IMG/VR virus record: IMGVR_UViG_3300045988_114464
Span: 32,001 to 96,000 of that record
Direction: 5' to 3' (one strand)
Source of the DNA: a virus
Length of the DNA: 64,000 nt
Shown: piece by piece, positions 1 to 64,000 of the stretch
How the letters are laid out: every line of letters begins with the position of its first letter
Position numbering within the stretch: the stretch's first letter is position 1
The notes under the pieces: model-generated
Told to the model about the DNA's origin: nothing
Database searches by the model: none
What the model saw: the letters and a program-made list of their open reading frames with translations, nothing else
Position numbers and translations under genes: made by a program

Positions 1-199
1 GCTTCGGTGCTCTGAACCAACTTAGCGGTACATGAGCGTAAATATAATTGCCATCGTCCTTAACAATAGTTACTTCGTTTGGATGGCTTTCAGCTAACTT
101 ACGAAGTTGGTTCATAAACTTGCGTTCGCTTGTCCCATACTCCATATATTCATGGTCACTGTCGCGTAAGACATTTGTTTCAAAATTATATTTAGCCAT
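1..199 (-). CDS. hypothetical protein, N-terminal 66 codons (gene runs off the left window edge)
   Basis: Manual minus-strand translation from ATG 199-197 (MAKYNFETNVLRDSDHEY...WFRAPK) stays open to base 1. It is absent from the ORF track because no stop lies in the window. Confidence 0.4.
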   Translation of the reverse strand, partial: MAKYNFETNVLRDSDHEYMEYGTSERKFMNQLRKLAESHPNEVTIVKDDGNYIYAHVPLSWFRAPK

Positions 200-350
200 T
201 AGCAACTTCCTTCTTTTCTTCAACAACTACATTGTATGTACCACACTGACACTTCTTGCCACAACATTGACACTTATCTTTCTTAGTGAAAGCATATAGC
301 TTATCAGCCAGCATATCGTTAGCGCAAGTTGAACATAGAATCATTCGCAT
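192..350 (-). CDS. small Cys-rich protein, 52 aa (zinc-ribbon-like CxxC / CxCC / CxC)
   Basis: Manual translation MRMILCSTCAND...KCQCCGKKCQCG. AAAGGAG lies 8 nt upstream of ATG 350. It is packed between flanking minus-strand genes and is below the ORF-track size cutoff. Confidence 0.4.
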   Translation of the reverse strand: MRMILCSTCANDMLADKLYAFTKKDKCQCCGKKCQCGTYNVVVEEKKEVANG

Positions 351-352
351 AG

Positions 353-676
353 TTAATTCTCCTTTTTATTAAAAAGTGTCTTAGTTGGTAAATGACCAGT
401 TTTAACTGTTAACATAGGATTTTCAACATCTGATTCAGCAATCATTGCGTCAATTTTTTCCTTGTGCTCAAGATAATCAATCAACTTGGCGAGATACCAT
501 TGCGCTTTCCGAACATCCTCCAAGCCGTTTTTAGCTTCGTATCTCCAAAGATACTTGATTACATTTGCCACACATACAGCTTCAAGTCCAGTCTTATTTA
601 CTGTTGCCGATTCAAGAGCGTCAATACATTCGACTTTACCTTGCTTATAGTGCGAAGGGTTGATAGCGTCTGCCAT
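353..676 (-). CDS. DUF3310-family phage protein
   Basis: INPSHYKQGKVECID...NVIKYLWRYEAKNGLEDVRKAQWYL matches the DUF3310 pattern as I recall it (NPxHY ... KY..R...K...DL.KA.WY). Confidence 0.7.
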   Translation of the reverse strand: MADAINPSHYKQGKVECIDALESATVNKTGLEAVCVANVIKYLWRYEAKNGLEDVRKAQWYLAKLIDYLEHKEKIDAMIAESDVENPMLTVKTGHLPTKTLFNKKEN

Positions 677-705
677 AGCTTAGACCTCCTTATGTCTTTG
701 TTTTT

Positions 706-734
706 ATTGTATCACAATTTAGGCAAAAAGTCAA
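706..734 (-). promoter_or_regulatory. sigma-A-type promoter reading leftward
   Basis: Minus strand reads TTGACT (734-729), a 17-nt spacer, then TGa-TACAAT (711-706). It lies about 30 nt upstream of the 676 start. Confidence 0.55.
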
Positions 735-770
735 TAATTAAATTGTGAACAAATTGTTAATAAAGTTAAT

Positions 771-2096
771 CTATACTCGTTTAGGATGTTCTTTGTATTT
801 GGGGTATAAATCATAATTATAAGCCGTGTCATATTGCCAAGTAAATCCACCGCAGTGTTTATATTTACCTGTACAGCATTTTTGGATATTTTGTGCCAGT
901 ATGCCTGTTTCAAACGAAGCTGAAGAAGCGTCAAGATAGTGAGTATTTGTTTCGACACAATATACTGGTGTACTACCTTTTATTGGTTTGTTTATAATAG
1001 CTTGAATTTCTTCAAGTTCTAATTGAGAGTATTCGTCATAAAACATCCATTTTAAGTATTGTCCTTCGGCAAATCCAGCATATTCGCTTTTGTGTTCGGC
1101 ACAATTTCTAATAGAATCGCTGAATTTGATATTAGCGTAATCTCTTGCTTCTACCTGTGTTTTATAAATTTTTCCTGTGTTTAAGCATACAATAGGTGGG
1201 TTGACATTAGTCCATCGTTGGACAATAATTTCTGTGATAGTTTCATTTGTAAGTTCTTCATAGTCGTTAATATAAATAAAAATTTGCCCGTAAGTAGTTT
1301 TTTTATCGCCACGGCAACTGCCAGCAACAAGACTATAGGGAATATCGTAATATTCGCTGGCTTTTGAAGGATTGTCAAAAATTTTACCATCAATCAAATT
1401 CATGACAGGGTTAAATTTAAGGCTTTGTAGATAATTCGCGTGTTGCTTTTTTCTATCTTCAAAAAGTTGTTGATAATCTTCAAGAGACTTAGATTTATCA
1501 TATTTTTCCCAAAACAAAGGAGCGCCTTCAATATTTTTGCCCGCAGTCCATTGTCGGCTATTTGTTTCAAATATATGAGATATATTTCGTTCATGGCAAC
1601 CTGTGCATCCTTGTTTGGTCTTTTCTTCTCCTGCAATGGTTAAAGACGGAAAAATCTCTAAGGTGTTTAAGCAAATAACAGGAATGTTTACAGATAGATT
1701 TGCTCTATCGTGATGTTTTCCATAAAAACTATTGTTCTTCCCCTTTCTTGTTTCAGAAAAAAGTTGTTTGGTTTCTTCGCTATGATGCCTACCAAACATA
1801 GGCGCACTACCGCCGATTGAAAGATTATATCCAATCTTAGGGTCACGAGCATGATATTTGTCAATTAGTTCAATTTCTTTTTGAAAGGCTTCTTCTTGAG
1901 TTAGGCCTTCAATCAAAATTTCTTTTATGAAATTATTTTCGCCATATTTTTGAATAGCATGATGCAAACGAGGGTTGCCTTTATATCCATACCCACTTTG
2001 CCATCTTTCTTTTAGAGTTCGTGAAGTGATGCCTATATATATTAAACCGTTGTGTTTATCGGTATATTTGTATACCTTCCAAGTGTTGTTGCACAT
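771..2096 (-). CDS. GIY-YIG homing endonuclease (I-TevI-like, free-standing)
   Basis: N-terminus NGLIYIGITSRTLKERW...YGYKGN...QKEIELIDKY...GYNLSIGG carries the GIY-YIG catalytic core residues. NUMOD3-like repeats follow (GRHHSEETK.., FYGKHH). Confidence 0.85.
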   Translation of the reverse strand: MCNNTWKVYKYTDKHNGLIYIGITSRTLKERWQSGYGYKGNPRLHHAIQKYGENNFIKEILIEGLTQEEAFQKEIELIDKYHARDPKIGYNLSIGGSAPMFGRHHSEETKQLFSETRKGKNNSFYGKHHDRANLSVNIPVICLNTLEIFPSLTIAGEEKTKQGCTGCHERNISHIFETNSRQWTAGKNIEGAPLFWEKYDKSKSLEDYQQLFEDRKKQHANYLQSLKFNPVMNLIDGKIFDNPSKASEYYDIPYSLVAGSCRGDKKTTYGQIFIYINDYEELTNETITEIIVQRWTNVNPPIVCLNTGKIYKTQVEARDYANIKFSDSIRNCAEHKSEYAGFAEGQYLKWMFYDEYSQLELEEIQAIINKPIKGSTPVYCVETNTHYLDASSASFETGILAQNIQKCCTGKYKHCGGFTWQYDTAYNYDLYPKYKEHPKRV

Positions 2097-2251
2097 AATA
2101 TCCTCCTATGCAATAATCCTTAAAATCGAGTAGAAGAATTATTCTACCTATTTATTATTATACTACAAAAGGATAAAAATGTCAACTCAAAAATTGACAA
2201 AATTGGACACCAATATTTATATTTGTGTGGTAAGCACGATTTCTTAAAGAC

Positions 2252-2280
2252 AGTGTAGCACACTGCTGACTTGAAGTCAA
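2252..2280 (-). promoter_or_regulatory. sigma-A-type promoter reading leftward
   Basis: Minus strand reads TTGACT (2280-2275), a 17-nt spacer, then TGc-TACACT (2257-2252). It is one of three copies of the same promoter module. Confidence 0.5.
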
Positions 2281-2422
2281 TAGTAATCATTGGCTAAAGC
2301 ACGAAATTTTTTATTTAAGTAGCAACGGTAGTGAAAAAGTTTATCTGCGGAAAGGTAAGAAGGAAAATTGTAGTCGAAAGCAAAGGAAACAACTGTTGTG
2401 TAAAAGAAATAAGTGAAGGGGG

Positions 2423-2451
2423 TTGACGAAAGTGTAGAAGAGCGGTATAAT
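2423..2451 (+). promoter_or_regulatory. near-consensus sigma-A promoter with no ORF downstream
   Basis: TTGACG (2423-2428), a 17-nt spacer, then TATAAT (2446-2451). The next 400 nt are non-coding and highly structured. Confidence 0.55.
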
Positions 2452-2507
2452 TAAAGCGCAGAAATTAGCAAGTTTGGCTAAACCGAAACGAACCTTTTCT
2501 TTTATTT

Positions 2508-2610
2508 AATTTTCTTTTAGTTATAAAAAACCATTTTATCTATATATAAGTCCTGCTTACGCAGTCCTTATATATATCTAAAGCCGTTATTTTATAACTA
2601 AAAGAAAATT
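2508..2610. repeat. 103-bp nested inverted repeat (cruciform or long hairpin)
   Basis: The outer arms 2508-2528 and 2590-2610 are perfect 21-nt reverse complements. Inner arms are TATATATAAG (2541-2550) / CTTATATATA (2567-2576) and CTGC/GCAG around a TTAC loop. Confidence 0.9.
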
Positions 2611-2733
2611 TTCCAAGCGTTAATTACTTTAGTGATTTAACGCTTTAGTACGTTAAAGTGTATACGCAGTTAATCTCTGATTAACGTAGTACATATATAT
2701 TATAATATATTTATATATTATAATCGCGTGCGC

Positions 2734-2833
2734 GTAGCACATATTTGTTAAAAAGTCAAGACCTAAATTGTAAATAATTTGTGAACAAAATATGAACGGA
2801 GTATGACTTGACTTTTTTGTAAAAATGTGCTAC
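2734..2833. repeat. imperfect 27-bp inverted repeat flanking the AAATTGT motif
   Basis: GTAGCACATATTTGTTAAAAAGTCAAG (2734-2760) faces the reverse complement of 2807-2833 (GTAGCACATTTTTACAAAAAAGTCAAG). The right arm is the rightward promoter. Confidence 0.8.
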
Positions 2834-2836
2834 AAT
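2808..2836 (+). promoter_or_regulatory. sigma-A-type promoter for the rightward operon
   Basis: TTGACT (2808-2813), a 17-nt spacer, then TGc-TACAAT (2831-2836). It lies 35 nt upstream of the first rightward ORF. Confidence 0.65.
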
Positions 2837-2870
2837 AGTTATAATAAATAATAGAATCGAGGTGAGAGAG

Positions 2871-3050
2871 ATGGCTTGGACAGAAATGAGTTATAACAGA
2901 AATTTTTTTGATGACACACTTGACGAAGATACAATTTGTCATAAGAAGTCATTAAGTGAATCATATACTTTGCGCTTACAGAAACGACAAGAGATGGAAA
3001 GTAAGCGTCAAGAGCGACTAAAGAAGAAGTACAAGGGTGAGCAACAATGA
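2871..3050 (+). CDS. hypothetical protein (59 aa, basic C-terminus)
   Basis: I prefer ATG 2871, which follows GAGGTGA, over the track's GTG at 2862. The stop overlaps the RNAP start (ATGA). Confidence 0.5.
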   Translation: MAWTEMSYNRNFFDDTLDEDTICHKKSLSESYTLRLQKRQEMESKRQERLKKKYKGEQQ

Positions 3051-5671
3051 GCCTAACAAATCAAATTCATGCTTATTCGGTGGGTACGGACGCATTTTAT
3101 GATGAATCTGAGCAATTTATTCATAAGCGTTTATTGAAACTGTATAAGCTACGAGCAGTTAATCGCAAGTATAAAGAAAAAGAAACTGAATATTCATGGG
3201 GTACAGCGTGTATCAATCGAGTAATCAAGAAAGAAAAAGAACAACTTGAACAATTACTCAATAAGCGTCTGGAAAGCACTGAACCGCGCACAATGAATCC
3301 AGAAGTTTTGAAGGATAAAAATGTTATTTCATTGTTTGTTAGTTCGCTTACTCGTGCTATTGGAATTGAACACAATCAGTTGTCTGAAGATATTTTTGTT
3401 ATCAGCGTTTATTTCTTTCAAGTATTTCATAACATTGTTCGTGATGGGTTTATATATAATGGAGAAAAATATATTTTTCTTACGGCTTCGGCAGGACAAA
3501 TACGCACAAAGAAAGCGGTTTTTATAAAAGAATCGACTTTTAATCGTATTAAGATGCGAATGATGTGCGGACTAACCGTTGAAGAAATCAACGAAGCTGG
3601 TGGCACAAATGAGAATAAGTTTCTTGCTTATCTTGCTCTTGGTAATTCTGCTACAGATGTTTGGGAAGATTTTGATATTGATAAGTCGATTGTAGTCGAT
3701 GACTTTGAAACAGAAATTCAAACTGAAGTTGACCACATTTCTGCTGATTATAGCATTAAGCGTGAAGTTACTGGTACAGTAATTCCTCACATGGATGGTT
3801 GTGGAATAATGTTGGATAAACCTACGAGAATGGTTCGCGCTCCGTGGATTAAAGGCTTGCTTGTGCATTTTCCTTTTGACAAGTTTATTCAAGAAAAATG
3901 TGACGGCAAAGCAATAGTAACTGATATTTACGGTCAAGACCATGATATTCTTGCTGAAGATATTCGATATATTTTCACAAAAAGCCAGTTTAAGATGTAT
4001 AAGTTTTATCAATCATGGGAAGATTACAAGCAAAAGTTTAAGCAATATCGTTGTGAAGCGTGCTATTGTAATATGGAAGAACAAGATATTCCTCGCGCCA
4101 GAATCAATTATCAGATGCTTCAAACGCTTACTGATATGACCGATGAAGAAATTGCTACATTGACCAAAGAGACAGTTGAAGAAATTGCAGCTATTGGTAA
4201 TGATTTTCAAACTTCTATGAAATTGATTGGCGCAACTTCATATAACAAAAATCCAAGTTATGTGCAAGAAGCGTTAATGATTTATCCAGAACTTATGCGT
4301 GACCAGTATAGCCGTGATATTTTGAAAGAAACTAAAAAGAGTTTGATTAAGCAAGCAAAATCAGGGCGGTTAAGAGTGAATGGCAAATATCTCTTTTTAT
4401 CTCCTGACCTATATGCGTTTTGTGAATGGCTGTTTCTTAATGAAGTGAACCCAAAAGGATTGCTTCAAGACGGCGAAGTGTTTACTACGCAGTTTAGTAA
4501 TGGTGATGAAGTTGCTTGTTTGAGAAGTCCGCATTTGTATCGTGAATGGGCGATTCGCAAAAATGTAAAGAATGAAGATTTGAACAAGTGGTTTGGGGAA
4601 ACGAAATGTGTGTATACCAGTTGTCATGATTTGATTTCAAGGATTCTTCAATTTGATGTGGACGGAGACAAGAGTTTGGTCATTAAAGACAAATTGTTGA
4701 CTTCTATAGCAAAACGTAATATGGCAGGAATTTGCACACTTTCTTATGATTTGAAGAAAGCAAAGGTTGGCGCTATCTCTCCTGACAATATTTACCATAG
4801 TATGACCAAGGCTTATACAGGTGGTAATATTGGTGTAATTAGTAATCAGATTACAAAAGTATGGAATAGTCCTAATTTAACAAAAGATTATGATAGCGCT
4901 CTAAAGACAGTAAAGTTGTTTACTTATATCAATAATCAAGTAATCGACTATGCTAAGACGCTGTGGAAAGTTGACCCACCTTTTGAAGTTGAAGAAATGA
5001 TGAAACGATATACCAAAGCGAAACCACCATATTTTTTCATTTATGCTAAAGACAAGAAGAAATCACAAGTAGAACCGCCAAACAATTCTACCATGAATCG
5101 TATTTGTCAGTCAATCCCCAATAATCGAGTTAAGTTTGCGAAAATGTGTGATAATTTTGATTATCGTATGTTGATGAATCTTGATTATGGTTTTAGTATT
5201 AGTGAAGATAATCAGATAATTGAAAGATATAACTATTGGAATCGACACCAATATTTGTTTAATACTGAAGCTGAAAATGCAAAGCAAGAAGATATGTATA
5301 TGTTTCAACAAATTCGTAAACATATTCTTGCAGAAACTAACGAAGATATTAACGTGGTAGTTAATACGTTGGTCATGTATCTTTACACTATTAAAACAAA
5401 CAACATGAAGAAAACATTATGGGCTTCTTTTGGTGATATACTTGTTGAAAATCTGAAAAAGAATACGGCAAGTCTTGGTAAGGTTTGTGAAGAATGCGGA
5501 GATAGATTTATTTCATTGCAAAGTAATCATCGGTTCTGTTCTGATGAATGTTGTAAGAAAGCAAGAGCTAAAAGATTAAAGCAAAAGCGCAAGTTTTGTA
5601 CGCTCGTTCAGAGCGAAAAAGTTGCAAATATCGAAGATATTTCTCAAAATAAACAAAATAGTGTAGATTAA
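3047..5671 (+). CDS. YonO / QDE-1 (RdRP-family)-like single-subunit two-barrel RNA polymerase
   Basis: Three motifs were read by eye: IFLTASAGQIRTKKAVFI, ACLRSPHLYREW and FDVDGDK (DxDGD at nt 4655-4669). A C-terminal CxxC..CxxxCC zinc ribbon follows. The 874-aa length is similar to YonO. Confidence 0.7.
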   Translation: MSLTNQIHAYSVGTDAFYDESEQFIHKRLLKLYKLRAVNRKYKEKETEYSWGTACINRVIKKEKEQLEQLLNKRLESTEPRTMNPEVLKDKNVISLFVSSLTRAIGIEHNQLSEDIFVISVYFFQVFHNIVRDGFIYNGEKYIFLTASAGQIRTKKAVFIKESTFNRIKMRMMCGLTVEEINEAGGTNENKFLAYLALGNSATDVWEDFDIDKSIVVDDFETEIQTEVDHISADYSIKREVTGTVIPHMDGCGIMLDKPTRMVRAPWIKGLLVHFPFDKFIQEKCDGKAIVTDIYGQDHDILAEDIRYIFTKSQFKMYKFYQSWEDYKQKFKQYRCEACYCNMEEQDIPRARINYQMLQTLTDMTDEEIATLTKETVEEIAAIGNDFQTSMKLIGATSYNKNPSYVQEALMIYPELMRDQYSRDILKETKKSLIKQAKSGRLRVNGKYLFLSPDLYAFCEWLFLNEVNPKGLLQDGEVFTTQFSNGDEVACLRSPHLYREWAIRKNVKNEDLNKWFGETKCVYTSCHDLISRILQFDVDGDKSLVIKDKLLTSIAKRNMAGICTLSYDLKKAKVGAISPDNIYHSMTKAYTGGNIGVISNQITKVWNSPNLTKDYDSALKTVKLFTYINNQVIDYAKTLWKVDPPFEVEEMMKRYTKAKPPYFFIYAKDKKKSQVEPPNNSTMNRICQSIPNNRVKFAKMCDNFDYRMLMNLDYGFSISEDNQIIERYNYWNRHQYLFNTEAENAKQEDMYMFQQIRKHILAETNEDINVVVNTLVMYLYTIKTNNMKKTLWASFGDILVENLKKNTASLGKVCEECGDRFISLQSNHRFCSDECCKKARAKRLKQKRKFCTLVQSEKVANIEDISQNKQNSVD

Positions 5672-5730
5672 AATTGCAAAAACGCATTTTATCTTTTTTG
5701 AAAGCGCGTCTATTATGGAGAGAAATACGG

Positions 5731-5786
5731 GATTCCTCCGATGGGCGGGTATATAAATTGGGGTTTAGCCCGCCCATTGAGGAATC
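5731..5786 (+). other. long GC-rich stem-loop without a U-tract
   Basis: GATTCCTCCGATGGGCGGG (5731-5749) pairs with CCCGCCCATTGAGGAATC (5769-5786) with one or two mismatches. It sits between the RNAP gene and the next gene. Confidence 0.7.
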
Positions 5787-5807
5787 ATCAACGAAAGGAA
5801 AATAACA

Positions 5808-7007
5808 ATGGAACGACAGGAAACGCAGTCTTATCTTGCTTTCGTTGAAGAAGCAACTAAGGCTCTGCAAAATGATGAAATTTCTTACACTGAATGGTGT
5901 AAAGCGATTGTTGGTGAAAAGATTTATTCTGACGAAACCCTAAGACGATGCGCTGTGCTGTTTGGTGAATTTTTAGAGCGACTTGACGCAGATGAGATTA
6001 AAACTCTAAATGACGAAGATAGAGTTAATCGTCTTATTGAAGCAAAAGAAGAATTAGTTAAGGAACGGAAGAAAATTCAAAGCGCTAATCTTGAACACCA
6101 AGAATATTATCGCAAGGTTGCTCGACACGAACTTCTTGACGAAATGATTGTAGACGCGATTAAGCGCCTTGAGCCAGTTAAGATTAAACACGAACATTTT
6201 ACCAAGCCTTCTAAAAGTACAGGCGTTCTTGTGCTTGCTGATGAACACTTTGATTCAACGTTTGTACTCAAAGGGTTAAATGGTGAGATTATCAACGCTT
6301 ACGACAAGGAAATTTTCAAAGAACGTATGTGGCGATTGCTTTCTATGATTGAAAGCGATAACTTTGATTATGACGAACTGCTGATTGTTAGTTGTGGGGA
6401 TGCAATCGAAAATGTCCTCCGCATGGGTAGTTTGCAAAAGTTGCGTTCTAATGTTGTAGATGCAGTTATTGAATTTTCTGAGTTTATGTCACAATGGCTT
6501 ATTGTTGTTCAAGAAAAGTTGAAAGTTCCAGTGAAATTTGCTATTATTTCTGGCAATCACGATGTTAATAGAATTTTAACTCAGCCAGCCGTATTCCCAG
6601 AAGAAACGTTTGCTAAGATTATTCATAAGTTTATTGAAATGCGTCTTGAAGGGTGTAAACCAGATATTACAGTAGAACCGTATGGCGATGTATACTTTAC
6701 TTGTTTATATGGTAATAATCTACTGTTTGCTCATGGCGAAACAAATAATCTTATTGAATTGGCAAATTATTATGAGAATTTCTATGATATTCAGATTGAT
6801 TGCTTGTATGCTGGTCATCTTCATAGAAGCGAAACTAAGCCAGCGGGTGTTGGTTATATGGGCGACCGCGAAGTGATTCGTGTACCGTCTACTGTAGGCA
6901 CTGACCCTTATGCCAAGAGTATTCAAAAGCATAGTCGTGCTGGCGTTTACTTTGCCGTGTATAATGAAAACGGCAGAGATTTAAGCAAAATTTATTATTT
7001 GAATTAA
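5808..7007 (+). CDS. calcineurin-like metallophosphoesterase (Mre11/SbcD-like fold)
   Basis: The ordered motifs LADEHFD, CGDAIEN, SGNHDVN, FAHGE and AGHLHR are typical of metallophosphatases. Confidence 0.7.
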   Translation: MERQETQSYLAFVEEATKALQNDEISYTEWCKAIVGEKIYSDETLRRCAVLFGEFLERLDADEIKTLNDEDRVNRLIEAKEELVKERKKIQSANLEHQEYYRKVARHELLDEMIVDAIKRLEPVKIKHEHFTKPSKSTGVLVLADEHFDSTFVLKGLNGEIINAYDKEIFKERMWRLLSMIESDNFDYDELLIVSCGDAIENVLRMGSLQKLRSNVVDAVIEFSEFMSQWLIVVQEKLKVPVKFAIISGNHDVNRILTQPAVFPEETFAKIIHKFIEMRLEGCKPDITVEPYGDVYFTCLYGNNLLFAHGETNNLIELANYYENFYDIQIDCLYAGHLHRSETKPAGVGYMGDREVIRVPSTVGTDPYAKSIQKHSRAGVYFAVYNENGRDLSKIYYLN

Positions 7008-7180
7008 ACAAAGTAATCTGGCATAGGATATGTTAGATTGTAGAATAAACAACGTAAGGAGGTCACTACTTTTGTCCACTTGTGAAATTTTCACTAAAGC
7101 ATGAAAGGAGTTGGTCTTGGGCGTAAGCCTTATCTCGGTGTAAGTCGTTCTTCGACACGATACTGCACAGCGTTGGAAAA

Positions 7181-7219
7181 AACAGGGCGGGAGCAATAGT
7201 TCCTGCCCTTGTTATTTTG
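7181..7219 (+). terminator. rho-independent terminator
   Basis: The stem AACAGGGCGGGA / TCCTGCCCTTGTT is followed by ATTTTG. Confidence 0.5.
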
Positions 7220-7238
7220 AAAGAAAGGAAAATTTGAA

Positions 7239-8150
7239 ATGGCAACTACACCTCCAAAACAGTTACGCAGAACAGACCGATGTTGTCCTATTTGCGGAAC
7301 TGTTAAGTTAGCGAACTATTTCAATGAAAGTCCTGCCCCATATCACGATAAGTATATTCCTATTTGTCGTAACTGTTGCAATATACTGTTAAAGAGATAT
7401 ATTGCTGAAACGAAAAGTGAAGCCGCGGGCTTGTGGTTACTGTTAGCCCAAGTAAATATTCCATTTATCAATGAAATTTATGAGAAAGCTATTCTTAGGC
7501 TTCAAGACGCTTCTACAAAGAAGCCAAGTTTATTTGTGACATATCTTAGCTTTATGGCACAATGGAATGAACCGTATACTGGTTTTTTGCAGTCTACCAA
7601 TATGCTGACTGATTTTCTAAAGACGGTTGAAGTAGAAGCGGAAAAAATTCGCACCGAACAAAAACCGCTGAAGAATATGAAGGAAGAAATTGAGAAGTGG
7701 GGTAAATTTACAGGAGTTGACGGCAAAATTGACAGAGATTCTTATGATTTTTTGAATAGAACCTTTGATGAGTATACCGCCGATATTCTTGAAATGGACA
7801 CTAACTTAATGAATCGTTACCGCGATTTGTGCAAATGCGAATTGCGTTTGCGTAAAGCTAATGAATCGGGTGACGGTGCTGAGATTAGTAAAGCACAAGA
7901 TGCTTTGAACAAACAATTGGCTCTATTAAAGCTAAATGATTTCCAATCTAAGAACATTAGCGATGAGCAGAAGGCTTTTGAAAAGAAAGTCGCTATGATT
8001 GAATATAGCAAACCTGCTGAGTGTGAAGATTTACAGAAATATCTTGACATGGTAGGTTACGAGAAAGAAAAAGCAATGCTAAAGCGTTCTCTTAGAAATG
8101 CTGTAACTGGTTCTCGTGAATATCCTGATGTAACATTGCAGGAGGGATAA
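7239..8150 (+). CDS. hypothetical zinc-ribbon protein, possibly terminase small subunit by position
   Basis: CPICGT...CRNCC sits at the N-terminus and the rest is coiled-coil rich. The gene is immediately upstream of, and translationally coupled to, the large terminase. Confidence 0.35.
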   Translation: MATTPPKQLRRTDRCCPICGTVKLANYFNESPAPYHDKYIPICRNCCNILLKRYIAETKSEAAGLWLLLAQVNIPFINEIYEKAILRLQDASTKKPSLFVTYLSFMAQWNEPYTGFLQSTNMLTDFLKTVEVEAEKIRTEQKPLKNMKEEIEKWGKFTGVDGKIDRDSYDFLNRTFDEYTADILEMDTNLMNRYRDLCKCELRLRKANESGDGAEISKAQDALNKQLALLKLNDFQSKNISDEQKAFEKKVAMIEYSKPAECEDLQKYLDMVGYEKEKAMLKRSLRNAVTGSREYPDVTLQEG

Positions 8151-8151
8151 T

Positions 8152-10017
8152 ATGGGAAATAGCTTACCAGCTATGGGCGGTATTCGCCGTAAGTTTATGG
8201 CAAAAGAACTCCGAGGAACAGTTAGTGGTGCTGACTTGCTTGAGAAAGAGCAAGAAGAAAAAGTAATTGAATGGGACACATTATTTAGACGTAATTGGGA
8301 TATATACGCAGAATTTTATCTTGGTATTGGTCTAAAGCCATATCAGCGTGAAGCGTTGCATGAGATTGGCACATCCGATGTGTTCTTTTGGCGTGCTGGG
8401 CGTGGTGGTGCAAAGTCATTTATTACTGCTCTTGCCGCAATTTGTAAACTGATGCTTTATCCAAACTGTTGGATTGTTGTTACTGCTTCTACTATTGACC
8501 AAGCAAATAAAATTGTAGAAGATAAGATATTGAGCGAATTGGTTAAAAAATTATCACCATATTTGTTGTATCTTTATGAAAAGCAGTGGCTTGTTATTAC
8601 TAAACCACAAGACGGCTATAAGATTGAAAATACGCTGAACAATAGTGTATTGCGTGTTCTTGCTCCTGTTGAGTCCAGCCGTGGTGTGCGTTCAAATTTC
8701 ACAATTTATGACGAAGTGGCTATTATGAAGAAGGCGAGTATCGACCAAATCTTTGATGGTATGCTTTATCCGCGTCAACCAGTATTTTTGAATAACAATC
8801 CAGAATATGCAAACAACCCACGTTGGCTTGAAGAATCAAAGGCTATTTATCTAACTTCTTCCAAATATAAATATCAATGGTGGTATGGACTTTGGAAGGA
8901 ATGTGTTAAAGGTTGGTTTGATGATAAAAAGACAGTGTTCAATGTTTTTGCTTCAGACTTTTTCGATAATATTGATAATGGTCTAAAGACATGGGGCGAC
9001 TATCGCCGTGCTAAAAAGACTACGGAAGAATTTTCTTTCCGTATGGAGTATCTTAATGAAGCAATAGGTGAAAATGAACACGCCTATTTTACCATTCAGC
9101 AATTCAAAGAAAACCAAACGCTTGAAAAAGCATTTGTTCCTCCAACAAATATCGAAGTTATAACTCAAACCGCGCCTTACAATCCACCGAAGGGCGAAGA
9201 TGAAGTACGCTTGATTCTTGTTGACTACGCATTTGCTAATACAGTAAAGGGTGCTGGTCGAAAAGCAAACGACAATACGATTATTATTTGTATGTCTTTG
9301 CATTGGAAAGAGAATCATTTTGAGCGTCATGTTGATTATATTCAAGGTTGGGAGGCTTCTGATTCCACTGGTGCAGTAAATCGTATTCGTGAATTATATT
9401 GGGACTATCAAACCGACTATATTGTTGATGACCAACAATCTGGCGGTGAAGTAATTTATAATTTATTTACTCAACCTTGGGAACATCCAGAAAGAGGACG
9501 TGCATGGAATAGTCATGGTTTTACTATCAGTGATAAAACTGAATATGTTTCAGCAGTGGCTATTGATAGTAAAATTGAAGATTATAAAATGCGTACAGTT
9601 GACCCGCACGCTATCCCTTGTATTATTCCTGTTAAGGGTTCTTCAACACTTAACGATATTGTGTGGAAAGAAATGCGCCGTCAGCTTGAGTATGGTAATG
9701 TTAAGTTCTTGATTGACACTAACGATTTCCAAGAAACTTTAGTTGACAATGGCGAATATTTCAAAATGACTTCTGAACAGTATGGCGTTGCTTGTGCTCC
9801 ATACAATCATACAGAAGAATTGATAAAAGAAGCAGTAAACCTTAAAGCTGAGTTTAAGCAAGATAAGGTGCGTCTTTCTGAGCCGTTAAACGGTACAAAA
9901 GACCGTATTGTTGCTTTAGCCTATGGTAATTATATTGCTACTTTAATTGAAAACAGATGGAATAAAGATATAGCACAAGATGAATTTGATATTGATTCAA
10001 TTCAGCTTGTGTGGTGA
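8152..10017 (+). CDS. terL: terminase large subunit
   Basis: It has a Walker A-like WRAGRGGAKSF, a Walker B-like FTIYDEVA and a C-terminal RNaseH-like segment (ILVDYAF...). Size and position before the portal fit. Confidence 0.8.
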   Translation: MGNSLPAMGGIRRKFMAKELRGTVSGADLLEKEQEEKVIEWDTLFRRNWDIYAEFYLGIGLKPYQREALHEIGTSDVFFWRAGRGGAKSFITALAAICKLMLYPNCWIVVTASTIDQANKIVEDKILSELVKKLSPYLLYLYEKQWLVITKPQDGYKIENTLNNSVLRVLAPVESSRGVRSNFTIYDEVAIMKKASIDQIFDGMLYPRQPVFLNNNPEYANNPRWLEESKAIYLTSSKYKYQWWYGLWKECVKGWFDDKKTVFNVFASDFFDNIDNGLKTWGDYRRAKKTTEEFSFRMEYLNEAIGENEHAYFTIQQFKENQTLEKAFVPPTNIEVITQTAPYNPPKGEDEVRLILVDYAFANTVKGAGRKANDNTIIICMSLHWKENHFERHVDYIQGWEASDSTGAVNRIRELYWDYQTDYIVDDQQSGGEVIYNLFTQPWEHPERGRAWNSHGFTISDKTEYVSAVAIDSKIEDYKMRTVDPHAIPCIIPVKGSSTLNDIVWKEMRRQLEYGNVKFLIDTNDFQETLVDNGEYFKMTSEQYGVACAPYNHTEELIKEAVNLKAEFKQDKVRLSEPLNGTKDRIVALAYGNYIATLIENRWNKDIAQDEFDIDSIQLVW

Positions 10018-10040
10018 TTATTAAAGAAAGGAGGATTTGA

Positions 10041-11621
10041 TTGGCAGATTCTATTTCAAAACAGGACGTACAGGACGTCATTGATTTTGCACAAGCCATT
10101 GCCGCTATGTCAGGTGAATATGGTATGTATTCTCCAATGATGAGTAATCAACTATTGCAAAATCTAAACAACAATCCTCGTATTCCTTCGCTTGAATCTA
10201 TTCAACAAGCATTATCATCTTATAAAGAAGATGCTGGCACGTTGCAATCCTTTATGGATTTTATGAATAACTATGATATGGTATTTAAGCGTACTTTATA
10301 TAGTTATGCGAATGTGCTTGCTTTTGACTTATCTATGACTTGTACTAATGCTTATTCTCAGCAAGATTACAATTCTAAAGAATACGAAGAAGATAAGAAG
10401 CGAGTATATGATTTTCTTGACAAGTTTAAGTATAAAGACGAGTTTAGAAAATGTGTAGTTGAAGTTCTACTACATGGTGCTTACTTTACTTGGTTTAGAA
10501 AGACTAAGTGGAAGAATCAAGGTATGAAATATGCGCTACAAATAATGCCGCAACAATATTGTATGCTCACAGGATATTGGGAGAAAGGTTTGCTATATGA
10601 CTTTGATTACAGCTATTTCCTAAATCCCGGTGTTGATATTGAAGGATTTGACCCTTCTATGGCTAAGATGTATCGTCAAATGTTTATTGATGGCGATGGT
10701 AGATTGTATAATTATCGTCCTACTCAACCGTTAAATAGACGTACTGGTAAATATGCTTATTGGGGACAGACTTCCCCTGAGGATGGTTCGTGGGTTTTTA
10801 AGCAAAATCCAGAGAACTTTAATACTACGCCATATCTTGCTCCTTTCTTGAAAGACGCTATTACTTCTGCCGAAATCCAGAAGTTACAGCGAGATAAGGA
10901 TATTATTGGTGCTTCAGCTATTCTCGCGGGTGAGATTCGATTGTTCGATAGTGCAAAATCTCAAAAAGCTAATCAATTTGCTATCGACCCAAAAACCCTT
11001 GGTGGTTTTATGGCAAAGGCAAAGGCTGGTCTTGGCAATTTGCTAAAGATTGCGGCGCTACCGCTTGAAAATACCAAATTCTATCAGTTCGTTGATAGCA
11101 ATAGCGATATGTATGAAAATACGCTTGCTACTACCGCTGGCGTTGGCTCTGGTATCAGTCGTGTTATTTATTCGTCTGACCGAATGAGTAATGCTGAAAT
11201 CGAAGCAGGTATTATTGACCAATATAATACTATGAAGCCACTGTATTATCAATTTGAGAATTTTCTTGATTTCTTTGTTAATAAGTTGACAAAGAAATAT
11301 AAATTCCATTTTACTTTTGATGGATGCTCTTATCCATTTGAACGTGAGAAACGATTTGATAAACTAACCAAGATGGCTGATAAAGGTTTGGTTATGAATG
11401 CTTCACAATGGGCTTCGGCTATTGGCGTTGAACCACAAGTATTTGAACGTAGCCTTGCGGAAAGTAAGTACACGGGCTGGGTTGAAGAATATAGCCAGTT
11501 GCTTATGAATGTTAATACGGCTAATACTGGTAGTACTGGTGAAAGTGGCAGACCCAAGAAAGAAGATGGAGATTTGTCCGATTCGGGCGAATTGAATAGA
11601 GATAGTGAGGAAGGTATCTAA
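10041..11621 (+). CDS. portal protein
   Basis: A 526-aa ORF directly after terL with an acidic C-terminus and a TTG start after AAAGGAGGA. The call rests on position and size. Confidence 0.6.
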   Translation: MADSISKQDVQDVIDFAQAIAAMSGEYGMYSPMMSNQLLQNLNNNPRIPSLESIQQALSSYKEDAGTLQSFMDFMNNYDMVFKRTLYSYANVLAFDLSMTCTNAYSQQDYNSKEYEEDKKRVYDFLDKFKYKDEFRKCVVEVLLHGAYFTWFRKTKWKNQGMKYALQIMPQQYCMLTGYWEKGLLYDFDYSYFLNPGVDIEGFDPSMAKMYRQMFIDGDGRLYNYRPTQPLNRRTGKYAYWGQTSPEDGSWVFKQNPENFNTTPYLAPFLKDAITSAEIQKLQRDKDIIGASAILAGEIRLFDSAKSQKANQFAIDPKTLGGFMAKAKAGLGNLLKIAALPLENTKFYQFVDSNSDMYENTLATTAGVGSGISRVIYSSDRMSNAEIEAGIIDQYNTMKPLYYQFENFLDFFVNKLTKKYKFHFTFDGCSYPFEREKRFDKLTKMADKGLVMNASQWASAIGVEPQVFERSLAESKYTGWVEEYSQLLMNVNTANTGSTGESGRPKKEDGDLSDSGELNRDSEEGI

Positions 11622-12124
11622 TGATTGTAACACAAAAAACACAAGACGCTGTTGAACAGCTTATTGGTCAAGCATTTTTTATGAATCGCAAGATTGACCG
11701 TATGGTTAGTGTGTTGGGTGTTAAATTTGCGTTTAATCAAACGTCAAGTTTGATTCATCTTAATATCGCTCATTATTTTCCGCTTGTAGCGGATGTTCTG
11801 GGCGAGAAATGCCTTGAACGCTATAATATTCCAGTATACTATCCTGCTACGCCAGAAGGCAATGAAGATTATCAACTGCCAAGCGAAATTATTCATCGTC
11901 TTGAAGAACTACTACTTGAATATCAAACTATGCTTATGGGCGCTTGTAAAGTGGCTCAAAACAATAACGATATTCATGTTTATGCAGATTTGCTTGAAGT
12001 ATTAAAAGAGTTTAATGTGTATGTTGAGCAAGGTATACTGCTTGTTGATAAGATTGATGCTTATGGCAATGTTCAAGCATTTGACCATGATATTAACAAA
12101 TTCTGGATTTTAGGAGAAAAGTAA
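11621..12124 (+). CDS. hypothetical head-module protein
   Basis: A tightly coupled ORF (ATGA overlap) with predicted helical character. No family was recognised. Confidence 0.5.
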   Translation: MIVTQKTQDAVEQLIGQAFFMNRKIDRMVSVLGVKFAFNQTSSLIHLNIAHYFPLVADVLGEKCLERYNIPVYYPATPEGNEDYQLPSEIIHRLEELLLEYQTMLMGACKVAQNNNDIHVYADLLEVLKEFNVYVEQGILLVDKIDAYGNVQAFDHDINKFWILGEK

Positions 12125-12125
12125 T

Positions 12126-12308
12126 ATGTGCAGAATCGGTGAGCCTTCAGATTTATCATTATATAAATATACTGATGACCCAAATATTATTCTAAGAGTA
12201 CACCAAGCAGGATTCCCCCCAGAGTGGAAAGATTTTTCTGGTGTTGTATATTGGCGTATTACTAATAAGTTGATTAAGGCGTTAAAGAAACACAATATCG
12301 ACCTTTAA
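12126..12308 (+). CDS. hypothetical protein (60 aa)
   Basis: A small co-oriented ORF that fills the gap. Confidence 0.4.
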   Translation: MCRIGEPSDLSLYKYTDDPNIILRVHQAGFPPEWKDFSGVVYWRITNKLIKALKKHNIDL

Positions 12309-12350
12309 GCCTTGATATAATCTTAAAACAGAAGGAGGTGAGTCAGAATA

Positions 12351-14174
12351 TTGGAAAAGAAATATACTTTCGCGGTAGACGATATTCAGCGTATTCAAGC
12401 TGACGATTATGCAGAAGATGAGTTTTGTTTGGCGCGTCTTGGCTTTCTAAGCACACGCCCTAATGCTCATGGACTAATTATTTCTGAAGAAGTGCTTCGT
12501 GAATCTGCGCCAACCATTCTCAATAAATGGCTTGTGGCAGATATGACCGCAGTATATGACGCTTCTACTCACACTGATAAAGAACAGATTGTCGGACGCA
12601 TTCCAGACAATCAAGAAGTAGAATTTGTTGAAGATGAAGATGGCTATCTACGAGCATATGTAGATGTAGTTATTAGTAAAATCTACGCTAAGAATTTTTG
12701 CGAAATGTTTGAACGAAACAACAATCGTTCAGTTAGTGTGGAAATGATTACTTGGGGAACTGAAGAAAATGAAAATGACCTTGTAGGCTTTCGTATTGTA
12801 GGCTGTACTGTTTTGGGTCAGTCAGTTAGTCCCAGTTGTCCTCAATCGGATATTACTTTTACACGCTTTTCAGCCGAAGAAGCTGATAGTTTCTTTGCAC
12901 AAGCTATTGGTGGACTCACCGATTTAACTAAATTTGTGAATGAAAGGAAACGCGCTATGGCTGATAAATCTTACAAAGTAGATAAGTCCAAAGAAGCTAT
13001 GTCGGACGATAATTGGGGTTCTGTTGACAAGACTTCAATGCGTAATAAGATTATGGACGCTTCTAACAAATCCAGTCTTGTAAAATCAGTTTACGCACTG
13101 GTTGAGAGTGGATGGGAAGAATCTCCATCCGAACATCTTAAATATCCAATTATGCAGTTAAAGGGCGACACGTTTGTTTATAATCGTGGTGCGCTATCTT
13201 CTGCGCTTGGGTACGCTAAAAAAGAAGAAGAAACCGCAGTAGTTTCTAAAATTGAAAAGATTTATAAGAAACTTGGTCTTGACTCTGAAGGAAAGGAGGA
13301 AACCGAGAAAATGTCTAAGGAAATTAAATTTGCCGCTGTTAACCTTGACAATCTATGGAGCGCTTTGCGCTCTGCTATGAATGACCATTCTTGGTATTAT
13401 TATATTGACGGTATTTATGAAGAAGATAATCAGAAGTTCGCTATTATTATTGATGACAGAGATGCAGTTAAGAAATATCGTCTTGATTTTAATTACACAG
13501 AAGATGGTCTAACCGTTGCTGATGAAATCACTGAAGTAAAGGTTGATTTTGTTCCTACTGAGAACATAAAGAAGTTTGCCGAACCAGAGAACGCCGAAGA
13601 AGTCAAAAAGTGCGCCGAGCCTGAGAAAAAGGAAGGCGAAGATGGCGATGACGGCAAGGACAATAAGAAGAACGCAGACGGTAAAGCCGAAGGTGAAGAG
13701 GGCGATGATAACGAAAAGAAGAAGCTATCAGACCCAGAGCCAGCAAAAATGTCTGTAGAAGAAATGGAAAAGAAACTTGCTGAACTCCAAAATGATGTTG
13801 AAGAAAAAGAAAACATCATTATGGAAAAGGATAAGAAGCTATCTGAGCAAGAAGCAGAACTTTCCGACCTTCGTGAGTTCAAGGCTGGTATTGAGAAGGA
13901 AGGTCTTTCTAAGGATGTTGAGAAGGTAATGGCAGACGTTAAGGACTTTATTGATAACACTAAGTTTGCCGAACTGCGCGAAGAAGGTCTTGCTTGTGAT
14001 ACTACCAATTTTGATGCGTGGTCTAACAAGGTTAAGGCTACTTGCTTCTCTGCTATTCAGAAGAAGGGGCTAAAGAAGCAGACCAATACTGTTTGGTCTT
14101 TCTCTGCACCAACCGAAACTGAATCGAATGTACCGACCGATTTTTGGTCACAAATGAAATCAAAATATAACTAA
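12351..14174 (+). CDS. prohead protease fused to an acidic coiled-coil scaffold domain
   Basis: The N-terminal region (AHGLIISEEVL...HTDKEQIVGRI...YLRAYVDVV...RSVSVEM) resembles HK97-type (S78) prohead proteases. The C-terminal half is E/K/D-rich and scaffold-like. Confidence 0.55.
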   Translation: MEKKYTFAVDDIQRIQADDYAEDEFCLARLGFLSTRPNAHGLIISEEVLRESAPTILNKWLVADMTAVYDASTHTDKEQIVGRIPDNQEVEFVEDEDGYLRAYVDVVISKIYAKNFCEMFERNNNRSVSVEMITWGTEENENDLVGFRIVGCTVLGQSVSPSCPQSDITFTRFSAEEADSFFAQAIGGLTDLTKFVNERKRAMADKSYKVDKSKEAMSDDNWGSVDKTSMRNKIMDASNKSSLVKSVYALVESGWEESPSEHLKYPIMQLKGDTFVYNRGALSSALGYAKKEEETAVVSKIEKIYKKLGLDSEGKEETEKMSKEIKFAAVNLDNLWSALRSAMNDHSWYYYIDGIYEEDNQKFAIIIDDRDAVKKYRLDFNYTEDGLTVADEITEVKVDFVPTENIKKFAEPENAEEVKKCAEPEKKEGEDGDDGKDNKKNADGKAEGEEGDDNEKKKLSDPEPAKMSVEEMEKKLAELQNDVEEKENIIMEKDKKLSEQEAELSDLREFKAGIEKEGLSKDVEKVMADVKDFIDNTKFAELREEGLACDTTNFDAWSNKVKATCFSAIQKKGLKKQTNTVWSFSAPTETESNVPTDFWSQMKSKYN

Positions 14175-14194
14175 GTAAAGGAGATTAGATAATT

Positions 14195-14746
14195 ATGGCT
14201 ATGAATCATGCTATTCTTGATGGTAGTTCTACCATGTACTGGGATAATGATGCCCTAAACATGGCTGGCGTTTGCGCTACCACCGACCTCGATAATGGTC
14301 AGCTTGTTACCCTAAAGAAGATTAACCGTGTTACTGGCACTGGTGCAGTGGAGGGCTTTGAGTACGAAGTAGCTCCTGCTGAAGCTGGCGCTGACAACGT
14401 ATGGATTGTTGCATCCCCAGAAGTGGGCTATGACCTTGAGTCTCAGCTTCACGATGACCCGCGTTACTTCTTCAATCCGAAGGGTAAGGCAATGTCTGTT
14501 AAGGCTCTTATGGGCGGTGTAGACGTAATTAAGGTAACTAAGGAAGTATTTGCCGCTAACGCACTTCCTGTTGCTAGCGATGTTGATAAGTTTATTCCTG
14601 TTGCCGCTGATGGTAAGTATGGTGCTGTACAGGCAGAAGCACCCGCTTCTGGCGCTTATTTCCGTGTAGAAGGCTTTGGCGCTTTCACTTGCGGTATGGA
14701 AGAAGTACCTGCTGTATACCTTCGTTGTATGGCAAATTATCACTAA
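14195..14746 (+). CDS. hypothetical head protein (decoration or auxiliary)
   Basis: A 183-aa ORF between the scaffold and capsid genes. Confidence 0.5.
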   Translation: MAMNHAILDGSSTMYWDNDALNMAGVCATTDLDNGQLVTLKKINRVTGTGAVEGFEYEVAPAEAGADNVWIVASPEVGYDLESQLHDDPRYFFNPKGKAMSVKALMGGVDVIKVTKEVFAANALPVASDVDKFIPVAADGKYGAVQAEAPASGAYFRVEGFGAFTCGMEEVPAVYLRCMANYH

Positions 14747-14767
14747 TTGAAAGGAGAGTAGATATAT

Positions 14768-15681
14768 ATGATTATGAATCCTGAACTCGTAAAGTTTGCG
14801 GCTGATTCTCAGACTGGTTTCTATGATGCTGCTATGCGCTATTTCTGCGATGGCGAAAAGACCGCAGATAACAAGGAACTAATGCACAAGGCTTTTATGG
14901 CTGAAGTAGAGCACAAGTCTCACTTTGCTCGTGAAGGTCTTGACGTTAATGCTTGGATTGGCAACCCGTCTGTTTCTTGGGCGGCAATGAGTATCGTTGA
15001 CTCCACCATCCGTGCAATTATTCCTGTGACCATTCTACCACACTTTAATCTATTTGCTGATTTCCGCACCCAAGGCTTTGGTGATATTACCAAGTTTACT
15101 ATTCAGCCACGTTCTTTCTATGTTGTTTCTAAGGGCGGTCGTGCGGAACGTACTTCTTTCCGTCAGAGAAAGTTCAATTCTGATGTTACTCTGACCCCAG
15201 AAGAGCACATTATTACTATCTTTGAGAAGATGTATAATGTACTGTCTGGTCGTGTAAACATTGCTGACTTCATGGCATGGGTAATGCTGTCTGTTCAGAC
15301 CGAGATGTACACTGACGCTCTGATTGCTCTGAACGGCGGTCTTGCTACCATTCCAAACGGTTCTCTGAATGTAAACGGCGCATTTGACATGAAAACTCTT
15401 GTTAAGATGTGCGAAACTGTTCAGTACCGTAACGGTGGCGTAAAGCCGATTATTGCTGGCTCTGCAACCGCTCTAATGAACGTACTACCAGATTCTACTT
15501 CTGGCTATCGTATGAACGTAGATGGTGAAGGCAATGGTTCTATCGAACTACTCCGCAATATTATGGGTTACACCGTAATGAAGCTGGATAATGCTGTTAC
15601 TAAGGCTGGTGAACTGATTCTGCCTGATGATAAGATTTATGTTATTAGCCCATCTCAGGATAAGCTACTGAAGGGTGACTT
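14768..15681 (+). CDS. major capsid protein, exon 1 (3' boundary approximate)
   Basis: A long ORF after the scaffold gene. Its frame closes at 15695 just as td-like intron sequence starts. The capsid-like C-terminus resumes at about 17018. Confidence 0.6.
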
Positions 15682-15878
15682 ATGCCCTGCTTGTTAAGTG
15701 ATTAGCAAGTATTTTGCGTTAAATGCTTTGAATCCCTAAAGCCTACAAAACTCAAACAGTAATTGGAAACGATAAGCTGTGTAGTTACGAAAGTAGAAAA
15801 AATTTGTAGGATATTCATAAGGTTAAATCCTAAGTGAATGTAAATGGGTCTTTAGCAAGGAATGTCCTAAGTATAATA

Positions 15879-15907
15879 TTGACTATTATTGCAAAGTATG
15901 CTATAAT
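15879..15907 (+). promoter_or_regulatory. intron-internal promoter
   Basis: TTGACT, a 17-nt spacer, then TGc-TATAAT. It lies inside a roughly 35-nt insert that the paralogous intron lacks. Confidence 0.5.
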
Positions 15908-16029
15908 ATATTATATATGGAAAACCTTCAACGATTATCTCCTTATGGGAGAGTAGGCTACAAGCTAATGGTAGTCGAAAAATGCAACTCTTATACATTA
16001 TAAAAATTTTTAAGAAAGGAGGGAAAAAT

Positions 16030-16920
16030 ATGTTAGTCCCCAATCAATATATTACTGTTAATTGGCATCCAAGAAATAAAGTACATTTGGAAAGTAAAGG
16101 ATATATTTACACACACATTGGTCTACCTGTTCAAGTTAAAGTTGAAGATATGATGGCAGGTTCAAAATGCAGAGTAAAAGTACAATGCGATTATTGTGGA
16201 AAAATATATACCAAGGTATATAAAGATTATTTTGCTCAAAGACAAAACGGAAAAGATTGTTGCGCTAAATGTGCTTCTAAAAAGCGAGGAGAAACCAATC
16301 AAGAATTGTATGGCGGTAATGCTCCTGCTTGTTCTCCTAAAGTTGTAGAGAAAATGCAAAAATCTTGTTTAGATAAATATGGCGTTAAAGTGCCTTCTAA
16401 ATCGTCAAAGGTAAAGGCAAAAATGAGAGAAGTTAATATGGAACGATACGGTTTCCCTGTTCCATGCCAAAATCCAAGTGTACGCGCTAAATTTATTGAA
16501 ACAAATCAAAAGCGACATGGTGGTAATGGAAGTCAATGCAATCCAGAAGTTCGTAAGAAAACCATGCAATCTTTTATAAAACATGGTACGATTTGTTCTT
16601 CTGAACCAGAACGCGAAATGGTTAAAAAATTACAAAAGCTATATGGTTCTCAGAATTGCTTTCCACAATATTTGCTTGATAAAATTGTGTTTGATTGTTT
16701 GGTTATTGTTAATGGTGTCAAAATTGATGTAGAATTTGATGGAAAATATTGGCACAAAGACAAACACAAAGATATTCGGAGAGATTATTACAGTTTTTCT
16801 CAAGGATATAAAGTATTACGCTTTAGTGGGGATAACGATGCCCCTACTGAAGAGCAAATTCAACAAGGAATAGACTTTTTGGTGACAACCACTCACCGCC
16901 ATTTAATTATTGATGTATAA
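16030..16920 (+). CDS. intron-encoded Vsr/DUF559-like (PD-(D/E)XK) homing endonuclease
   Basis: I prefer ATG 16030, which follows AAGGAGGG, because it aligns with the N-terminus of the paralog at 21588. The C-terminus KIDVEFDGKYWHKDK..DIRRDYY..GYKVLRF follows the Vsr/DUF559 pattern. The middle has repeated KYGV..P motifs. Confidence 0.7.
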   Translation: MLVPNQYITVNWHPRNKVHLESKGYIYTHIGLPVQVKVEDMMAGSKCRVKVQCDYCGKIYTKVYKDYFAQRQNGKDCCAKCASKKRGETNQELYGGNAPACSPKVVEKMQKSCLDKYGVKVPSKSSKVKAKMREVNMERYGFPVPCQNPSVRAKFIETNQKRHGGNGSQCNPEVRKKTMQSFIKHGTICSSEPEREMVKKLQKLYGSQNCFPQYLLDKIVFDCLVIVNGVKIDVEFDGKYWHKDKHKDIRRDYYSFSQGYKVLRFSGDNDAPTEEQIQQGIDFLVTTTHRHLIIDV

Positions 16921-17017
16921 GATGAAGATATAATCTGGACTCATATGAAAGTATGAGAAGTTTAATTTATAGGGGATTAAACTGGACGGACGTTGCGAAT
17001 CCGTTTGAACACACTCG

Positions 17018-17156
17018 TGTAATGACTACAACCCTATCTAATTCTAACCAGTTCTACGATAATGCAGACCTAACTACTAACTTTACTCAGCGAGTAGAAT
17101 GGGGCTTCATGTTCGCAACTTCTGCATACGCAGGTGTCTACACTATCAACCAGTAA
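17018..17156 (+). CDS. major capsid protein, exon 2 (5' boundary approximate)
   Basis: ...VMTTTLSNSNQFYDNADLTTNFTQRVEWGFMFATSAYAGVYTINQ continues in frame with exon 1 if the intron is removed as modelled. Confidence 0.55.
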
Positions 17157-17198
17157 TAATTGGTAATCGAAATTAAAGGAACGAAAGGAAAATATAAA

Positions 17199-17834
17199 AT
17201 GGCTGAAACTAAGTCCACTGGGCGTGGTCGTCCAAAGAAGGTAGAATCTACTGAAATTGAAGCGCAAGCGCAGATGCAAAATGTAGAAGCTGAAAATGAC
17301 GCGCTAAAGAAGGAACTTACAGACATTAAGGCTCAAATGCAACTGCTGATGAGTTCTATGACTGCGCCTTCTGTGCCAACTCCTACTAAGAAAAATGAAC
17401 GTCTTATTCGTATCGTTAATATGACTAATGGTATGGCGGTGCTTCGTGGTTCTACTATTTGGAAGATTGACGGTCAGTTTAATTACCAAGATTTCTTGGA
17501 AACCGAAGCAAGTATTATTGTTGCTAATATGAGTAATATGGTACGTTCTGGTAGTATCTATATTGACGATGAACAGTTCCGTGCAGACCACAATCTAACG
17601 GACATTTATCGTTATCTACTTAGCAAAGACCAACTGCAACATCTACTGGATAATGACCCAAAGTATGCTATTGAAGCATATAAGGGCGCTAATGACAATC
17701 AGAAGCAGATTATTCTTGATATGATTTGTGATAAGTTGGATAAGGGGCAAGAAGTTGATGGTAATATTCTTATCACTCTGTCTAAGCTAAGTGGCAAGGA
17801 CTTGCTTGAAATGCAAAATGCCAAGGAGGAATAA
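17199..17834 (+). CDS. hypothetical protein with an N-terminal AT-hook-like GRGRPKK and a coiled coil
   Basis: I prefer ATG 17199 after GAAAGGAAAA. The sequence starts MAETKSTGRGRPKKVES. Confidence 0.5.
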   Translation: MAETKSTGRGRPKKVESTEIEAQAQMQNVEAENDALKKELTDIKAQMQLLMSSMTAPSVPTPTKKNERLIRIVNMTNGMAVLRGSTIWKIDGQFNYQDFLETEASIIVANMSNMVRSGSIYIDDEQFRADHNLTDIYRYLLSKDQLQHLLDNDPKYAIEAYKGANDNQKQIILDMICDKLDKGQEVDGNILITLSKLSGKDLLEMQNAKEE

Positions 17835-17837
17835 CCA

Positions 17838-18275
17838 ATGGGTACTCCTTTTGACCGTGTAGAAGATTTGGCTACACGAAAAGTACATGACTGGAAACTT
17901 GGCAAAATCTATAATCGGTCACTTGAAGGATACAATGCTTGGTGTGATGGCTTTCTGTTAAATGCTATTCCAAACTTTGCCAATGATTGTTGGCAAAGTT
18001 TGGAATACAATGAAGAAACTCGTGAGTTTGTATCTGACCTTACACCTACTGAGATTGATATTCTTGCTTGTTTTTGGGTGCTTGAATGGTGGGAACGTGA
18101 AACAAATGATTCGGCGCAAAACGCCGCAAAAATGCAAACATCTTCGTTTAGTACACATTCTCCTGCACAGCATATGAAGGAAGAACAAGTGATTATCAAC
18201 ACAAAGCGTGAATCAGCATATCAGAAAATCAATGATTATCTGGTGCAAGACCTTGATAAGATTGGAGGTCTATAA
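17838..18275 (+). CDS. hypothetical head-tail joining module protein
   Basis: A co-oriented, coupled ORF. The call is by position only. Confidence 0.45.
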   Translation: MGTPFDRVEDLATRKVHDWKLGKIYNRSLEGYNAWCDGFLLNAIPNFANDCWQSLEYNEETREFVSDLTPTEIDILACFWVLEWWERETNDSAQNAAKMQTSSFSTHSPAQHMKEEQVIINTKRESAYQKINDYLVQDLDKIGGL

Positions 18276-18523
18276 TGGATAGAATTGATGAAATCTTCAA
18301 TGTGCTTGTTCAATATGAAAAGGCGATTGATGATAATGATACTTCTGCTACGCTGGATTCTTACCTTAGTTATGTAGATAAGCTATATGTACGGTATTTT
18401 GGTCAGAACCATAGCGATATTAGTGCTTATCTAAAAGGATTGTATTTACTGGGTGCAGACGCACATCATGATACTGTAAAACGAGTAGTATTTGATATTA
18501 TCCATATTCTTGAAAAGGAGTGA
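18275..18523 (+). CDS. hypothetical protein (82 aa)
   Basis: A coupled ORF with an ATGA-type junction. Confidence 0.45.
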   Translation: MDRIDEIFNVLVQYEKAIDDNDTSATLDSYLSYVDKLYVRYFGQNHSDISAYLKGLYLLGADAHHDTVKRVVFDIIHILEKE

Positions 18524-18527
18524 GCCA

Positions 18528-19796
18528 ATGGCTAACAAATTTTTTGAGAATGAAATGGCTATGGGTATGTGTATGACTCCCAATGACGCATATAGAGGGG
18601 TACAACAAGCCTTTATTGATGACCAGTGGGAAAATACTGCTGTCGAAACCATTGTAGAAGAACAAGATTACATTGGTGCAGATACCTACCATAAAGTTCA
18701 TGTGTGGATGAATAAGGTTATTGGCACTACCACTACTTTTATGAAGAATGGTACTGATTATCGTTCACTAATGTACAGAGAGTTAGATTACTTTCCAGAG
18801 CGCGGTACTTATTTTAAGTATGATAACAACTACTGGATTTCTGATTTCGTAAATCCTTCTGATGGTGTAGTGGGCGGCAATACTATTCGCCGTTGCACTA
18901 ACTTTCTCAGAATTATCGACCCAGAAAACGGCTCAATCTTTACTGTTCCATGTGTACTTGATTACGATATGACTTCACCTTCAGTGCAAGTATCAAACGC
19001 CATTATTACACCAAATAACCATGCGATTGTTATTGTTCAAGCCAATCCAGATACTATGCGTTTGTTTACATACAATAAACGTTTTATTATTGGTGGGCGT
19101 GCGTTCAAATTAACCGCATATCAAAATGCGCTAATGGCAAACGTAGAAGAAAAAGAACCAACTATTCTTTATCTTGATTTGTCACTCGATGAGTTGCATG
19201 ACGGTGATGATTTGGTACATCAAGTAGCTAACAATGGCGCTTATGATTACGCTGTAGTTCTCAATCATTCTGACTTTGCCGTTCCTGATGCTATTGAATC
19301 GCTTGATATTGTGGCTTGCGTTACTCTTAATGGTGAGCAAGTTGACAGACCTATGGTATGGAGTTCAAGTGACACTGCTGTTATCACAGTTAATGGCGGA
19401 AAATTACAAGTTGTTGGGAAAGGTGTAACCACTATTAAGGCACAGCTTAAAGGTAATTATGATGTTTACGCTGAAGTTAAAGTTACAGTTGCCGATAAAC
19501 AAGAGATTGTTCCAGTTGTAACAATGGAAAACGCATTCGATAGTATTAGGCAGTTTGAAGTTAAGCACGCACAATTTAGCGTCAATGGCGAAAAGCTAAC
19601 TAATCTTATATGTACACTGGATAAGGGTGTGACCAATAATAAGGTTTTACGTCTATCCAGTGATGGGACAATTATGACTATTGAATGTATCAATCCATCA
19701 AAAGACGTACAGACATTGTATGTTGAAGGTGATACAGAGAGTTACGGTCATGTATCAGCACAATTTAATATTAAAGCACTCAGTATGATGGGGTAA
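18528..19796 (+). CDS. structural protein with a C-terminal bacterial Ig-like (Big_2-type) domain
   Basis: The start MANKFF follows AAGGAG. The segment VWSSSDTAVITVNGGKLQVVGKGVTTIKAQL..YAEVKVTV is typical Big_2. Confidence 0.55.
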   Translation: MANKFFENEMAMGMCMTPNDAYRGVQQAFIDDQWENTAVETIVEEQDYIGADTYHKVHVWMNKVIGTTTTFMKNGTDYRSLMYRELDYFPERGTYFKYDNNYWISDFVNPSDGVVGGNTIRRCTNFLRIIDPENGSIFTVPCVLDYDMTSPSVQVSNAIITPNNHAIVIVQANPDTMRLFTYNKRFIIGGRAFKLTAYQNALMANVEEKEPTILYLDLSLDELHDGDDLVHQVANNGAYDYAVVLNHSDFAVPDAIESLDIVACVTLNGEQVDRPMVWSSSDTAVITVNGGKLQVVGKGVTTIKAQLKGNYDVYAEVKVTVADKQEIVPVVTMENAFDSIRQFEVKHAQFSVNGEKLTNLICTLDKGVTNNKVLRLSSDGTIMTIECINPSKDVQTLYVEGDTESYGHVSAQFNIKALSMMG

Positions 19797-19805
19797 GGTG
19801 ATAAT

Positions 19806-20372
19806 ATGTATAACAGTATGAAAGCGTTACCTCAAATTCCATATAACATTTTAACGTATTTGGCAAAAAACGATGAAATTATCTGGAAACTGCTAAAGTA
19901 TAATAGCTACGATGCTTTAAGCAAACCAGACCTTACTTTTGCAGAGAAGTTAAACCTTATTTGGAAAACTGGGGCACAAGCAGATTATAGCATCTTTCTT
20001 ACTCCCCTTGTGGAAGATGTTATGGCTGAAAGCAAGTGTATTTTGAAAATTTATGATTATTATATTCATGCCAAAGAATTGTATGTGGCAACACCAGTAT
20101 ATGCGTTTGATTTCTTGTATGGCGGTCAAATGTCTTTGGTAGAATATGAAAATATTCCTGTATCTCGTGGAGATTTGTTTATTCACCGCGCTATGGCTGT
20201 GCTTAATGGCGCATATGTAGCGGGTATTGGTAAACTAACCTTTAGTGATGATATGTCAAGATACAATCTTGCACGAAGCACTATAGGAAATAGTAAAACA
20301 TTTACAGGCGTTCAACTTTATATGAGTACGCTTGTGGGCGATTCTGGTAAGGATGTTGCTTGTGGCGATTGA
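19806..20372 (+). CDS. hypothetical virion protein
   Basis: A co-oriented ORF in the head-tail module. Confidence 0.45.
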   Translation: MYNSMKALPQIPYNILTYLAKNDEIIWKLLKYNSYDALSKPDLTFAEKLNLIWKTGAQADYSIFLTPLVEDVMAESKCILKIYDYYIHAKELYVATPVYAFDFLYGGQMSLVEYENIPVSRGDLFIHRAMAVLNGAYVAGIGKLTFSDDMSRYNLARSTIGNSKTFTGVQLYMSTLVGDSGKDVACGD

Positions 20373-21195
20373 TTTACAATACCTCAAAGAAGTATATTTT
20401 GCTTACGATGAACCAGTCCCCTATAAATGTAAGGGGGGTAACACTATTAACATTATTCCTGTTGATGTAAAACATGGGCTTGTTTTTCAATCCAGTGTTG
20501 ATATTATAGCATTTGACAAAAATAGTGTCAATGATGCAAAGGTAATTTCTATGAGTTATCTTGAGTTTATTATTGGTATGATGGCTGAAGCGCCAGTTTT
20601 TGTCCAAAAGTTTGTCAATATTTTGAAACTTTGTTTAGGGTTAGAGCATCCTGCGATAACTTTTAATGAACAAACTAACAAGCCGTTAATAGTGGATGAA
20701 GAAGCAGGAATAAAAATTACTCACAAAGATTTTGAAGATATTCGGAGAATTATTCTCTACCAGAATATTCCAAAATATGATGATGAGTATATTAACCCAG
20801 ACTTGAAAAAAGCAATGGAAGAAACTGATAGGCTGAGAAACAAAGATATTGATATGCCGACTTTTGAGCGAAAGTGTGCAATTATTACGGCTCATTGTGG
20901 CTTATCCAAGAAAGAACAGCTTGAGATGACGTTACGTTCTCATATTATGCTTTTTGACGAAGTTTGCGGCGAAATTGAATTTACAACGGTTCGTCCCGTG
21001 GCACTTTTTGGTGGCAAGGGTAATGAACTTGAACATTGGATTTTCCATAAAAAGAAGGGTAAATTCGATGGATACATTACAGAGAAAGACCAGCTTGTTA
21101 AGCAGATGGGTGGTGAAGGTAGCTTCACTAATGCGTCTACTGATACAAGTCGTGGTGATTCTCTGGAACAATTATTTAATCAAGGAGGAAATTAA
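20332..21195 (+). CDS. hypothetical virion protein (start uncertain)
   Basis: A long ORF that overlaps the previous gene by 41 nt. An internal start near 20353 is possible. Confidence 0.45.
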   Translation: MWAILVRMLLVAIDLQYLKEVYFAYDEPVPYKCKGGNTINIIPVDVKHGLVFQSSVDIIAFDKNSVNDAKVISMSYLEFIIGMMAEAPVFVQKFVNILKLCLGLEHPAITFNEQTNKPLIVDEEAGIKITHKDFEDIRRIILYQNIPKYDDEYINPDLKKAMEETDRLRNKDIDMPTFERKCAIITAHCGLSKKEQLEMTLRSHIMLFDEVCGEIEFTTVRPVALFGGKGNELEHWIFHKKKGKFDGYITEKDQLVKQMGGEGSFTNASTDTSRGDSLEQLFNQGGN

Positions 21196-21198
21196 AGT

Positions 21199-21406
21199 AT
21201 GGCTTCTGCTAATATTTTCACCGCTGGCCCTGCTCGTGCGCTGTTTTTCTACGGTCAGGACTTGATTGGTGTTGGTACTACTCTAAGTGATACCACTTTC
21301 GATTCTTCTATCACCGCCGAGGAAGTACGCGGTGGTCAGGGCAACCTGCTCTACGGTCAATACTTCCATGATTCTTCACTGACCGTTTCTATTACCGATG
21401 TAACTT
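21199..21406 (+). CDS. major tail (tube) protein, exon 1 (3' boundary approximate)
   Basis: MASANIFTAGPARALFFYG... closes at 21415 where sequence homologous to the capsid intron begins. Confidence 0.55.
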
Positions 21407-21536
21407 GCATTGCTTAATTGGTGACAATTAAGTACCGAGTGTTTAATGCTTTGAAAATGCCCTAAAGCCCTTTTACCCAAACAGTAGTTGGAAACAACAA
21501 GCTGAGTGGTTATAAAAAGTAAAGGGATTGATTTTA

Positions 21537-21565
21537 TTGACTTTTAAGTATTATTATGATATAAT
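21537..21565 (+). promoter_or_regulatory. intron-internal promoter for the endonuclease gene
   Basis: TTGACT, a 17-nt spacer, then TGa-TATAAT, 22 nt upstream of the TTG start. Confidence 0.5.
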
Positions 21566-21587
21566 ATAAGAAAGGGGATGATAAAAT

Positions 21588-22505
21588 TTGCTGTTAAAAG
21601 ATAATTTAGTTGAAATGAAATGGCATCCAACTAATAGAGTTAAATATGCAACTCGTGGTTATAAATTTACCGCTTTTGGCGAAAAGTTTTATGCAAAAGC
21701 GAGTGATGTACTTGAGTTAAGTAGTGGTGCTAAAATTCCTGTGCAATGCGATTATTGTGGCAAAATTTATTATCCTACTTCTCGTAATTATGAGAAATCA
21801 CAGTTACGAAAAGAGAAAGATTGTTGTGTTGCTTGTAAAGGTAAAGAAATTCGCGCAACCGTACAAAAGAAATATGGTGTTAATAATGTAGTAGAGTTGG
21901 ATGAAGTACGCATGAAGATGAAAGAAACTTGTCTTTCAAAATATGGTACTTCTTCTCCGCTTGAGAATAAAGAAATTTTTCAGAAAACACAAGATAGTTT
22001 TAATTCTCATTATGGAACAGAAAACGGTATTAAAGATTTGCGTTCTGTTCCAGAAATTGCTACAAGAATTGAGAATACTAATATTTCTAAGTATGGTGGC
22101 AAAGCACCAATATGCTCTTCTAAAATTAGGAACAAAATCAACCAAACAATGTATGAAAACGGAACTTGCAAAACTTCAGAAAAACAACTGTTATTGAATC
22201 AAATGGTAATTGATTTATACGGTAATTCTGAGTTGAATTATCCTTGCGATAAAGTGTCTTTGGATTGCATGACGATTGTCAATGGAATTAAAATTGACAT
22301 TGAATATGATGGTTGGTATTGGCATAAAGACAAACAAGAAGAAGATAAGCGCAGAGATTTCTTTGTAGAGTCTAAAGGTTATAAAGTTATTCGCTTTATA
22401 GCTTATGAAAACAGACTCCCTACCGAAGAAGAATTACGCAACGCAATTCATAAAATTACAACAACAAGTAGAAAATTTACTAAAGTCAAATTAAATAAAA
22501 TCTAA
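21588..22505 (+). CDS. intron-encoded Vsr/DUF559-like homing endonuclease (paralog of 16030-16920)
   Basis: It aligns by eye with the other endonuclease along its whole length (..KWHPTNRVKY..VQCDYCGKIY.., KIDIEYDGWYWHKDK..KRRDFF..GYKVIRF). Confidence 0.7.
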   Translation: MLLKDNLVEMKWHPTNRVKYATRGYKFTAFGEKFYAKASDVLELSSGAKIPVQCDYCGKIYYPTSRNYEKSQLRKEKDCCVACKGKEIRATVQKKYGVNNVVELDEVRMKMKETCLSKYGTSSPLENKEIFQKTQDSFNSHYGTENGIKDLRSVPEIATRIENTNISKYGGKAPICSSKIRNKINQTMYENGTCKTSEKQLLLNQMVIDLYGNSELNYPCDKVSLDCMTIVNGIKIDIEYDGWYWHKDKQEEDKRRDFFVESKGYKVIRFIAYENRLPTEEELRNAIHKITTTSRKFTKVKLNKI

Positions 22506-22717
22506 TGGGTAGTTTAGCAGGGAAAGTCCTAAGTCTATAAAGATATGGAAAACCCCCAACGACTATCTCTTGGCGAGAGAGTAAGCTACAAGCTAATGGT
22601 AGCTGAAAAATCCTCCCCTCTTTGTAGAGGTGAACAAATAGTCTGAACATCTATCGAAAAGATAGAGCAGTTCTTTAAGAACGGCATAGGGAGTTGCGTC
22701 CTTATGTGAACATATTG

Positions 22718-23604
22718 CAATGTTTAATCTTCAGTACGTTGCCGCAAACCTTGGTGTAAACCTTGAGCAAGGCGGTCTATCCGTAACTGAAGAAGAACTA
22801 ACTGTTGGCGCAGTTGGTGGCGCAGTAACACTAACTAACAAGCCAATCGCATTCTCTGGTTCTTATATCGGCTGGTATAAGAAGCCTTCTGACGCTGATT
22901 GGACTATTGGTACTATTGACGCTGACCAGAAGAAGATGAATATTGCTGGTGCAAAGGAAAATGAGCACTATTGTGTTAAGTATTTCTATCAGAATGAGAA
23001 CGCTAAGTCTATTACTATTAAGGCTCAGTTCGTTCCAAAGGTGCTACACCTTGTTCTGATTAACGACCTATTCTCTGGTTCTACCGCTGATGTAGCGGCT
23101 TCTACTTCTAAGTATGGTCGTCTAATTACCGATATTCCTCAGTTCCAACTCGATGGCGCACAAAATCTGGCATGGGCGGCAGCTTCTGCGGCAACCGTTT
23201 CTCTGTCTGGTAAGGCACTGGCATATTCTGATACCGAGTCTTGCGAAGTAGACCCAGTATACGGTACTATGACTCAAGAGATTTTTGGCGCTAAGTGGCA
23301 GGATGATGTTGTAGCACTCGCTTGCGAGAACGCTGAGATTGACCTTGCTGAATCTGGTACTGAAACTCTGATTGTTCGTGCGGTATTCGGTGGCGCAATT
23401 GCTTCTCAGCGCAAGGAAAACTCCAACTTTACCTTTGCTATTGTAGATGCCCCTGCTTCTACTGCAACTGGTACTACTGTTGGTGCTAATACTGGTATTG
23501 TAACTGCTGGTACTACTGCTGGCACTGCTGTAATTTCTATTACACTTACCAATTATCCGAACGTACCACCCGCATACGCTACCGTAACCGTAACTGTTGG
23601 TTAA
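22718..23604 (+). CDS. major tail (tube) protein, exon 2, with a C-terminal Ig-like domain
   Basis: (S)MFNLQYVAANLG... continues in frame. The C-terminus GTAVISITLTNYPNVPPAYATVTVTV is Ig-like, as in many siphovirus tube proteins. Confidence 0.55.
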
Positions 23605-23608
23605 TCTG

Positions 23609-23646
23609 AATAGGGAGGAAGGTTATTCCTTTCTCCCTATTTTTTC
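23609..23646 (+). terminator. rho-independent terminator
   Basis: TAGGGAG ... CTCCCTA stem followed by TTTTTT. Confidence 0.7.
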
Positions 23647-23664
23647 ATAACAGGAGGTAACATT

Positions 23665-23961
23665 ATGTGTGAATATACTAATGGTAATTTGTGCAAAGTT
23701 ACCAATTCTGTTTGTCCTTATATGATGTACTGCGAAAAAATTCAAGGATATAAGCCGTCAAGATATATGCCTGACGATTGTCCACAAAAGATAAAAGCCC
23801 AAATTCCTGCTGGCTATCGCAGAGTTATTCAAGAACGAAAAGGCAAACTTTATATTGAAATTGGAGAACAAGCAGTTATTGTTCCAAATCCTTTTGACCA
23901 CGTTCCACTTTATGTCAAAGCGACAAAATTAAAGAATGGAACATGGCGATTAAAGGAATGA
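23665..23961 (+). CDS. hypothetical Cys-rich protein (98 aa)
   Basis: ORF after AGGAGG with the N-terminal cysteine cluster CEYTNGNLCKVTNSVCPYMMYC. Confidence 0.5.
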   Translation: MCEYTNGNLCKVTNSVCPYMMYCEKIQGYKPSRYMPDDCPQKIKAQIPAGYRRVIQERKGKLYIEIGEQAVIVPNPFDHVPLYVKATKLKNGTWRLKE

Positions 23962-23976
23962 TGGGAGGGTTGCTAA

Positions 23977-24357
23977 ATGGCAGATGACATCGGTATCTTA
24001 TATCATAAGGTGAACGACCTGTCTGAACGAGTGACAGAATTAGAAAGCACCCGACCGTTTATGCAGGAAATGATAGAGAGAGAAATTAAAGTAAGTGAAA
24101 AATTAGATGCTACTCTTGACGCTGTTCAGTTGTCTATGGTGCAAATGAATGTAAAGATGGACGAACAATCAAAGGCGATTGAAATGTTGCAGAAAAATTC
24201 TGCGGAGTCTAATAAAAAATTAAACAATCGACTTGACGACCTTGAAGAAAGAGGACAATTTGATTTCTTAACTTATATTAAAACAAATTTGCCAACAATT
24301 ATTCTTACTGGTATAGTTGTTGGTGCTTATGTTGCAAAACATTTTAATCTCTTGTAA
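23977..24357 (+). CDS. hypothetical coiled-coil protein with a C-terminal transmembrane helix
   Basis: The C-terminus LPTIILTGIVVGAYVAKHF is hydrophobic. No family was recognised. Confidence 0.5.
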   Translation: MADDIGILYHKVNDLSERVTELESTRPFMQEMIEREIKVSEKLDATLDAVQLSMVQMNVKMDEQSKAIEMLQKNSAESNKKLNNRLDDLEERGQFDFLTYIKTNLPTIILTGIVVGAYVAKHFNLL

Positions 24358-24380
24358 TGAAAGAAAGGAACTAAAAGGAA

Positions 24381-24803
24381 ATGGCAATTATTCCAGAAAA
24401 AGAAACTACATATCTTGATAAGTACGGTGTTACCGTCAATCGTTATCTGACTTATGCTCAGATTCAGCAAATTGCTGAATCAACTATGAAATTCCATACT
24501 TGGGCTGAACGTCAACAGAATATTGATATGCTAATTCTTGTTCATGCTACGGATATGACCGTTGAAGAAATTGAGAAGCATACACATGACGAACTTTTGC
24601 AGTGTAGCCTTATTGATGAAGTAATGTTTCATGTTGACAACGTTTATAGGATTTATGACGCTCTTGAATATCATGAATCTACTCAGCGTGCGCTTGCTCA
24701 AATTCTTGGGGAAATCAACAAGTTTATGGATACACCTGTTGGGAAGAATGTAGTGCAGAAATTTGCACGCAAGGCAATGAACGATGGCGATAACAAGCAT
24801 TGA
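24381..24803 (+). CDS. hypothetical protein (tail assembly chaperone by position?)
   Basis: An acidic 140-aa ORF upstream of the tape measure region. Confidence 0.4.
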   Translation: MAIIPEKETTYLDKYGVTVNRYLTYAQIQQIAESTMKFHTWAERQQNIDMLILVHATDMTVEEIEKHTHDELLQCSLIDEVMFHVDNVYRIYDALEYHESTQRALAQILGEINKFMDTPVGKNVVQKFARKAMNDGDNKH

Positions 24804-25233
24804 AGCCTTAATGTCAATATGCGCTCCTGCAATTCAAAGCGCGTTAAAGTATACAGTGGAAAAGATTAAAGAAAAGAATGAGCAAGTTGTTAATCAGATA
24901 GTATATGCTGTTTATTCACCTCAAATGTATCCTCGTACTTTTGAATTACGAGAAGCATGGAAAGGCGAAGCCAATGCTTCTGGTGCAAGCGGTCATGCAA
25001 CGTTTGAATATGACCCAAGCAAGATTAGTGCTCATTCTAATTTAACTGACGAAGCTGTTCCTTATTTGGCAGAAATTGTATATCAAGGTCTGGCGGGTAA
25101 GATTTACGGTGAAGGCGCTTGGACACAGGCTCGTGACGCATGGCAAGCCCTATTAGACGCTTGTAGTGAAGATGCTATTAAAGAATGGTTTTATCAAGGC
25201 TGTAGACAAGCAGGATTGCCAATAGAAAGATAA
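24784..25233 (+). CDS. hypothetical protein
   Basis: An ORF that overlaps the previous gene by 20 nt in the +1 frame. Confidence 0.45.
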   Translation: MAITSIEALMSICAPAIQSALKYTVEKIKEKNEQVVNQIVYAVYSPQMYPRTFELREAWKGEANASGASGHATFEYDPSKISAHSNLTDEAVPYLAEIVYQGLAGKIYGEGAWTQARDAWQALLDACSEDAIKEWFYQGCRQAGLPIER

Positions 25234-25264
25234 AATAAGGTATAGTACAGAATTGAGGATAACT

Positions 25265-25798
25265 ATGGTTTATTGTGGTATTGATGCTTCAACCACTGCG
25301 GTAGGGTGGAGTATATTCAATGGTACTGACCTTATTGATTATGGGTGCTTTAGACCTAATGGTGATGATTGGCGCGACCGCACTCAGCAAATCGCGCCTT
25401 TCATTAAGCAACTATTAGAAAAGTATCATGTTAATAAGGTGATATTAGAAGATGTTCCTTTAATGGGTAAGCGAGGTAATAAAACCTTGGTTATCCTTGG
25501 TGCTGTGCAAGGAATGTTATTAGGAGTAACATCTTCTATGAATATTCCTACCGAGTTTATTTTACCAAGCGCGTGGAGAAGTCCGATTGGACTTTTTGAT
25601 GGTACGAAAGCTGGTACTCGTAGGGATGAAATGAAAAGAAAGTCAATAGAAAAAGCAAATGAACGATTCGGTCTTGAACTAAAGTGGGTGTCGCCTTGTA
25701 GTAAGAAGAACGATGACGATATTGCTGACGCTATTCTGGTAGCATACTCACAGATAAGCAAAGTTCGCTTTGTCAAAAACCCAAAAGTGAAGGAGTGA
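25265..25798 (+). CDS. RuvC-like Holliday junction resolvase
   Basis: MVYCGIDASTTAVGWS (catalytic Asp), VILEDVP (Glu) and DDDIADAILVAY (C-terminal acidic pair) occur in RuvC order. I prefer ATG 25265. Confidence 0.6.
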   Translation: MVYCGIDASTTAVGWSIFNGTDLIDYGCFRPNGDDWRDRTQQIAPFIKQLLEKYHVNKVILEDVPLMGKRGNKTLVILGAVQGMLLGVTSSMNIPTEFILPSAWRSPIGLFDGTKAGTRRDEMKRKSIEKANERFGLELKWVSPCSKKNDDDIADAILVAYSQISKVRFVKNPKVKE

Positions 25799-25802
25799 GT
25801 TT

Positions 25803-26378
25803 ATGGCAGATTTTAAGATTTCTATTGATACTGAATTAAAAACTTCGCAAATTGATTCACAAATTAGTGAAATAAAATCTAAACTTGAAAATGCGGTTAA
25901 GGATGTTCCTTTAAGTATTAACTTAAATCAAGTAAATAATCAGATTGATGATTTACAAACACGTTTAAGAACCGCGTTTGACAATATCAACGCAAACGTC
26001 AACTTCGGCAATGCTACACAACAAGCAGAGCAATTAGGGCAAAACTTGAGAACTGCTGGTGATAACTTTAATAGTATCGGTAGTGGCGGTGGTGGTAATA
26101 ATGCAAATAACCAATTATTGCAATTAACACAAGGTGCTCAAAATGCTTCTGAGCAAATTCGTGAAACAGCGACCGCAGTTGAAGAATCTACGCTTTCTTA
26201 TCAAGAGTGGAACGTTGTTCTAAACGCTTGTATTGATACTATTAAAAGTTTTGCAGAACAAACTTTTGAAATGGACTCTGCTCTTACAGATTTTAAGAAA
26301 GTATCTGATTTAAGCGGAGATAGTCTAAATCAATATGTAGATAAATTACAAGACCTTGGTTCTACCGTTGCTCGTACT
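25803..26378 (+). CDS. tail tape measure protein, 5' segment (exon 1; boundary approximate)
   Basis: A coiled-coil, Q/N-rich N-terminus that ends ..DKLQDLGSTVART(G) just before the canonical TMP core, which resumes at about 26969. Confidence 0.5.
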
Positions 26379-26732
26379 GGCTAATAATAACCAGAGTGTA
26401 TAGATGGTAAATATGCACTGAGAAGTGTTCAAAACCCTTGAAAGCCTAAGAGCCTTACTACCACAACATAAGGATGAGATACGCCTAAGTGTGACGGTAT
26501 GGAAACTCAAAAAACAGTAAGGATGATATATGGTGGAAACGCCTAAGTATTGATATAAATATTGTATAGTGTTGATATAAAAATGTCAATAGTGTAAAGT
26601 ATTTATATAAAATGGCAGTTTGGGCGCGAAGTCCTGATGAGGGATGTGTCAACAGAGTAAAAGTTCACTTCCCTCCAAAATATATAGGGAAAAGAAGTAT
26701 TCGGGCTGTAAGAGAAATCTTATAGAATTATC

Positions 26733-26760
26733 TTGACAACGCTAAATAATATGATATAAT
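26733..26760 (+). promoter_or_regulatory. promoter for the small intervening-sequence ORF
   Basis: TTGACA, a 16-nt spacer, then TGa-TATAAT, followed by AAGGAG and ATG 26786. Confidence 0.55.
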
Positions 26761-26785
26761 AGGCTTATAAAAGGAGTTGAATATC

Positions 26786-26962
26786 ATGGAGATTATTAAG
26801 ACGTTGGCTGAATGTTTTGCCGTTCAGTGTTTCTTCTGGCTTATTGGCGGTACGGTTAATTATTTCCGTACTGGCAAGTTCTTTATTGTACATTATAAGG
26901 CACAAAGGAATGATGAAAAATCTAAGGAGATTTATTCTAAAAGCTGGTGGGATAAAAGATAA
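26786..26962 (+). CDS. 58-aa hydrophobic/basic peptide encoded inside the tape measure intervening sequence
   Basis: MEIIKTLAECFAVQCFFWLIGGTVNYF..., one predicted TM-like segment and a basic tail, with its own promoter and RBS. Confidence 0.45.
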   Translation: MEIIKTLAECFAVQCFFWLIGGTVNYFRTGKFFIVHYKAQRNDEKSKEIYSKSWWDKR

Positions 26963-26968
26963 CTGTCG

Positions 26969-29900
26969 GAAATGGTAGAAGGTGCGACTGAGTTCCGCAA
27001 AAACTCTTTCAATGATGAAGATTCTGCGAACTTAGCGCAAGTTTCAGCTATGTTTCAAAACGTAGCGGATGAATCACTATCTGCTGGTGATTCTGCTTCG
27101 TTTATTATCGCACAAATGAAAGCGTTTGGCATTGAAGCTGACAATGCCATCCATATCGTAGACGCGGTGAACGCCGTTTCTAACAATTTTGCGGTTTCAT
27201 CTGGCGACCTCGCTACGAACCTTGGTAATATGTCTGCCGCACTTGCAGTAGGTAATAATACATTTGAGCAGTCTTTGGCAATGCTTACGGGTATTACCGA
27301 AGTTACTCGTAATGCGTCTAAGGGTAGCCGTGCGTTGGTGTCCGTGCAGAGCCGTCTTAACCAAGTCGTTGATGAAAGTTCAAGCACAGGTCAAAAATTA
27401 ACTAATTGGTATAATGACCATAATATTGCGATTTATGACCAAGAAGGCGAATTAAGAAGTCTGTATGAAATCTTAGGTGACGTTTCTAAACAGTGGGACG
27501 GACTATCTAAGAATGAGCAGTCTTATTTTCTAAACATACAAGCGGGTGCAAATCAGTCTCAGAACCTTGCTTCACTTCTCTCAAACTGGGATTCTGTAGT
27601 AAAGGCTCAAGATGTAGCACTTAATTCCGCAGGTTCAGCCGCAAAGGAAAATACGGCATATATGGACAGCCTTGAGTCCAAGGTTGCGGCTCTAAAGGCT
27701 TCTTTCCAAGAACTTGCTAACGCTGTAATTACCAAAGAAATGGTATCAGAAGTGTTGAATTTGGTCAACGCTTTTACTAAACTTGCTGATACTGGTGTAG
27801 GTAGAGCAATTATTAAATTTGCGCTATTCTCTACTACCATGAGAGCGGCTTCTGCTATTTTTGGCAATACGGCAAGAGTATTGCTTCAGATGTTCACAGG
27901 CATGAGCACTGGACAAAGAACCATTACTGAGTTGATGAATGCTGGCGGTAGAATTGGTTCGATATTCACCAATTTGATGGGTATTTTTAACGATGTTCGT
28001 ATGTCTGCTTCTGGTATGGCTGGACCGATGACAGCTTCTTCCAGTGCGTTGTCAGGAATGGCTTCATCTGCACTTTCGGCTCTTACTTCGCTAAATCCAC
28101 TTGCGATTGGCATAGGTGCTGTTGTTGCCGCTGGCGCTGGGCTTGCAATAGCTATTAAACATTATGCTAATGAAGAAAAGAATCTTCAGAAGTCAGTAGA
28201 CGAACATAAAAATTCTGTTAGTGATATTCAAAGTCAAATTGACGAATACAATTCGACCCTTGAATCTAACAAACAACGTCTTGAAGAAATCAATTCCTTA
28301 AAGGGTACTTCAAAGTGGAATGGCGAACTTGAAAATGAAGCAAACACGCTTGAACGCCAAAATACTCTTATCGAAAGACAGATTACTCTACAAGAGCAAA
28401 AGCTAAAGGCAGAGCAAGCCGCACTTTGGCAAGAACAATCTAAGTTGTTTGATAAGCAGTATGGCGATAAAATGCGCTATACTACAAAGCAACAAAATCT
28501 TCGTGGTGAAGAAGTATCTGTTACTCTTACTGGCGAAAAAGCCTATAAACAAAAATTAACAGATTTACAAACAACTATCCATAAGTTTACACAAACACAA
28601 AATCTTGATTATAAAGAAGCCGCTACTGAAGCTGAAAGTTCGATTCTATCAATTATTTCTGAACTTGAAGAATATAAAGAAGCGGCTGTATCTGCTGGCG
28701 ATACTACTAAAGCTGATTACATTCAATCTTTAATTGATTTGGCTGAAGCCAGTGATTCTGTAAGCGGTGGTACTATTGGTGATGCACTTGACGGCGATTC
28801 AAAAGCAATGGAGAACGCCGCCGATAAAGCAGAACAATTACACGACCGTATAGTAAATCTTGCACAAGATTTGGGAACAACTGTTGCTCAACTTGGCATT
28901 AAAGCTAAAGACGCTTTTTCTACAGAAGAATGGTTGGAAAAACTTGACCCATCTTCTTTGAACAATCTTGAGCAAATACTAAATCTGATAGGCGACCGTG
29001 CGGGTTGGCTTGGCTCACAGCTTAGCAATATGTCAACAGAAGAAACCGTCACTTATCTATCAGAAGTTATGCGCCGATTTACTGGTGCTGTGCAAGACGC
29101 TACTGGCGCTTATGATGAATTTGACAAGGCTTTAGAAACAGATTTTGCAAAGCCTTTGCAACAAATGAATGAAATGGCTGACTACATTGAGCAGTCAGAT
29201 AAACATGGCATTCAGAATATGCAAGCGTATAACAAGGCTTTGGAAGGCGTATACGGTACAACTGATAAGAATATTATTGCGCTTCAAGACCAGAAAGCCG
29301 CTATGTCGGATTTCCGTACAACTACGGTTGAAACGGCTACTGCTCTTGATAATATGAAAGCCTACTATGATTCAGCGGGTAATTTCTTAGGCGATAAACT
29401 TCTTAAAAATATTGAGCAAATTTCCAAAAACAAGGACAAGTTTGGCGACCTTGTTAATTTTGAGAAATTTGATGACGGCACTTTCAAAGTAGCTGTTAAG
29501 GATTTTGGCGACCTTGCGGACGCTCTTGGTATAACTCAGCCAATGTTGAGCAGTTTTATGGAAGCCCTTGGTGGTTCTGTAGACTTCCAAATGGGGGACA
29601 CCTTAAATGCCGCTCAAGCCGCTATTCAAGATATTCATGACGCTGTTTCTAATACAGATGCAGGTGGTATTTCAGACCTACTAAATAAACTTGGTAGTGC
29701 TGACCCCACGAATATTAAGAATAGAGTGCAAGATTTACAAGCGCTTAATGATAAACTTAATGACCTTTCATCCTATACAAATGTACCTTTTGATTTTGAC
29801 TTTAGTAAATTAGAAGGTCAAGATTTTACTGATGCCGCAAAGCAAGTTGAAGGTTACGCAAATGCACTTAAAACCTTTACTACGGATTCTGGTTCTTGGG

Positions 29901-32900
29901 ATTTAAGTGGTACTATTGACAAGGTTAATAGTGCGCTTAAAGACGCAAGTAAAGGTACTAAAATCGAACTTGATGGTAATAACATTAAGTTTGAGTCGGA
30001 AGATGCAGTCAATGAACTAAAGAGCCAAATCGAAGATGCCTTTGATGGTATGGACTTTGAAGATATTGTCAAAACTGATGCGGGCAAGAGCATACTTGCT
30101 AATCTTTTTGACGGTATGGAAATTGACGCTGACCAAGCGGGCGATGTAGGTAAAGATTTCGCTGACGCAGTAACCGAAGCTATTCAAGACCAATTAAACA
30201 CCACTCAAATCGCACTTAACGGTATTGGTGCTGAAGTCAAGGGCGAGTTAGGTTATCAAGTTGACGAAGGCATGAACGCTGTTCAAGAATCTGGTCAACG
30301 AACTGCTGATTGGTTCTCTAATAGCTTTGCGCCACAAGTACAGCAAGGTGTTCAGAGCGCTATGTCTGGTGCAGAACAATCCGCACAAAATAGCGTAAGT
30401 GTTCTACAAGGCATATTCTCTAACATGAATATTGCTGACCCAATGCAACAAGTTCAGCAAGGTATTCAAAACGTCAACGGCGAAGTTAATAACTTTAGTG
30501 CTGGTAACATGACAAGTCAGCTTGGTGAAGTTGGCACTGCCGCAGGGCAAGCAGGAGATAAATCTGAAGAAGCTAAAACTAAGGCTCAACAACTGAGTCA
30601 AGTTTCTATGTCGAACTTTATCACTGGTATGGTGAATGGCGCAAGTTCGGCTTCTGCGCTATCTTCTATTGCTTCTACTGCTTATAACAATGCTTCTAAG
30701 TTAAATACTACCTTTACTACCGTATTTAAGGCTGATACTTCTCAGTGGAAAGTTCCTTCTCTTCCTACGGGAGTAAAGAAGGCTGTGGGTCAAATTCCAG
30801 CTTATGCCAACGGTAAAATGGATGACCTTTCTGGCACTCAACCAATGCGTTCTCAATCCTCTAAGATTGCGCTCGTTGGTGAGGAAGGCGCAGAGTTCCG
30901 TATTACTGCTGATGGCAGAAAAGAACTTCTTGGTAAGAATGGTGCAGAATTTGTCAAGGTAAATAAGGGTGATACCATTATTCCTGCGAATGTTACTGAT
31001 ATGATTCGCAAGGGACAACTTCAAGGGTATGAAGCGGGCAAATTTGGTGGTAGAACTTCTGTTTCTGGTTCTGGTGTAAGCAATGGCAATCATACTATTC
31101 ATGTTGGCAAAACCGAAAGTCGATATGTTGGTGCGACCAGTAGTAGCACTAAGGCTACTCATGCTAATACTAAGGCGACTAATGCCAATACTTCTGCTAA
31201 GTCTGCTAACGCTTCTGCAAGTTCCAAAGCCGCTGAAGCAACAGACGAACTAACAGACGCACAGAAAAAGCAGAAAGAAGCCTTTGAAGAAGCTAACGAT
31301 GTAACCGAACACCATATTTTCTTGCGTGAAAAACAAGGCGCTTCTTACGCTGAACTCATTAAGATGAGTAAGGCTTATCAGAAGCAACTTAATAAGCAAG
31401 CAAATTGGTGGAGAAGCCAAGGGTTTAACGATGATTCTGAAGAAATCCGCAAAATCCAAAAGGATTGGTGGGGACTTCAAGATGACATAACTTCCTATCA
31501 AGAAAAGGCTTTTGACGAACGCTATCAGAAATCCAAAGATTACATTGATGACCGTAATGACCTTGAAGATTGGGGTGCTGACTCCGAAATTGAAGCATGG
31601 CATCGTGTTGAAAAGTGGATGGATGAATGGTATGCTCGTGGCGAGATTAGCTACAAGTATTACCTTGAAAAGCGTAAAGAAGCCACAAAAAAAGCCGCCG
31701 AAGCTGAAAAGAAGGCTTGGGAAGAAGCTAAAAAGTCTCAGATTAAAGAACTTGAAGATTGGCAAGACGTTTACGAAGATTTGTTTGACCTTGTAGCTGA
31801 CAAGGCTCAAGAAGAAATCGACAAACTGAACGAACAACGCGATACCGTTGAAAAATATTGGGACGATAAAATTGACGCGCTTGAAAAGGCGAACGATGAA
31901 CTTGACGACCAGATTGAAAAGGAAGAAGCACTTGACGCTTTGGCTCGTGCTCGTTCCACTAAAGTCATGGTTTATCAGAATGGTCGATTCCAATATATCA
32001 ACGATATGGACGAAGTTTCTGAAGCTAAGACTAACCTTGAAAAGATTGAGCGCGAACAAGCACTCAAGAAAGAAAAGGAAAATCTTGAAAAGCAGAAAGA
32101 AGCGGCTCTAAAGGCTATTGACGACCAGATTGACGCATGGGAAAAATACAAAGACGAGTGGGGCAAGGTTGTTTCTGATTACGAAAAGAAGCAGAAGGAA
32201 CTTAATGTTCTACAGAAACTTGGTATTGACCTTGAAGCAGATAACTGGAAAGAGCGCCTTGGTAATCTACAAGATTACGTTAATAAGTATGCCGAAATTA
32301 TGGGGCAACTTACCAAACTTAAAAAAGAAGAAGAATTGGGTAAAGACCTGCCTTCCTATGACTCTAACAAGGGTACTGCTGGCGCGGGTGCTGGTGCAAT
32401 TATTGGTACTGGTGCAGGTATTGCCGCTGGTGGTGCTATTGGTGGCGCTGTCGGTGGTGCTATTGGCACGGTCATTGGCGCTGTAACCGGTGGTCTTGGG
32501 CTTAATAAAGGTAGTTCTTCTTCTGGTGGTTCAAGTTCTTCTGGAAAAACTTACCAATCTGTTGGTGGTAAAGCACCTTCTGGCTTAAAAGCTGGTGACA
32601 AGGTAGTTACTAATGGTGGTACTTACACTATCACTGGTGTTAATAAGGACGGTTCTTATACTTCTCAGAAAACTTCTAACACTACAAAGTCCAATTATAA
32701 AGGCACTTATTCAAAGAAGGCTTCTGGCACTAAATATAATGCGGCAGGTATTTCGCTCGTTGGCGAAGAAGGCGCAGAATTGCGCGTACTTGGTCAAGGT
32801 GAAGGTATTGTTCCTCATGATATGACAGCTAACCTGTTTGAATGGGGACAAACCAGACCGAGCGATATTGTATCTGCTATCACAGGCGCACAAACTGAAA

Positions 32901-33040
32901 ATTCTGGTGTGACGATTTGCATAGAAAACTTCAATCCTTCTCTACCCAATGTTGTGGATGGTGAAGGTTTTGCTAATTATCTCAAGAATAATTTCTGGCG
33001 TAATGTTGTACAATATAAGACGACTATGGGGAGGGCGTGA
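26969..33040 (+). CDS. tail tape measure protein, main segment (exon 2)
   Basis: More than 2000 aa with a TP901-type TMP core (..SAGDSASFIIAQMKAFGI..NLGNMSAALAVG..), long coiled coils, a Gly-zipper (GAGAGAIIGTGAGIAAGGAIGG) and two LVGEEGAE motifs. Confidence 0.85.
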   Translation, partial: EMVEGATEFRKNSFNDEDSANLAQVSAMFQNVADESLSAGDSASFIIAQMKAFGIEADNAIHIVDAVNAVSNNFAVSSGDLATNLGNMSAALAVGNNTFEQSLAMLTGITEVTRNASKGSRALVSVQSRLNQVVDESSSTGQKLTNWYNDHNIAIYDQEGELRSLYEILGDVSKQWDGLSKNEQSYFLNIQAGANQSQNLASLLSNWDSVVKAQDVALNSAGSAAKENTAYMDSLESKVAALKASFQELANAVITKEMVSEVLNLVNAFTKLADTGVGRAIIKFALFSTTMRAASAIFGNTARVLLQMFTGMSTGQRTITELMNAGGRIGSIFTNLMGIFNDVRMSASGMAGPMTASSSALSGMASSALSALTSLNPLAIGIGAVVAAGAGLAIAIKHYANEEKNLQKSVDEHKNSVSDIQSQIDEYNSTLESNKQRLEEINSLKGTSKWNGELENEANTLERQNTLIERQITLQEQKLKAEQAALWQEQSKLFDKQYGDKMRYTTKQQNLRGEEVSVTLTGEKAYKQKLTDLQTTIHKFTQTQNLDYKEAATEAESSILSIISELEEYKEAAVSAGDTTKADYIQSLIDLAEASDSVSGGTIGDALDGDSKAMENAADKAEQLHDRIVNLAQDLGTTVAQLGIKAKDAFSTEEWLEKLDPSSLNNLEQILNLIGDRAGWLGSQLSNMSTEETVTYLSEVMRRFTGAVQDATGAYDEFDKALETDFAKPLQQMNEMADYIEQSDKHGIQNMQAYNKALEGVYGTTDKNIIALQDQKAAMSDFRTTTVETATALDNMKAYYDSAGNFLGDKLLKNIEQISKNKDKFGDLVNFEKFDDGTFKVAVKDFGDLADALGITQPMLSSFMEALGGSVDFQMGDTLNAAQAAIQDIHDAVSNTDAGGISDLLNKLGSADPTNIKNRVQDLQALNDKLNDLSSYTNVPFDFDFSKLEGQDFTDAAKQVEGYANALKTFTTDSGSWDLSGTIDKVNSALKDASKGTKIELDGNNIKFESEDAVNELKSQIEDAFDGMDFEDIVKTDAGKSILANLFDGMEIDADQAGDVGKDFADAVTEAIQDQLNTTQIALNGIGAEVKGELGYQVDEGMNAVQESGQRTADWFSNSFAPQVQQGVQSAMSGAEQSAQNSVSVLQGIFSNMNIADPMQQVQQGIQNVNGEVNNFSAGNMTSQLGEVGTAAGQAGDKSEEAKTKAQQLSQVSMSNFITGMVNGASSASALSSIASTAYNNASKLNTTFTTVFKADTSQWKVPSLPTGVKKAVGQIPAYANGKMDDLSGTQPMRSQSSKIALVGEEGAEFRITADGRKELLGKNGAEFVKVNKGDTIIPANVTDMIRKGQLQGYEAGKFGGRTSVSGSGVSNGNHTIHVGKTESRYVGATSSSTKATHANTKATNANTSAKSANASASSKAAEATDELTDAQKKQKEAFEEANDVTEHHIFLREKQGASYAELIKMSKAYQKQLNKQANWWRSQGFNDDSEEIRKIQKDWWGLQDDITSYQEKAFDERYQKSKDYIDDRNDLEDWGADSEIEAWHRVEKWMDEWYARGEISYKYYLEKRKEATKKAAEAEKKAWEEAKKSQIKELEDWQDVYEDLFDLVADKAQEEIDKLNEQRDTVEKYWDDKIDALEKANDELDDQIEKEEALDALARARSTKVMVYQNGRFQYINDMDEVSEAKTNLEKIEREQALKKEKENLEKQKEAALKAIDDQIDAWEKYKDEWGKVVSDYEKKQKELNVLQKLGIDLEADNWKERLGNLQDYVNKYAEIMGQLTKLKKEEELGKDLPSYDSNKGTAGAGAGAIIGTGAGIAAGGAIGGAVGGAIGTVIGAVTGGLGLNKGSSSSGGSSSSGKTYQSVGGKAPSGLKAGDKVVTNGGTYTITGVNKDGSYTSQKTSNTTKSNYKGTYSKKASGTKYNAAGISLVGEEGAELRVLGQGEGIVPHDMTANLFEWGQTRPSDIVSAITGAQTENSGVTICIENFNPSLPNVVDGEGFANYLKNNFWRNVVQYKTTMGRA

Positions 33041-33063
33041 GCGTAATGCTCACCCCTCTTTTA
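33031..33063 (+). terminator. rho-independent terminator
   Basis: GAGGGcGTGAGC-loop-GCTCACCCCTC followed by TTTT. It overlaps the TMP stop. Confidence 0.6.
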
Positions 33064-33076
33064 TTAGGAGGACATT

Positions 33077-33328
33077 ATGGACGAAATGAACCAAGAAGCT
33101 GTACAAGCTATGCTTGAGGGCTTTAATTTGTTGCTTAAAGAAGCAATTAGTAATACTACGAAAATTTATGATGGCTTTGTCATTGGACAGAATGGAACTA
33201 ATTGGAATGTAAGATATAATGGACAAGTTCATTCTATCAAACAGTATGGCGACAATCCAGTAAAAGCTGGAAAAATCGTTAAAGTGTTTATTCCCCAAGG
33301 CAACGCCAATTTAACATTTTTTATGTAA
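33077..33328 (+). CDS. hypothetical tail protein (83 aa)
   Basis: ORF after AGGAGG, downstream of the TMP. Confidence 0.5.
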   Translation: MDEMNQEAVQAMLEGFNLLLKEAISNTTKIYDGFVIGQNGTNWNVRYNGQVHSIKQYGDNPVKAGKIVKVFIPQGNANLTFFM

Positions 33329-33334
33329 GGAGGT

Positions 33335-34435
33335 ATGGCAATGGCTTTACCAAGACCAGTGTTAAATACACAGGTTGCGTTTGACGCTACACAGGCTCAT
33401 ACCTTTACGTTTACTGTATATGGGTCTGGTGCTCAAGTTACAGCAAACAAGCTAACCATTAGAAAACAGACTGATAATTCGATTGTTTATCAACAGCAAC
33501 AAACTACATTTAAGTTTGAACATACGTTACCTGCTGGTTCTCTAACCAATGGTAACTATTATAATGCAACTATTATCGTGATTGATGGCAACGGAGTAGA
33601 ATCAGCAGAATCTATTCCTATTCAATTTTGGTGCTATTCTGCTCCAAGTATTGTAATGACGAATTTTCCTGTTACTGCAATTATTGATAATGCTTCATTC
33701 AACTTTGAGTTTAGTTATAATCAAGCTGAAGGAGAAAGATTAAATAGCTATGTAGTTAATTTGTATGATAGTACAAAGACGTTAATTTCCACTTCTGGTA
33801 CAGTGTATGTAGAAGATGGTATACCGCCATATGATGGTGGTTATTTGTTTAACGGCTTTGAGAATACAACCGAATACTTTATTGAAATTGTTGGTCTAAC
33901 AATCAATGGAACTACAGTAACGACAGGACAAGTACGGTTTAATACACGATATATTAACCCAAGTATTTATTCACAGATAGAACTTGAAAACCATTGCAAA
34001 GATGGTTATATTACTGTTACTTCTAATATGATTTTGATTGAGGGTGTAAGTCAGCCCGACCCACCGACATATATAAATAATAAAGAAGTGGATTTACGCC
34101 AAAATAACAGTTATGTTGAATGGAATCAAGGTTACAATATTTCCAGCGATTTTACGACAAAATTATGGTTTAGGGGCGCAAATCCAAATTCAACTTTAAT
34201 TCGCTTTAGCAATACTAATGGTCAAACGGTTGCAGTAGATTATCGAGAAGGATATAAAGACCAAACCGCTCAAGATAAGCAAGCGTATATGGAAGTATAT
34301 GTTGAATCTATCAGTGGAATGAAGTATTATATCTTTAGTGATTATCTTGATATTCTGCCAGACAGTTCATATTATTGTTTTTGGCTAAGACGAATTAACA
34401 ATATTTATCAAACACATTTTGCGATTGTAGAATAA
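33335..34435 (+). CDS. tail structural protein (distal tail/baseplate region)
   Basis: The call is by position after the TMP. The ORF is long and beta-rich. Confidence 0.45.
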   Translation: MAMALPRPVLNTQVAFDATQAHTFTFTVYGSGAQVTANKLTIRKQTDNSIVYQQQQTTFKFEHTLPAGSLTNGNYYNATIIVIDGNGVESAESIPIQFWCYSAPSIVMTNFPVTAIIDNASFNFEFSYNQAEGERLNSYVVNLYDSTKTLISTSGTVYVEDGIPPYDGGYLFNGFENTTEYFIEIVGLTINGTTVTTGQVRFNTRYINPSIYSQIELENHCKDGYITVTSNMILIEGVSQPDPPTYINNKEVDLRQNNSYVEWNQGYNISSDFTTKLWFRGANPNSTLIRFSNTNGQTVAVDYREGYKDQTAQDKQAYMEVYVESISGMKYYIFSDYLDILPDSSYYCFWLRRINNIYQTHFAIVE

Positions 34436-34450
34436 GAAAGGGGTGGATTT

Positions 34451-35359
34451 ATGTTTCAGTTTATAGGACTAAGTGCGTTTGCAGGTCAAGATTGCTTAAA
34501 TCCAACTCCTGCACAAGTTAATGATATTAAGACAACAAGAGTAACAAATGCTATTTTTGACCAATTCAGTGTAACGAAGAATGTATCTGAACCATTTAAT
34601 GTTTCACTTCCCACTATTTGGGACTATGATACTATTATGGACGCTACATTTGACGGCAACATTGAAGCTGGCAATGTAGAGTTTGCTTTGAATCAGATTA
34701 CTGAAGTCAAAATTAAGCGCCGTGTCCGTGGCACGTTTGATTGGCTGACGCTAAAATCTGTTCCTATTCACTCTGTATCTGACCTATCTTTTGCTTTTGA
34801 AGATAGAACAAATACGCATGGTGTAGAATATGAATATGCTTTTGTTCCAGTGTTAAATAATGCTGAAGGTGACTATATCATTAACAGTATTATGTCCGAC
34901 CTTGAAGGTGTATTTATTGGTGACGCTGATACTTGCTACCGATTCTTGTATGATGTGCAATATGGGACGAATGCACGCAAAGTAAATGTTGGTACATTCC
35001 AACCATTAGGTAGAAAATATCCTATCGTTATTTCTAATGGTTTGTTAAGTTATGATACAGGTTCTATTTCTGGTATTGTTCTTGACGATGAATTTGAAAA
35101 CACTGGTATTATAGATAGCGCAAAAACCAATGAAAAGAAGCGTAAACTCAAAGATTTTCTTGCTGATAAAAAACCAAAGATTTTACGCGATTGGACTGGC
35201 GCTAAGTGGTTGGTAGCTATTACCGATGATATTCAGATTTCTTATGCTGAATCTTCTGGTTTGCGCGTACCTTCTATGACTATTACATGGACGGAGATTG
35301 GTAATGCTGATGACCAAAATGATTTGTACTACAATGGTATTATTGACGCGCCATCATAA
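34451..35359 (+). CDS. tail/baseplate structural protein
   Basis: By position only. Confidence 0.45.
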   Translation: MFQFIGLSAFAGQDCLNPTPAQVNDIKTTRVTNAIFDQFSVTKNVSEPFNVSLPTIWDYDTIMDATFDGNIEAGNVEFALNQITEVKIKRRVRGTFDWLTLKSVPIHSVSDLSFAFEDRTNTHGVEYEYAFVPVLNNAEGDYIINSIMSDLEGVFIGDADTCYRFLYDVQYGTNARKVNVGTFQPLGRKYPIVISNGLLSYDTGSISGIVLDDEFENTGIIDSAKTNEKKRKLKDFLADKKPKILRDWTGAKWLVAITDDIQISYAESSGLRVPSMTITWTEIGNADDQNDLYYNGIIDAPS

Positions 35360-35371
35360 GGAGGAAGAAAT

Positions 35372-37357
35372 ATGCCAGTAACACTTGCACAATTTCAAAC
35401 TTCTGTTCAATCGGTTCAATCTCGTTTTATTAAGGTTGAATTGTTGAATTATCAATTTCAAACTGTAGATGAAATATCAGGAGTTTGTACTTCTGGTAGC
35501 ATATCTATTGATTCTACTGCTGATGTGCGAAGAACAGCGAGTATTGTTCTTGCGGTAAAAGATACCAGTTTTGAAGTAGCCAGTGGCGCAAGAGTATGGC
35601 TTGATAAATATATTCGTTTACTTGTCGGTACACAATCAATGCGAACTGGCGAGATTGAATATGTAAATTGTGGCATTTATATTATTGACGCTCCAAGCTA
35701 TGAATATGCGCCAGAAACTAATACAGTATCATTTAGTTTGCTTGACCTTATGGCAAAATTGACTGGTACACGAAATGGTTATTTGAAGGGTGTTCCTGTT
35801 GTGCTTAAAGCTGGTGAAAACATTCGTCAGACAATCATTGATACATTGGCTTTAGGTGGGTTTACACAATATGTTGTTGAAGAAGCACCATTTCCAAGTG
35901 TAATTCCTACAGACCTTGAATTTAGTCAAGGCGCAACTGTATATGATTTGTTGTCAGGACTAAGGGATATATACCCATATTATGAGATATATTTTGATGT
36001 AAATGGTACGTTCTTTTATAAGCGTAAGCCAACTGGCGAAAACGACCCAGTTGTTGTTGATGATACTACGTTTATTCCAATCGTTACCAATGAAAAGATT
36101 GAAGTTGACTTCCAAAACGTAAAGAATAGCATTGAGGTATGGGGGCGAACCCATGACCCAGCGCATTATTCTGATACTGCGGAAGTTACTGACAATACTA
36201 TTAAGCTAACCATTGAAGATGTAACAACCTATACCGAAAATGTGGTATACGGTTTTACAATGAAAAATAATAAGGGTTTAACTGCGCCAAAGCTAAAAAT
36301 CAATGACCTTGCTGTATTGCCGATTAAGAATGATGATGGTACTGACACCAATATCGTTGCCGAAGAAGGCGATGTTTATTTTTGTGTTCAGTATAAAACA
36401 ACTTATTGGCGATGGCTTGGACATTTGCAAGCATATGGTTTCGCTGAAGATACAAATGAAAAAAGTCCTTATTATGTAAATGGCTCAGTAGGGCGTATTC
36501 GATTGCCACTGTATGATGATGATTATGCAAATTGTCTAACAGATGATTTGGCACTACAACGCGCTAAATATGAGTTATGGCTTCACACCAATCTGAATGA
36601 TACTGTAACATTAAGTTGTGTTCCTGTATATTGGCTTGACGTTAATATGCTTGTTGAATACACATTGAATCGCAATGGCGAAAAACGTAAGTATCTTATC
36701 ACTTCAATTCAGCAAGGTCTTGCTCCAACAGATGACATGACTATTACTATGGCAAGATACTATGGTGAAAATGAAGCTGATACAGATTATGAGTTGCTTG
36801 AATATATTGAATCTGATGGCGACCAATGGATTGATGTTGGGTTCAATCCAAAGCAAGATACTCGTGTTTACGCCAAAGTTAGTCAATATCCAAACGCCAA
36901 GGAAGGCGCATTGTTTGGCGCTCGTGATTCTGCGGATGGCACAGTACATTATACATTCCGTACCAATGACAAAAAGTATCGTACAGAATATGCCAATGTT
37001 TACGCTGAATTTGCTACAGAAGTAAATTTTGAAGAACCGTTTACAGTGGATAAAGATGATAATGTAACCACTCTGAATACAGATAAAACGGTTACAATTG
37101 CATACACTGGTACATTCACTTGTGCCAATAGTTTGTATATATTCGCTTGTAATACTGGTGGGAAAGCCGACCTAAAGACTAAGGGTGTTAGAATCCATAG
37201 TCTTGTTATTTATGATGATGATAACGCTGTACGCAATCTTATTCCTGCTCGTCACAAAGAAACTGGCGAAATTGGTATGTACGATGGCGTAGAGTTAAAA
37301 TTTTACAAAAATGCTGGTACTGGCAAGTTTATTGCTGGTAAGGCAAAAGGAAATTAA
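35372..37357 (+). CDS. baseplate/tail-tip protein with a C-terminal YELLEYIESDG..WIDVGF domain
   Basis: The call rests on size and position. The C-terminal LEYIES.G.Q(W/Y)ID.G motif recurs in prophage tail proteins as I recall. Confidence 0.45.
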   Translation: MPVTLAQFQTSVQSVQSRFIKVELLNYQFQTVDEISGVCTSGSISIDSTADVRRTASIVLAVKDTSFEVASGARVWLDKYIRLLVGTQSMRTGEIEYVNCGIYIIDAPSYEYAPETNTVSFSLLDLMAKLTGTRNGYLKGVPVVLKAGENIRQTIIDTLALGGFTQYVVEEAPFPSVIPTDLEFSQGATVYDLLSGLRDIYPYYEIYFDVNGTFFYKRKPTGENDPVVVDDTTFIPIVTNEKIEVDFQNVKNSIEVWGRTHDPAHYSDTAEVTDNTIKLTIEDVTTYTENVVYGFTMKNNKGLTAPKLKINDLAVLPIKNDDGTDTNIVAEEGDVYFCVQYKTTYWRWLGHLQAYGFAEDTNEKSPYYVNGSVGRIRLPLYDDDYANCLTDDLALQRAKYELWLHTNLNDTVTLSCVPVYWLDVNMLVEYTLNRNGEKRKYLITSIQQGLAPTDDMTITMARYYGENEADTDYELLEYIESDGDQWIDVGFNPKQDTRVYAKVSQYPNAKEGALFGARDSADGTVHYTFRTNDKKYRTEYANVYAEFATEVNFEEPFTVDKDDNVTTLNTDKTVTIAYTGTFTCANSLYIFACNTGGKADLKTKGVRIHSLVIYDDDNAVRNLIPARHKETGEIGMYDGVELKFYKNAGTGKFIAGKAKGN

Positions 37358-37374
37358 AGGAAAGGAGTGGTTAT

Positions 37375-38220
37375 TTGTCAACACGTTATAACGATTTATC
37401 TTTGACTTCGTTTCCTGATTCAGTAGACGTATTTAAGACATTTTTGAATATTGAAGCAAGAGATGGTACAGCTATCAAGGGCTATACTGATGCTATGCAA
37501 GCTGGCGACCAAGTATTAGCAAATCAATATCTTGCACAGATTTCTTCTGCATCGCAAAAGATTATTCAAGCGACTGACTTAAATAAATTAACAGAAGCTA
37601 TTCTTGCGATTGAGCGTTTCTATTCTACAGATATTAACGATGATATTGAACAACGTCAAATTGCGTGGAAAGCATTGATTGATAATTTTAGCTATATTAG
37701 TGAATGGGCTTCTGGCACACCATACAAAAAGAACAATCTTGTTTCATATACAGTTGGAACTAAGACAAATATCTATATTGCTATTGCTGATACTCCCGCT
37801 GATATTGCTCCTACAAATGGCAATTATTGGCGAGTAATGACGCAGAGAGGTAAGCAAGGCGTATCTGGTGTGGGTTTGGCTTACCGTGCGGAGTGGAACG
37901 CAAGCGAAGATTATCAGAAGGATAATGCAGTTACTTACGATGGTGCTCTTTGGCAATCTTTAGCGACAAACACTAATATTAAGCCCGGCACAAATGACAG
38001 TATTTGGAAGTTGGTTATGCCGTATAGCGTTACTGTATATCCAATTCAAGATACTGAGCCAAGTAATCAGAGCGAAGGTGAACTTTGGTTTGATACCACT
38101 GGCAATCCAACCAAATATTACAAACTTGAGCCACTTATCAATCCTGCAAGCGCATCTAATATTACCGCTGGCTTTGAAGCGTATGATGGTCAAGGTAACT
38201 TGATTGTAGGCACAGCGTAA
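37375..38220 (+). CDS. tail fibre/receptor-binding candidate with CBM5/12-like aromatic repeats
   Basis: It contains the repeats YKKNNLVSY...YIAIADTP...NGNYWRVM and YQKDNAVTYDGALWQSLATN...SIWKLV. Confidence 0.4.
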   Translation: MSTRYNDLSLTSFPDSVDVFKTFLNIEARDGTAIKGYTDAMQAGDQVLANQYLAQISSASQKIIQATDLNKLTEAILAIERFYSTDINDDIEQRQIAWKALIDNFSYISEWASGTPYKKNNLVSYTVGTKTNIYIAIADTPADIAPTNGNYWRVMTQRGKQGVSGVGLAYRAEWNASEDYQKDNAVTYDGALWQSLATNTNIKPGTNDSIWKLVMPYSVTVYPIQDTEPSNQSEGELWFDTTGNPTKYYKLEPLINPASASNITAGFEAYDGQGNLIVGTA

Positions 38221-38231
38221 GGAGGGTTATT

Positions 38232-39293
38232 ATGGCGAATCCTAATAGCCTTTTTTCGTGGCTAAAATATCAAGATATTCAAATTGCTGATATAGCGTTA
38301 CGAACGCAATTTGAATCTTATATGAGTGTAGGTAATTATAGTCAAGCGTTACGTTTACTTTCCGATAATCAATCACAACTTCAAGGCAAGGCATGGATTG
38401 GTGACAGTATTAACACGCTTATCAATGGAATTATAACGCTTGAAAGTTTGTACAATGACAATGTAATTAAGTTTTTGTCCGATTTGTCAGAAACTTTACA
38501 AAATCTTGTAGACAATTATCGTAATGTCGGTACATGGATTGTTGGCAATGAATATAAGGAACTGAACTTTGTTGCTTATGACAATGAAATGTATATGGCG
38601 TTGCAAGATGTTCCTGCAAATACGCCTATTACCGATACTAATTATTGGTTATATGTTGGCTTGCGTGGAGAACAAGGTGTAGCTGGCGTAAATGTTCGTC
38701 AGCAGTACGATTATTCTTTTGGCAAAGCATATAACACTAACGACCTTGTTGTTTATCAAGGACAGATATATGTCGCGTTAAAAAGCAACACTAATGTTCT
38801 TCCTACAAATAGTGATACTTGGTTGTTGTACGAACGAGTAGTTAAAGCCAATATTTATGTAAATAATGTCGCGCCAACTGAAGAACTAATCAACGGCAAA
38901 ATTTGGTTCAAAACGCAATCTGACCCCTATACACATCTTGCCGATACACCGATTATTGGCACATTTATGATGTATCAAAATGGTACTTGGGAAGAAATGT
39001 ACCCTGATACCATCTTTGATTGGGTAGAAGATAAAGACCAATATAGAGAAGTCGGGTTTGAGTTTCAAGTTACAATTCAAACAAACGAATGGAATAATTT
39101 GTCAGTTGATATTAGCAATAGTCATATTACTATTGATTCTATTGTAAATATAATGCCACAATCTAATATGAGCAACACGCAATGGGTTGAGTACAATAAA
39201 CTTGAATCTGTTACCGTTGCCAATGGCAAAATTACAATTATGGCTAACTCACAAATTACACAAAGTTTGCCGATAAAAATTTTAGTAAGATAA
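38232..39293 (+). CDS. tail fibre/receptor-binding candidate (paralogous repeat architecture)
   Basis: YKELNFVAYDNEMYMALQDVP..TNYWLYV and YNTNDLVVYQGQIYVALKSN..DTWLLY follow the same repeat pattern as the previous gene. Confidence 0.4.
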   Translation: MANPNSLFSWLKYQDIQIADIALRTQFESYMSVGNYSQALRLLSDNQSQLQGKAWIGDSINTLINGIITLESLYNDNVIKFLSDLSETLQNLVDNYRNVGTWIVGNEYKELNFVAYDNEMYMALQDVPANTPITDTNYWLYVGLRGEQGVAGVNVRQQYDYSFGKAYNTNDLVVYQGQIYVALKSNTNVLPTNSDTWLLYERVVKANIYVNNVAPTEELINGKIWFKTQSDPYTHLADTPIIGTFMMYQNGTWEEMYPDTIFDWVEDKDQYREVGFEFQVTIQTNEWNNLSVDISNSHITIDSIVNIMPQSNMSNTQWVEYNKLESVTVANGKITIMANSQITQSLPIKILVR

Positions 39294-39305
39294 GGAGGGA
39301 GTAAG

Positions 39306-39653
39306 TTGATAGAATTTCGTCTTTCTGCAAAACAAAATAATACCTATCTTGACTTGTTCCCTCGCACTACTGTCAATGCTATTACCAATGATGAGCATAT
39401 TCGGGGAACGCAAGTTCTTGAAGTAGACGTACCTGCTACAACCGAAACAATTCAGACGATTACTATTCAGACAAATAATCGTATTGTAGACGCGCCATTT
39501 GAAGTTCATTATGTTAGTGGTGATAAGAATAGCTACAACACTATTAGTCAAATAGAAGTTAACGAGAACGTGCTTACTATTTATCATATTCATAATAAGC
39601 CAGAAGCCAGTGTTAAAATCGCCTTGGTATTCTATACTATGGGGGTAGGTTGA
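39306..39653 (+). CDS. hypothetical tail-associated protein
   Basis: A co-oriented ORF with a TTG start. Confidence 0.4.
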   Translation: MIEFRLSAKQNNTYLDLFPRTTVNAITNDEHIRGTQVLEVDVPATTETIQTITIQTNNRIVDAPFEVHYVSGDKNSYNTISQIEVNENVLTIYHIHNKPEASVKIALVFYTMGVG

Positions 39654-39654
39654 T

Positions 39655-40023
39655 ATGGCAAATAAAGGTTTTACTATGAAAGTCAAGACAGCGAATGGGT
39701 ATGTTAGTCTGTATCCACAAACGCTGTTAGAGAAGATTGACGGTCTGAATATTGGCTCTGTATATAAGCAGATTGTTACTTTGTCAGCCAATAATTGGCA
39801 AGATTTACAACAAACTGTTGATGTTGCAGATATTCTTGAATCAGATACACCTATGGTTAATAAGATTCTTGAAGGAACGATAGAACAAATGCGACTTCAA
39901 GAAAATGCGTTTAATACACTTGACCCTATTGTGGGGGTTTATTCTTTTGATGGGAAAGTAAGATTTACTTGCAAGACATTGCCGCAAGTAGATTTTAAGG
40001 TACAAATATATTGGACTCGATAA
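39655..40023 (+). CDS. hypothetical tail-associated protein
   Basis: A coupled ORF. Confidence 0.45.
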   Translation: MANKGFTMKVKTANGYVSLYPQTLLEKIDGLNIGSVYKQIVTLSANNWQDLQQTVDVADILESDTPMVNKILEGTIEQMRLQENAFNTLDPIVGVYSFDGKVRFTCKTLPQVDFKVQIYWTR

Positions 40024-40040
40024 AGAAAGGAGTGTGAAAA

Positions 40041-40757
40041 ATGCCAGATTATATTAAAGCCCCAGACGGTGCGTATCTATTCAGAGCCAGTGAAGTCGAA
40101 ATTATCAAGGATGAGTTGGGTAGACCTATTGTAATATTTAAGTCTGCTGGTACAACTGCTGTTAAATCAGTAAATGGTAAAACAGGTGATGTTCAGATTT
40201 CTTGTGAAGATGTTCATGCTTTGCCAAATACTACTCAGTATGTAACGCCAGATAATCTCAAGATTCTTGAAGATACTGTTCAAGCCTTGAATAGTGAAGT
40301 TGGAGATTGCGAAAAGAAATTAGACGGCTTCAATATTCGTGTGACTGATGTTGAAGGTGCTATCGCTTCTAAGCTGACGTTGACAGGTGGTACAATGTTG
40401 GGTAATATTGACATGAATGAACACGCTTTGATTAACGCACAAAAAATTCATGTTGATGGTACTACACCTGTGTTCATTGGTTCAGTTATTGAAAAAACTG
40501 ACGAGGGTGTAAGACTAACCAGCACTACAGAAGGTGAAGCCGCATTTGTTAAGCCAAATACTCAGAACACTTATGTTCCTGTGTTTGGTGGTGCTCCAAC
40601 AAATGCAAGCCACTTAACAACCAAAACATACGTTGATAACGAAATTAGCAACATGGAATCCAAGATGGACGGACTTGTGCCATCTTTTACCACTGATATG
40701 GAAGGCTATGTCCTCACTATTAAAAATGGTGTACCGACTTGGGTTCAACCATCTTAA
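40041..40757 (+). CDS. tail fibre-like protein
   Basis: The N-terminal module MPDYIKAPDGAYL...KDELGRPIV is shared with the next ORF. Confidence 0.45.
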   Translation: MPDYIKAPDGAYLFRASEVEIIKDELGRPIVIFKSAGTTAVKSVNGKTGDVQISCEDVHALPNTTQYVTPDNLKILEDTVQALNSEVGDCEKKLDGFNIRVTDVEGAIASKLTLTGGTMLGNIDMNEHALINAQKIHVDGTTPVFIGSVIEKTDEGVRLTSTTEGEAAFVKPNTQNTYVPVFGGAPTNASHLTTKTYVDNEISNMESKMDGLVPSFTTDMEGYVLTIKNGVPTWVQPS

Positions 40758-40773
40758 TTAAAGGAGAGATTTC

Positions 40774-40974
40774 ATGCCGAAGAAACCTATAATGGCTCCT
40801 GATGGTGGCTATCTGCTCGATGGCGATGATTTTGTTATCACTAAAGACGAGTTGGGTAGACCAGTTATCAGTGTAGTAGGTGGGGCTACGGGAGAAGTCA
40901 AAAAGATTGTAGAAGAACACAATGACGACCCGAACGCCCACGAAAAGATTGACCTCGATGGTGGCGAGTTGTAA
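40774..40974 (+). CDS. short paralog of the 40041 N-terminal module (66 aa)
   Basis: MPKKPIMAPDGGYL...KDELGRPVI aligns with the start of 40041-40757. Confidence 0.4.
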   Translation: MPKKPIMAPDGGYLLDGDDFVITKDELGRPVISVVGGATGEVKKIVEEHNDDPNAHEKIDLDGGEL

Positions 40975-41054
40975 TTCCACCAAAAGTATGCAAAATATGA
41001 GGATAACCTCATATAAATAAAAAATATATTTTTTATAAAAGGAGATTTTTTATT

Positions 41055-42689
41055 ATGGCTATTATTCAAATTAAGAGAACTTCTGAACTTGCCAAGATTA
41101 CTGCCGCACAGCTAAAGGCTGGCGAACTTGCTGTCGTACTGGGTACTGGCGCTGACGCTGGTAAGCTGTATGTCGGTGTTGACGGCGTAGCTGGCACTGC
41201 CATTCCTGTAAAGGCTTCTGGTGCTGACATTGCTAATAAGCTGGCAAACGCTCAGAACTTCTCTATTAAAGGTGACGTAACTGCTACTCCTGTTGCATTT
41301 GATGGCACTGGTGCTGTTGCGCTACAAGCTGTTATTGCTAATAAGGCTGTAACCAAGGCAAAGCTGGCTGACGAAGTTACCGCTTCTCTTGATAAGGCTG
41401 ATTCTGCTGTACAAGAAGTTATTACTGGTAAGACCAACGGTACTATCAGCGTTGATGGTACTGACGTAGCAGTATTTGGTCTTGGCGATGCGGCATACAA
41501 GACTGCTAAGTATTTTGAAGATGACGCTCAAACCAAGGCTGACGCTGTTAAGAATGCAGTAGTCAACACTATCACTGCTGGCAATGGCGTTGCTGTAACT
41601 GGTACTGCTACCAAAAAGACCGTTGCAGTTGTTGTTGACCCAACTTCTGATGAGCATCTAACTGTTGGTGCTGATGGTCTAAAGCTAACTCTACCTGCCG
41701 CTGATGAGTATAGCGTTGTTAAGGATGCTGATGCAGGTGAGTTCTCTGCTGTTTACCACCTAACCAAGAATGGTGCTAACGTTGGTGTGGCAATCAACAT
41801 TCCTAAGGACTTGTTCGTTAAGTCTGGTGAAGTTGTTGTAAATCCAGAAGGTCAACTTGCTGGCACTTACATTAAGCTGACCCTACAGAACCAAGAAGCA
41901 CCTCTCTACATCAACGTTGCTACTCTAATTGACGCTTACACTGGTGTTGATGGCACTGAGATTACCGTTGCTGTATCCGAGGACAACAAGATTTCCGCAG
42001 TTATCAAGGATGGTACTATTGCTCTTGGCAAGCTGGCTCAAGGTGTACAAGACTCTATCGCCAAGGCTGATACCGCACTACAGAAGGCTGACATTGCAGA
42101 AGGTGCTACCAACGGCACTATCGCTGTAAAGGGTACTGACATTGCTGTACACGGTCTAAAGGACGCGGCTTACTCTACTGTTGCTGACCTAAACAAGCAC
42201 GCTGATGACGCTGTTGACGCTCTAAAGGGTACTGAAGCTGACGCTACTACCGCTATCACTGTTTACGGTGCTCGTGCTCTGGCACAAAAGGGTGTAGACG
42301 ATGCCGCTACTGCAAAGGCTGAAGCCGACAAGAAGGTTGCTTCTGTAACCGCTGAAGATAAGTCTATCGTTGTTGGCGGTACTGCTACTGCTCCAACTGT
42401 TAAGGTTGGTGTATCTACCACCGAAGGCAACGCTCTGACTCTGGACACTAACGGTCTGTTCGTAGCTACTCCTTCTTCTATGGCGGCTGGCAACGGTATT
42501 ACCATTGAAGGTAACACTGTATTTGCAAAGGTAGTTGCCGCTAACGGTCTATCTGTTGACGCTTCTGGTATCAAGATGGCTCTTGGCTCTGCTACCACTG
42601 CTGGTGCTGTTAAGGGTTCTTCTGAGATTGCTATTGGTGCTGACGGTGCTATGACCGTAGCTGTAATCGATGCAGGTTCTCTCGACTAA
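41055..42689 (+). CDS. tail fibre protein (Ala/Thr/Gly-rich with an internal duplication)
   Basis: The N-terminus IIQIKRTSELAKITAAQLKAGELAV...KLYVGVDG is a fibre N-terminal module. TNGTISVDGTDVAVFGLGDAAYKT is repeated as TNGTIAVKGTDIAVHGLKDAAYST. Confidence 0.55.
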   Translation: MAIIQIKRTSELAKITAAQLKAGELAVVLGTGADAGKLYVGVDGVAGTAIPVKASGADIANKLANAQNFSIKGDVTATPVAFDGTGAVALQAVIANKAVTKAKLADEVTASLDKADSAVQEVITGKTNGTISVDGTDVAVFGLGDAAYKTAKYFEDDAQTKADAVKNAVVNTITAGNGVAVTGTATKKTVAVVVDPTSDEHLTVGADGLKLTLPAADEYSVVKDADAGEFSAVYHLTKNGANVGVAINIPKDLFVKSGEVVVNPEGQLAGTYIKLTLQNQEAPLYINVATLIDAYTGVDGTEITVAVSEDNKISAVIKDGTIALGKLAQGVQDSIAKADTALQKADIAEGATNGTIAVKGTDIAVHGLKDAAYSTVADLNKHADDAVDALKGTEADATTAITVYGARALAQKGVDDAATAKAEADKKVASVTAEDKSIVVGGTATAPTVKVGVSTTEGNALTLDTNGLFVATPSSMAAGNGITIEGNTVFAKVVAANGLSVDASGIKMALGSATTAGAVKGSSEIAIGADGAMTVAVIDAGSLD

Positions 42690-42707
42690 TTTTAGTCAAA
42701 ATTCCTA

Positions 42708-42736
42708 TTGACATTTCACAAATAGTGTGATACAAT
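42708..42736 (+). promoter_or_regulatory. sigma-A-type promoter inside the fibre cluster
   Basis: TTGACA, a 17-nt spacer, then TGa-TACAAT. Confidence 0.55.
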
Positions 42737-42738
42737 TA

Positions 42739-42773
42739 AGGGAGAGGGGAAATATCCTCTCTCCCTATTTTTT
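42739..42773 (+). terminator. terminator hairpin overlapping the predicted transcription start
   Basis: AGGGAGAGG...CCTCTCTCCCT followed by TTTTTT. Confidence 0.55.
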
Positions 42774-42797
42774 ACGAAAAGGAGGTTTGAGTCAGAG

Positions 42798-43454
42798 ATG
42801 CGAATAATTCTGAACGGTCGTGACGTATCATATATTAACAATGACCGTGTTGTTGGCTTTGAAACAGACAACGATGTGAACGAGTTCATTTGCGTTGTAG
42901 AAGATTCTATACCTACGCCAGCTTGGGGATATAAACTTGATGTTAAAGCCAAATTGGGTGACAAGACATTCTACAACACAATTAACTTGACCAAGAGTAA
43001 AGACGCAGATAATGAGTATAGTGTTTTGCTTGGGGCGAATATGTTACCGCAAGGTAAATGTTTATGTAATATTCGCCGTATTTCGGGCAAAAAGGTTTAT
43101 AACTCAGATGTGTTTGAAATGTGGGTTAAGAAGCCTGTGCTTAGTTATTGTGGCGCATATCAGGAAGATGGATTTATCCCCAGTGAGTTCTTTCAAATTG
43201 AGCAAAGAATGGACGAAATAAATAATCATCCTCCTGTCCCTGACGCAAGTGGATACTGGAAAATTTGGAATGCTGATAAAGGCGAATATGAAATTTCAGA
43301 TATTCCTTCTTCTGGTGGAACAGTATCTTTTATTGCTGGTGACGGTCTTGATATTCAAGATAACAAAATTTCAATTAAAACAGATAAAAAGTCTATTTCC
43401 GTCAATGAAGATAACGAGATTTACGTTAATGGCATTGACGGTGATATTTTGTAA
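42798..43454 (+). CDS. hypothetical fibre-cluster protein
   Basis: ORF after AAAGGAGG. Confidence 0.5.
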   Translation: MRIILNGRDVSYINNDRVVGFETDNDVNEFICVVEDSIPTPAWGYKLDVKAKLGDKTFYNTINLTKSKDADNEYSVLLGANMLPQGKCLCNIRRISGKKVYNSDVFEMWVKKPVLSYCGAYQEDGFIPSEFFQIEQRMDEINNHPPVPDASGYWKIWNADKGEYEISDIPSSGGTVSFIAGDGLDIQDNKISIKTDKKSISVNEDNEIYVNGIDGDIL

Positions 43455-43469
43455 GAAAGGAGATTATTT

Positions 43470-44117
43470 ATGACGAAGAAAATTCAACTGCTTCGTGGCA
43501 AAGAAGTTAAGCTAAAGTCTGCTACCAATCCTTCTGGTTACGTTCTTTCTGACGCTGAGTTCTTTGTAGATACTACTCAACACAAGGTTATTGTTGGTGA
43601 CGCTAACGCTACGCCAGACGGTCGCTTTGCATTGGCTAATGAGTCTGAAGTAAAGGCGGTACAAACCGAAGTTGAGGGTATTGCTCAAGATGTTGGTGAT
43701 ATTCAGCTTGATTATGCTAAAACCGCAAGTGGTAATACCATTGCTGCTAATAGCGTGGCTGTTGCTAATGGCGAAGGTAAGCTAACTGGCGTTACTGGTA
43801 CTGCGGGTCAATTTATTGGTTTTGACGCTAATGGTGTACCTACTGCACAATCTGTTAGCACTTCTAGCGCTCTTAACAAATCTGCAACTGTTACTCTGCC
43901 AGTGATAAGTGGCACTACTGCTATTGTTGCTGTAAGCGGTATGGTGGCAAATGCTGACCCATTCTTTGTTATTCCTCAGTGGAGCACTCATATGACCGAT
44001 GAAAAGTCTGCGTGGAATAAGATTGTTAGCGTTGAATCTCAAGCAGGTTCTCTCAAGTTTACTACAAGTGGTAGCACTGCAACTGCTGTTACTTTTAAGG
44101 TCTTTTGGACTGCATAA
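43470..44117 (+). CDS. tail fibre-like protein
   Basis: The N-terminus KKIQLLRGKEVKL...DAEFFVDTTQHKVIVGD is the same module type as 41055. Confidence 0.5.
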   Translation: MTKKIQLLRGKEVKLKSATNPSGYVLSDAEFFVDTTQHKVIVGDANATPDGRFALANESEVKAVQTEVEGIAQDVGDIQLDYAKTASGNTIAANSVAVANGEGKLTGVTGTAGQFIGFDANGVPTAQSVSTSSALNKSATVTLPVISGTTAIVAVSGMVANADPFFVIPQWSTHMTDEKSAWNKIVSVESQAGSLKFTTSGSTATAVTFKVFWTA

Positions 44118-44120
44118 TAA

Positions 44121-44157
44121 TAGGGAAGATAGTTAATTCTATCTTCCCTATTTTTTT
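44121..44157. terminator. bidirectional terminator between the convergent arms
   Basis: A perfect 12-bp stem, TAGGGAAGATAG-TTAATT-CTATCTTCCCTA, with T7 downstream and an A-rich run upstream. Confidence 0.8.
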
Positions 44158-44167
44158 GATTGTTGTT

Positions 44168-44722
44168 TTAGATGGTGCGCAGAGTATTTTCAATTTCTGA
44201 CCAAGACTTGAAAGGATAAAGATTATATTTATTATCTTTATTCCACATCTGACCAAACAAGTAACAAAATCTGCGAGTGCTTGAAGCCATATTCCATTTG
44301 TGAATATTTTCGGCGCAATCATCAATAAGAACGTCACCTTGTACCAGTTCTTTATGCTGTGTGATGACAATATGGTTGTTGAGCCAATCTGTAGATACGC
44401 CTAAGTTTCGTTTTAGGCAAATCATCTTTTCGGCAAAGGCTGGATTGAATACATTGGACGCTGTGACAAAGTAAACTTCGTGCTCTCGGTTGAGCCAATC
44501 AAAGGCGTTTTTAGCACCGTCAATTAACGATACTTCATCGTGCCAGAATGTGCAATCTTCAAGTTCAGCCCACGGATTGATATTCTTATATACGCTCTCA
44601 AACCAATGATAATGCGTTACGTTTTCAAGAGTATACCTTGTACCGTAACGATTGTTAAGACGCTTGAGTAATGCTTCTTGAGTGTTAAGCATTACGCCGT
44701 CTACATCAATTAAGATTCTCAT
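44168..44722 (-). CDS. HAD-family 5'(3')-deoxyribonucleotidase
   Basis: MRILIDVDGVM carries the DxDGV nucleophile motif, and LIDD sits near the C-terminus. Size and layout resemble the NT5C family. Confidence 0.6.
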   Translation of the reverse strand: MRILIDVDGVMLNTQEALLKRLNNRYGTRYTLENVTHYHWFESVYKNINPWAELEDCTFWHDEVSLIDGAKNAFDWLNREHEVYFVTASNVFNPAFAEKMICLKRNLGVSTDWLNNHIVITQHKELVQGDVLIDDCAENIHKWNMASSTRRFCYLFGQMWNKDNKYNLYPFKSWSEIENTLRTI

Positions 44723-44985
44723 AGAAATGTTACCACCTTTGAACGTTTGCCACGCGAGTTATTGTTTCTTGACTCTAAAAATTCTGCCATGTAACGCTCT
44801 TTTTTGTCGCTTGGTAGAATATTAACAATACAATAGGGGCATGATAAACATTCTGGTATTTTCATTGCGGGCGCACTACAAATGTCAAAAAGAGTATCGC
44901 CTAAAGACTTTCTTTCTTTGTAGCACTTGCGATATTTTCTCCAACGCTTAACACTTCTAAACAGATTACGAAGTCGCATCATCAT
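44719..44985 (-). CDS. hypothetical basic CxxC protein
   Basis: I prefer the MMMRLRNLF start (44985). The sequence contains CLSCPYC. Confidence 0.4.
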   Translation of the reverse strand: MMMRLRNLFRSVKRWRKYRKCYKERKSLGDTLFDICSAPAMKIPECLSCPYCIVNILPSDKKERYMAEFLESRNNNSRGKRSKVVTFL

Positions 44986-45694
44986 CAACTCCGAACATCT
45001 GACCATACCAGCCTTCTTCAGTGAAAGCCAATCTATTGTTATTATCAGTAATTACCTTGGGGTCATCTGGGTCTGTCATATCCCAATAATCAAATGCTAC
45101 ATTACAATTAAGGCAAGCAATAGCAGTATCTACCTTTGCGTTTACCTTTACGCCACAGCACGGGCAAATATAAGACTTCTTCTGTGCAGGATTGACTTCT
45201 GGAAAAGTAGTATTGCGAGTATAGTCACAGATATGCGGGTCTACAATACCATCGTCAATAAGGGATTGAATGAAGTCGCAGAAAGCAGGGGTCGCTTCAG
45301 TATGACCCCAACCAATGCCTTGCGCCTTGTCACAGATAAGGTCACGGGCTTCGCACGCCTTCTTGAACTTCTTATTATGGGATTTACCCTTACAATCAAT
45401 GATACTATTAACCTTGCAGTACAGATGAATCATCTCGTGCATAAGGGTTTCGGAGGTCTGATAGATACCATCACCAAGGCGTTCACCAGCGATGCTAATT
45501 TCGTACTTAATGTCAGTATCATCGTTGACATTAACATAAGTGTCATCCCAGAAGCACCCTGCGAGGTTATTGCCATTCTTCTTTGCGCCTACAGTAAGGG
45601 TGATATAGGGCTGTGGGAGAGTGGACTCAAAATAATGCTTATTAAGGTGCTGAAATAAGGTTTCAAGATTCTTAATTACTTCATAACTTGTCAT
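44966..45694 (-). CDS. SprT-like zinc metalloprotease with a C-terminal zinc ribbon
   Basis: LMHEMIHLY carries the HExxH motif in an SprT-like context (HYFESTLP...), followed by CPCCG...CLNC. Confidence 0.6.
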   Translation of the reverse strand: MTSYEVIKNLETLFQHLNKHYFESTLPQPYITLTVGAKKNGNNLAGCFWDDTYVNVNDDTDIKYEISIAGERLGDGIYQTSETLMHEMIHLYCKVNSIIDCKGKSHNKKFKKACEARDLICDKAQGIGWGHTEATPAFCDFIQSLIDDGIVDPHICDYTRNTTFPEVNPAQKKSYICPCCGVKVNAKVDTAIACLNCNVAFDYWDMTDPDDPKVITDNNNRLAFTEEGWYGQMFGVDDDATS

Positions 45695-45706
45695 GGTTAT
45701 TCTCCT

Positions 45707-46102
45707 TTAATCATTAGAAGTGATGGTTACAGGCGCAATCATTTCTGGCAGGAAGTTGACTTCGTAGTGATACTTGTCAACGTAAGCACCGCTTACATCT
45801 TCGACAACGTAAATTGTCCAATCGTTAAGATATACAAGGTGCTTTTTGTAAACGCCCTTTCCAATTTCTACCGTGACTTCAAGTTCGTTGGTATCGTTGT
45901 TTGCAATGGCGAAGTTGCCAATCAGTTCAAATACAGGCTTGTCGGTACGAGCGTTAATGACTTCAAGCCTACGAGTTACGTTAAAATTATCGGCTTCTTT
46001 TGAAATGTTGTATGCAACGCGGGTACTCTGACGACCACAACCAGAAGCACATAGAAGGGTTACACCAGCTAATGTGCCAGCAATTACACGTTTGATATTC
46101 AT
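45707..46102 (-). CDS. lipoprotein
   Basis: The signal peptide MNIKRVIAGTLAGVTLLCASGC contains an A-S-G-C lipobox. Confidence 0.7.
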   Translation of the reverse strand: MNIKRVIAGTLAGVTLLCASGCGRQSTRVAYNISKEADNFNVTRRLEVINARTDKPVFELIGNFAIANNDTNELEVTVEIGKGVYKKHLVYLNDWTIYVVEDVSGAYVDKYHYEVNFLPEMIAPVTITSND

Positions 46103-46114
46103 ATAGATTTCCTT

Positions 46115-46402
46115 TCATTTAGGGGAGCGGTTTATTCCGTTCCCCCTATTTTTCCCATCGTCATCATTGAACTCTGATAGAAGCCCATCGTCAAATCCAT
46201 CATACCAACCTTTTTCATAAAAGATTCCCGCTTGAGCAATGAATGTGGAAAAGAGATTCATAAACAGTGCTACTGTTTTTCGGTCATCTTCAAGTGTCAT
46301 GCCAAATAGTGACGCTTCTTTATTTGGAAGGTCGGTATCAACAATTATAATGACAGCGTAACCAGAGTTGTTATAATTGAAATGCAGTGTGGGATAAATC
46401 AT
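46115..46402 (-). CDS. hypothetical protein
   Basis: A co-oriented ORF. Confidence 0.45.
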   Translation of the reverse strand: MIYPTLHFNYNNSGYAVIIIVDTDLPNKEASLFGMTLEDDRKTVALFMNLFSTFIAQAGIFYEKGWYDGFDDGLLSEFNDDDGKNRGNGINRSPK

Positions 46403-46414
46403 AGCTTCATGCGC

Positions 46415-46987
46415 TTACTTACCAGTAGAACCCAGTCCACCATTTCCTCTTGCTGTATCGCTCAGATTCTTTACTTCGTTGAAGTCAATCTGTTGGTATC
46501 TGCGAAGTTCCATCTGTGCAATACGGTCGCCCTTGGTAATGGTAAAGTCTGTGCCAGAAGTATTGAGAAGAATTACCTTAATCTCTCCGCGATAATCTTC
46601 GTCAATTTCACCACCTACAGTAATAATGCCCTTACTTGCAAGACCAGAGCGAGAACGAATCTTGAGCATGAAGCCTTCTGGCGGTTCGCAAGCAATACCA
46701 GTGCCAATAACTGCGGTAGTACCAGCGGGAACAATCTTATCCTCAATGGCATAAAGGTCACATAGACCAGCCTTTGCGCTACCATACTTGGGGATAATAG
46801 CGTCATCGTTCATCTTCTTAATCTTTACCTTGACCTTTGCCTTGGTAAACATTTCAAAGGTCTGCGCAGTCATCATCTGTACGAATTGGGGAAGGTCTAC
46901 TTGCATAGACTGACCGATTGGTGGTTCACCACCCATTCGCTTGGGGTCGAAATTTGGGGTTGCTTGATTGGGTAGAATGATTGACAT
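46415..46987 (-). CDS. trimeric dUTPase with an N-terminal extension
   Basis: It carries the motifs AGLCDLYA, IRSRSGLASKG, GGEIDEDYRGEI, GDRIAQM and RGNGGLGSTGK. Confidence 0.9.
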   Translation of the reverse strand: MSIILPNQATPNFDPKRMGGEPPIGQSMQVDLPQFVQMMTAQTFEMFTKAKVKVKIKKMNDDAIIPKYGSAKAGLCDLYAIEDKIVPAGTTAVIGTGIACEPPEGFMLKIRSRSGLASKGIITVGGEIDEDYRGEIKVILLNTSGTDFTITKGDRIAQMELRRYQQIDFNEVKNLSDTARGNGGLGSTGK

Positions 46988-47013
46988 AATGATTCCTCCT
47001 TAAATTTAGATAC

Positions 47014-47061
47014 ATAAAAAATAAGTGTGTACTAATTGTCTTTCCTTAGTACACACTTATT
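47014..47061 (-). terminator. rho-independent terminator (minus strand)
   Basis: A perfect 16-bp stem (47020-47035 / 47046-47061) followed on the minus strand by T6. Confidence 0.75.
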
Positions 47062-47073
47062 GTATCATGCTAT

Positions 47074-47715
47074 TTAGTTCTTGTCAATAGTTACTTCGTA
47101 AAAATCTTTCAAATAAGGGATTTTTTCGAGCATGGTGGAAACGAATACGCGCCACTCTGGAAGTCGATGATTTGCTCTCTGCTTACACATATTAAGTAGA
47201 GTTTCAAGGGAACAATCATAGGTTGCCCGAATCATAAAGCCCTGTGGGAGCATATTGCGAATCTCTTGGAAGATAACTGGGTCTTTGGTGTCCAGATAGA
47301 TTTCACGCAGACGGTTCAATTCTTTAATCGTGCTATGCCACCATTCAGCGTGAACAGGGTCTTGATAAGTCATTGCTTCAACATTGAAGTCGAGCATATA
47401 AAATTCTTCAGACACGCCCTTGTGCATAAAAGAACAAGAATTACGAGCAGTGGCTACCTTGTATGTGTCAAATTCAGCCCATACATACGCGGGCATGATA
47501 ATATCCATCTGAACGTGGATAAAGCGTAGGAACTTACGGTGCTCTGTGCCAGCCTTTACAAGACGCTTTGCAAGGTTAAGGTCAGCTTCACCAAGAGAGA
47601 ATGTGCCGTCTGGGTAAAAGAAGCTGTCTGACTTAACCCATGATTGTAGCGGTGCTCTCATACCACGAAAAGCGGATTCCCAACCACAAGTTGTAATGTT
47701 TTCAATTTTAATCAT
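47074..47715 (-). CDS. divergent ThyX-like protein (canonical RHR/SxRY motif not evident)
   Basis: The block order parallels ThyX (GTEHRKFLRFI vs GHE.PFEH; NMLPQG..ATYDCSLETLLNMCKQR vs R..LP....T.N.RSL.NF..LR). The RHR...S..RY segment reads DTYK...NSCSFMH instead. Confidence 0.4.
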   Translation of the reverse strand: MIKIENITTCGWESAFRGMRAPLQSWVKSDSFFYPDGTFSLGEADLNLAKRLVKAGTEHRKFLRFIHVQMDIIMPAYVWAEFDTYKVATARNSCSFMHKGVSEEFYMLDFNVEAMTYQDPVHAEWWHSTIKELNRLREIYLDTKDPVIFQEIRNMLPQGFMIRATYDCSLETLLNMCKQRANHRLPEWRVFVSTMLEKIPYLKDFYEVTIDKN

Positions 47716-47716
47716 A

Positions 47717-48436
47717 TTATTTTACCTCTTTCCAAGTTTTTCTTTTTACTATATCTCTAATTGTTGACGGGTCAACATTAAACATTCTACCTAATGCGCC
47801 ACTACTATAATTTTTATCTCGCTTTTTGTAATGCTCTCGGATAAATTTTATATCTTGAATTGTGAATTTGTGAGCATGATGATTTTCACCATACGATATT
47901 TTTTCCAATCCTGTTTCATAAGCGTGTCGAGTATTTTGCGAATAAGTTACCCATTCAAGATTTTCATAATTATTGTTTTTCTTGTTACCGTCTATATGAT
48001 TCACAATCATCTTATCGCCTTTAAGTAAAGGTAAAAAGGGTTGAGGAACAAAATATTGCGCGATAAGCCTATGGATATAAACAGCTTTCCCTTTATGGGG
48101 AAAATGAACATATCCTTGTCGGTCAGTGCTTACATGATATTCGTTACCCATAGTATTAAAAACTCGCCCTGATTTTGTAATAAATATATTATATTCTTTA
48201 ATATAATATAAGTCTGATATTTGAACTTCGCTGTTTGTTAAATTTTCAGCAAAAATTTTCCAACGAATATCAAGCATTTTTGAACGAGCATCTTCTAAAG
48301 TTGGGTAATTCCCGTAATATTTTGTTTTACCGTGAGTGGATATGTTGACAACATATTTTTGTTGGCGAGAATCAAAAGTAACGCCTGCACTTTGATGAAT
48401 TTGATTAAATTGAGTTCTTATCGAACCATCAATCAT
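47717..48436 (-). CDS. HNH homing endonuclease (HNH_3 type, free-standing)
   Basis: VYIHRLIAQYF...VNHIDGNKKNNNYENLEWVTYSQNTRHA, followed by a C-terminal HTH-like region. Confidence 0.8.
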   Translation of the reverse strand: MIDGSIRTQFNQIHQSAGVTFDSRQQKYVVNISTHGKTKYYGNYPTLEDARSKMLDIRWKIFAENLTNSEVQISDLYYIKEYNIFITKSGRVFNTMGNEYHVSTDRQGYVHFPHKGKAVYIHRLIAQYFVPQPFLPLLKGDKMIVNHIDGNKKNNNYENLEWVTYSQNTRHAYETGLEKISYGENHHAHKFTIQDIKFIREHYKKRDKNYSSGALGRMFNVDPSTIRDIVKRKTWKEVK

Positions 48437-48513
48437 TGGGGGATTCCTCCTTATAGGTGTTGTACATAGTTTTCTTTATGAATAGTGCTGTGTTCATCAT
48501 TGTGGCGATTAAC

Positions 48514-48963
48514 TCAAACAGTGCGAACAACAGCAGTACCATCTGCGTTCAAAATGATAGCGGCACAGGTGTCTTTATCAGGGAACTTGTTATTCTGCAA
48601 GCGAACAACAACCTTGGTTACGCTACCAAGTTCAAATTCAGCTTCACTTACTTCGCCGTGTAACATAGCTTTATAGCAATTATGAGGAAGGTGAAGTTCA
48701 GAAACACGCTTAAAATAGTGCCGTGTAGGGATAATAGTGTATTTCTTTCTCAAGGTGTACTGTACGGCATATTCAACTTCATCACACCAGAATACATTTT
48801 TATTAAATGTGCCGTTAAGAGAGTAAAGGAAAGTGCTAAAAAGATAACTTTCAAGAGAACGAGATAAACTACTCCAAGTATACTGGCCATCTCGAATTTG
48901 ATGCTTCGTACCGTTAATTTCAACATACGAGTCGTAAATTTCCACATCAAAAGTAATTTTCAT
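48514..48963 (-). CDS. hypothetical protein
   Basis: A co-oriented ORF. Confidence 0.5.
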   Translation of the reverse strand: MKITFDVEIYDSYVEINGTKHQIRDGQYTWSSLSRSLESYLFSTFLYSLNGTFNKNVFWCDEVEYAVQYTLRKKYTIIPTRHYFKRVSELHLPHNCYKAMLHGEVSEAEFELGSVTKVVVRLQNNKFPDKDTCAAIILNADGTAVVRTV

Positions 48964-48976
48964 TTTAATCTCTCCT

Positions 48977-49028
48977 TAAAAAACAATACTTCTTATTCAT
49001 ATAGATAGTATATCACAAGAAGTATTGT
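48977..49028 (-). terminator. terminator-like hairpin (minus strand)
   Basis: A perfect 12-bp stem (48983-48994 / 49017-49028) with a 22-nt loop, followed on the minus strand by T6. Confidence 0.5.
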
Positions 49029-49042
49029 AAGTCAAGGGTTAT

Positions 49043-49282
49043 TTAGTTGTCAGAATTAAAAAGAGTAACGTTACAGTCAACCATAATAACACGGTCACTT
49101 TCACCATAAGTGTAAGATACACTATCCACACGAGCAGTTTCACAAGTGTTGGGTGAAGTGTAGATATATTCGCCTACACGCGGAGTAGGTGAACCGAGTG
49201 GCATTTCCCACTGTGCGTATACATAGTCGCTATATTGACCTGATTCTGCGTCAAGGTCAAATAGTCTGATTAGTGTGTTCAT
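49043..49282 (-). CDS. hypothetical protein
   Basis: An ORF coupled to nrdG. Confidence 0.45.
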   Translation of the reverse strand: MNTLIRLFDLDAESGQYSDYVYAQWEMPLGSPTPRVGEYIYTSPNTCETARVDSVSYTYGESDRVIMVDCNVTLFNSDN

Positions 49283-49803
49283 TAAGTTCCCTCCATTAGA
49301 ATAGGTTGTTCTTGCCCCAGTGACATATGAGATAAAATAACACGTTGATTAGATGAACCACGCCACTTTAGCGAAGGGTCGCGTAGCGAATCAATGTATT
49401 GTCCATCTACTATTACGTCACATAATGATATTAGGTTTTGGCGGTAGATTCTCATGTCAGATTCATCGTTCCATATATCTTCCCACTTGAAGCCAGTCCA
49501 TAGCCATACTGTTTTACCAAGGCTACGAGCGGTTAAAGCAAGTTGGTTCATAATATGAAAACCTGTGTTGTCTTGACATAGTGGGTCGCCACCTGTGAAT
49601 GTAATACCACTGCACCAAGGTTGACGAAGCGTGTCACAGACGAAATTAAATTGTTCTTCGCCAAATTCGTCACCATTGCGGCTATCCCATGTTTCTGGGT
49701 TAAAACAGTTTTGACAATGATGATTACAACCAGATACCCAAACTACGCAACGTAAACCGCTACCGTTATTCATGTTACAAGAGTCAATTTTAATATAGTT
49801 CAT
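49282..49803 (-). CDS. anaerobic ribonucleotide reductase activating protein (radical SAM)
   Basis: VVWVSGCNHHCQNCFN carries the CxxxCxxC cluster. The gene lies directly downstream of nrdD. Confidence 0.85.
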   Translation of the reverse strand: MNYIKIDSCNMNNGSGLRCVVWVSGCNHHCQNCFNPETWDSRNGDEFGEEQFNFVCDTLRQPWCSGITFTGGDPLCQDNTGFHIMNQLALTARSLGKTVWLWTGFKWEDIWNDESDMRIYRQNLISLCDVIVDGQYIDSLRDPSLKWRGSSNQRVILSHMSLGQEQPILMEGT

Positions 49804-49812
49804 ACTGACACC

Positions 49813-50775
49813 TCACATTGATTTGCGGTCTTTGAACTCTGCGAGTTTGTGGTCTGCATACATGGTTCTGCCTTTGATTTTAGAATATCCTAAATATCCG
49901 TTCATTCTCTCAATACGAGTGATGTTTTTACTGCCACATTTAGGACATTCATCTTTATCAATGAAAGAAGCGCCACAATCTTCACAATAATCAAGCTGTA
50001 GATTTACACCTTCATAGAAGCCCATATCCATTGCTCTACGAATGAGAGTTTTCATTGCTTCAATATTGTAGTCTGTAGTATAACGACAATATTGAATATT
50101 ACCACCATTACATAGATGGAACATTGGATATTCAATATCTTGCTTTTGAATAGGCGAAATATCTTCCCATACACCACAATGAAACGAATTAGAAGTGTAA
50201 GGACGGTCAGATACGCCCTTAATAATGCCGTATTTCTTGCGGAACTGCTCGACCTGCAAACCGCAAAGGGATTCAGCAGGAGTTCCGTAGAGAGCATATA
50301 GAATGTTGTCGATTTTCTTATATTTCTCAGCATAATCATTGATAAACTTCAAAACTTCAATGGCAAAAGTATTATCTTCGGCAATGGTTTTACCGTTATA
50401 CAGTACACTGGTTTCATTGAGTGCAGTAATACCAAAACTCATTGTCATAGGACGAAGGAAATCTTCGCCAATTTCTTCTTCTGGGTCAAAGTGACCATTA
50501 AGAAAACCGCCTTGACAGAAAGCAAGTGGGTTAGTACCAGCTTTCTTGTGAGAAAGATAAGTAAATGTGCGCTTGTGAATAGCGCGGCACATATCAAGAT
50601 AATAAGTTAGTACGTCATAAAAATCCTTGTTTTCTTGCTTTGCTTTAGCAAGAATCATAGGAAAGTGAAGGGAGATTGCTCCGAGGTTACAACGCCCTTC
50701 ATATACAGGCTTGTCTTGGTCATCTGCGGGGTACATACCGCCACGCTCATACCAAGGTGAAAGATTTGCTCGACA
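49813..50775 (-). CDS. anaerobic ribonucleotide reductase NrdD, exon 2
   Basis: It starts CRANLSPW..EGRCNLGAISL and ends with the zinc site CEDCG..CPKCG and the glycyl-radical loop RMNGYLGY. The track's Met is a TTG that belongs to the intron. Confidence 0.85.
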   Translation of the reverse strand, partial: CRANLSPWYERGGMYPADDQDKPVYEGRCNLGAISLHFPMILAKAKQENKDFYDVLTYYLDMCRAIHKRTFTYLSHKKAGTNPLAFCQGGFLNGHFDPEEEIGEDFLRPMTMSFGITALNETSVLYNGKTIAEDNTFAIEVLKFINDYAEKYKKIDNILYALYGTPAESLCGLQVEQFRKKYGIIKGVSDRPYTSNSFHCGVWEDISPIQKQDIEYPMFHLCNGGNIQYCRYTTDYNIEAMKTLIRRAMDMGFYEGVNLQLDYCEDCGASFIDKDECPKCGSKNITRIERMNGYLGYSKIKGRTMYADHKLAEFKDRKSM

Positions 50776-51596
50776 CAAGGGAATTATATCCCTTAGACTA
50801 TATCATAATTGTTTGGTCAATTCTTCGCGCTTCCATAGCAAGAATTGCACTTGCTATGTACTCTACTTGGTTACTTTCTGATACAACCCAAATTACATAT
50901 CAGATACCCTTTCGATAGTCGTTTAACATACATATTCAAATTTGTAATTATCGAAGTAATTAGGACTTAATTCGCCTTTTAGCACTCGCGCAATTTTGTG
51001 CCTATCCATATGTAAACATCTACCAGCTTCACGAATAGAAGTGAAATTTTGCACATTGCCTTCTTTGTCAATAGCGCGAATAGCCGTGTTGTTTTTGTGT
51101 GTTCTATTGCCACTATCCCAACCATGTTGTACATTATAAGCATTAGTACACCATTCAAGATTTTCAAGACGATTGTCTGTTTTATCAGAATTGATATGAT
51201 TAACGTACTTATAATTGTTAGGATTTGGGATGAAACAATGTGCTAAGATAACATGAACTCGTTCATGTACAAAACTGTGGTCAGGTAAACTACGCATTAC
51301 TTGCATATATCCATCACTGCCTTTATGTGGGGTGACTTGATTACCTGTGCGAGAGTTATAAAAGTTAAAATTTTCATCTACCAAAAATCCGTTGTATTCT
51401 TTATATTGCATTTTATCACCTTCTTTCGTATAAAATCATTTGAATATGCTTAGCACAGCGATTATTTCATACTTTTGTATGAACCTTCCCTGTTAGCAGA
51501 GATATTAACAAACCATTTCCTGTTTGAACTTACGTTATCTCCACACCATATATTTATATGTTCACGAAGTTTTACATGGGCTATCGTGTCATTTCA
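50776..51596 (-). mobile_element. group I intron in nrdD
   Basis: P1 pairs exon AUGGGU with intron GCCCAU (51581-51576), giving a U-G wobble at the splice site. It has the R-like element AAACGACTATCG, the S-like element GATATAGTCTAAGG and a terminal G at 50776. Removing it joins ..ISRMG|CRANLS.., the conserved NrdD motif, in frame. Confidence 0.85.
50923..51411 (-). CDS. intron-encoded HNH homing endonuclease
   Basis: VHVILAHCFIPNP..VNHINSDKTDNRLENLEWCTNAYNVQH, with its own RBS (GAAGGTGA). Confidence 0.8.
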   Translation of the reverse strand: MQYKEYNGFLVDENFNFYNSRTGNQVTPHKGSDGYMQVMRSLPDHSFVHERVHVILAHCFIPNPNNYKYVNHINSDKTDNRLENLEWCTNAYNVQHGWDSGNRTHKNNTAIRAIDKEGNVQNFTSIREAGRCLHMDRHKIARVLKGELSPNYFDNYKFEYVC

Positions 51597-52784
51597 ACCC
51601 ATTCGACTAATAGTTACACCATACTTTTTATAAATTTCTGGTGCATAGCCATCACCTGTACACGAGATAAAATCGGGGTACATACATTTGCTACTGCAAT
51701 CAATCGCTTCATCAAACAGCCATTCCAGTTCTTTGCCTTCGCCGTGAAGTTCTTTATCATAAAGGAAACTTAGTTTAGGAAATAGCACAGGATGTTTGAA
51801 ACCTTTCTTACCTTGTCCTTCCTTGCGTACCCTTAGGCAAACAGAAGATAGCATAGATTCCATACGGTTAGTACCCAGTCCAAAAGAAACAGCGGTAAAC
51901 GGATAATCGCCACGACTTGAAGCCACAGAATTAAACTTCATTTCCCATGCTTGGAAACCTTGCTCTGCTTCACGAGTAACTTTATTAAAAGCATAGGTAT
52001 CTGCCGCTTGTTCAAATGCCTGACTGCTTGTATTACCTTGCCAATTATCTACGATTGCGAAATAATCTTGGTAATATTTCTCATAACTCTTTTGAGCATA
52101 AGGAGCAAGTAGCTTATCAATCTCGCTGATTGTATAGCCACCATACTGAGCCGCCGCCATATTCATTGCAACATCAGCTACAAGGTCGAAAGCTACATCA
52201 AGGCTATGCGGTTCTTCATAATCGAGATTACCCATAGTAAAACCACCAGTAAGAATTGACTTCATATCAGCAAGGCAACAGTTTACACTATCAAGTCTTG
52301 AGCCACGGTCGTGAATATAGATATAGCCTTCAGACATTGCTTGTTCTTCTTCGATAGTAAGGAAGAATTTCTTGTAAAGTTCACTGTTTAATTCATTGTA
52401 CACAATAGCCTTTTGTGTGGTTACAAGAGCACTATCGGCATTAGCATTGCTTCTATCTCCGATAAAAGATAGAGACAGCTTCTTGCTATATACCTTATCC
52501 AACATTGAAGCAAAGGCGCTCTTATTGTCACGATATTCACGATAAGATTTTGCTACCGCTGAATTAACCGAATCAAGAGCAACTTCCACCATATTGTGAA
52601 TAGTATTGACAGGAACAGGAGTTTCATTATACTGTAGCTTGCCACGAACGGTTGATACAACCTTATCTTCGTCATTCTTAGATAAAGGCATACATACACG
52701 TTCCGCACTTTTTTGGATAGCTTTGCGAATCTTGTTTCCGTCAAAATTTACGATAGCCCCATTCTTTTTAAGGACTTTAATCAT
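51597..52784 (-). CDS. anaerobic ribonucleotide reductase NrdD, exon 1
   Basis: It has an N-terminal ATP-cone (MIKVLKKNGAIVNFDGNKIRKAI) and class III RNR body motifs, ending ..GVTISRMG. Confidence 0.85.
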
Positions 52785-52821
52785 AAATTATCACACTCCC
52801 TTGTATATAAATTTTTATAAC

Positions 52822-52837
52822 CTACAATATCTTGTAG
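52822..52837. promoter_or_regulatory. NrdR-box-like palindrome upstream of nrdD
   Basis: CTACAATATCTTGTAG resembles the NrdR box consensus acaCwAtATaTwGtgt and lies 38-53 nt upstream of the nrdD start. Only one box was found. Confidence 0.3.
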
Positions 52838-52903
52838 AATACCATAGTAACATAAAAATGTTACTATGGTATGAACAAATTGTAAACAAATTATGAACAA
52901 TTA

Positions 52904-53236
52904 TTACGATGCTCTGCACTTTGCTTCACGTTCGATTTGTGCAATCTTCGGCAACAGAACTTCAAATAGAATATCAAGTTCTTCAGCATAACTGAAATTA
53001 CTACCACGAGCAGGTGGCGCATCTATAATATCACGATAAGTTTGAATCAGCCAATGGTATAATAGTTTATCTCGTTCATAGAAGAATTGCGTATTAAAAT
53101 AGTTATTTACATCTTCAAAAGTATCAAAAGTAATAAGAAAACTTTTTTTCCCAAATTCATCAAAATTGACTTCATCACCAAAATTGACTTCATCAAAGTT
53201 TACAAATCCTCTGGTTGTACAGTCATCAATATACAT
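52904..53236 (-). CDS. hypothetical protein
   Basis: A co-oriented ORF. Confidence 0.5.
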   Translation of the reverse strand: MYIDDCTTRGFVNFDEVNFGDEVNFDEFGKKSFLITFDTFEDVNNYFNTQFFYERDKLLYHWLIQTYRDIIDAPPARGSNFSYAEELDILFEVLLPKIAQIEREAKCRAS

Positions 53237-53424
53237 TATCCTAAATCCTCATCAAAACCAATAGCCATTACTTCTTCAGCCCTGACAAAGACATGATTAC
53301 TGTTGCTTCTTTCGATAATCCAATAATCTTCATCATGTGGCAGTCTAAACTCTACCACATCGAAAAGAAACAATGAACTACCGTTTTTCCTAATAATTTT
53401 CAGTGTTTTCGGTGTGCTTACCAT
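53236..53424 (-). CDS. hypothetical protein
   Basis: A co-oriented, coupled ORF. Confidence 0.45.
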   Translation of the reverse strand: MVSTPKTLKIIRKNGSSLFLFDVVEFRLPHDEDYWIIERSNSNHVFVRAEEVMAIGFDEDLG

Positions 53425-53434
53425 TACCTACACC

Positions 53435-53923
53435 TCACTTCACGCTAATGCTCTTGTTCTCCACCAGCTTAACACCATGTAGCGGAGTACCACTCTGTAC
53501 CATCTTCTTGAGGTCGGTCTTGCTATACTTGTAGGTTTCAATCTTAGTGCATAGGTCTTTGTGGAACTTGAGAAATTCTTCTTCATTGATCTCGGTGCTT
53601 GTAGACTTACGGAAAGAAATCTTGCAACGTGCAGTTTCAAACTTGCTACCTTGCAGGTCATCAGACAGCATAACCTTTAGACGATTGATAAGATTTTCCT
53701 TGACCTTTCTACGCTTTGCAAGGTTGACTTCTTCCTTCTTGATAGCGTCACACTCGGCTTCAACAGACTTAATGTAACAAGCGATGTTTTCAATCTTTTC
53801 GTCATGTGCTACTTGAAGCTGGTCAAGTAGCGACATATCGGTAAGGATTTCGCCAGTTTCTTCGTCAATCTCGATGTTGTTCATAAAGTCAAGAATTTGA
53901 GAGTTAATATCATATAGTGTCAT
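53435..53923 (-). CDS. Siphovirus Gp157-like protein
   Basis: The start MTLYDINSQILDFM follows GGAGGAATCAAA. The acidic N-terminus and coiled-coil layout are typical of the Sipho_Gp157 family. Confidence 0.55.
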   Translation of the reverse strand: MTLYDINSQILDFMNNIEIDEETGEILTDMSLLDQLQVAHDEKIENIACYIKSVEAECDAIKKEEVNLAKRRKVKENLINRLKVMLSDDLQGSKFETARCKISFRKSTSTEINEEEFLKFHKDLCTKIETYKYSKTDLKKMVQSGTPLHGVKLVENKSISVK

Positions 53924-54631
53924 TTTGATTCCTCCATTAAATAGTTGTACCATGTTTCAGCCATTGCTTGCGCGATAGATGGGAAAGTTTTACTACGATT
54001 CTTAGCGCGTTCAGCTTGGTTCTTACCGCCTTGAGCGTCACACCAGTTTACTCTTTGTCCATTGTGGAGATAGTATTTAGCGTCCGGCTTATCAAAATCG
54101 TTACGTCTTTCAAGTAAAGGTAGACCCTTTAACCAAAGACAAGTGCGCTTCATGTCATAGCTTTCGTCATCTTTACTCGTGACAAAGTAATAGGGGTGGA
54201 TAATCTGATTTGGCTTACGATAATGCGTGTTCATATAGCCAACAGGGTTTTCAATAGCAATATGCTTACAGTTGGCATGGACAAAGTTCATAAAGAAATC
54301 ATACGCTTCTTCACGTTGCTTAATGCGTTCAGCAACTTTTTCTGGTGAGTTACATCGTAAGCTATAATGTCTTGTCCCTGCCACAGTAAGGTAAGTACAA
54401 GGTGGATGAGCAATGATTAAATCCCACTGTCCTTCCACCTTATGCACTTTGCCGTCCATTGTGGTAAATTCACAGTTACCGTTAAGTAAACTTAACACAT
54501 CACCTTTAATATGCCATTCAGGGTGTCCACCGCTACACTCTTGAATGTCACAGGAGAAGCAACGCCCCCCCCAACTCACGGAAAGCCTTACAAACAGTTT
54601 GGCTTTCTTCACAAGCAATTAGAATATTCAT
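53920..54631 (-). CDS. C5-cytosine DNA methyltransferase, frameshifted at a G8 tract (phase-OFF as sequenced)
   Basis: The body has IIAHPPCTYLTVAG (motif IV) and IAIENPVG (motif VI). The true N-terminus MNILIACEESQTVCKAFRELGG begins at ATG 54631 after AAGGAGA, but G8 puts it in another frame. G7 would fuse the two parts. Confidence 0.75.
54565..54572. repeat. homopolymer C8 (G8 on the coding strand)
   Basis: Counted directly; located at codons 20-23 of the C5-MTase gene. Confidence 0.95.
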
Positions 54632-54645
54632 GGTTATCTCCTTAG

Positions 54646-54903
54646 TTATACTTCTTCGTATGTTTTTTCAAAAATATCAGGTTTACAAGGGTAAAACTCG
54701 CCGTTTACACCCTTGATGATGTAGTCACCAACAGATGCCAGCATAGTTCCCTCAAGAGTTAAAACAAGGAACATTTTCTTGTTCTCACTCCACACGACAT
54801 TCATTCCGCAAAACTTGTCGATTTCCGTCTGGTTCTTGCCTGTCCACTGAACAGCTTCGATAACTACAGGTTTCTTACGATATTTCATAATCATTTTCTT
54901 CAC
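54646..54903 (-). CDS. PGDYG-domain-like small protein
   Basis: KKPVVIEAVQWTG...SVGDYIIKGVNGEFYPCKPDIFEKTYEEV resembles the family pattern as I recall it. Confidence 0.4.
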   Translation of the reverse strand: MKKMIMKYRKKPVVIEAVQWTGKNQTEIDKFCGMNVVWSENKKMFLVLTLEGTMLASVGDYIIKGVNGEFYPCKPDIFEKTYEEV

Positions 54904-55097
54904 TCTCCGAAAATCATAATATATTTAGTCCCGCTCTCAGGGTCATGTTTGCGTAACCAATCCTTAAATTCCTTTTCAGTAGAACAGCGATATAGCATAT
55001 TCTGCATTTCGTTCAAGTTCTGACGAATGATTTCAAGGTCTTTACGAACGCCGTTGATTGAATTGATAATGTCTTGTTGCACTTCTTTGTCAATCAT
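54900..55097 (-). CDS. hypothetical protein
   Basis: A small coupled ORF. Confidence 0.4.
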   Translation of the reverse strand: MIDKEVQQDIINSINGVRKDLEIIRQNLNEMQNMLYRCSTEKEFKDWLRKHDPESGTKYIMIFGE

Positions 55098-55100
55098 TGC

Positions 55101-55328
55101 TTACTCCTTTCTAATGCCAATGCCAGCTTGCATAAGCAAATCATACAAGTCAAGGTCGCTTGAATCGGTGAGATAATCGCCGTTTTTATCATAAAGATTG
55201 TAATTGGTATAAGGTCGAGCCGTAATGCCTGTTAGATGTTGAAGTTTGGTGAGAAACACGGCATCAACGCCATCATATTCAAGATACTCGTTTAATTCAT
55301 TGAACTGTTTTTGAGAGATTGTTCTCAT
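55101..55328 (-). CDS. hypothetical protein
   Basis: A small coupled ORF. Confidence 0.4.
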   Translation of the reverse strand: MRTISQKQFNELNEYLEYDGVDAVFLTKLQHLTGITARPYTNYNLYDKNGDYLTDSSDLDLYDLLMQAGIGIRKE

Positions 55329-55549
55329 TCTACCTCACACCCCATATTCTTTGCCAGTTGTTCTACAGAAGTTTTAATTGTTGCATTCGTCAATTTCATA
55401 CCGTACTGCGGTAAATTTTCAATAATATCATTGATTTCCGCTTTGTACTCAATACCGTTATCTCTTAACGCTTGTAGTAGTTCATCTTTACGAATTAGAC
55501 CACTAATCTCTATTGTGTAAGAATCACAAGTATTTGTTATTCCTTTCAT
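55325..55549 (-). CDS. hypothetical protein
   Basis: A small coupled ORF. Confidence 0.4.
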   Translation of the reverse strand: MKGITNTCDSYTIEISGLIRKDELLQALRDNGIEYKAEINDIIENLPQYGMKLTNATIKTSVEQLAKNMGCEVE

Positions 55550-55806
55550 TCCAATTCCTCCTGCAAGTCCATATTCACTGTTTCAGTACCGCAAGCATTC
55601 GGCTGTACCTTGTACTCAAAGCCATACTGCTTCTCATACCCTTGCAGTACACCTTCGATAGCTTCATAGCCTGTGTCGAACCTATGAACATCATGGTTTG
55701 CCTTGTCGATTAACTGCTCTGGGTCAATTTCATCTTCACATTCAATAATGTGATAGTGCTTGGTTAGTTCAACGATTAGATACTTAGCCATTGGTTTCAC
55801 CTTCAT
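55546..55806 (-). CDS. hypothetical protein
   Basis: A small coupled ORF. Confidence 0.4.
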   Translation of the reverse strand: MKVKPMAKYLIVELTKHYHIIECEDEIDPEQLIDKANHDVHRFDTGYEAIEGVLQGYEKQYGFEYKVQPNACGTETVNMDLQEELE

Positions 55807-55984
55807 TTGAAGAATTTTGTAAGTCGTTAATAAACGTCATAATCTTATTATAGCACTCGTTACATACGCAACTGTACACCTTGTCAACAAAACCTTCGTG
55901 TTTTTCCGTCATGATGTTCCAACTCATGTACATCGTTCTCGCATTCATTTCCTTGCCACATACATCGCAAAATGTTTTAGTCAT
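55784..55984 (-). CDS. hypothetical zinc-ribbon protein
   Basis: CDVCGK...CVCNEC forms two Cys pairs. Confidence 0.4.
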   Translation of the reverse strand: MTKTFCDVCGKEMNARTMYMSWNIMTEKHEGFVDKVYSCVCNECYNKIMTFINDLQNSSNEGETNG

Positions 55985-56055
55985 TATGATTCTCCTTTCA
56001 CTAATTTTTGCTTGTTGATTGTACTATATCCGTCACGGAATATTTATCAATCATC

Positions 56056-56304
56056 TCAAACTAATAAATCTTTTATTTCTTTGCCATCAATAGACTTAAC
56101 AAAATAAAGCATAATATTAGGCGAAGAAGGACTTCCCAGCAAAATTGAAGTCGTCATATTTGTGTTGGTACAATATACTGTGATAACATCATTTTCGATA
56201 GATTTAACATACCCAGTTGTGTTATCTTTGAATAAAATAAGCATATTAGGTTCAATCCAGCCAAATACTTGTTTTAAGTATGTGCTTGAAAATTTCGTTT
56301 TCAT
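56056..56304 (-). CDS. hypothetical protein
   Basis: A co-oriented ORF. Confidence 0.4.
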   Translation of the reverse strand: MKTKFSSTYLKQVFGWIEPNMLILFKDNTTGYVKSIENDVITVYCTNTNMTTSILLGSPSSPNIMLYFVKSIDGKEIKDLLV

Positions 56305-56360
56305 TGAACGCCAACCGCCTTTCTTAGCTTTTTATAATTGCTTATACACCACAAAATGTT

Positions 56361-57133
56361 TTAATCATTATTATATTTTCCTTTCCACCTAAACAGCTTT
56401 TCTGTTTTCTTAGGCTGATTATTCTTGTTATAGTCAAGCGTTCTTCTCAATTCCTTTTCCCAGACAACTTCAAAATCGTCTGGCGCTTCTTGCTCGGAAA
56501 TAAATACAATACATCTCTTAGAAAGTTCACGCATATATTCCCAAAATTCTTCGTGGTTAAAATCACCAGTTGTATAACCAGTAGTTTTAGCATAAGGCGG
56601 GTCACAATATACAACCGCCCCGTTTGGAATATCAACTTCACGATAATCAAGACAAGTAAAATTGGCATTTTGTACACCTTGCAAGTCACGAAGTAAACTG
56701 CGTTCCGCTCGGGCACAATAATTGTCACCTCGTTTATTACTTGCCAACCCACCAAACCATTTACCACCAAACGAACAACCAAAACCGACAAAACCAGTTA
56801 ATGCCTTATTCTCGTCTTTGTGCTCTTTGATGTAATAATATTCTTCTTTAGTGATAATAGAAGGTGGTGTCCAGCCAGACTGTAAACCTTTCCACATTTC
56901 AATCAAATATGGATGCTTATCATTAAGAATTTTGGTTTCTGCTTTTACTTTCGCTTCAACAGCACAAGAGCCACAGAACAGACTTACGAATGTCTGCCCC
57001 CCCCAAGTTCAAGGTGTGGTTGATAACTTGTGCAATCTGAGTTGAGATACGAGATTTTCCGCCCATGTATTGCATTGTTAATTACCTCCGAAATTTGTTT
57101 AGAAATACGAGATTTACCGCCTAAGTAACGCAT
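56361..57133 (-). CDS. Dam-like (D12 class) N6-adenine DNA methyltransferase, frameshifted at a G8 tract, with a duplicated 5' end
   Basis: The body has FVSLFCGSCAVE (motif I) and VVYCDPPY (motif IV). Two N-termini, MRYLGGKSRISKQI (ATG 57133) and MQYMGGKSRISTQI (ATG 57075), lie in the two other frames. G7/G10 fuse ATG2 to the body and G6/G9 fuse ATG1. Confidence 0.75.
56997..57004. repeat. homopolymer C8 (G8 on the coding strand)
   Basis: Counted directly; located at codons 24-27 from ATG2 of the Dam-like gene. Confidence 0.95.
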
Positions 57134-57164
57134 ATAATCATCCTTTCATGTTGATGATTATATC

Positions 57165-57266
57165 TTATCTCATTTTAGTTGCTTTGTCAATACGTTCTTT
57201 GGCGATTTCAAAATAATTTTCATCAAGTTCCATACCGATGAAATTGCGGTTTGTATTGACAATTAT
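57165..57266 (-). pseudogene. 3' remnant of an N4/N6 (PF01555-like) DNA methyltransferase gene
   Basis: ..NTNRNFIGMELDENYFEIAKERIDKATKMR* is the typical C-terminal motif of this MTase family. The frame opens only 33 codons before the stop. Confidence 0.55.
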
Positions 57267-57892
57267 TCAAAATTAAACTTATATACTCTTTTAACCCAAC
57301 TTAAAAAATCTTCTTTTGACATTGTACTTTTGGCTGTGTTACAATATTTGCAACAAGGAACTGTATTTGTGACAGTATAGCCTATGTTACTATCAATTCT
57401 GTCAATTCCATTGCATTTTACAACAGTATCAGAAAATAAACCGTCTGCTTTTGTTTCGTTTCTTCTATCATATAAAACTTTAGAATACTCTAACCCACAA
57501 TAATAACATGGCGATTTTGATTTTTTGATAAAATCTTCTATTGGCATAATTGTCCCATTAAATTTTTTGTGCCTTCTCATTAAATGGGAATATTGAACTT
57601 TGAAAATGGCGTATTCTCTATCTTCAAATAACCCAAATTGATTTCCTCTTTTTTTAAGAAACTCGGTTAGTAAGCATCCGCAACTTTTTGATTTTCCACT
57701 TGATAAATTATCGCCAACTACAATTTTTTGCTGACCGCAATCACATTGGCACAACCATGTATGTTTTCCCCTGTGGTCTTTACCCATGTGTTTTATTACT
57801 ACCAATCTTCCATATCTTTCACCCGTTCTGTCTCTAAATGCGCTCAATAATAAACCTGCTTTCTTTTTTATTGAGTTCAAGGCAATCGCCAT
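57263..57892 (-). CDS. HNH-type homing endonuclease (start uncertain)
   Basis: GERYGRLVVIKH..WLCQCDCG..SCGC at the N-terminus and CNGIDRIDSNIGYT..NTVPCCKYCNTAK at the C-terminus match a common phage HNH family. Confidence 0.65.
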   Translation of the reverse strand: MAIALNSIKKKAGLLLSAFRDRTGERYGRLVVIKHMGKDHRGKHTWLCQCDCGQQKIVVGDNLSSGKSKSCGCLLTEFLKKRGNQFGLFEDREYAIFKVQYSHLMRRHKKFNGTIMPIEDFIKKSKSPCYYCGLEYSKVLYDRRNETKADGLFSDTVVKCNGIDRIDSNIGYTVTNTVPCCKYCNTAKSTMSKEDFLSWVKRVYKFNFE

Positions 57893-57908
57893 TCTTAATA
57901 TCAATCAT
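57834..57908 (-). pseudogene. 5' remnant of the same methyltransferase gene (24 codons)
   Basis: MIDIKNGDCLELNKKE is the typical N-terminus of PF01555-like MTases and has a good RBS (TAGGAG). The frame stops after 24 codons and overlaps the HNH ORF. Confidence 0.5.
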
Positions 57909-57939
57909 TATTATTCTCCTATTTAACTTAAAGTTAATT

Positions 57940-58460
57940 TCACTTCTTCTGAATTTCTTCAAAGACAATCTGCTTTGGTAACATCTTGTGGCACACATAC
58001 GCACTACTGAAAGGTGGGTTAAGGCTTGGCTTTTGGTCTGCGTAGTCCTTGAAGTAAGCAACTCTGCGGTTAAGGTACATGATTTCAAACTCATTGTTCT
58101 TAAATATATCGAACCTTCGCTGAGATTCAAACAAGCCTACAACACCCACCAGCATTGCGAACGGCTTGCCAATTTCAAACAGTCGTTCCAACACTTCTGT
58201 CTTGACGCTATAAGGTGGATTGCTGATAATCATGTCACACTGTGGTATTGGCATTGTGAAAAAGTCCTGACCATTATCAATGTGCGTACAGATTACCTTG
58301 TTGCCCTGTGCTTTAAGCATTTTAACGAAGTGTGATTCTTCTGTATCAAAAGGACACCATACCGTCAGTTGGGGGGGGCATAAGCCAAGATAGGCTTAAC
58401 GGCATAGGGCGGTGTGTAGAAGTTATCGTTGCCAGAGCCAGCTACTTTATCCATTTTCAT
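57940..58460 (-). CDS. small N6-adenine DNA methyltransferase (NPPY), frameshifted at a C8 tract
   Basis: The N-terminus MKMDKVAGSGNDNFYTPPYAVKPILAYAPP (ATG 58460) stops at 58365. The body ..LTVWCPFDTEESHFVKMLKAQGNKV...MIISNPPYS.. is in another frame. C9 or C6 would fuse them. Confidence 0.7.
58371..58378. repeat. homopolymer G8 (C8 on the coding strand)
   Basis: Counted directly; located at codons 28-30 of the NPPY MTase gene. Confidence 0.95.
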
Positions 58461-58473
58461 GATTGTTCTCTCC

Positions 58474-58929
58474 TTACTTAATCTCAATAATTTTTTCTGC
58501 ATCGCTCATCGTCATATCATTGGAAACGCGTTTAACATAAAAGAAATACTTCTTTGCGCCATCCTTTACTTTGTAGACGATAAAGATATAATTTTGTCCA
58601 AGAACAAATGGCTCATCGTCTGTGTATTGAATGGTTTGGCTAACAACTTGTTCGTCAATGATTTCAGCGTGAGCGTCTAACCATGCTGAATCAATTTCTT
58701 CTACACAACAAGCGGGATAAGAAAAATTTTCTGTACCATTATAATAAGTGGTATAGTTAACAAATTTACCGTTATTATCCTTCTTGGCTTCTACAATATG
58801 CCCCCAATCTCCATATTGAGGAAGGATACCGAGAATAAAATCAATACCGTCTACAGTGTCTACAAGTCTTTCGTCAAATTCTTTGGCGCTTTTCAGCGCT
58901 TCTTCCCAAGGCTTAATATAAACTTTCAT
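58474..58929 (-). CDS. hypothetical protein, paralog A
   Basis: MKVYIKPWEEALKSAKE..GDWGHI..YPACCVEEI..WLD.H aligns with the next gene. Confidence 0.55.
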   Translation of the reverse strand: MKVYIKPWEEALKSAKEFDERLVDTVDGIDFILGILPQYGDWGHIVEAKKDNNGKFVNYTTYYNGTENFSYPACCVEEIDSAWLDAHAEIIDEQVVSQTIQYTDDEPFVLGQNYIFIVYKVKDGAKKYFFYVKRVSNDMTMSDAEKIIEIK

Positions 58930-58941
58930 AGCGTCCTCTCC

Positions 58942-59400
58942 TTAGTTAATTTCTCTAAAATCTTCTACAGTTTCTTCGCAACCGTTATACGAAATACAAT
59001 AAACATAAAAGAAATAAGCGTGTCTTGCGTCCATAGCCTTGTAAATCGTGATGTGGTGGGTTTCGTAACTTTCAAAGTTATCGTCCCATGCATCTGTGGT
59101 GAATACTTCTTCGCTAAACTTACTTGCGTGCTCTTCAAGCCAATTTGGTGTGATTTCTTCTACGCAACAAGCATCATAACTAAAACCTATATCTTTAGAC
59201 CGAGAATGCACTACGGTATAAGAAGTGTATTCATCATCACTGTTTTTCGTAACCGTGCAAATATGTCCCCAATCGCCCATGCGTCGAGAAACGCCCAAAA
59301 TTTCCGCACGGTCAGGAAAGAAGTTTACAAACCCTTCATGCTTCTTGGCTTCTTTCAGTGCTTCAACCCACGGTTTGATATATACTTTCATAGTTTCCAT
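58942..59400 (-). CDS. hypothetical protein, paralog B
   Basis: I prefer the start METMKVYIKPWVEALKEAKK after AAGGAGG. It shares GDWGHI, ACCVEEI and WLEEH with paralog A. Confidence 0.55.
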   Translation of the reverse strand: METMKVYIKPWVEALKEAKKHEGFVNFFPDRAEILGVSRRMGDWGHICTVTKNSDDEYTSYTVVHSRSKDIGFSYDACCVEEITPNWLEEHASKFSEEVFTTDAWDDNFESYETHHITIYKAMDARHAYFFYVYCISYNGCEETVEDFREIN

Positions 59401-59471
59401 AATAAAACCTCCTTGATTTGATACTATTGTACCATTCTCAAGGAGGTCTGTCAAGCATTTATTTTAAGTTT

Positions 59472-59819
59472 TTAGAGAGAATTATAGCCAGAATTTTGTT
59501 TAGTTAAATATTGAAGCCCTTCTGATAGCGCTTCAAACATCATCTCTGCGTCATCAGTTGTCCAATATTCATCACGAATTTTATATTTAACAACACAATC
59601 TGCTCCATAATTTTTTAGAGCGTCTTTGAATTGCTTCGCTAATTCTTCGCCATATACCGCTGGTTCTCCCATAATGGTTTTCACGCCATCTTTAGGTACA
59701 GAAACATAGTATGTTCCAGATAGATAGTTGTTAGGTTCTTGCTGTATATAAAGTCCCATTATATTTGCTTTTATAGCAGTGGTGGCAAACTCTAAATCTT
59801 TTTGTTGCTTTTCGTTCAT
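59472..59819 (-). CDS. hypothetical protein
   Basis: A co-oriented ORF. Confidence 0.5.
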   Translation of the reverse strand: MNEKQQKDLEFATTAIKANIMGLYIQQEPNNYLSGTYYVSVPKDGVKTIMGEPAVYGEELAKQFKDALKNYGADCVVKYKIRDEYWTTDDAEMMFEALSEGLQYLTKQNSGYNSL

Positions 59820-59822
59820 TGC

Positions 59823-62057
59823 TTAGTTCTCCTTCAGCATATCTTTCAGCCAAGTATCTCGTGTAGTTTCTTCTTGTACTTCTAACGCATCTCTCAACAC
59901 ATCTACATCGCTAATAACAATTAACTTATCACGAGAACGTGTCATAGCTACATAGCATAAGTTGCGAGATAGTAGACGCTTATGTGCTTGGTCGGCAAGG
60001 AAAATTACCGCCTTTGCACTCGACCCTTGGCTCTTATGTGTAGAAATACAATAGCCCAAAATCAAGTTTCTAAGGTCAGCACCTTCATATACACCGTAGC
60101 CATTCTCAAATTCAACAATAAGAGCATAACCCTTATCAGTTTCCATAACTTCGCGCACATAACCAATATCACCATTCATTACTTCGATAGGGAAAGAAGA
60201 GCTAAAAGAACCTTCATCATTCAGCGCAACAGCGGTCATGCGATAATTGTTCTTGGTGTTTAGTACCTTATCGCCCCACTTAAACTGAATCTTACCACCC
60301 TTATTGTTATCTTCGTATTCAACAGGCGTATAGTCTCTATCATTGAAATGCGCTTGGATAGCACGATTGATTGCCACTGAGCCAGCTTCACCCTTGTTAA
60401 ACGGCGAAAGAATCATAATATCGTCCTTAGTATATCCTTCATCGAGCAAATGCTGATATTCTGTCATCACTTGCTTAATAGGATTTGAAATCGGCTCAAA
60501 TTCATAATCGTCATACTTTTCTGCTATATGGTCAATATTACCGTTACGAGTATCAGTTGCAATCGTGATTAGACCGCTTGTAGAATAGCGAAAAATCTTG
60601 TTTAGACTTGCTACTGGTACAATTCCACTATTGATAACATCAACGATAAAATTGCCACATTGAATAGATGCTAACTGTGCAGGGTCGCATACAAATACAA
60701 GTTTGCATTTATAGCCGACCTTTTTGAGAAGTTGTGCCATAAGGTGTACGCTTACCATTGAACTCTCGTCTACAATAACGACACCACGATACTGCATACA
60801 CTGACCTTCTTGTTCATCCATGCTATGCTGTGCAAGAAAACGATGAATAGTAGAAGCCTTACGCCCTGTGCTATTAGCCAATACTTTACTTGCAATACCA
60901 GTAGGTGCTAATAACATATAGTCTACACACATATCTTCTAACATACGAACAAGCGCTTTGGTAGACGCTGACTTACCCGAACCACTATAACCACGAAGGA
61001 CGCAAATATTCTGCTCCCAAGTATTATAAAGCACTTGCATCTGCTCATCGGTACACTTAAAGCCGTCAACTTCTCTGAACTTTTCAAAGTCTGGCTCGTT
61101 CATAGTGTATTCTGTTTCAAAGATATTACCTTGTAGTAGTCTATCCTTAATATGTTTTGCAATCGTTTCTTCGGCTTCATAAGTATCAATCAACGCCGAA
61201 TAACCAGTAGTTTCATCGTGATGAATAAAACGGCAACCGTTTACTACTTCTGGAATGTACTCTTTGCACTCTGGAATCATTTCTTCTGCCATATAACCGA
61301 GAACTTCTGCTTCAATGCGCGTATCGCCTTCAAGTTCGTTCTCATGTAGAATATTAACACAGCCATATTCACAGCGAAGTTTGCTGTTTTTTAGGTCAGG
61401 ATAGCGCTTCAACACCTCTCTATCGCTCTTAGCAAACGACCAGTTAATAACATCGTGATAAATACGGTAAGGATTTTCTTCAAAGTCTTGCTGAAGCAGT
61501 TCTGGACTTGCGTATTTGTCCGAAAGTTTCTGTACATCTTTGTCTTGTGTGATACCCAATTCAGCGCAAACGGGGAAGAAAAGGATGGATTCAAGGTTCT
61601 TCTTAATTTTATCAATATACATTTCAACGCGAACCTTGCCTACGTTATAAATGTTATGATAATCAATATCTTCTTCTTCACCGCGCAACACCATCTGAAC
61701 AAAGTGAGGATATGCTTCATGCACACGTTCGGCTTGAATATATTCCATCATCGTGCTAAGAATAGATATTTCTTTTTCTTCTTCGACTACAATCTCATCT
61801 TTTTCCATCTTTAGACCCGGATAACCGACAAGAATATAACTTGCTGGACGTTTGGCGTTCTGATTAGGGCGAATAGTAATTTCAACTTCATCGCCTTCCT
61901 TAAAGCCAAACAGATTGCTACCAGAGATAGAGAAGCCACCCCACTTATCAAGTTCCATATTATAGTTTCCAATGGGTTTACAGCCCAAAATACGGAACTC
62001 ATCAAGATAATTGACGAATACTTGCTTTCTAATTTTGCATTTAACGTCTAATGCCAT
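59823..62057 (-). CDS. RecD/Dda-like SF1 DNA helicase
   Basis: It has Walker A GYSGSGKSAST, Walker B VVIVDESSMV, VFVCDPAQL, ISTHKSQGSSAKAVIF and YVAMTRSRDKLIVI. I prefer the MALDVK start after GGAGG. Confidence 0.8.
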   Translation of the reverse strand: MALDVKCKIRKQVFVNYLDEFRILGCKPIGNYNMELDKWGGFSISGSNLFGFKEGDEVEITIRPNQNAKRPASYILVGYPGLKMEKDEIVVEEEKEISILSTMMEYIQAERVHEAYPHFVQMVLRGEEEDIDYHNIYNVGKVRVEMYIDKIKKNLESILFFPVCAELGITQDKDVQKLSDKYASPELLQQDFEENPYRIYHDVINWSFAKSDREVLKRYPDLKNSKLRCEYGCVNILHENELEGDTRIEAEVLGYMAEEMIPECKEYIPEVVNGCRFIHHDETTGYSALIDTYEAEETIAKHIKDRLLQGNIFETEYTMNEPDFEKFREVDGFKCTDEQMQVLYNTWEQNICVLRGYSGSGKSASTKALVRMLEDMCVDYMLLAPTGIASKVLANSTGRKASTIHRFLAQHSMDEQEGQCMQYRGVVIVDESSMVSVHLMAQLLKKVGYKCKLVFVCDPAQLASIQCGNFIVDVINSGIVPVASLNKIFRYSTSGLITIATDTRNGNIDHIAEKYDDYEFEPISNPIKQVMTEYQHLLDEGYTKDDIMILSPFNKGEAGSVAINRAIQAHFNDRDYTPVEYEDNNKGGKIQFKWGDKVLNTKNNYRMTAVALNDEGSFSSSFPIEVMNGDIGYVREVMETDKGYALIVEFENGYGVYEGADLRNLILGYCISTHKSQGSSAKAVIFLADQAHKRLLSRNLCYVAMTRSRDKLIVISDVDVLRDALEVQEETTRDTWLKDMLKEN

Positions 62058-62126
62058 AAATAAGACCTCCGTTCTTGCGATTATTGTACCATAGAACGAA
62101 GGTCTTGTCAAGCATTTTATTCGATT

Positions 62127-62312
62127 TTATTCTTCTTCTCGTCTAAATTGTTCAATCCAATCAATGTAATTCTTCCAACCACACCGAGGACAATAAACTA
62201 CACGATAATCTATAAGAGAAAACCAGTTGTCTTTAACCTTCCAATCAATCGTATCTTCATCGACTTCAAAGTTTTTATGACAACATTCGCAGTTTACCTT
62301 TAGAATAGCCAT
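62127..62312 (-). CDS. hypothetical zinc-ribbon protein
   Basis: CECCHK...CPRCG. Confidence 0.45.
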   Translation of the reverse strand: MAILKVNCECCHKNFEVDEDTIDWKVKDNWFSLIDYRVVYCPRCGWKNYIDWIEQFRREEE

Positions 62313-62314
62313 AA

Positions 62315-62638
62315 TTACACCTCTTGGTCTACAATCTCGATAATCTCTTGCAAAGTGTCTAAAGCAGTTTGAGATTGTCGTACTCTCCCCAGTCCAGAAA
62401 TACGCTGAACAATTTCCTTAATATCCATAAGAGCACGCTGAGCCGATTCAAGGTTTGCTTCATAAGATTCAAGTTCATACTTGGTAGCGTCTAAATCGTC
62501 TTGAACGTTAATAGGCTCTATGCAATTCTTGAGTTCTCTAAGAAAATCGCCACCCATATATTGATGAATATAATAGTAGCAATCTTCAAGGTCTTGAATA
62601 ATTGCTTGACCACCATTCTTAATTGGTGTTACTGTCAT
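62315..62638 (-). CDS. hypothetical protein
   Basis: I prefer the MTVTPIKNGG start after GGAGGTG. Confidence 0.45.
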   Translation of the reverse strand: MTVTPIKNGGQAIIQDLEDCYYYIHQYMGGDFLRELKNCIEPINVQDDLDATKYELESYEANLESAQRALMDIKEIVQRISGLGRVRQSQTALDTLQEIIEIVDQEV

Positions 62639-62823
62639 TGTTTCACCTCCGTTCTCCTGTTCCATGCTTCAATTACTTTTTCAACAGCACTGGTTTTATA
62701 GCATTCACTATCCACCAAAATTTTAGAAGAAGCGCGACATTTAGTACAAAGCACTCTTACGCCGTCATTTACAAACAGCCTTGCTTCTCCACCACAAAAA
62801 GGACAAGATTTAAGTTCAATCAT
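62635..62823 (-). CDS. Lar-family restriction alleviation-like zinc-ribbon protein
   Basis: LKSCPFCGGEARLF...VLCTKC...VIEAWNRR matches the Lar_restr_allev pattern as I recall it. Confidence 0.55.
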   Translation of the reverse strand: MIELKSCPFCGGEARLFVNDGVRVLCTKCRASSKILVDSECYKTSAVEKVIEAWNRRTEVKQ

Positions 62824-62825
62824 TG

Positions 62826-63020
62826 TTAAATATATCCCCTATTCTTCTTTTTAGCTTCGATGTTTGCCATTACTTCTGATAATTCAAAAGCGTCTATGCA
62901 ACAGTTCCAACTATCTGCACCAAACGAACGTAAAATACAGTTCTGGCAACATGATTGTTCTTCGCAGAATGTGCCAATGGTTTCAACAGCTTCTAATAAT
63001 TTTTTATTGCTGATTGCCAT
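62826..63020 (-). CDS. hypothetical protein
   Basis: A small coupled ORF. Confidence 0.4.
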   Translation of the reverse strand: MAISNKKLLEAVETIGTFCEEQSCCQNCILRSFGADSWNCCIDAFELSEVMANIEAKKKNRGYI

Positions 63021-63270
63021 TTTCTTTATCTTCCTTAATCGTTACACGAAGTTCAACTACTCGACCGTCTTTGAGTGTCCACTCCCATCCACTTGATGAT
63101 GCTTTAGAGCAACCAAAACCACCAAGTAGTTCCATTACCATATGGTCACGAACGGCTTGAATTGCTTCTTCAGTAACGTCTGACTTGTTACGCCACAAGG
63201 ATTTGTTCTTTGGCTCAAGCGTTCCTGCATAAATACCGAAAGCACCACAGCCAACATGATATTCAGCCAT
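63004..63270 (-). CDS. hypothetical protein
   Basis: A small coupled ORF. Confidence 0.4.
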   Translation of the reverse strand: MAEYHVGCGAFGIYAGTLEPKNKSLWRNKSDVTEEAIQAVRDHMVMELLGGFGCSKASSSGWEWTLKDGRVVELRVTIKEDKENGNQQ

Positions 63271-63541
63271 CTTTTTTACCTCCGCTCATCTTTGCCCCGC
63301 AGTTGGGGCAGTAAGGCTTGTCGTACTCTTGCGAAAAATTTCGACAATGGGTGCATTGCTCTTCATAGTTTCCCGTTTCCAGATTGAACCGTCCCGCGCC
63401 CCATTCTCCATACACTACTGGCACAACGTCAGCAGTAGGAATTTTATCAAGGAAATCTTGAATATCCTGTCTTGTCTTAAAAGCGCGTCTTGGTAATACT
63501 TCTGTTACAGCGTCACATTCAATATCTACATATCGTGCCAT
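63263..63541 (-). CDS. hypothetical zinc-ribbon protein
   Basis: CTHCRN...CPNCGAKM. Confidence 0.45.
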   Translation of the reverse strand: MARYVDIECDAVTEVLPRRAFKTRQDIQDFLDKIPTADVVPVVYGEWGAGRFNLETGNYEEQCTHCRNFSQEYDKPYCPNCGAKMSGGKKDG

Positions 63542-63605
63542 GCTTTATTCCTCCTTCGGCTCATAACCGTATCTGTAACTTTGTAACTCCATTGTACCAT
63601 CATCT

Positions 63606-64000
63606 TCATTGATTGTCAAGATTTTTTGTAGCTTGTGTATGCTTTATTGGTGTTTCAAAAGCACTCTCTACAGACCATTTAAGGCGTACTATACGATTAT
63701 AAATAGCATTATAAGGAAGATTTAACTCTTTGCACCATTGTGATAAGTTTTGGGTAGTTTCTTTGTATACTAACTTATGATTAGTCTGTCTATTATTTGC
63801 TTGCATTGTTCGGTCAGTCCAACGGCAATTATTTGGCTCATAATTTCCATTGTTATCAATACGGTCGATAGTAAGCCCTTCTTGATAGCCATTTTTTATA
63901 GACCATCTATAAAACATTTCAAATGAATTGAGCCAATCGTCACAGATTGTAATTCCTCTGCCACCATATCTATTATAATTTTCAGCGTTGGGATTGTAAC
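63606..64000 (-). CDS. HNH/AP2-type homing-endonuclease-like protein (5' end beyond the window)
   Basis: The frame stays open upstream of the track's Met to base 64000 (..YNPNAENYNRYGGRGITICDDW..). The motif TIDRIDNNGNYEPNNCRW..QANN is present. Confidence 0.6.
   Translation of the reverse strand, partial: YNPNAENYNRYGGRGITICDDWLNSFEMFYRWSIKNGYQEGLTIDRIDNNGNYEPNNCRWTDRTMQANNRQTNHKLVYKETTQNLSQWCKELNLPYNAIYNRIVRLKWSVESAFETPIKHTQATKNLDNQ

Follow-up and report, generated by a model that had tools for sequence, protein, structure and literature searches.

The locus analysed here raises a question that its annotation alone does not answer: why does a phage DNA methyltransferase gene carry two start codons in two different frames ahead of a homopolymer tract, when as sequenced neither of them is in frame with the body of the enzyme? 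Phase variation by SSR slippage is textbook knowledge for the surface genes and the R-M methylases of a few pathogens, and it usually follows a rule by which one of the three frames is ON; to our knowledge, it has hardly been studied in gut Clostridia. The window, by which we mean the whole stretch of 64,000 nucleotides of viral DNA that was analysed, carries genes for a portal protein, for a Dda/exoV-like helicase, and for an anaerobic ribonucleotide reductase of the NrdD-like kind, a gene content that identifies it as a tailed phage of an anaerobe. Megablast searches of the GenBank phage collection, run with the locus and with a 24 kb portion of the window, returned no match, and the closest protein from a cultured phage is 47% identical; because cultured phages gave no near match, the comparative work was carried out on metagenome and MAG loci. 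The components of the locus, all encoded on the minus strand, are as follows:

57141..57147, minus strand: Shine-Dalgarno-like GAAAGGA, 7 nt upstream of ATG1
57077..57133, minus strand: copy 1 of the N-terminal module, starting at ATG1, MRYLGGKSRISKQISEVIN; predicted N-terminus of the long isoform
57085..57089, minus strand: GGAGG within copy 1 (codons Ser-Glu-Val), 9 nt upstream of ATG2
57005..57075, minus strand: copy 2, starting at ATG2, MQYMGGKSRISTQIAQVINHTLNL; dual-coded segment
56997..57004, minus strand: poly-G tract G8, between the N-terminal helix and motif I
56361..56996, minus strand: body of the D12-class N6-adenine methyltransferase, QTFVSLFCGSC...YCDPPY; out of frame with both ATGs at G8
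56984..57133, minus strand: ATG1 ORF as sequenced, 49 aa, with its stop just past the tract; predicted OFF-state product
56956..57075, minus strand: ATG2 ORF as sequenced, 39 aa; predicted OFF-state product

ATG1 (57133) and ATG2 (57075) are separated by 58 nt, that is, by 3n+1, and their coordinates on the minus strand confirm the claim of an earlier note on this DNA that the two starts lie in two different frames. That note had also put neither start in the frame of the body at G8, and the two ORFs indeed end at 56984 and 56956. The tract itself begins 129 nt past ATG1, near the 5' end of the coding region. Both copies encode the Dam N-terminal 'Y-GGKSRI' module, and they have diverged from each other, with identities at 41 of 57 nt and 14 of 19 aa; the probability of at least 41 matches in 57 arising by chance at the local base composition is 1e-12. 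The ATG2 reading opens with MQYMGGKSRISTQIAQVIN (minus strand, 57075). Copy 2 can be read in two ways: in its own frame it is the N-terminus of a short, canonical isoform, whereas in the ATG1 (-1) frame it becomes NAIHGRKISYLNSDCTSYQPHLEL, the linker of a long isoform, which reads copy 2 one base out of register because 58 = 3n+1.

Simulated tract lengths show what each state of the tract would produce. At G7 and G10, ATG2 is fused to the body (237/238 aa); at G6 and G9, ATG1 is fused to the body (256/257 aa); and at G5, G8, and G11, neither ATG is in the body frame. These simulations reproduce the frame table that had been proposed for G6 to G10, and all five of those lengths occur in the lineage of the window. 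The accompanying suggestion that G6 and G9 add a 19-aa extension proved correct in size, the product being 19–20 aa longer, and incorrect in kind, since the addition is not an in-frame extension and copy 2 is instead read as a linker. Ahead of its repeat the locus thus offers, in the manner of licA-type genes, starts in two of three possible frames, each leading to a full-length product.

Sequence and structure comparisons place the reconstituted enzyme among known methyltransferases. The product of ATG2 at G7 matches Pfam PF02086 with an E-value of 2.2e-20 and 73.9 bits (cut-off 22), which assigns it to the D12 class, and its alignment with phage Dam proteins begins at residue 1, at identities of at most 47%. 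T4 Dam is the closest solved sequence to the window's methylase. Downstream of the N-terminal GGK module, we recovered motif I as FVSLFCGSC and motif IV as YCDPPY. The former reads F-C-G-S-C, unlike the textbook FxGxG, and aligns with RFVDLFCGG of T4 Dam, while the Y-x-GGKSRI module corresponds to YTGNK of that enzyme. T4 Dam, EcoDam, and DpnM are D12-class GATC methylases that share the family and fold of the window enzyme, and in T4 Dam an N-terminal Y-x-G-(G/N)-K precedes motif I ('YTGNK...RFVDLFCGG') just as it does in the window gene; the genes for these three enzymes, however, have a single N-terminus and are without a repeat tract. A search of PMC4417163 for a function of Lys9 in the N-terminus of EcoDam found no matching text.

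Using the reconstructed long isoform as a query, we retrieved P0001, a natural long isoform that is 97% identical to it and whose cluster numbers 121 sequences. When P0001 is modelled with AlphaFold (mean pLDDT 80, pTM 0.81), copy 1 forms a helix (residues 8-23, with a mean pLDDT of 91 over residues 11-20), followed by the frameshifted copy 2 segment (residues 26-42), for which pLDDT falls below 50. The remainder of the model adopts the Dam fold, with Foldseek matches to EcoDam, T4 Dam, and DpnM at a probability of 1.0 and a TM of ~0.55.

Our first scan of viral contigs recovered 31 loci, about 20 of which had the N-terminal module twice and a repeat tract after it; this sample was biased, one of its search patterns being MQYMGGKS itself. 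The sample was therefore rebuilt on motifs of the body, FVSLFCG and (FG)CSFGGK(W), seeded from an alignment of the body alone and covering viral contigs (80 loci) and one genome per bacterial species (33 loci). All counts of architecture, offset, state, and stops given below were taken from this body-only resample, which comprises 88 unique 5' regions. The loci derived from genomes all belong to gut Clostridia, including Ruminococcus, Oscillospiraceae, Acutalibacter, Flintibacter, and many MAGs; among them are cultured hosts such as Ruminococcus sp. YE282, Acutalibacter caecimuris, and Flintibacter muris.

The duplication is present in 65 of the 88 unique 5' regions of this methylase clade, which spans phages and prophages of gut Clostridia, and it is retained down to ~55% protein identity. 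A single tract follows copy 2 in 45 of the 88 regions, and a second tract lies between the copies in a further 18; two duplicated regions have no tract by a G/GA search, one of which, L071, has (TA)7. The remaining regions contain a single copy, either with no tract (14 of 88, with L003-L008 among such relatives) or with one or more tracts (9 of 88). Where no tract intervenes, the spacing between ATG1 and ATG2 is 55 nt (34 loci), 58 nt (10 loci), or 67 nt (3 loci), all of them 3n+1. The tract of the relatives may be poly-G, (GA)n, or (TA)n, and it occupies a constant site between the N-terminal helix and motif I. The earlier note had held that an upstream copy absent or degenerate in close relatives would mark the duplication as neutral; on comparison, the relatives retain it in the 65 regions just given, neither absent nor degenerate, and both copies are under purifying selection.

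This selection was estimated from nine lineages, in which copy 1 has a pooled pN/pS of 0.25 and copy 2 one of 0.31, with pS at ~0.8 and hence near saturation; the DNA of copy 1 gives ratios of 1.6 and 3.5 when read in its other two frames. These values indicate that both copies are coding and under purifying selection. The Lys-Ser-Arg codons of copy 1 vary by lineage (AAA-TCT-CGT, AAG-AGC-CGC, and AAA-TCA-AGA). Within a single locus, copy 1 and copy 2 differ at a pS of 0.5-1.2 and are synonymously saturated, and the duplication is therefore old, its copies not having been homogenised.

A separate signal concerns the frame in which copy 2 would be traversed by ribosomes from ATG1. No stop interrupts this frame within copy 2 in 10 of 10 lineages, whereas synonymous shuffling gives an expectation of 0.24-0.61 for each. 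Copy 1 provides an internal control for stops in the -1 frame, because it encodes nearly the same peptide as copy 2. Such stops are found in 36 of 65 first copies versus 1 of 65 second copies (Fisher p = 8e-13) and, after clustering at 80% identity, in 9 of 19 versus 0 of 19 (p = 0.001), p-values that are overstated owing to the phylogenetic relatedness of the loci, although the cluster-level test still holds. Locus L087 has the sole copy 2 with a stop in the read-through frame. The same asymmetry appears at Gly6-Lys7, which is written as GGT-AAR, giving TAA in the -1 frame, in 18 of 49 first copies versus 1 of 49 second copies. Taken as a record of selection, these patterns indicate that read-through from ATG1 is preserved as far as the tract, and a protected read-through frame in turn argues that the long fusion protein matters.

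The initiation signals differ between the two starts. The GGAGG that had been noticed inside copy 1, upstream of ATG2, was found at 57089..57085, and the surrounding CGGAGGT is invariant in the 58-nt class, being kept before ATG2 in 10 of 10 unique loci with a mean anti-Shine-Dalgarno duplex of -10.6 kcal/mol. For the window itself, the ATG2 duplex is -10.8 kcal/mol, stronger than that of ATG1 (-5.4 kcal/mol, against a background of -2.4 ± 2.7). We infer that GGAGG serves as the Shine-Dalgarno sequence of the short isoform; as its signal is the stronger of the two, the short form is probably the high-expression state in the lineage of the window, and the long form the lower one. In the two-tract class, the corresponding element is formed by the first G run together with AG, and in part of the 55-nt class, the scan of anti-Shine-Dalgarno duplexes found no recognisable element ahead of ATG2.

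An element so placed also suits a different reading, in which copy 1 is a regulatory uORF that tunes initiation of the short enzyme and the long fusion is a non-functional by-product. Because the Shine-Dalgarno sequence of ATG2 sits inside ORF1, ribosomes translating ORF1 must unwind or occlude it, and the long state is indeed the least common one (6 of 45). A leader peptide, however, offers no reason for purifying selection on the methylase motif Y-GGKSRI, nor for an ATG1 frame that stays open right up to the tract in nearly all loci. Two individual loci argue in the same direction: in L145 (G6), copy 2 opens with ATG-TAA, a stop at codon 2 that kills the ATG2 frame and amounts to Ala->Val in the ATG1 frame, and here ATG1 is in frame with the body, and in L020 an interrupted tract, GGGGAGGGGG, locks ATG1 in. 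Since the model of the long form moreover shows an ordinary Dam fold whose N-terminal helix comes from copy 1, we rejected the pure uORF reading, which we regard as improbable.

Direct evidence that the tract changes length comes from close relatives of the window in public assemblies, which carry alleles from G6 to G10 with 0–2 mismatches to the window across the 129 nt from ATG1 to the tract. Their states, as predicted from tract length, are as follows:

G6: L145, long isoform
G7: L148 and L149, short isoform
G8: the window, L001, and L002, off
G9: L147, long isoform
G10: L146, short isoform

Length variation between near-identical flanks recurs elsewhere in the clade: a two-tract cluster includes the combinations (8,8), (8,7), (11,7), (7,8), (9,9), (10,8), (8,10), and (7,9), another lineage carries G9, G10, and G11, and a third has (GA) tracts of 15 and 17 nt. 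At the level of sequence, the locus shows what defines an SSR contingency gene, namely a 5' repeat in the coding region whose length varies and whose frame toggles. Long and short in-frame forms are both present in nature in the same lineage as the window. Within the P0001 cluster, natural long forms are represented by P0001 (...ELGGQ...) and by P0125 and P0134 (...ELGGGQ...), and natural short forms by P0128 (...NLGGQ...) and P0133 (...NLGGGQ...). The cluster further contains many gene calls of 174-180 aa that begin at an internal Met, which matches the expectation for OFF alleles. In the clade, L075 and L078 carry an interrupted tract, GGAGGGG, that locks ATG2 in.

Across the 45 duplicated loci with one tract, ATG1 is in frame in 6, ATG2 in 17, and both are out in 22; these are metagenome consensus lengths, which may carry homopolymer errors and are not a gauge of switching rates within populations. 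Since the long form is the rarest of the three states and about half of the loci are OFF, selection may tolerate it as an intermediate without favouring it as an end state.

The frequency of the OFF state (22 of 45) also bears on the level at which frames are shifted. Homopolymer runs can cause RNA polymerase slippage, and a shift on the G run at the level of RNA or the ribosome, through transcriptional slippage or programmed frameshifting, would yield several products from one allele; an OFF state this common would be cheaper if slippage rescued some expression. The (GA)n and (TA)n tracts that occupy the same position are, however, not known slippage or frameshift sites, and variation in tract length is directly observed in DNA. 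We consider this reading very improbable, while noting that RNA-level slippage could coexist with switching at the DNA level.

To a frame break at a G8 run, the most mundane objection is a homopolymer error in sequencing or assembly, the gene being in reality fixed and always on. G8 runs are error-prone, and all three 8-mer tracts of the window are OFF, as a shared artefact might predict. One systematic miscall, however, cannot restore all three genes that contain these tracts; G8 is present in three independent contigs of the lineage while others have G6, G7, G9, and G10; the same site in relatives contains (GA)n or (TA)n of varying length; and a fixed gene would have no use for a dual-start build. 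With no common miscall that fits and with lengths and repeat types that vary across relatives, we rejected an artefact, to which we attach scarcely any probability. As for the upstream copy being a neutral, untranslated, and decaying scar left by recombination or duplication, the divergence of the copies (41 of 57 nt) and the existence of single-copy, tract-free relatives (L003-L008 and others) are what such a scar would leave, but a copy 1 kept in 65 of 88 regions under purifying selection as strong as that on copy 2 (pN/pS 0.25), its synonymous codon switches (Ser TCT/AGC/TCA and Arg CGT/AGA), an invariant 3n+1 offset, a read-through frame guarded from stops, and the natural in-frame long proteins lead us to reject it on the conservation and selection tests as next to inconceivable.

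The reading that we favour, and that we consider likely, is that the locus constitutes a contingency (phase-variation) switch with three states, which controls a Dam-like DNA adenine methyltransferase of the D12 class encoded by the phage. Under this model, slipped-strand changes in the G tract would shift the body among the three frames. At G7 or G10, ribosomes starting at ATG2, with its strong internal GGAGG, would make the canonical short enzyme. At G6 or G9, ribosomes starting at ATG1 would make the long enzyme, in which copy 1 would supply the essential 'Y-GGKSRI' helix and the out-of-register copy 2 would serve as a linker of ~24 aa before motif I, a segment of low AlphaFold confidence. 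At G8, the state as sequenced, the full-length enzyme would not be made, and either single-G slip out of OFF would lead to an ON state. The logic of the duplication follows from the position of the tract: because an essential motif precedes it, another frame can become productive only where that motif is present again, offset by 3n+1, and with the motif so duplicated, two of the three tract states are predicted to be ON.

Both isoforms are predicted to be active methylases, and the two would differ in expression. As to its role, the switch may provide bet-hedging of phage or prophage DNA methylation against methylation-sensitive and methylation-dependent restriction, a proposal grounded in general knowledge of phage orphan methylases; in lysogens, stochastic methylation could act as an epigenetic switch. 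A more far-reaching version, which we think unlikely, holds that the isoforms are non-equivalent, with the frameshifted loop of 19-20 residues that separates the N-terminal helix from motif I altering activity, processivity, or sequence preference and creating an epigenetic switch with three phenotypes and combinatorial methylomes. Were this so, one tract would encode an unmethylated state, a pattern A, and a pattern B, and together with two or three adjacent SSR-switched methylases, each burst would comprise a combinatorial set of methylomes—a counter-defence bet-hedge that phages of gut Clostridia would use generally and that had so far gone unrecognised.

Several known systems resemble this one in part. 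The closest is licA of H. influenzae, in which initiation codons lie in two of the three frames upstream of a CAAT repeat (PMC2212159); the analogy with it that the earlier note had drawn is apt on that account. In both genes, the number of 5' repeats decides which start, if any, is in frame. The licA repeats, however, are at the extreme 5' end, and its alternative starts therefore need encode nothing functional. In the window gene, by contrast, the tract follows an essential enzyme motif, that motif is duplicated at 3n+1, and copy 2 is dual-coded; it is, moreover, a DNA methylase gene of a gut Clostridia phage.

Phase-variable Type III mod, Type I, and Type IIG cj0031 genes encode N6-adenine methylases turned ON and OFF by SSRs (PMC5909438, PMC7383803, PMC4889913). 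Genes of this kind belong to the chromosomal R-M systems of pathogens and switch between two states from a single start codon, whereas the window gene is an orphan of the D12 class that phages and prophages carry, and it has two frames predicted to be productive and two predicted isoforms. In phages, hypermutable polyG tracts are known from Campylobacter phages, as summarised in a secondary account (Sorensen et al. 2021, Cell Rep 35:109214, via PMC8713573). Like the window, these phages carry contingency-type polyG in a phage genome and diversify their progeny, although the host phylum differs. The Campylobacter phage tracts reportedly affect receptor-binding genes, and no dual-start build is said to occur among them. 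Among prophages, the O-acetyltransferase NeuO of CUS-3 in E. coli K1 is a phase-variable enzyme (PMC3046976). It shares with the window gene its standing as a phase-variable enzyme of a phage or prophage, and differs from it in not being a DNA methylase. The heptanucleotide repeats of NeuO are translated within the protein, which has one start codon and is not known to contain a duplicated motif. In a limited full-text literature set, we found neither a duplicated module with a dual-coded copy nor SSR-switched Dam-like genes in gut Clostridia phages; the same set, including a 2026 methyltransferase review, yielded no description of a dual start for a phage methyltransferase, in agreement with what the earlier note had supposed.

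Several implications follow if the switch operates as proposed. It would represent an evolved way past the one-in-three rule, achieved by duplicating a motif at 3n+1 and keeping copy 2 readable in two frames. Copy 2 would likewise offer a natural and widespread example of a short stretch of dual coding in which selection can be measured on either frame. The idea that a phage randomises its own methylation is directly testable, since lysogens of this build are available in culture. For genome annotation, the consequence is that genes of this kind are routinely miscalled as truncated, the products of 174-180 aa in the lineage of the window being one example.

The genomic context finally suggests that this gene is one of several switched loci. 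Its neighbours comprise other methylases, an HNH gene, and small ORFs; mod/res or hsd genes were sought, and none was found, in the annotated 53.9-58.5 kb, where Pfam was run on three ORFs and PHROGs on two. Within that stretch, the gene is accompanied by no R-M system of Type I or Type III such as defines a phasevarion, and it is instead a D12-class, Type II-like orphan. Dual starts were also sought in two neighbouring SSR methylases, each of which has one ATG and one productive frame and is ON in one of the three frames. G/C runs of at least 8 number three in the window, against 0.19 expected, and all three of these 8-mer tracts read OFF. Clusters of contingency loci are thereby indicated in phages and prophages of gut Clostridia.

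Runs of at least eight G or C are over-represented in the window, with three observed against 0.19 expected, and all three, the only such runs present, lie within 4 kb of one another in the 5' ends of methylase genes. Besides the Dam-like gene, the features concerned are as follows:

53920-54631, minus strand: DNA methyltransferase gene with a PPC motif (phrog_757; PHROGs match and motif)
54565-54572, minus strand: G8 tract in the PPC-motif gene, 59 nt past its ATG
57940-58460, minus strand: methyltransferase gene with an NPPY motif (motif and weak EcoRI-methylase Pfam match)
58371-58378, minus strand: C8 tract in the NPPY-motif gene
57263-57904, minus strand: HNH endonuclease ORF (phrog_374/1035)
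start 57906, minus strand: N6_N4-type methylase remnant, first ~12 codons, MIDIKNGDCLEL
end 57165, minus strand: N6_N4-type methylase remnant, last ~26 codons, NRNFIGMELDENYFEIAKERIDKATKMR and stop

Judged by the frame that each tract length sets, the PPC-motif gene is OFF as sequenced (G8) and would be ON at G7 or G10, with a single start and a single productive frame. The NPPY-motif gene is likewise OFF at its C8 and ON at C6 or C9; among close relatives, its tract is C9 (ON) in loci L001 and L002 and C8 in L145. In the region 57165-57940 (minus strand), remnants of a fourth methylase, of N6_N4 type, flank the HNH ORF on both sides. This methylase is intact in L001 and L002, with a C8/C9 tract of its own, and L145 lacks the HNH gene.

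In related loci L006 and L011-L025, the 3 kb on each side of the Dam-like gene hold as many as six additional runs of 8-13 G or C, which suggests, at the level of sequence, that these gut Clostridia phages carry clusters of contingency loci.

The Dam-like gene itself also includes a two-tract subclass (L014-L019, L103, L104, L125-L129, L132, L135, and L137), in which a second poly-G run lies between copy 1 (the N-terminal module headed by ATG1) and ATG2, and doubles as the putative Shine-Dalgarno sequence of ATG2. Through this second run, an IN/IN state becomes possible (4 loci), whose predicted product carries the N-terminal module twice in tandem. Among loci with an ATG1-ATG2 distance of 55 nt, L011, L012, and L020-L025 have no recognisable Shine-Dalgarno sequence before ATG2 (+1.8 to -2.9 kcal/mol), and some of these are in the ATG2-in state.

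Among members P0121-P0132 of the public protein cluster that contains the natural long isoform P0001, gene callers have annotated OFF-state alleles of the Dam-like methylase as 174-195-aa proteins that start at the internal Met of IEMWKGLQ. These called forms lack motif I, so switch genes of this kind are being mis-annotated systematically.
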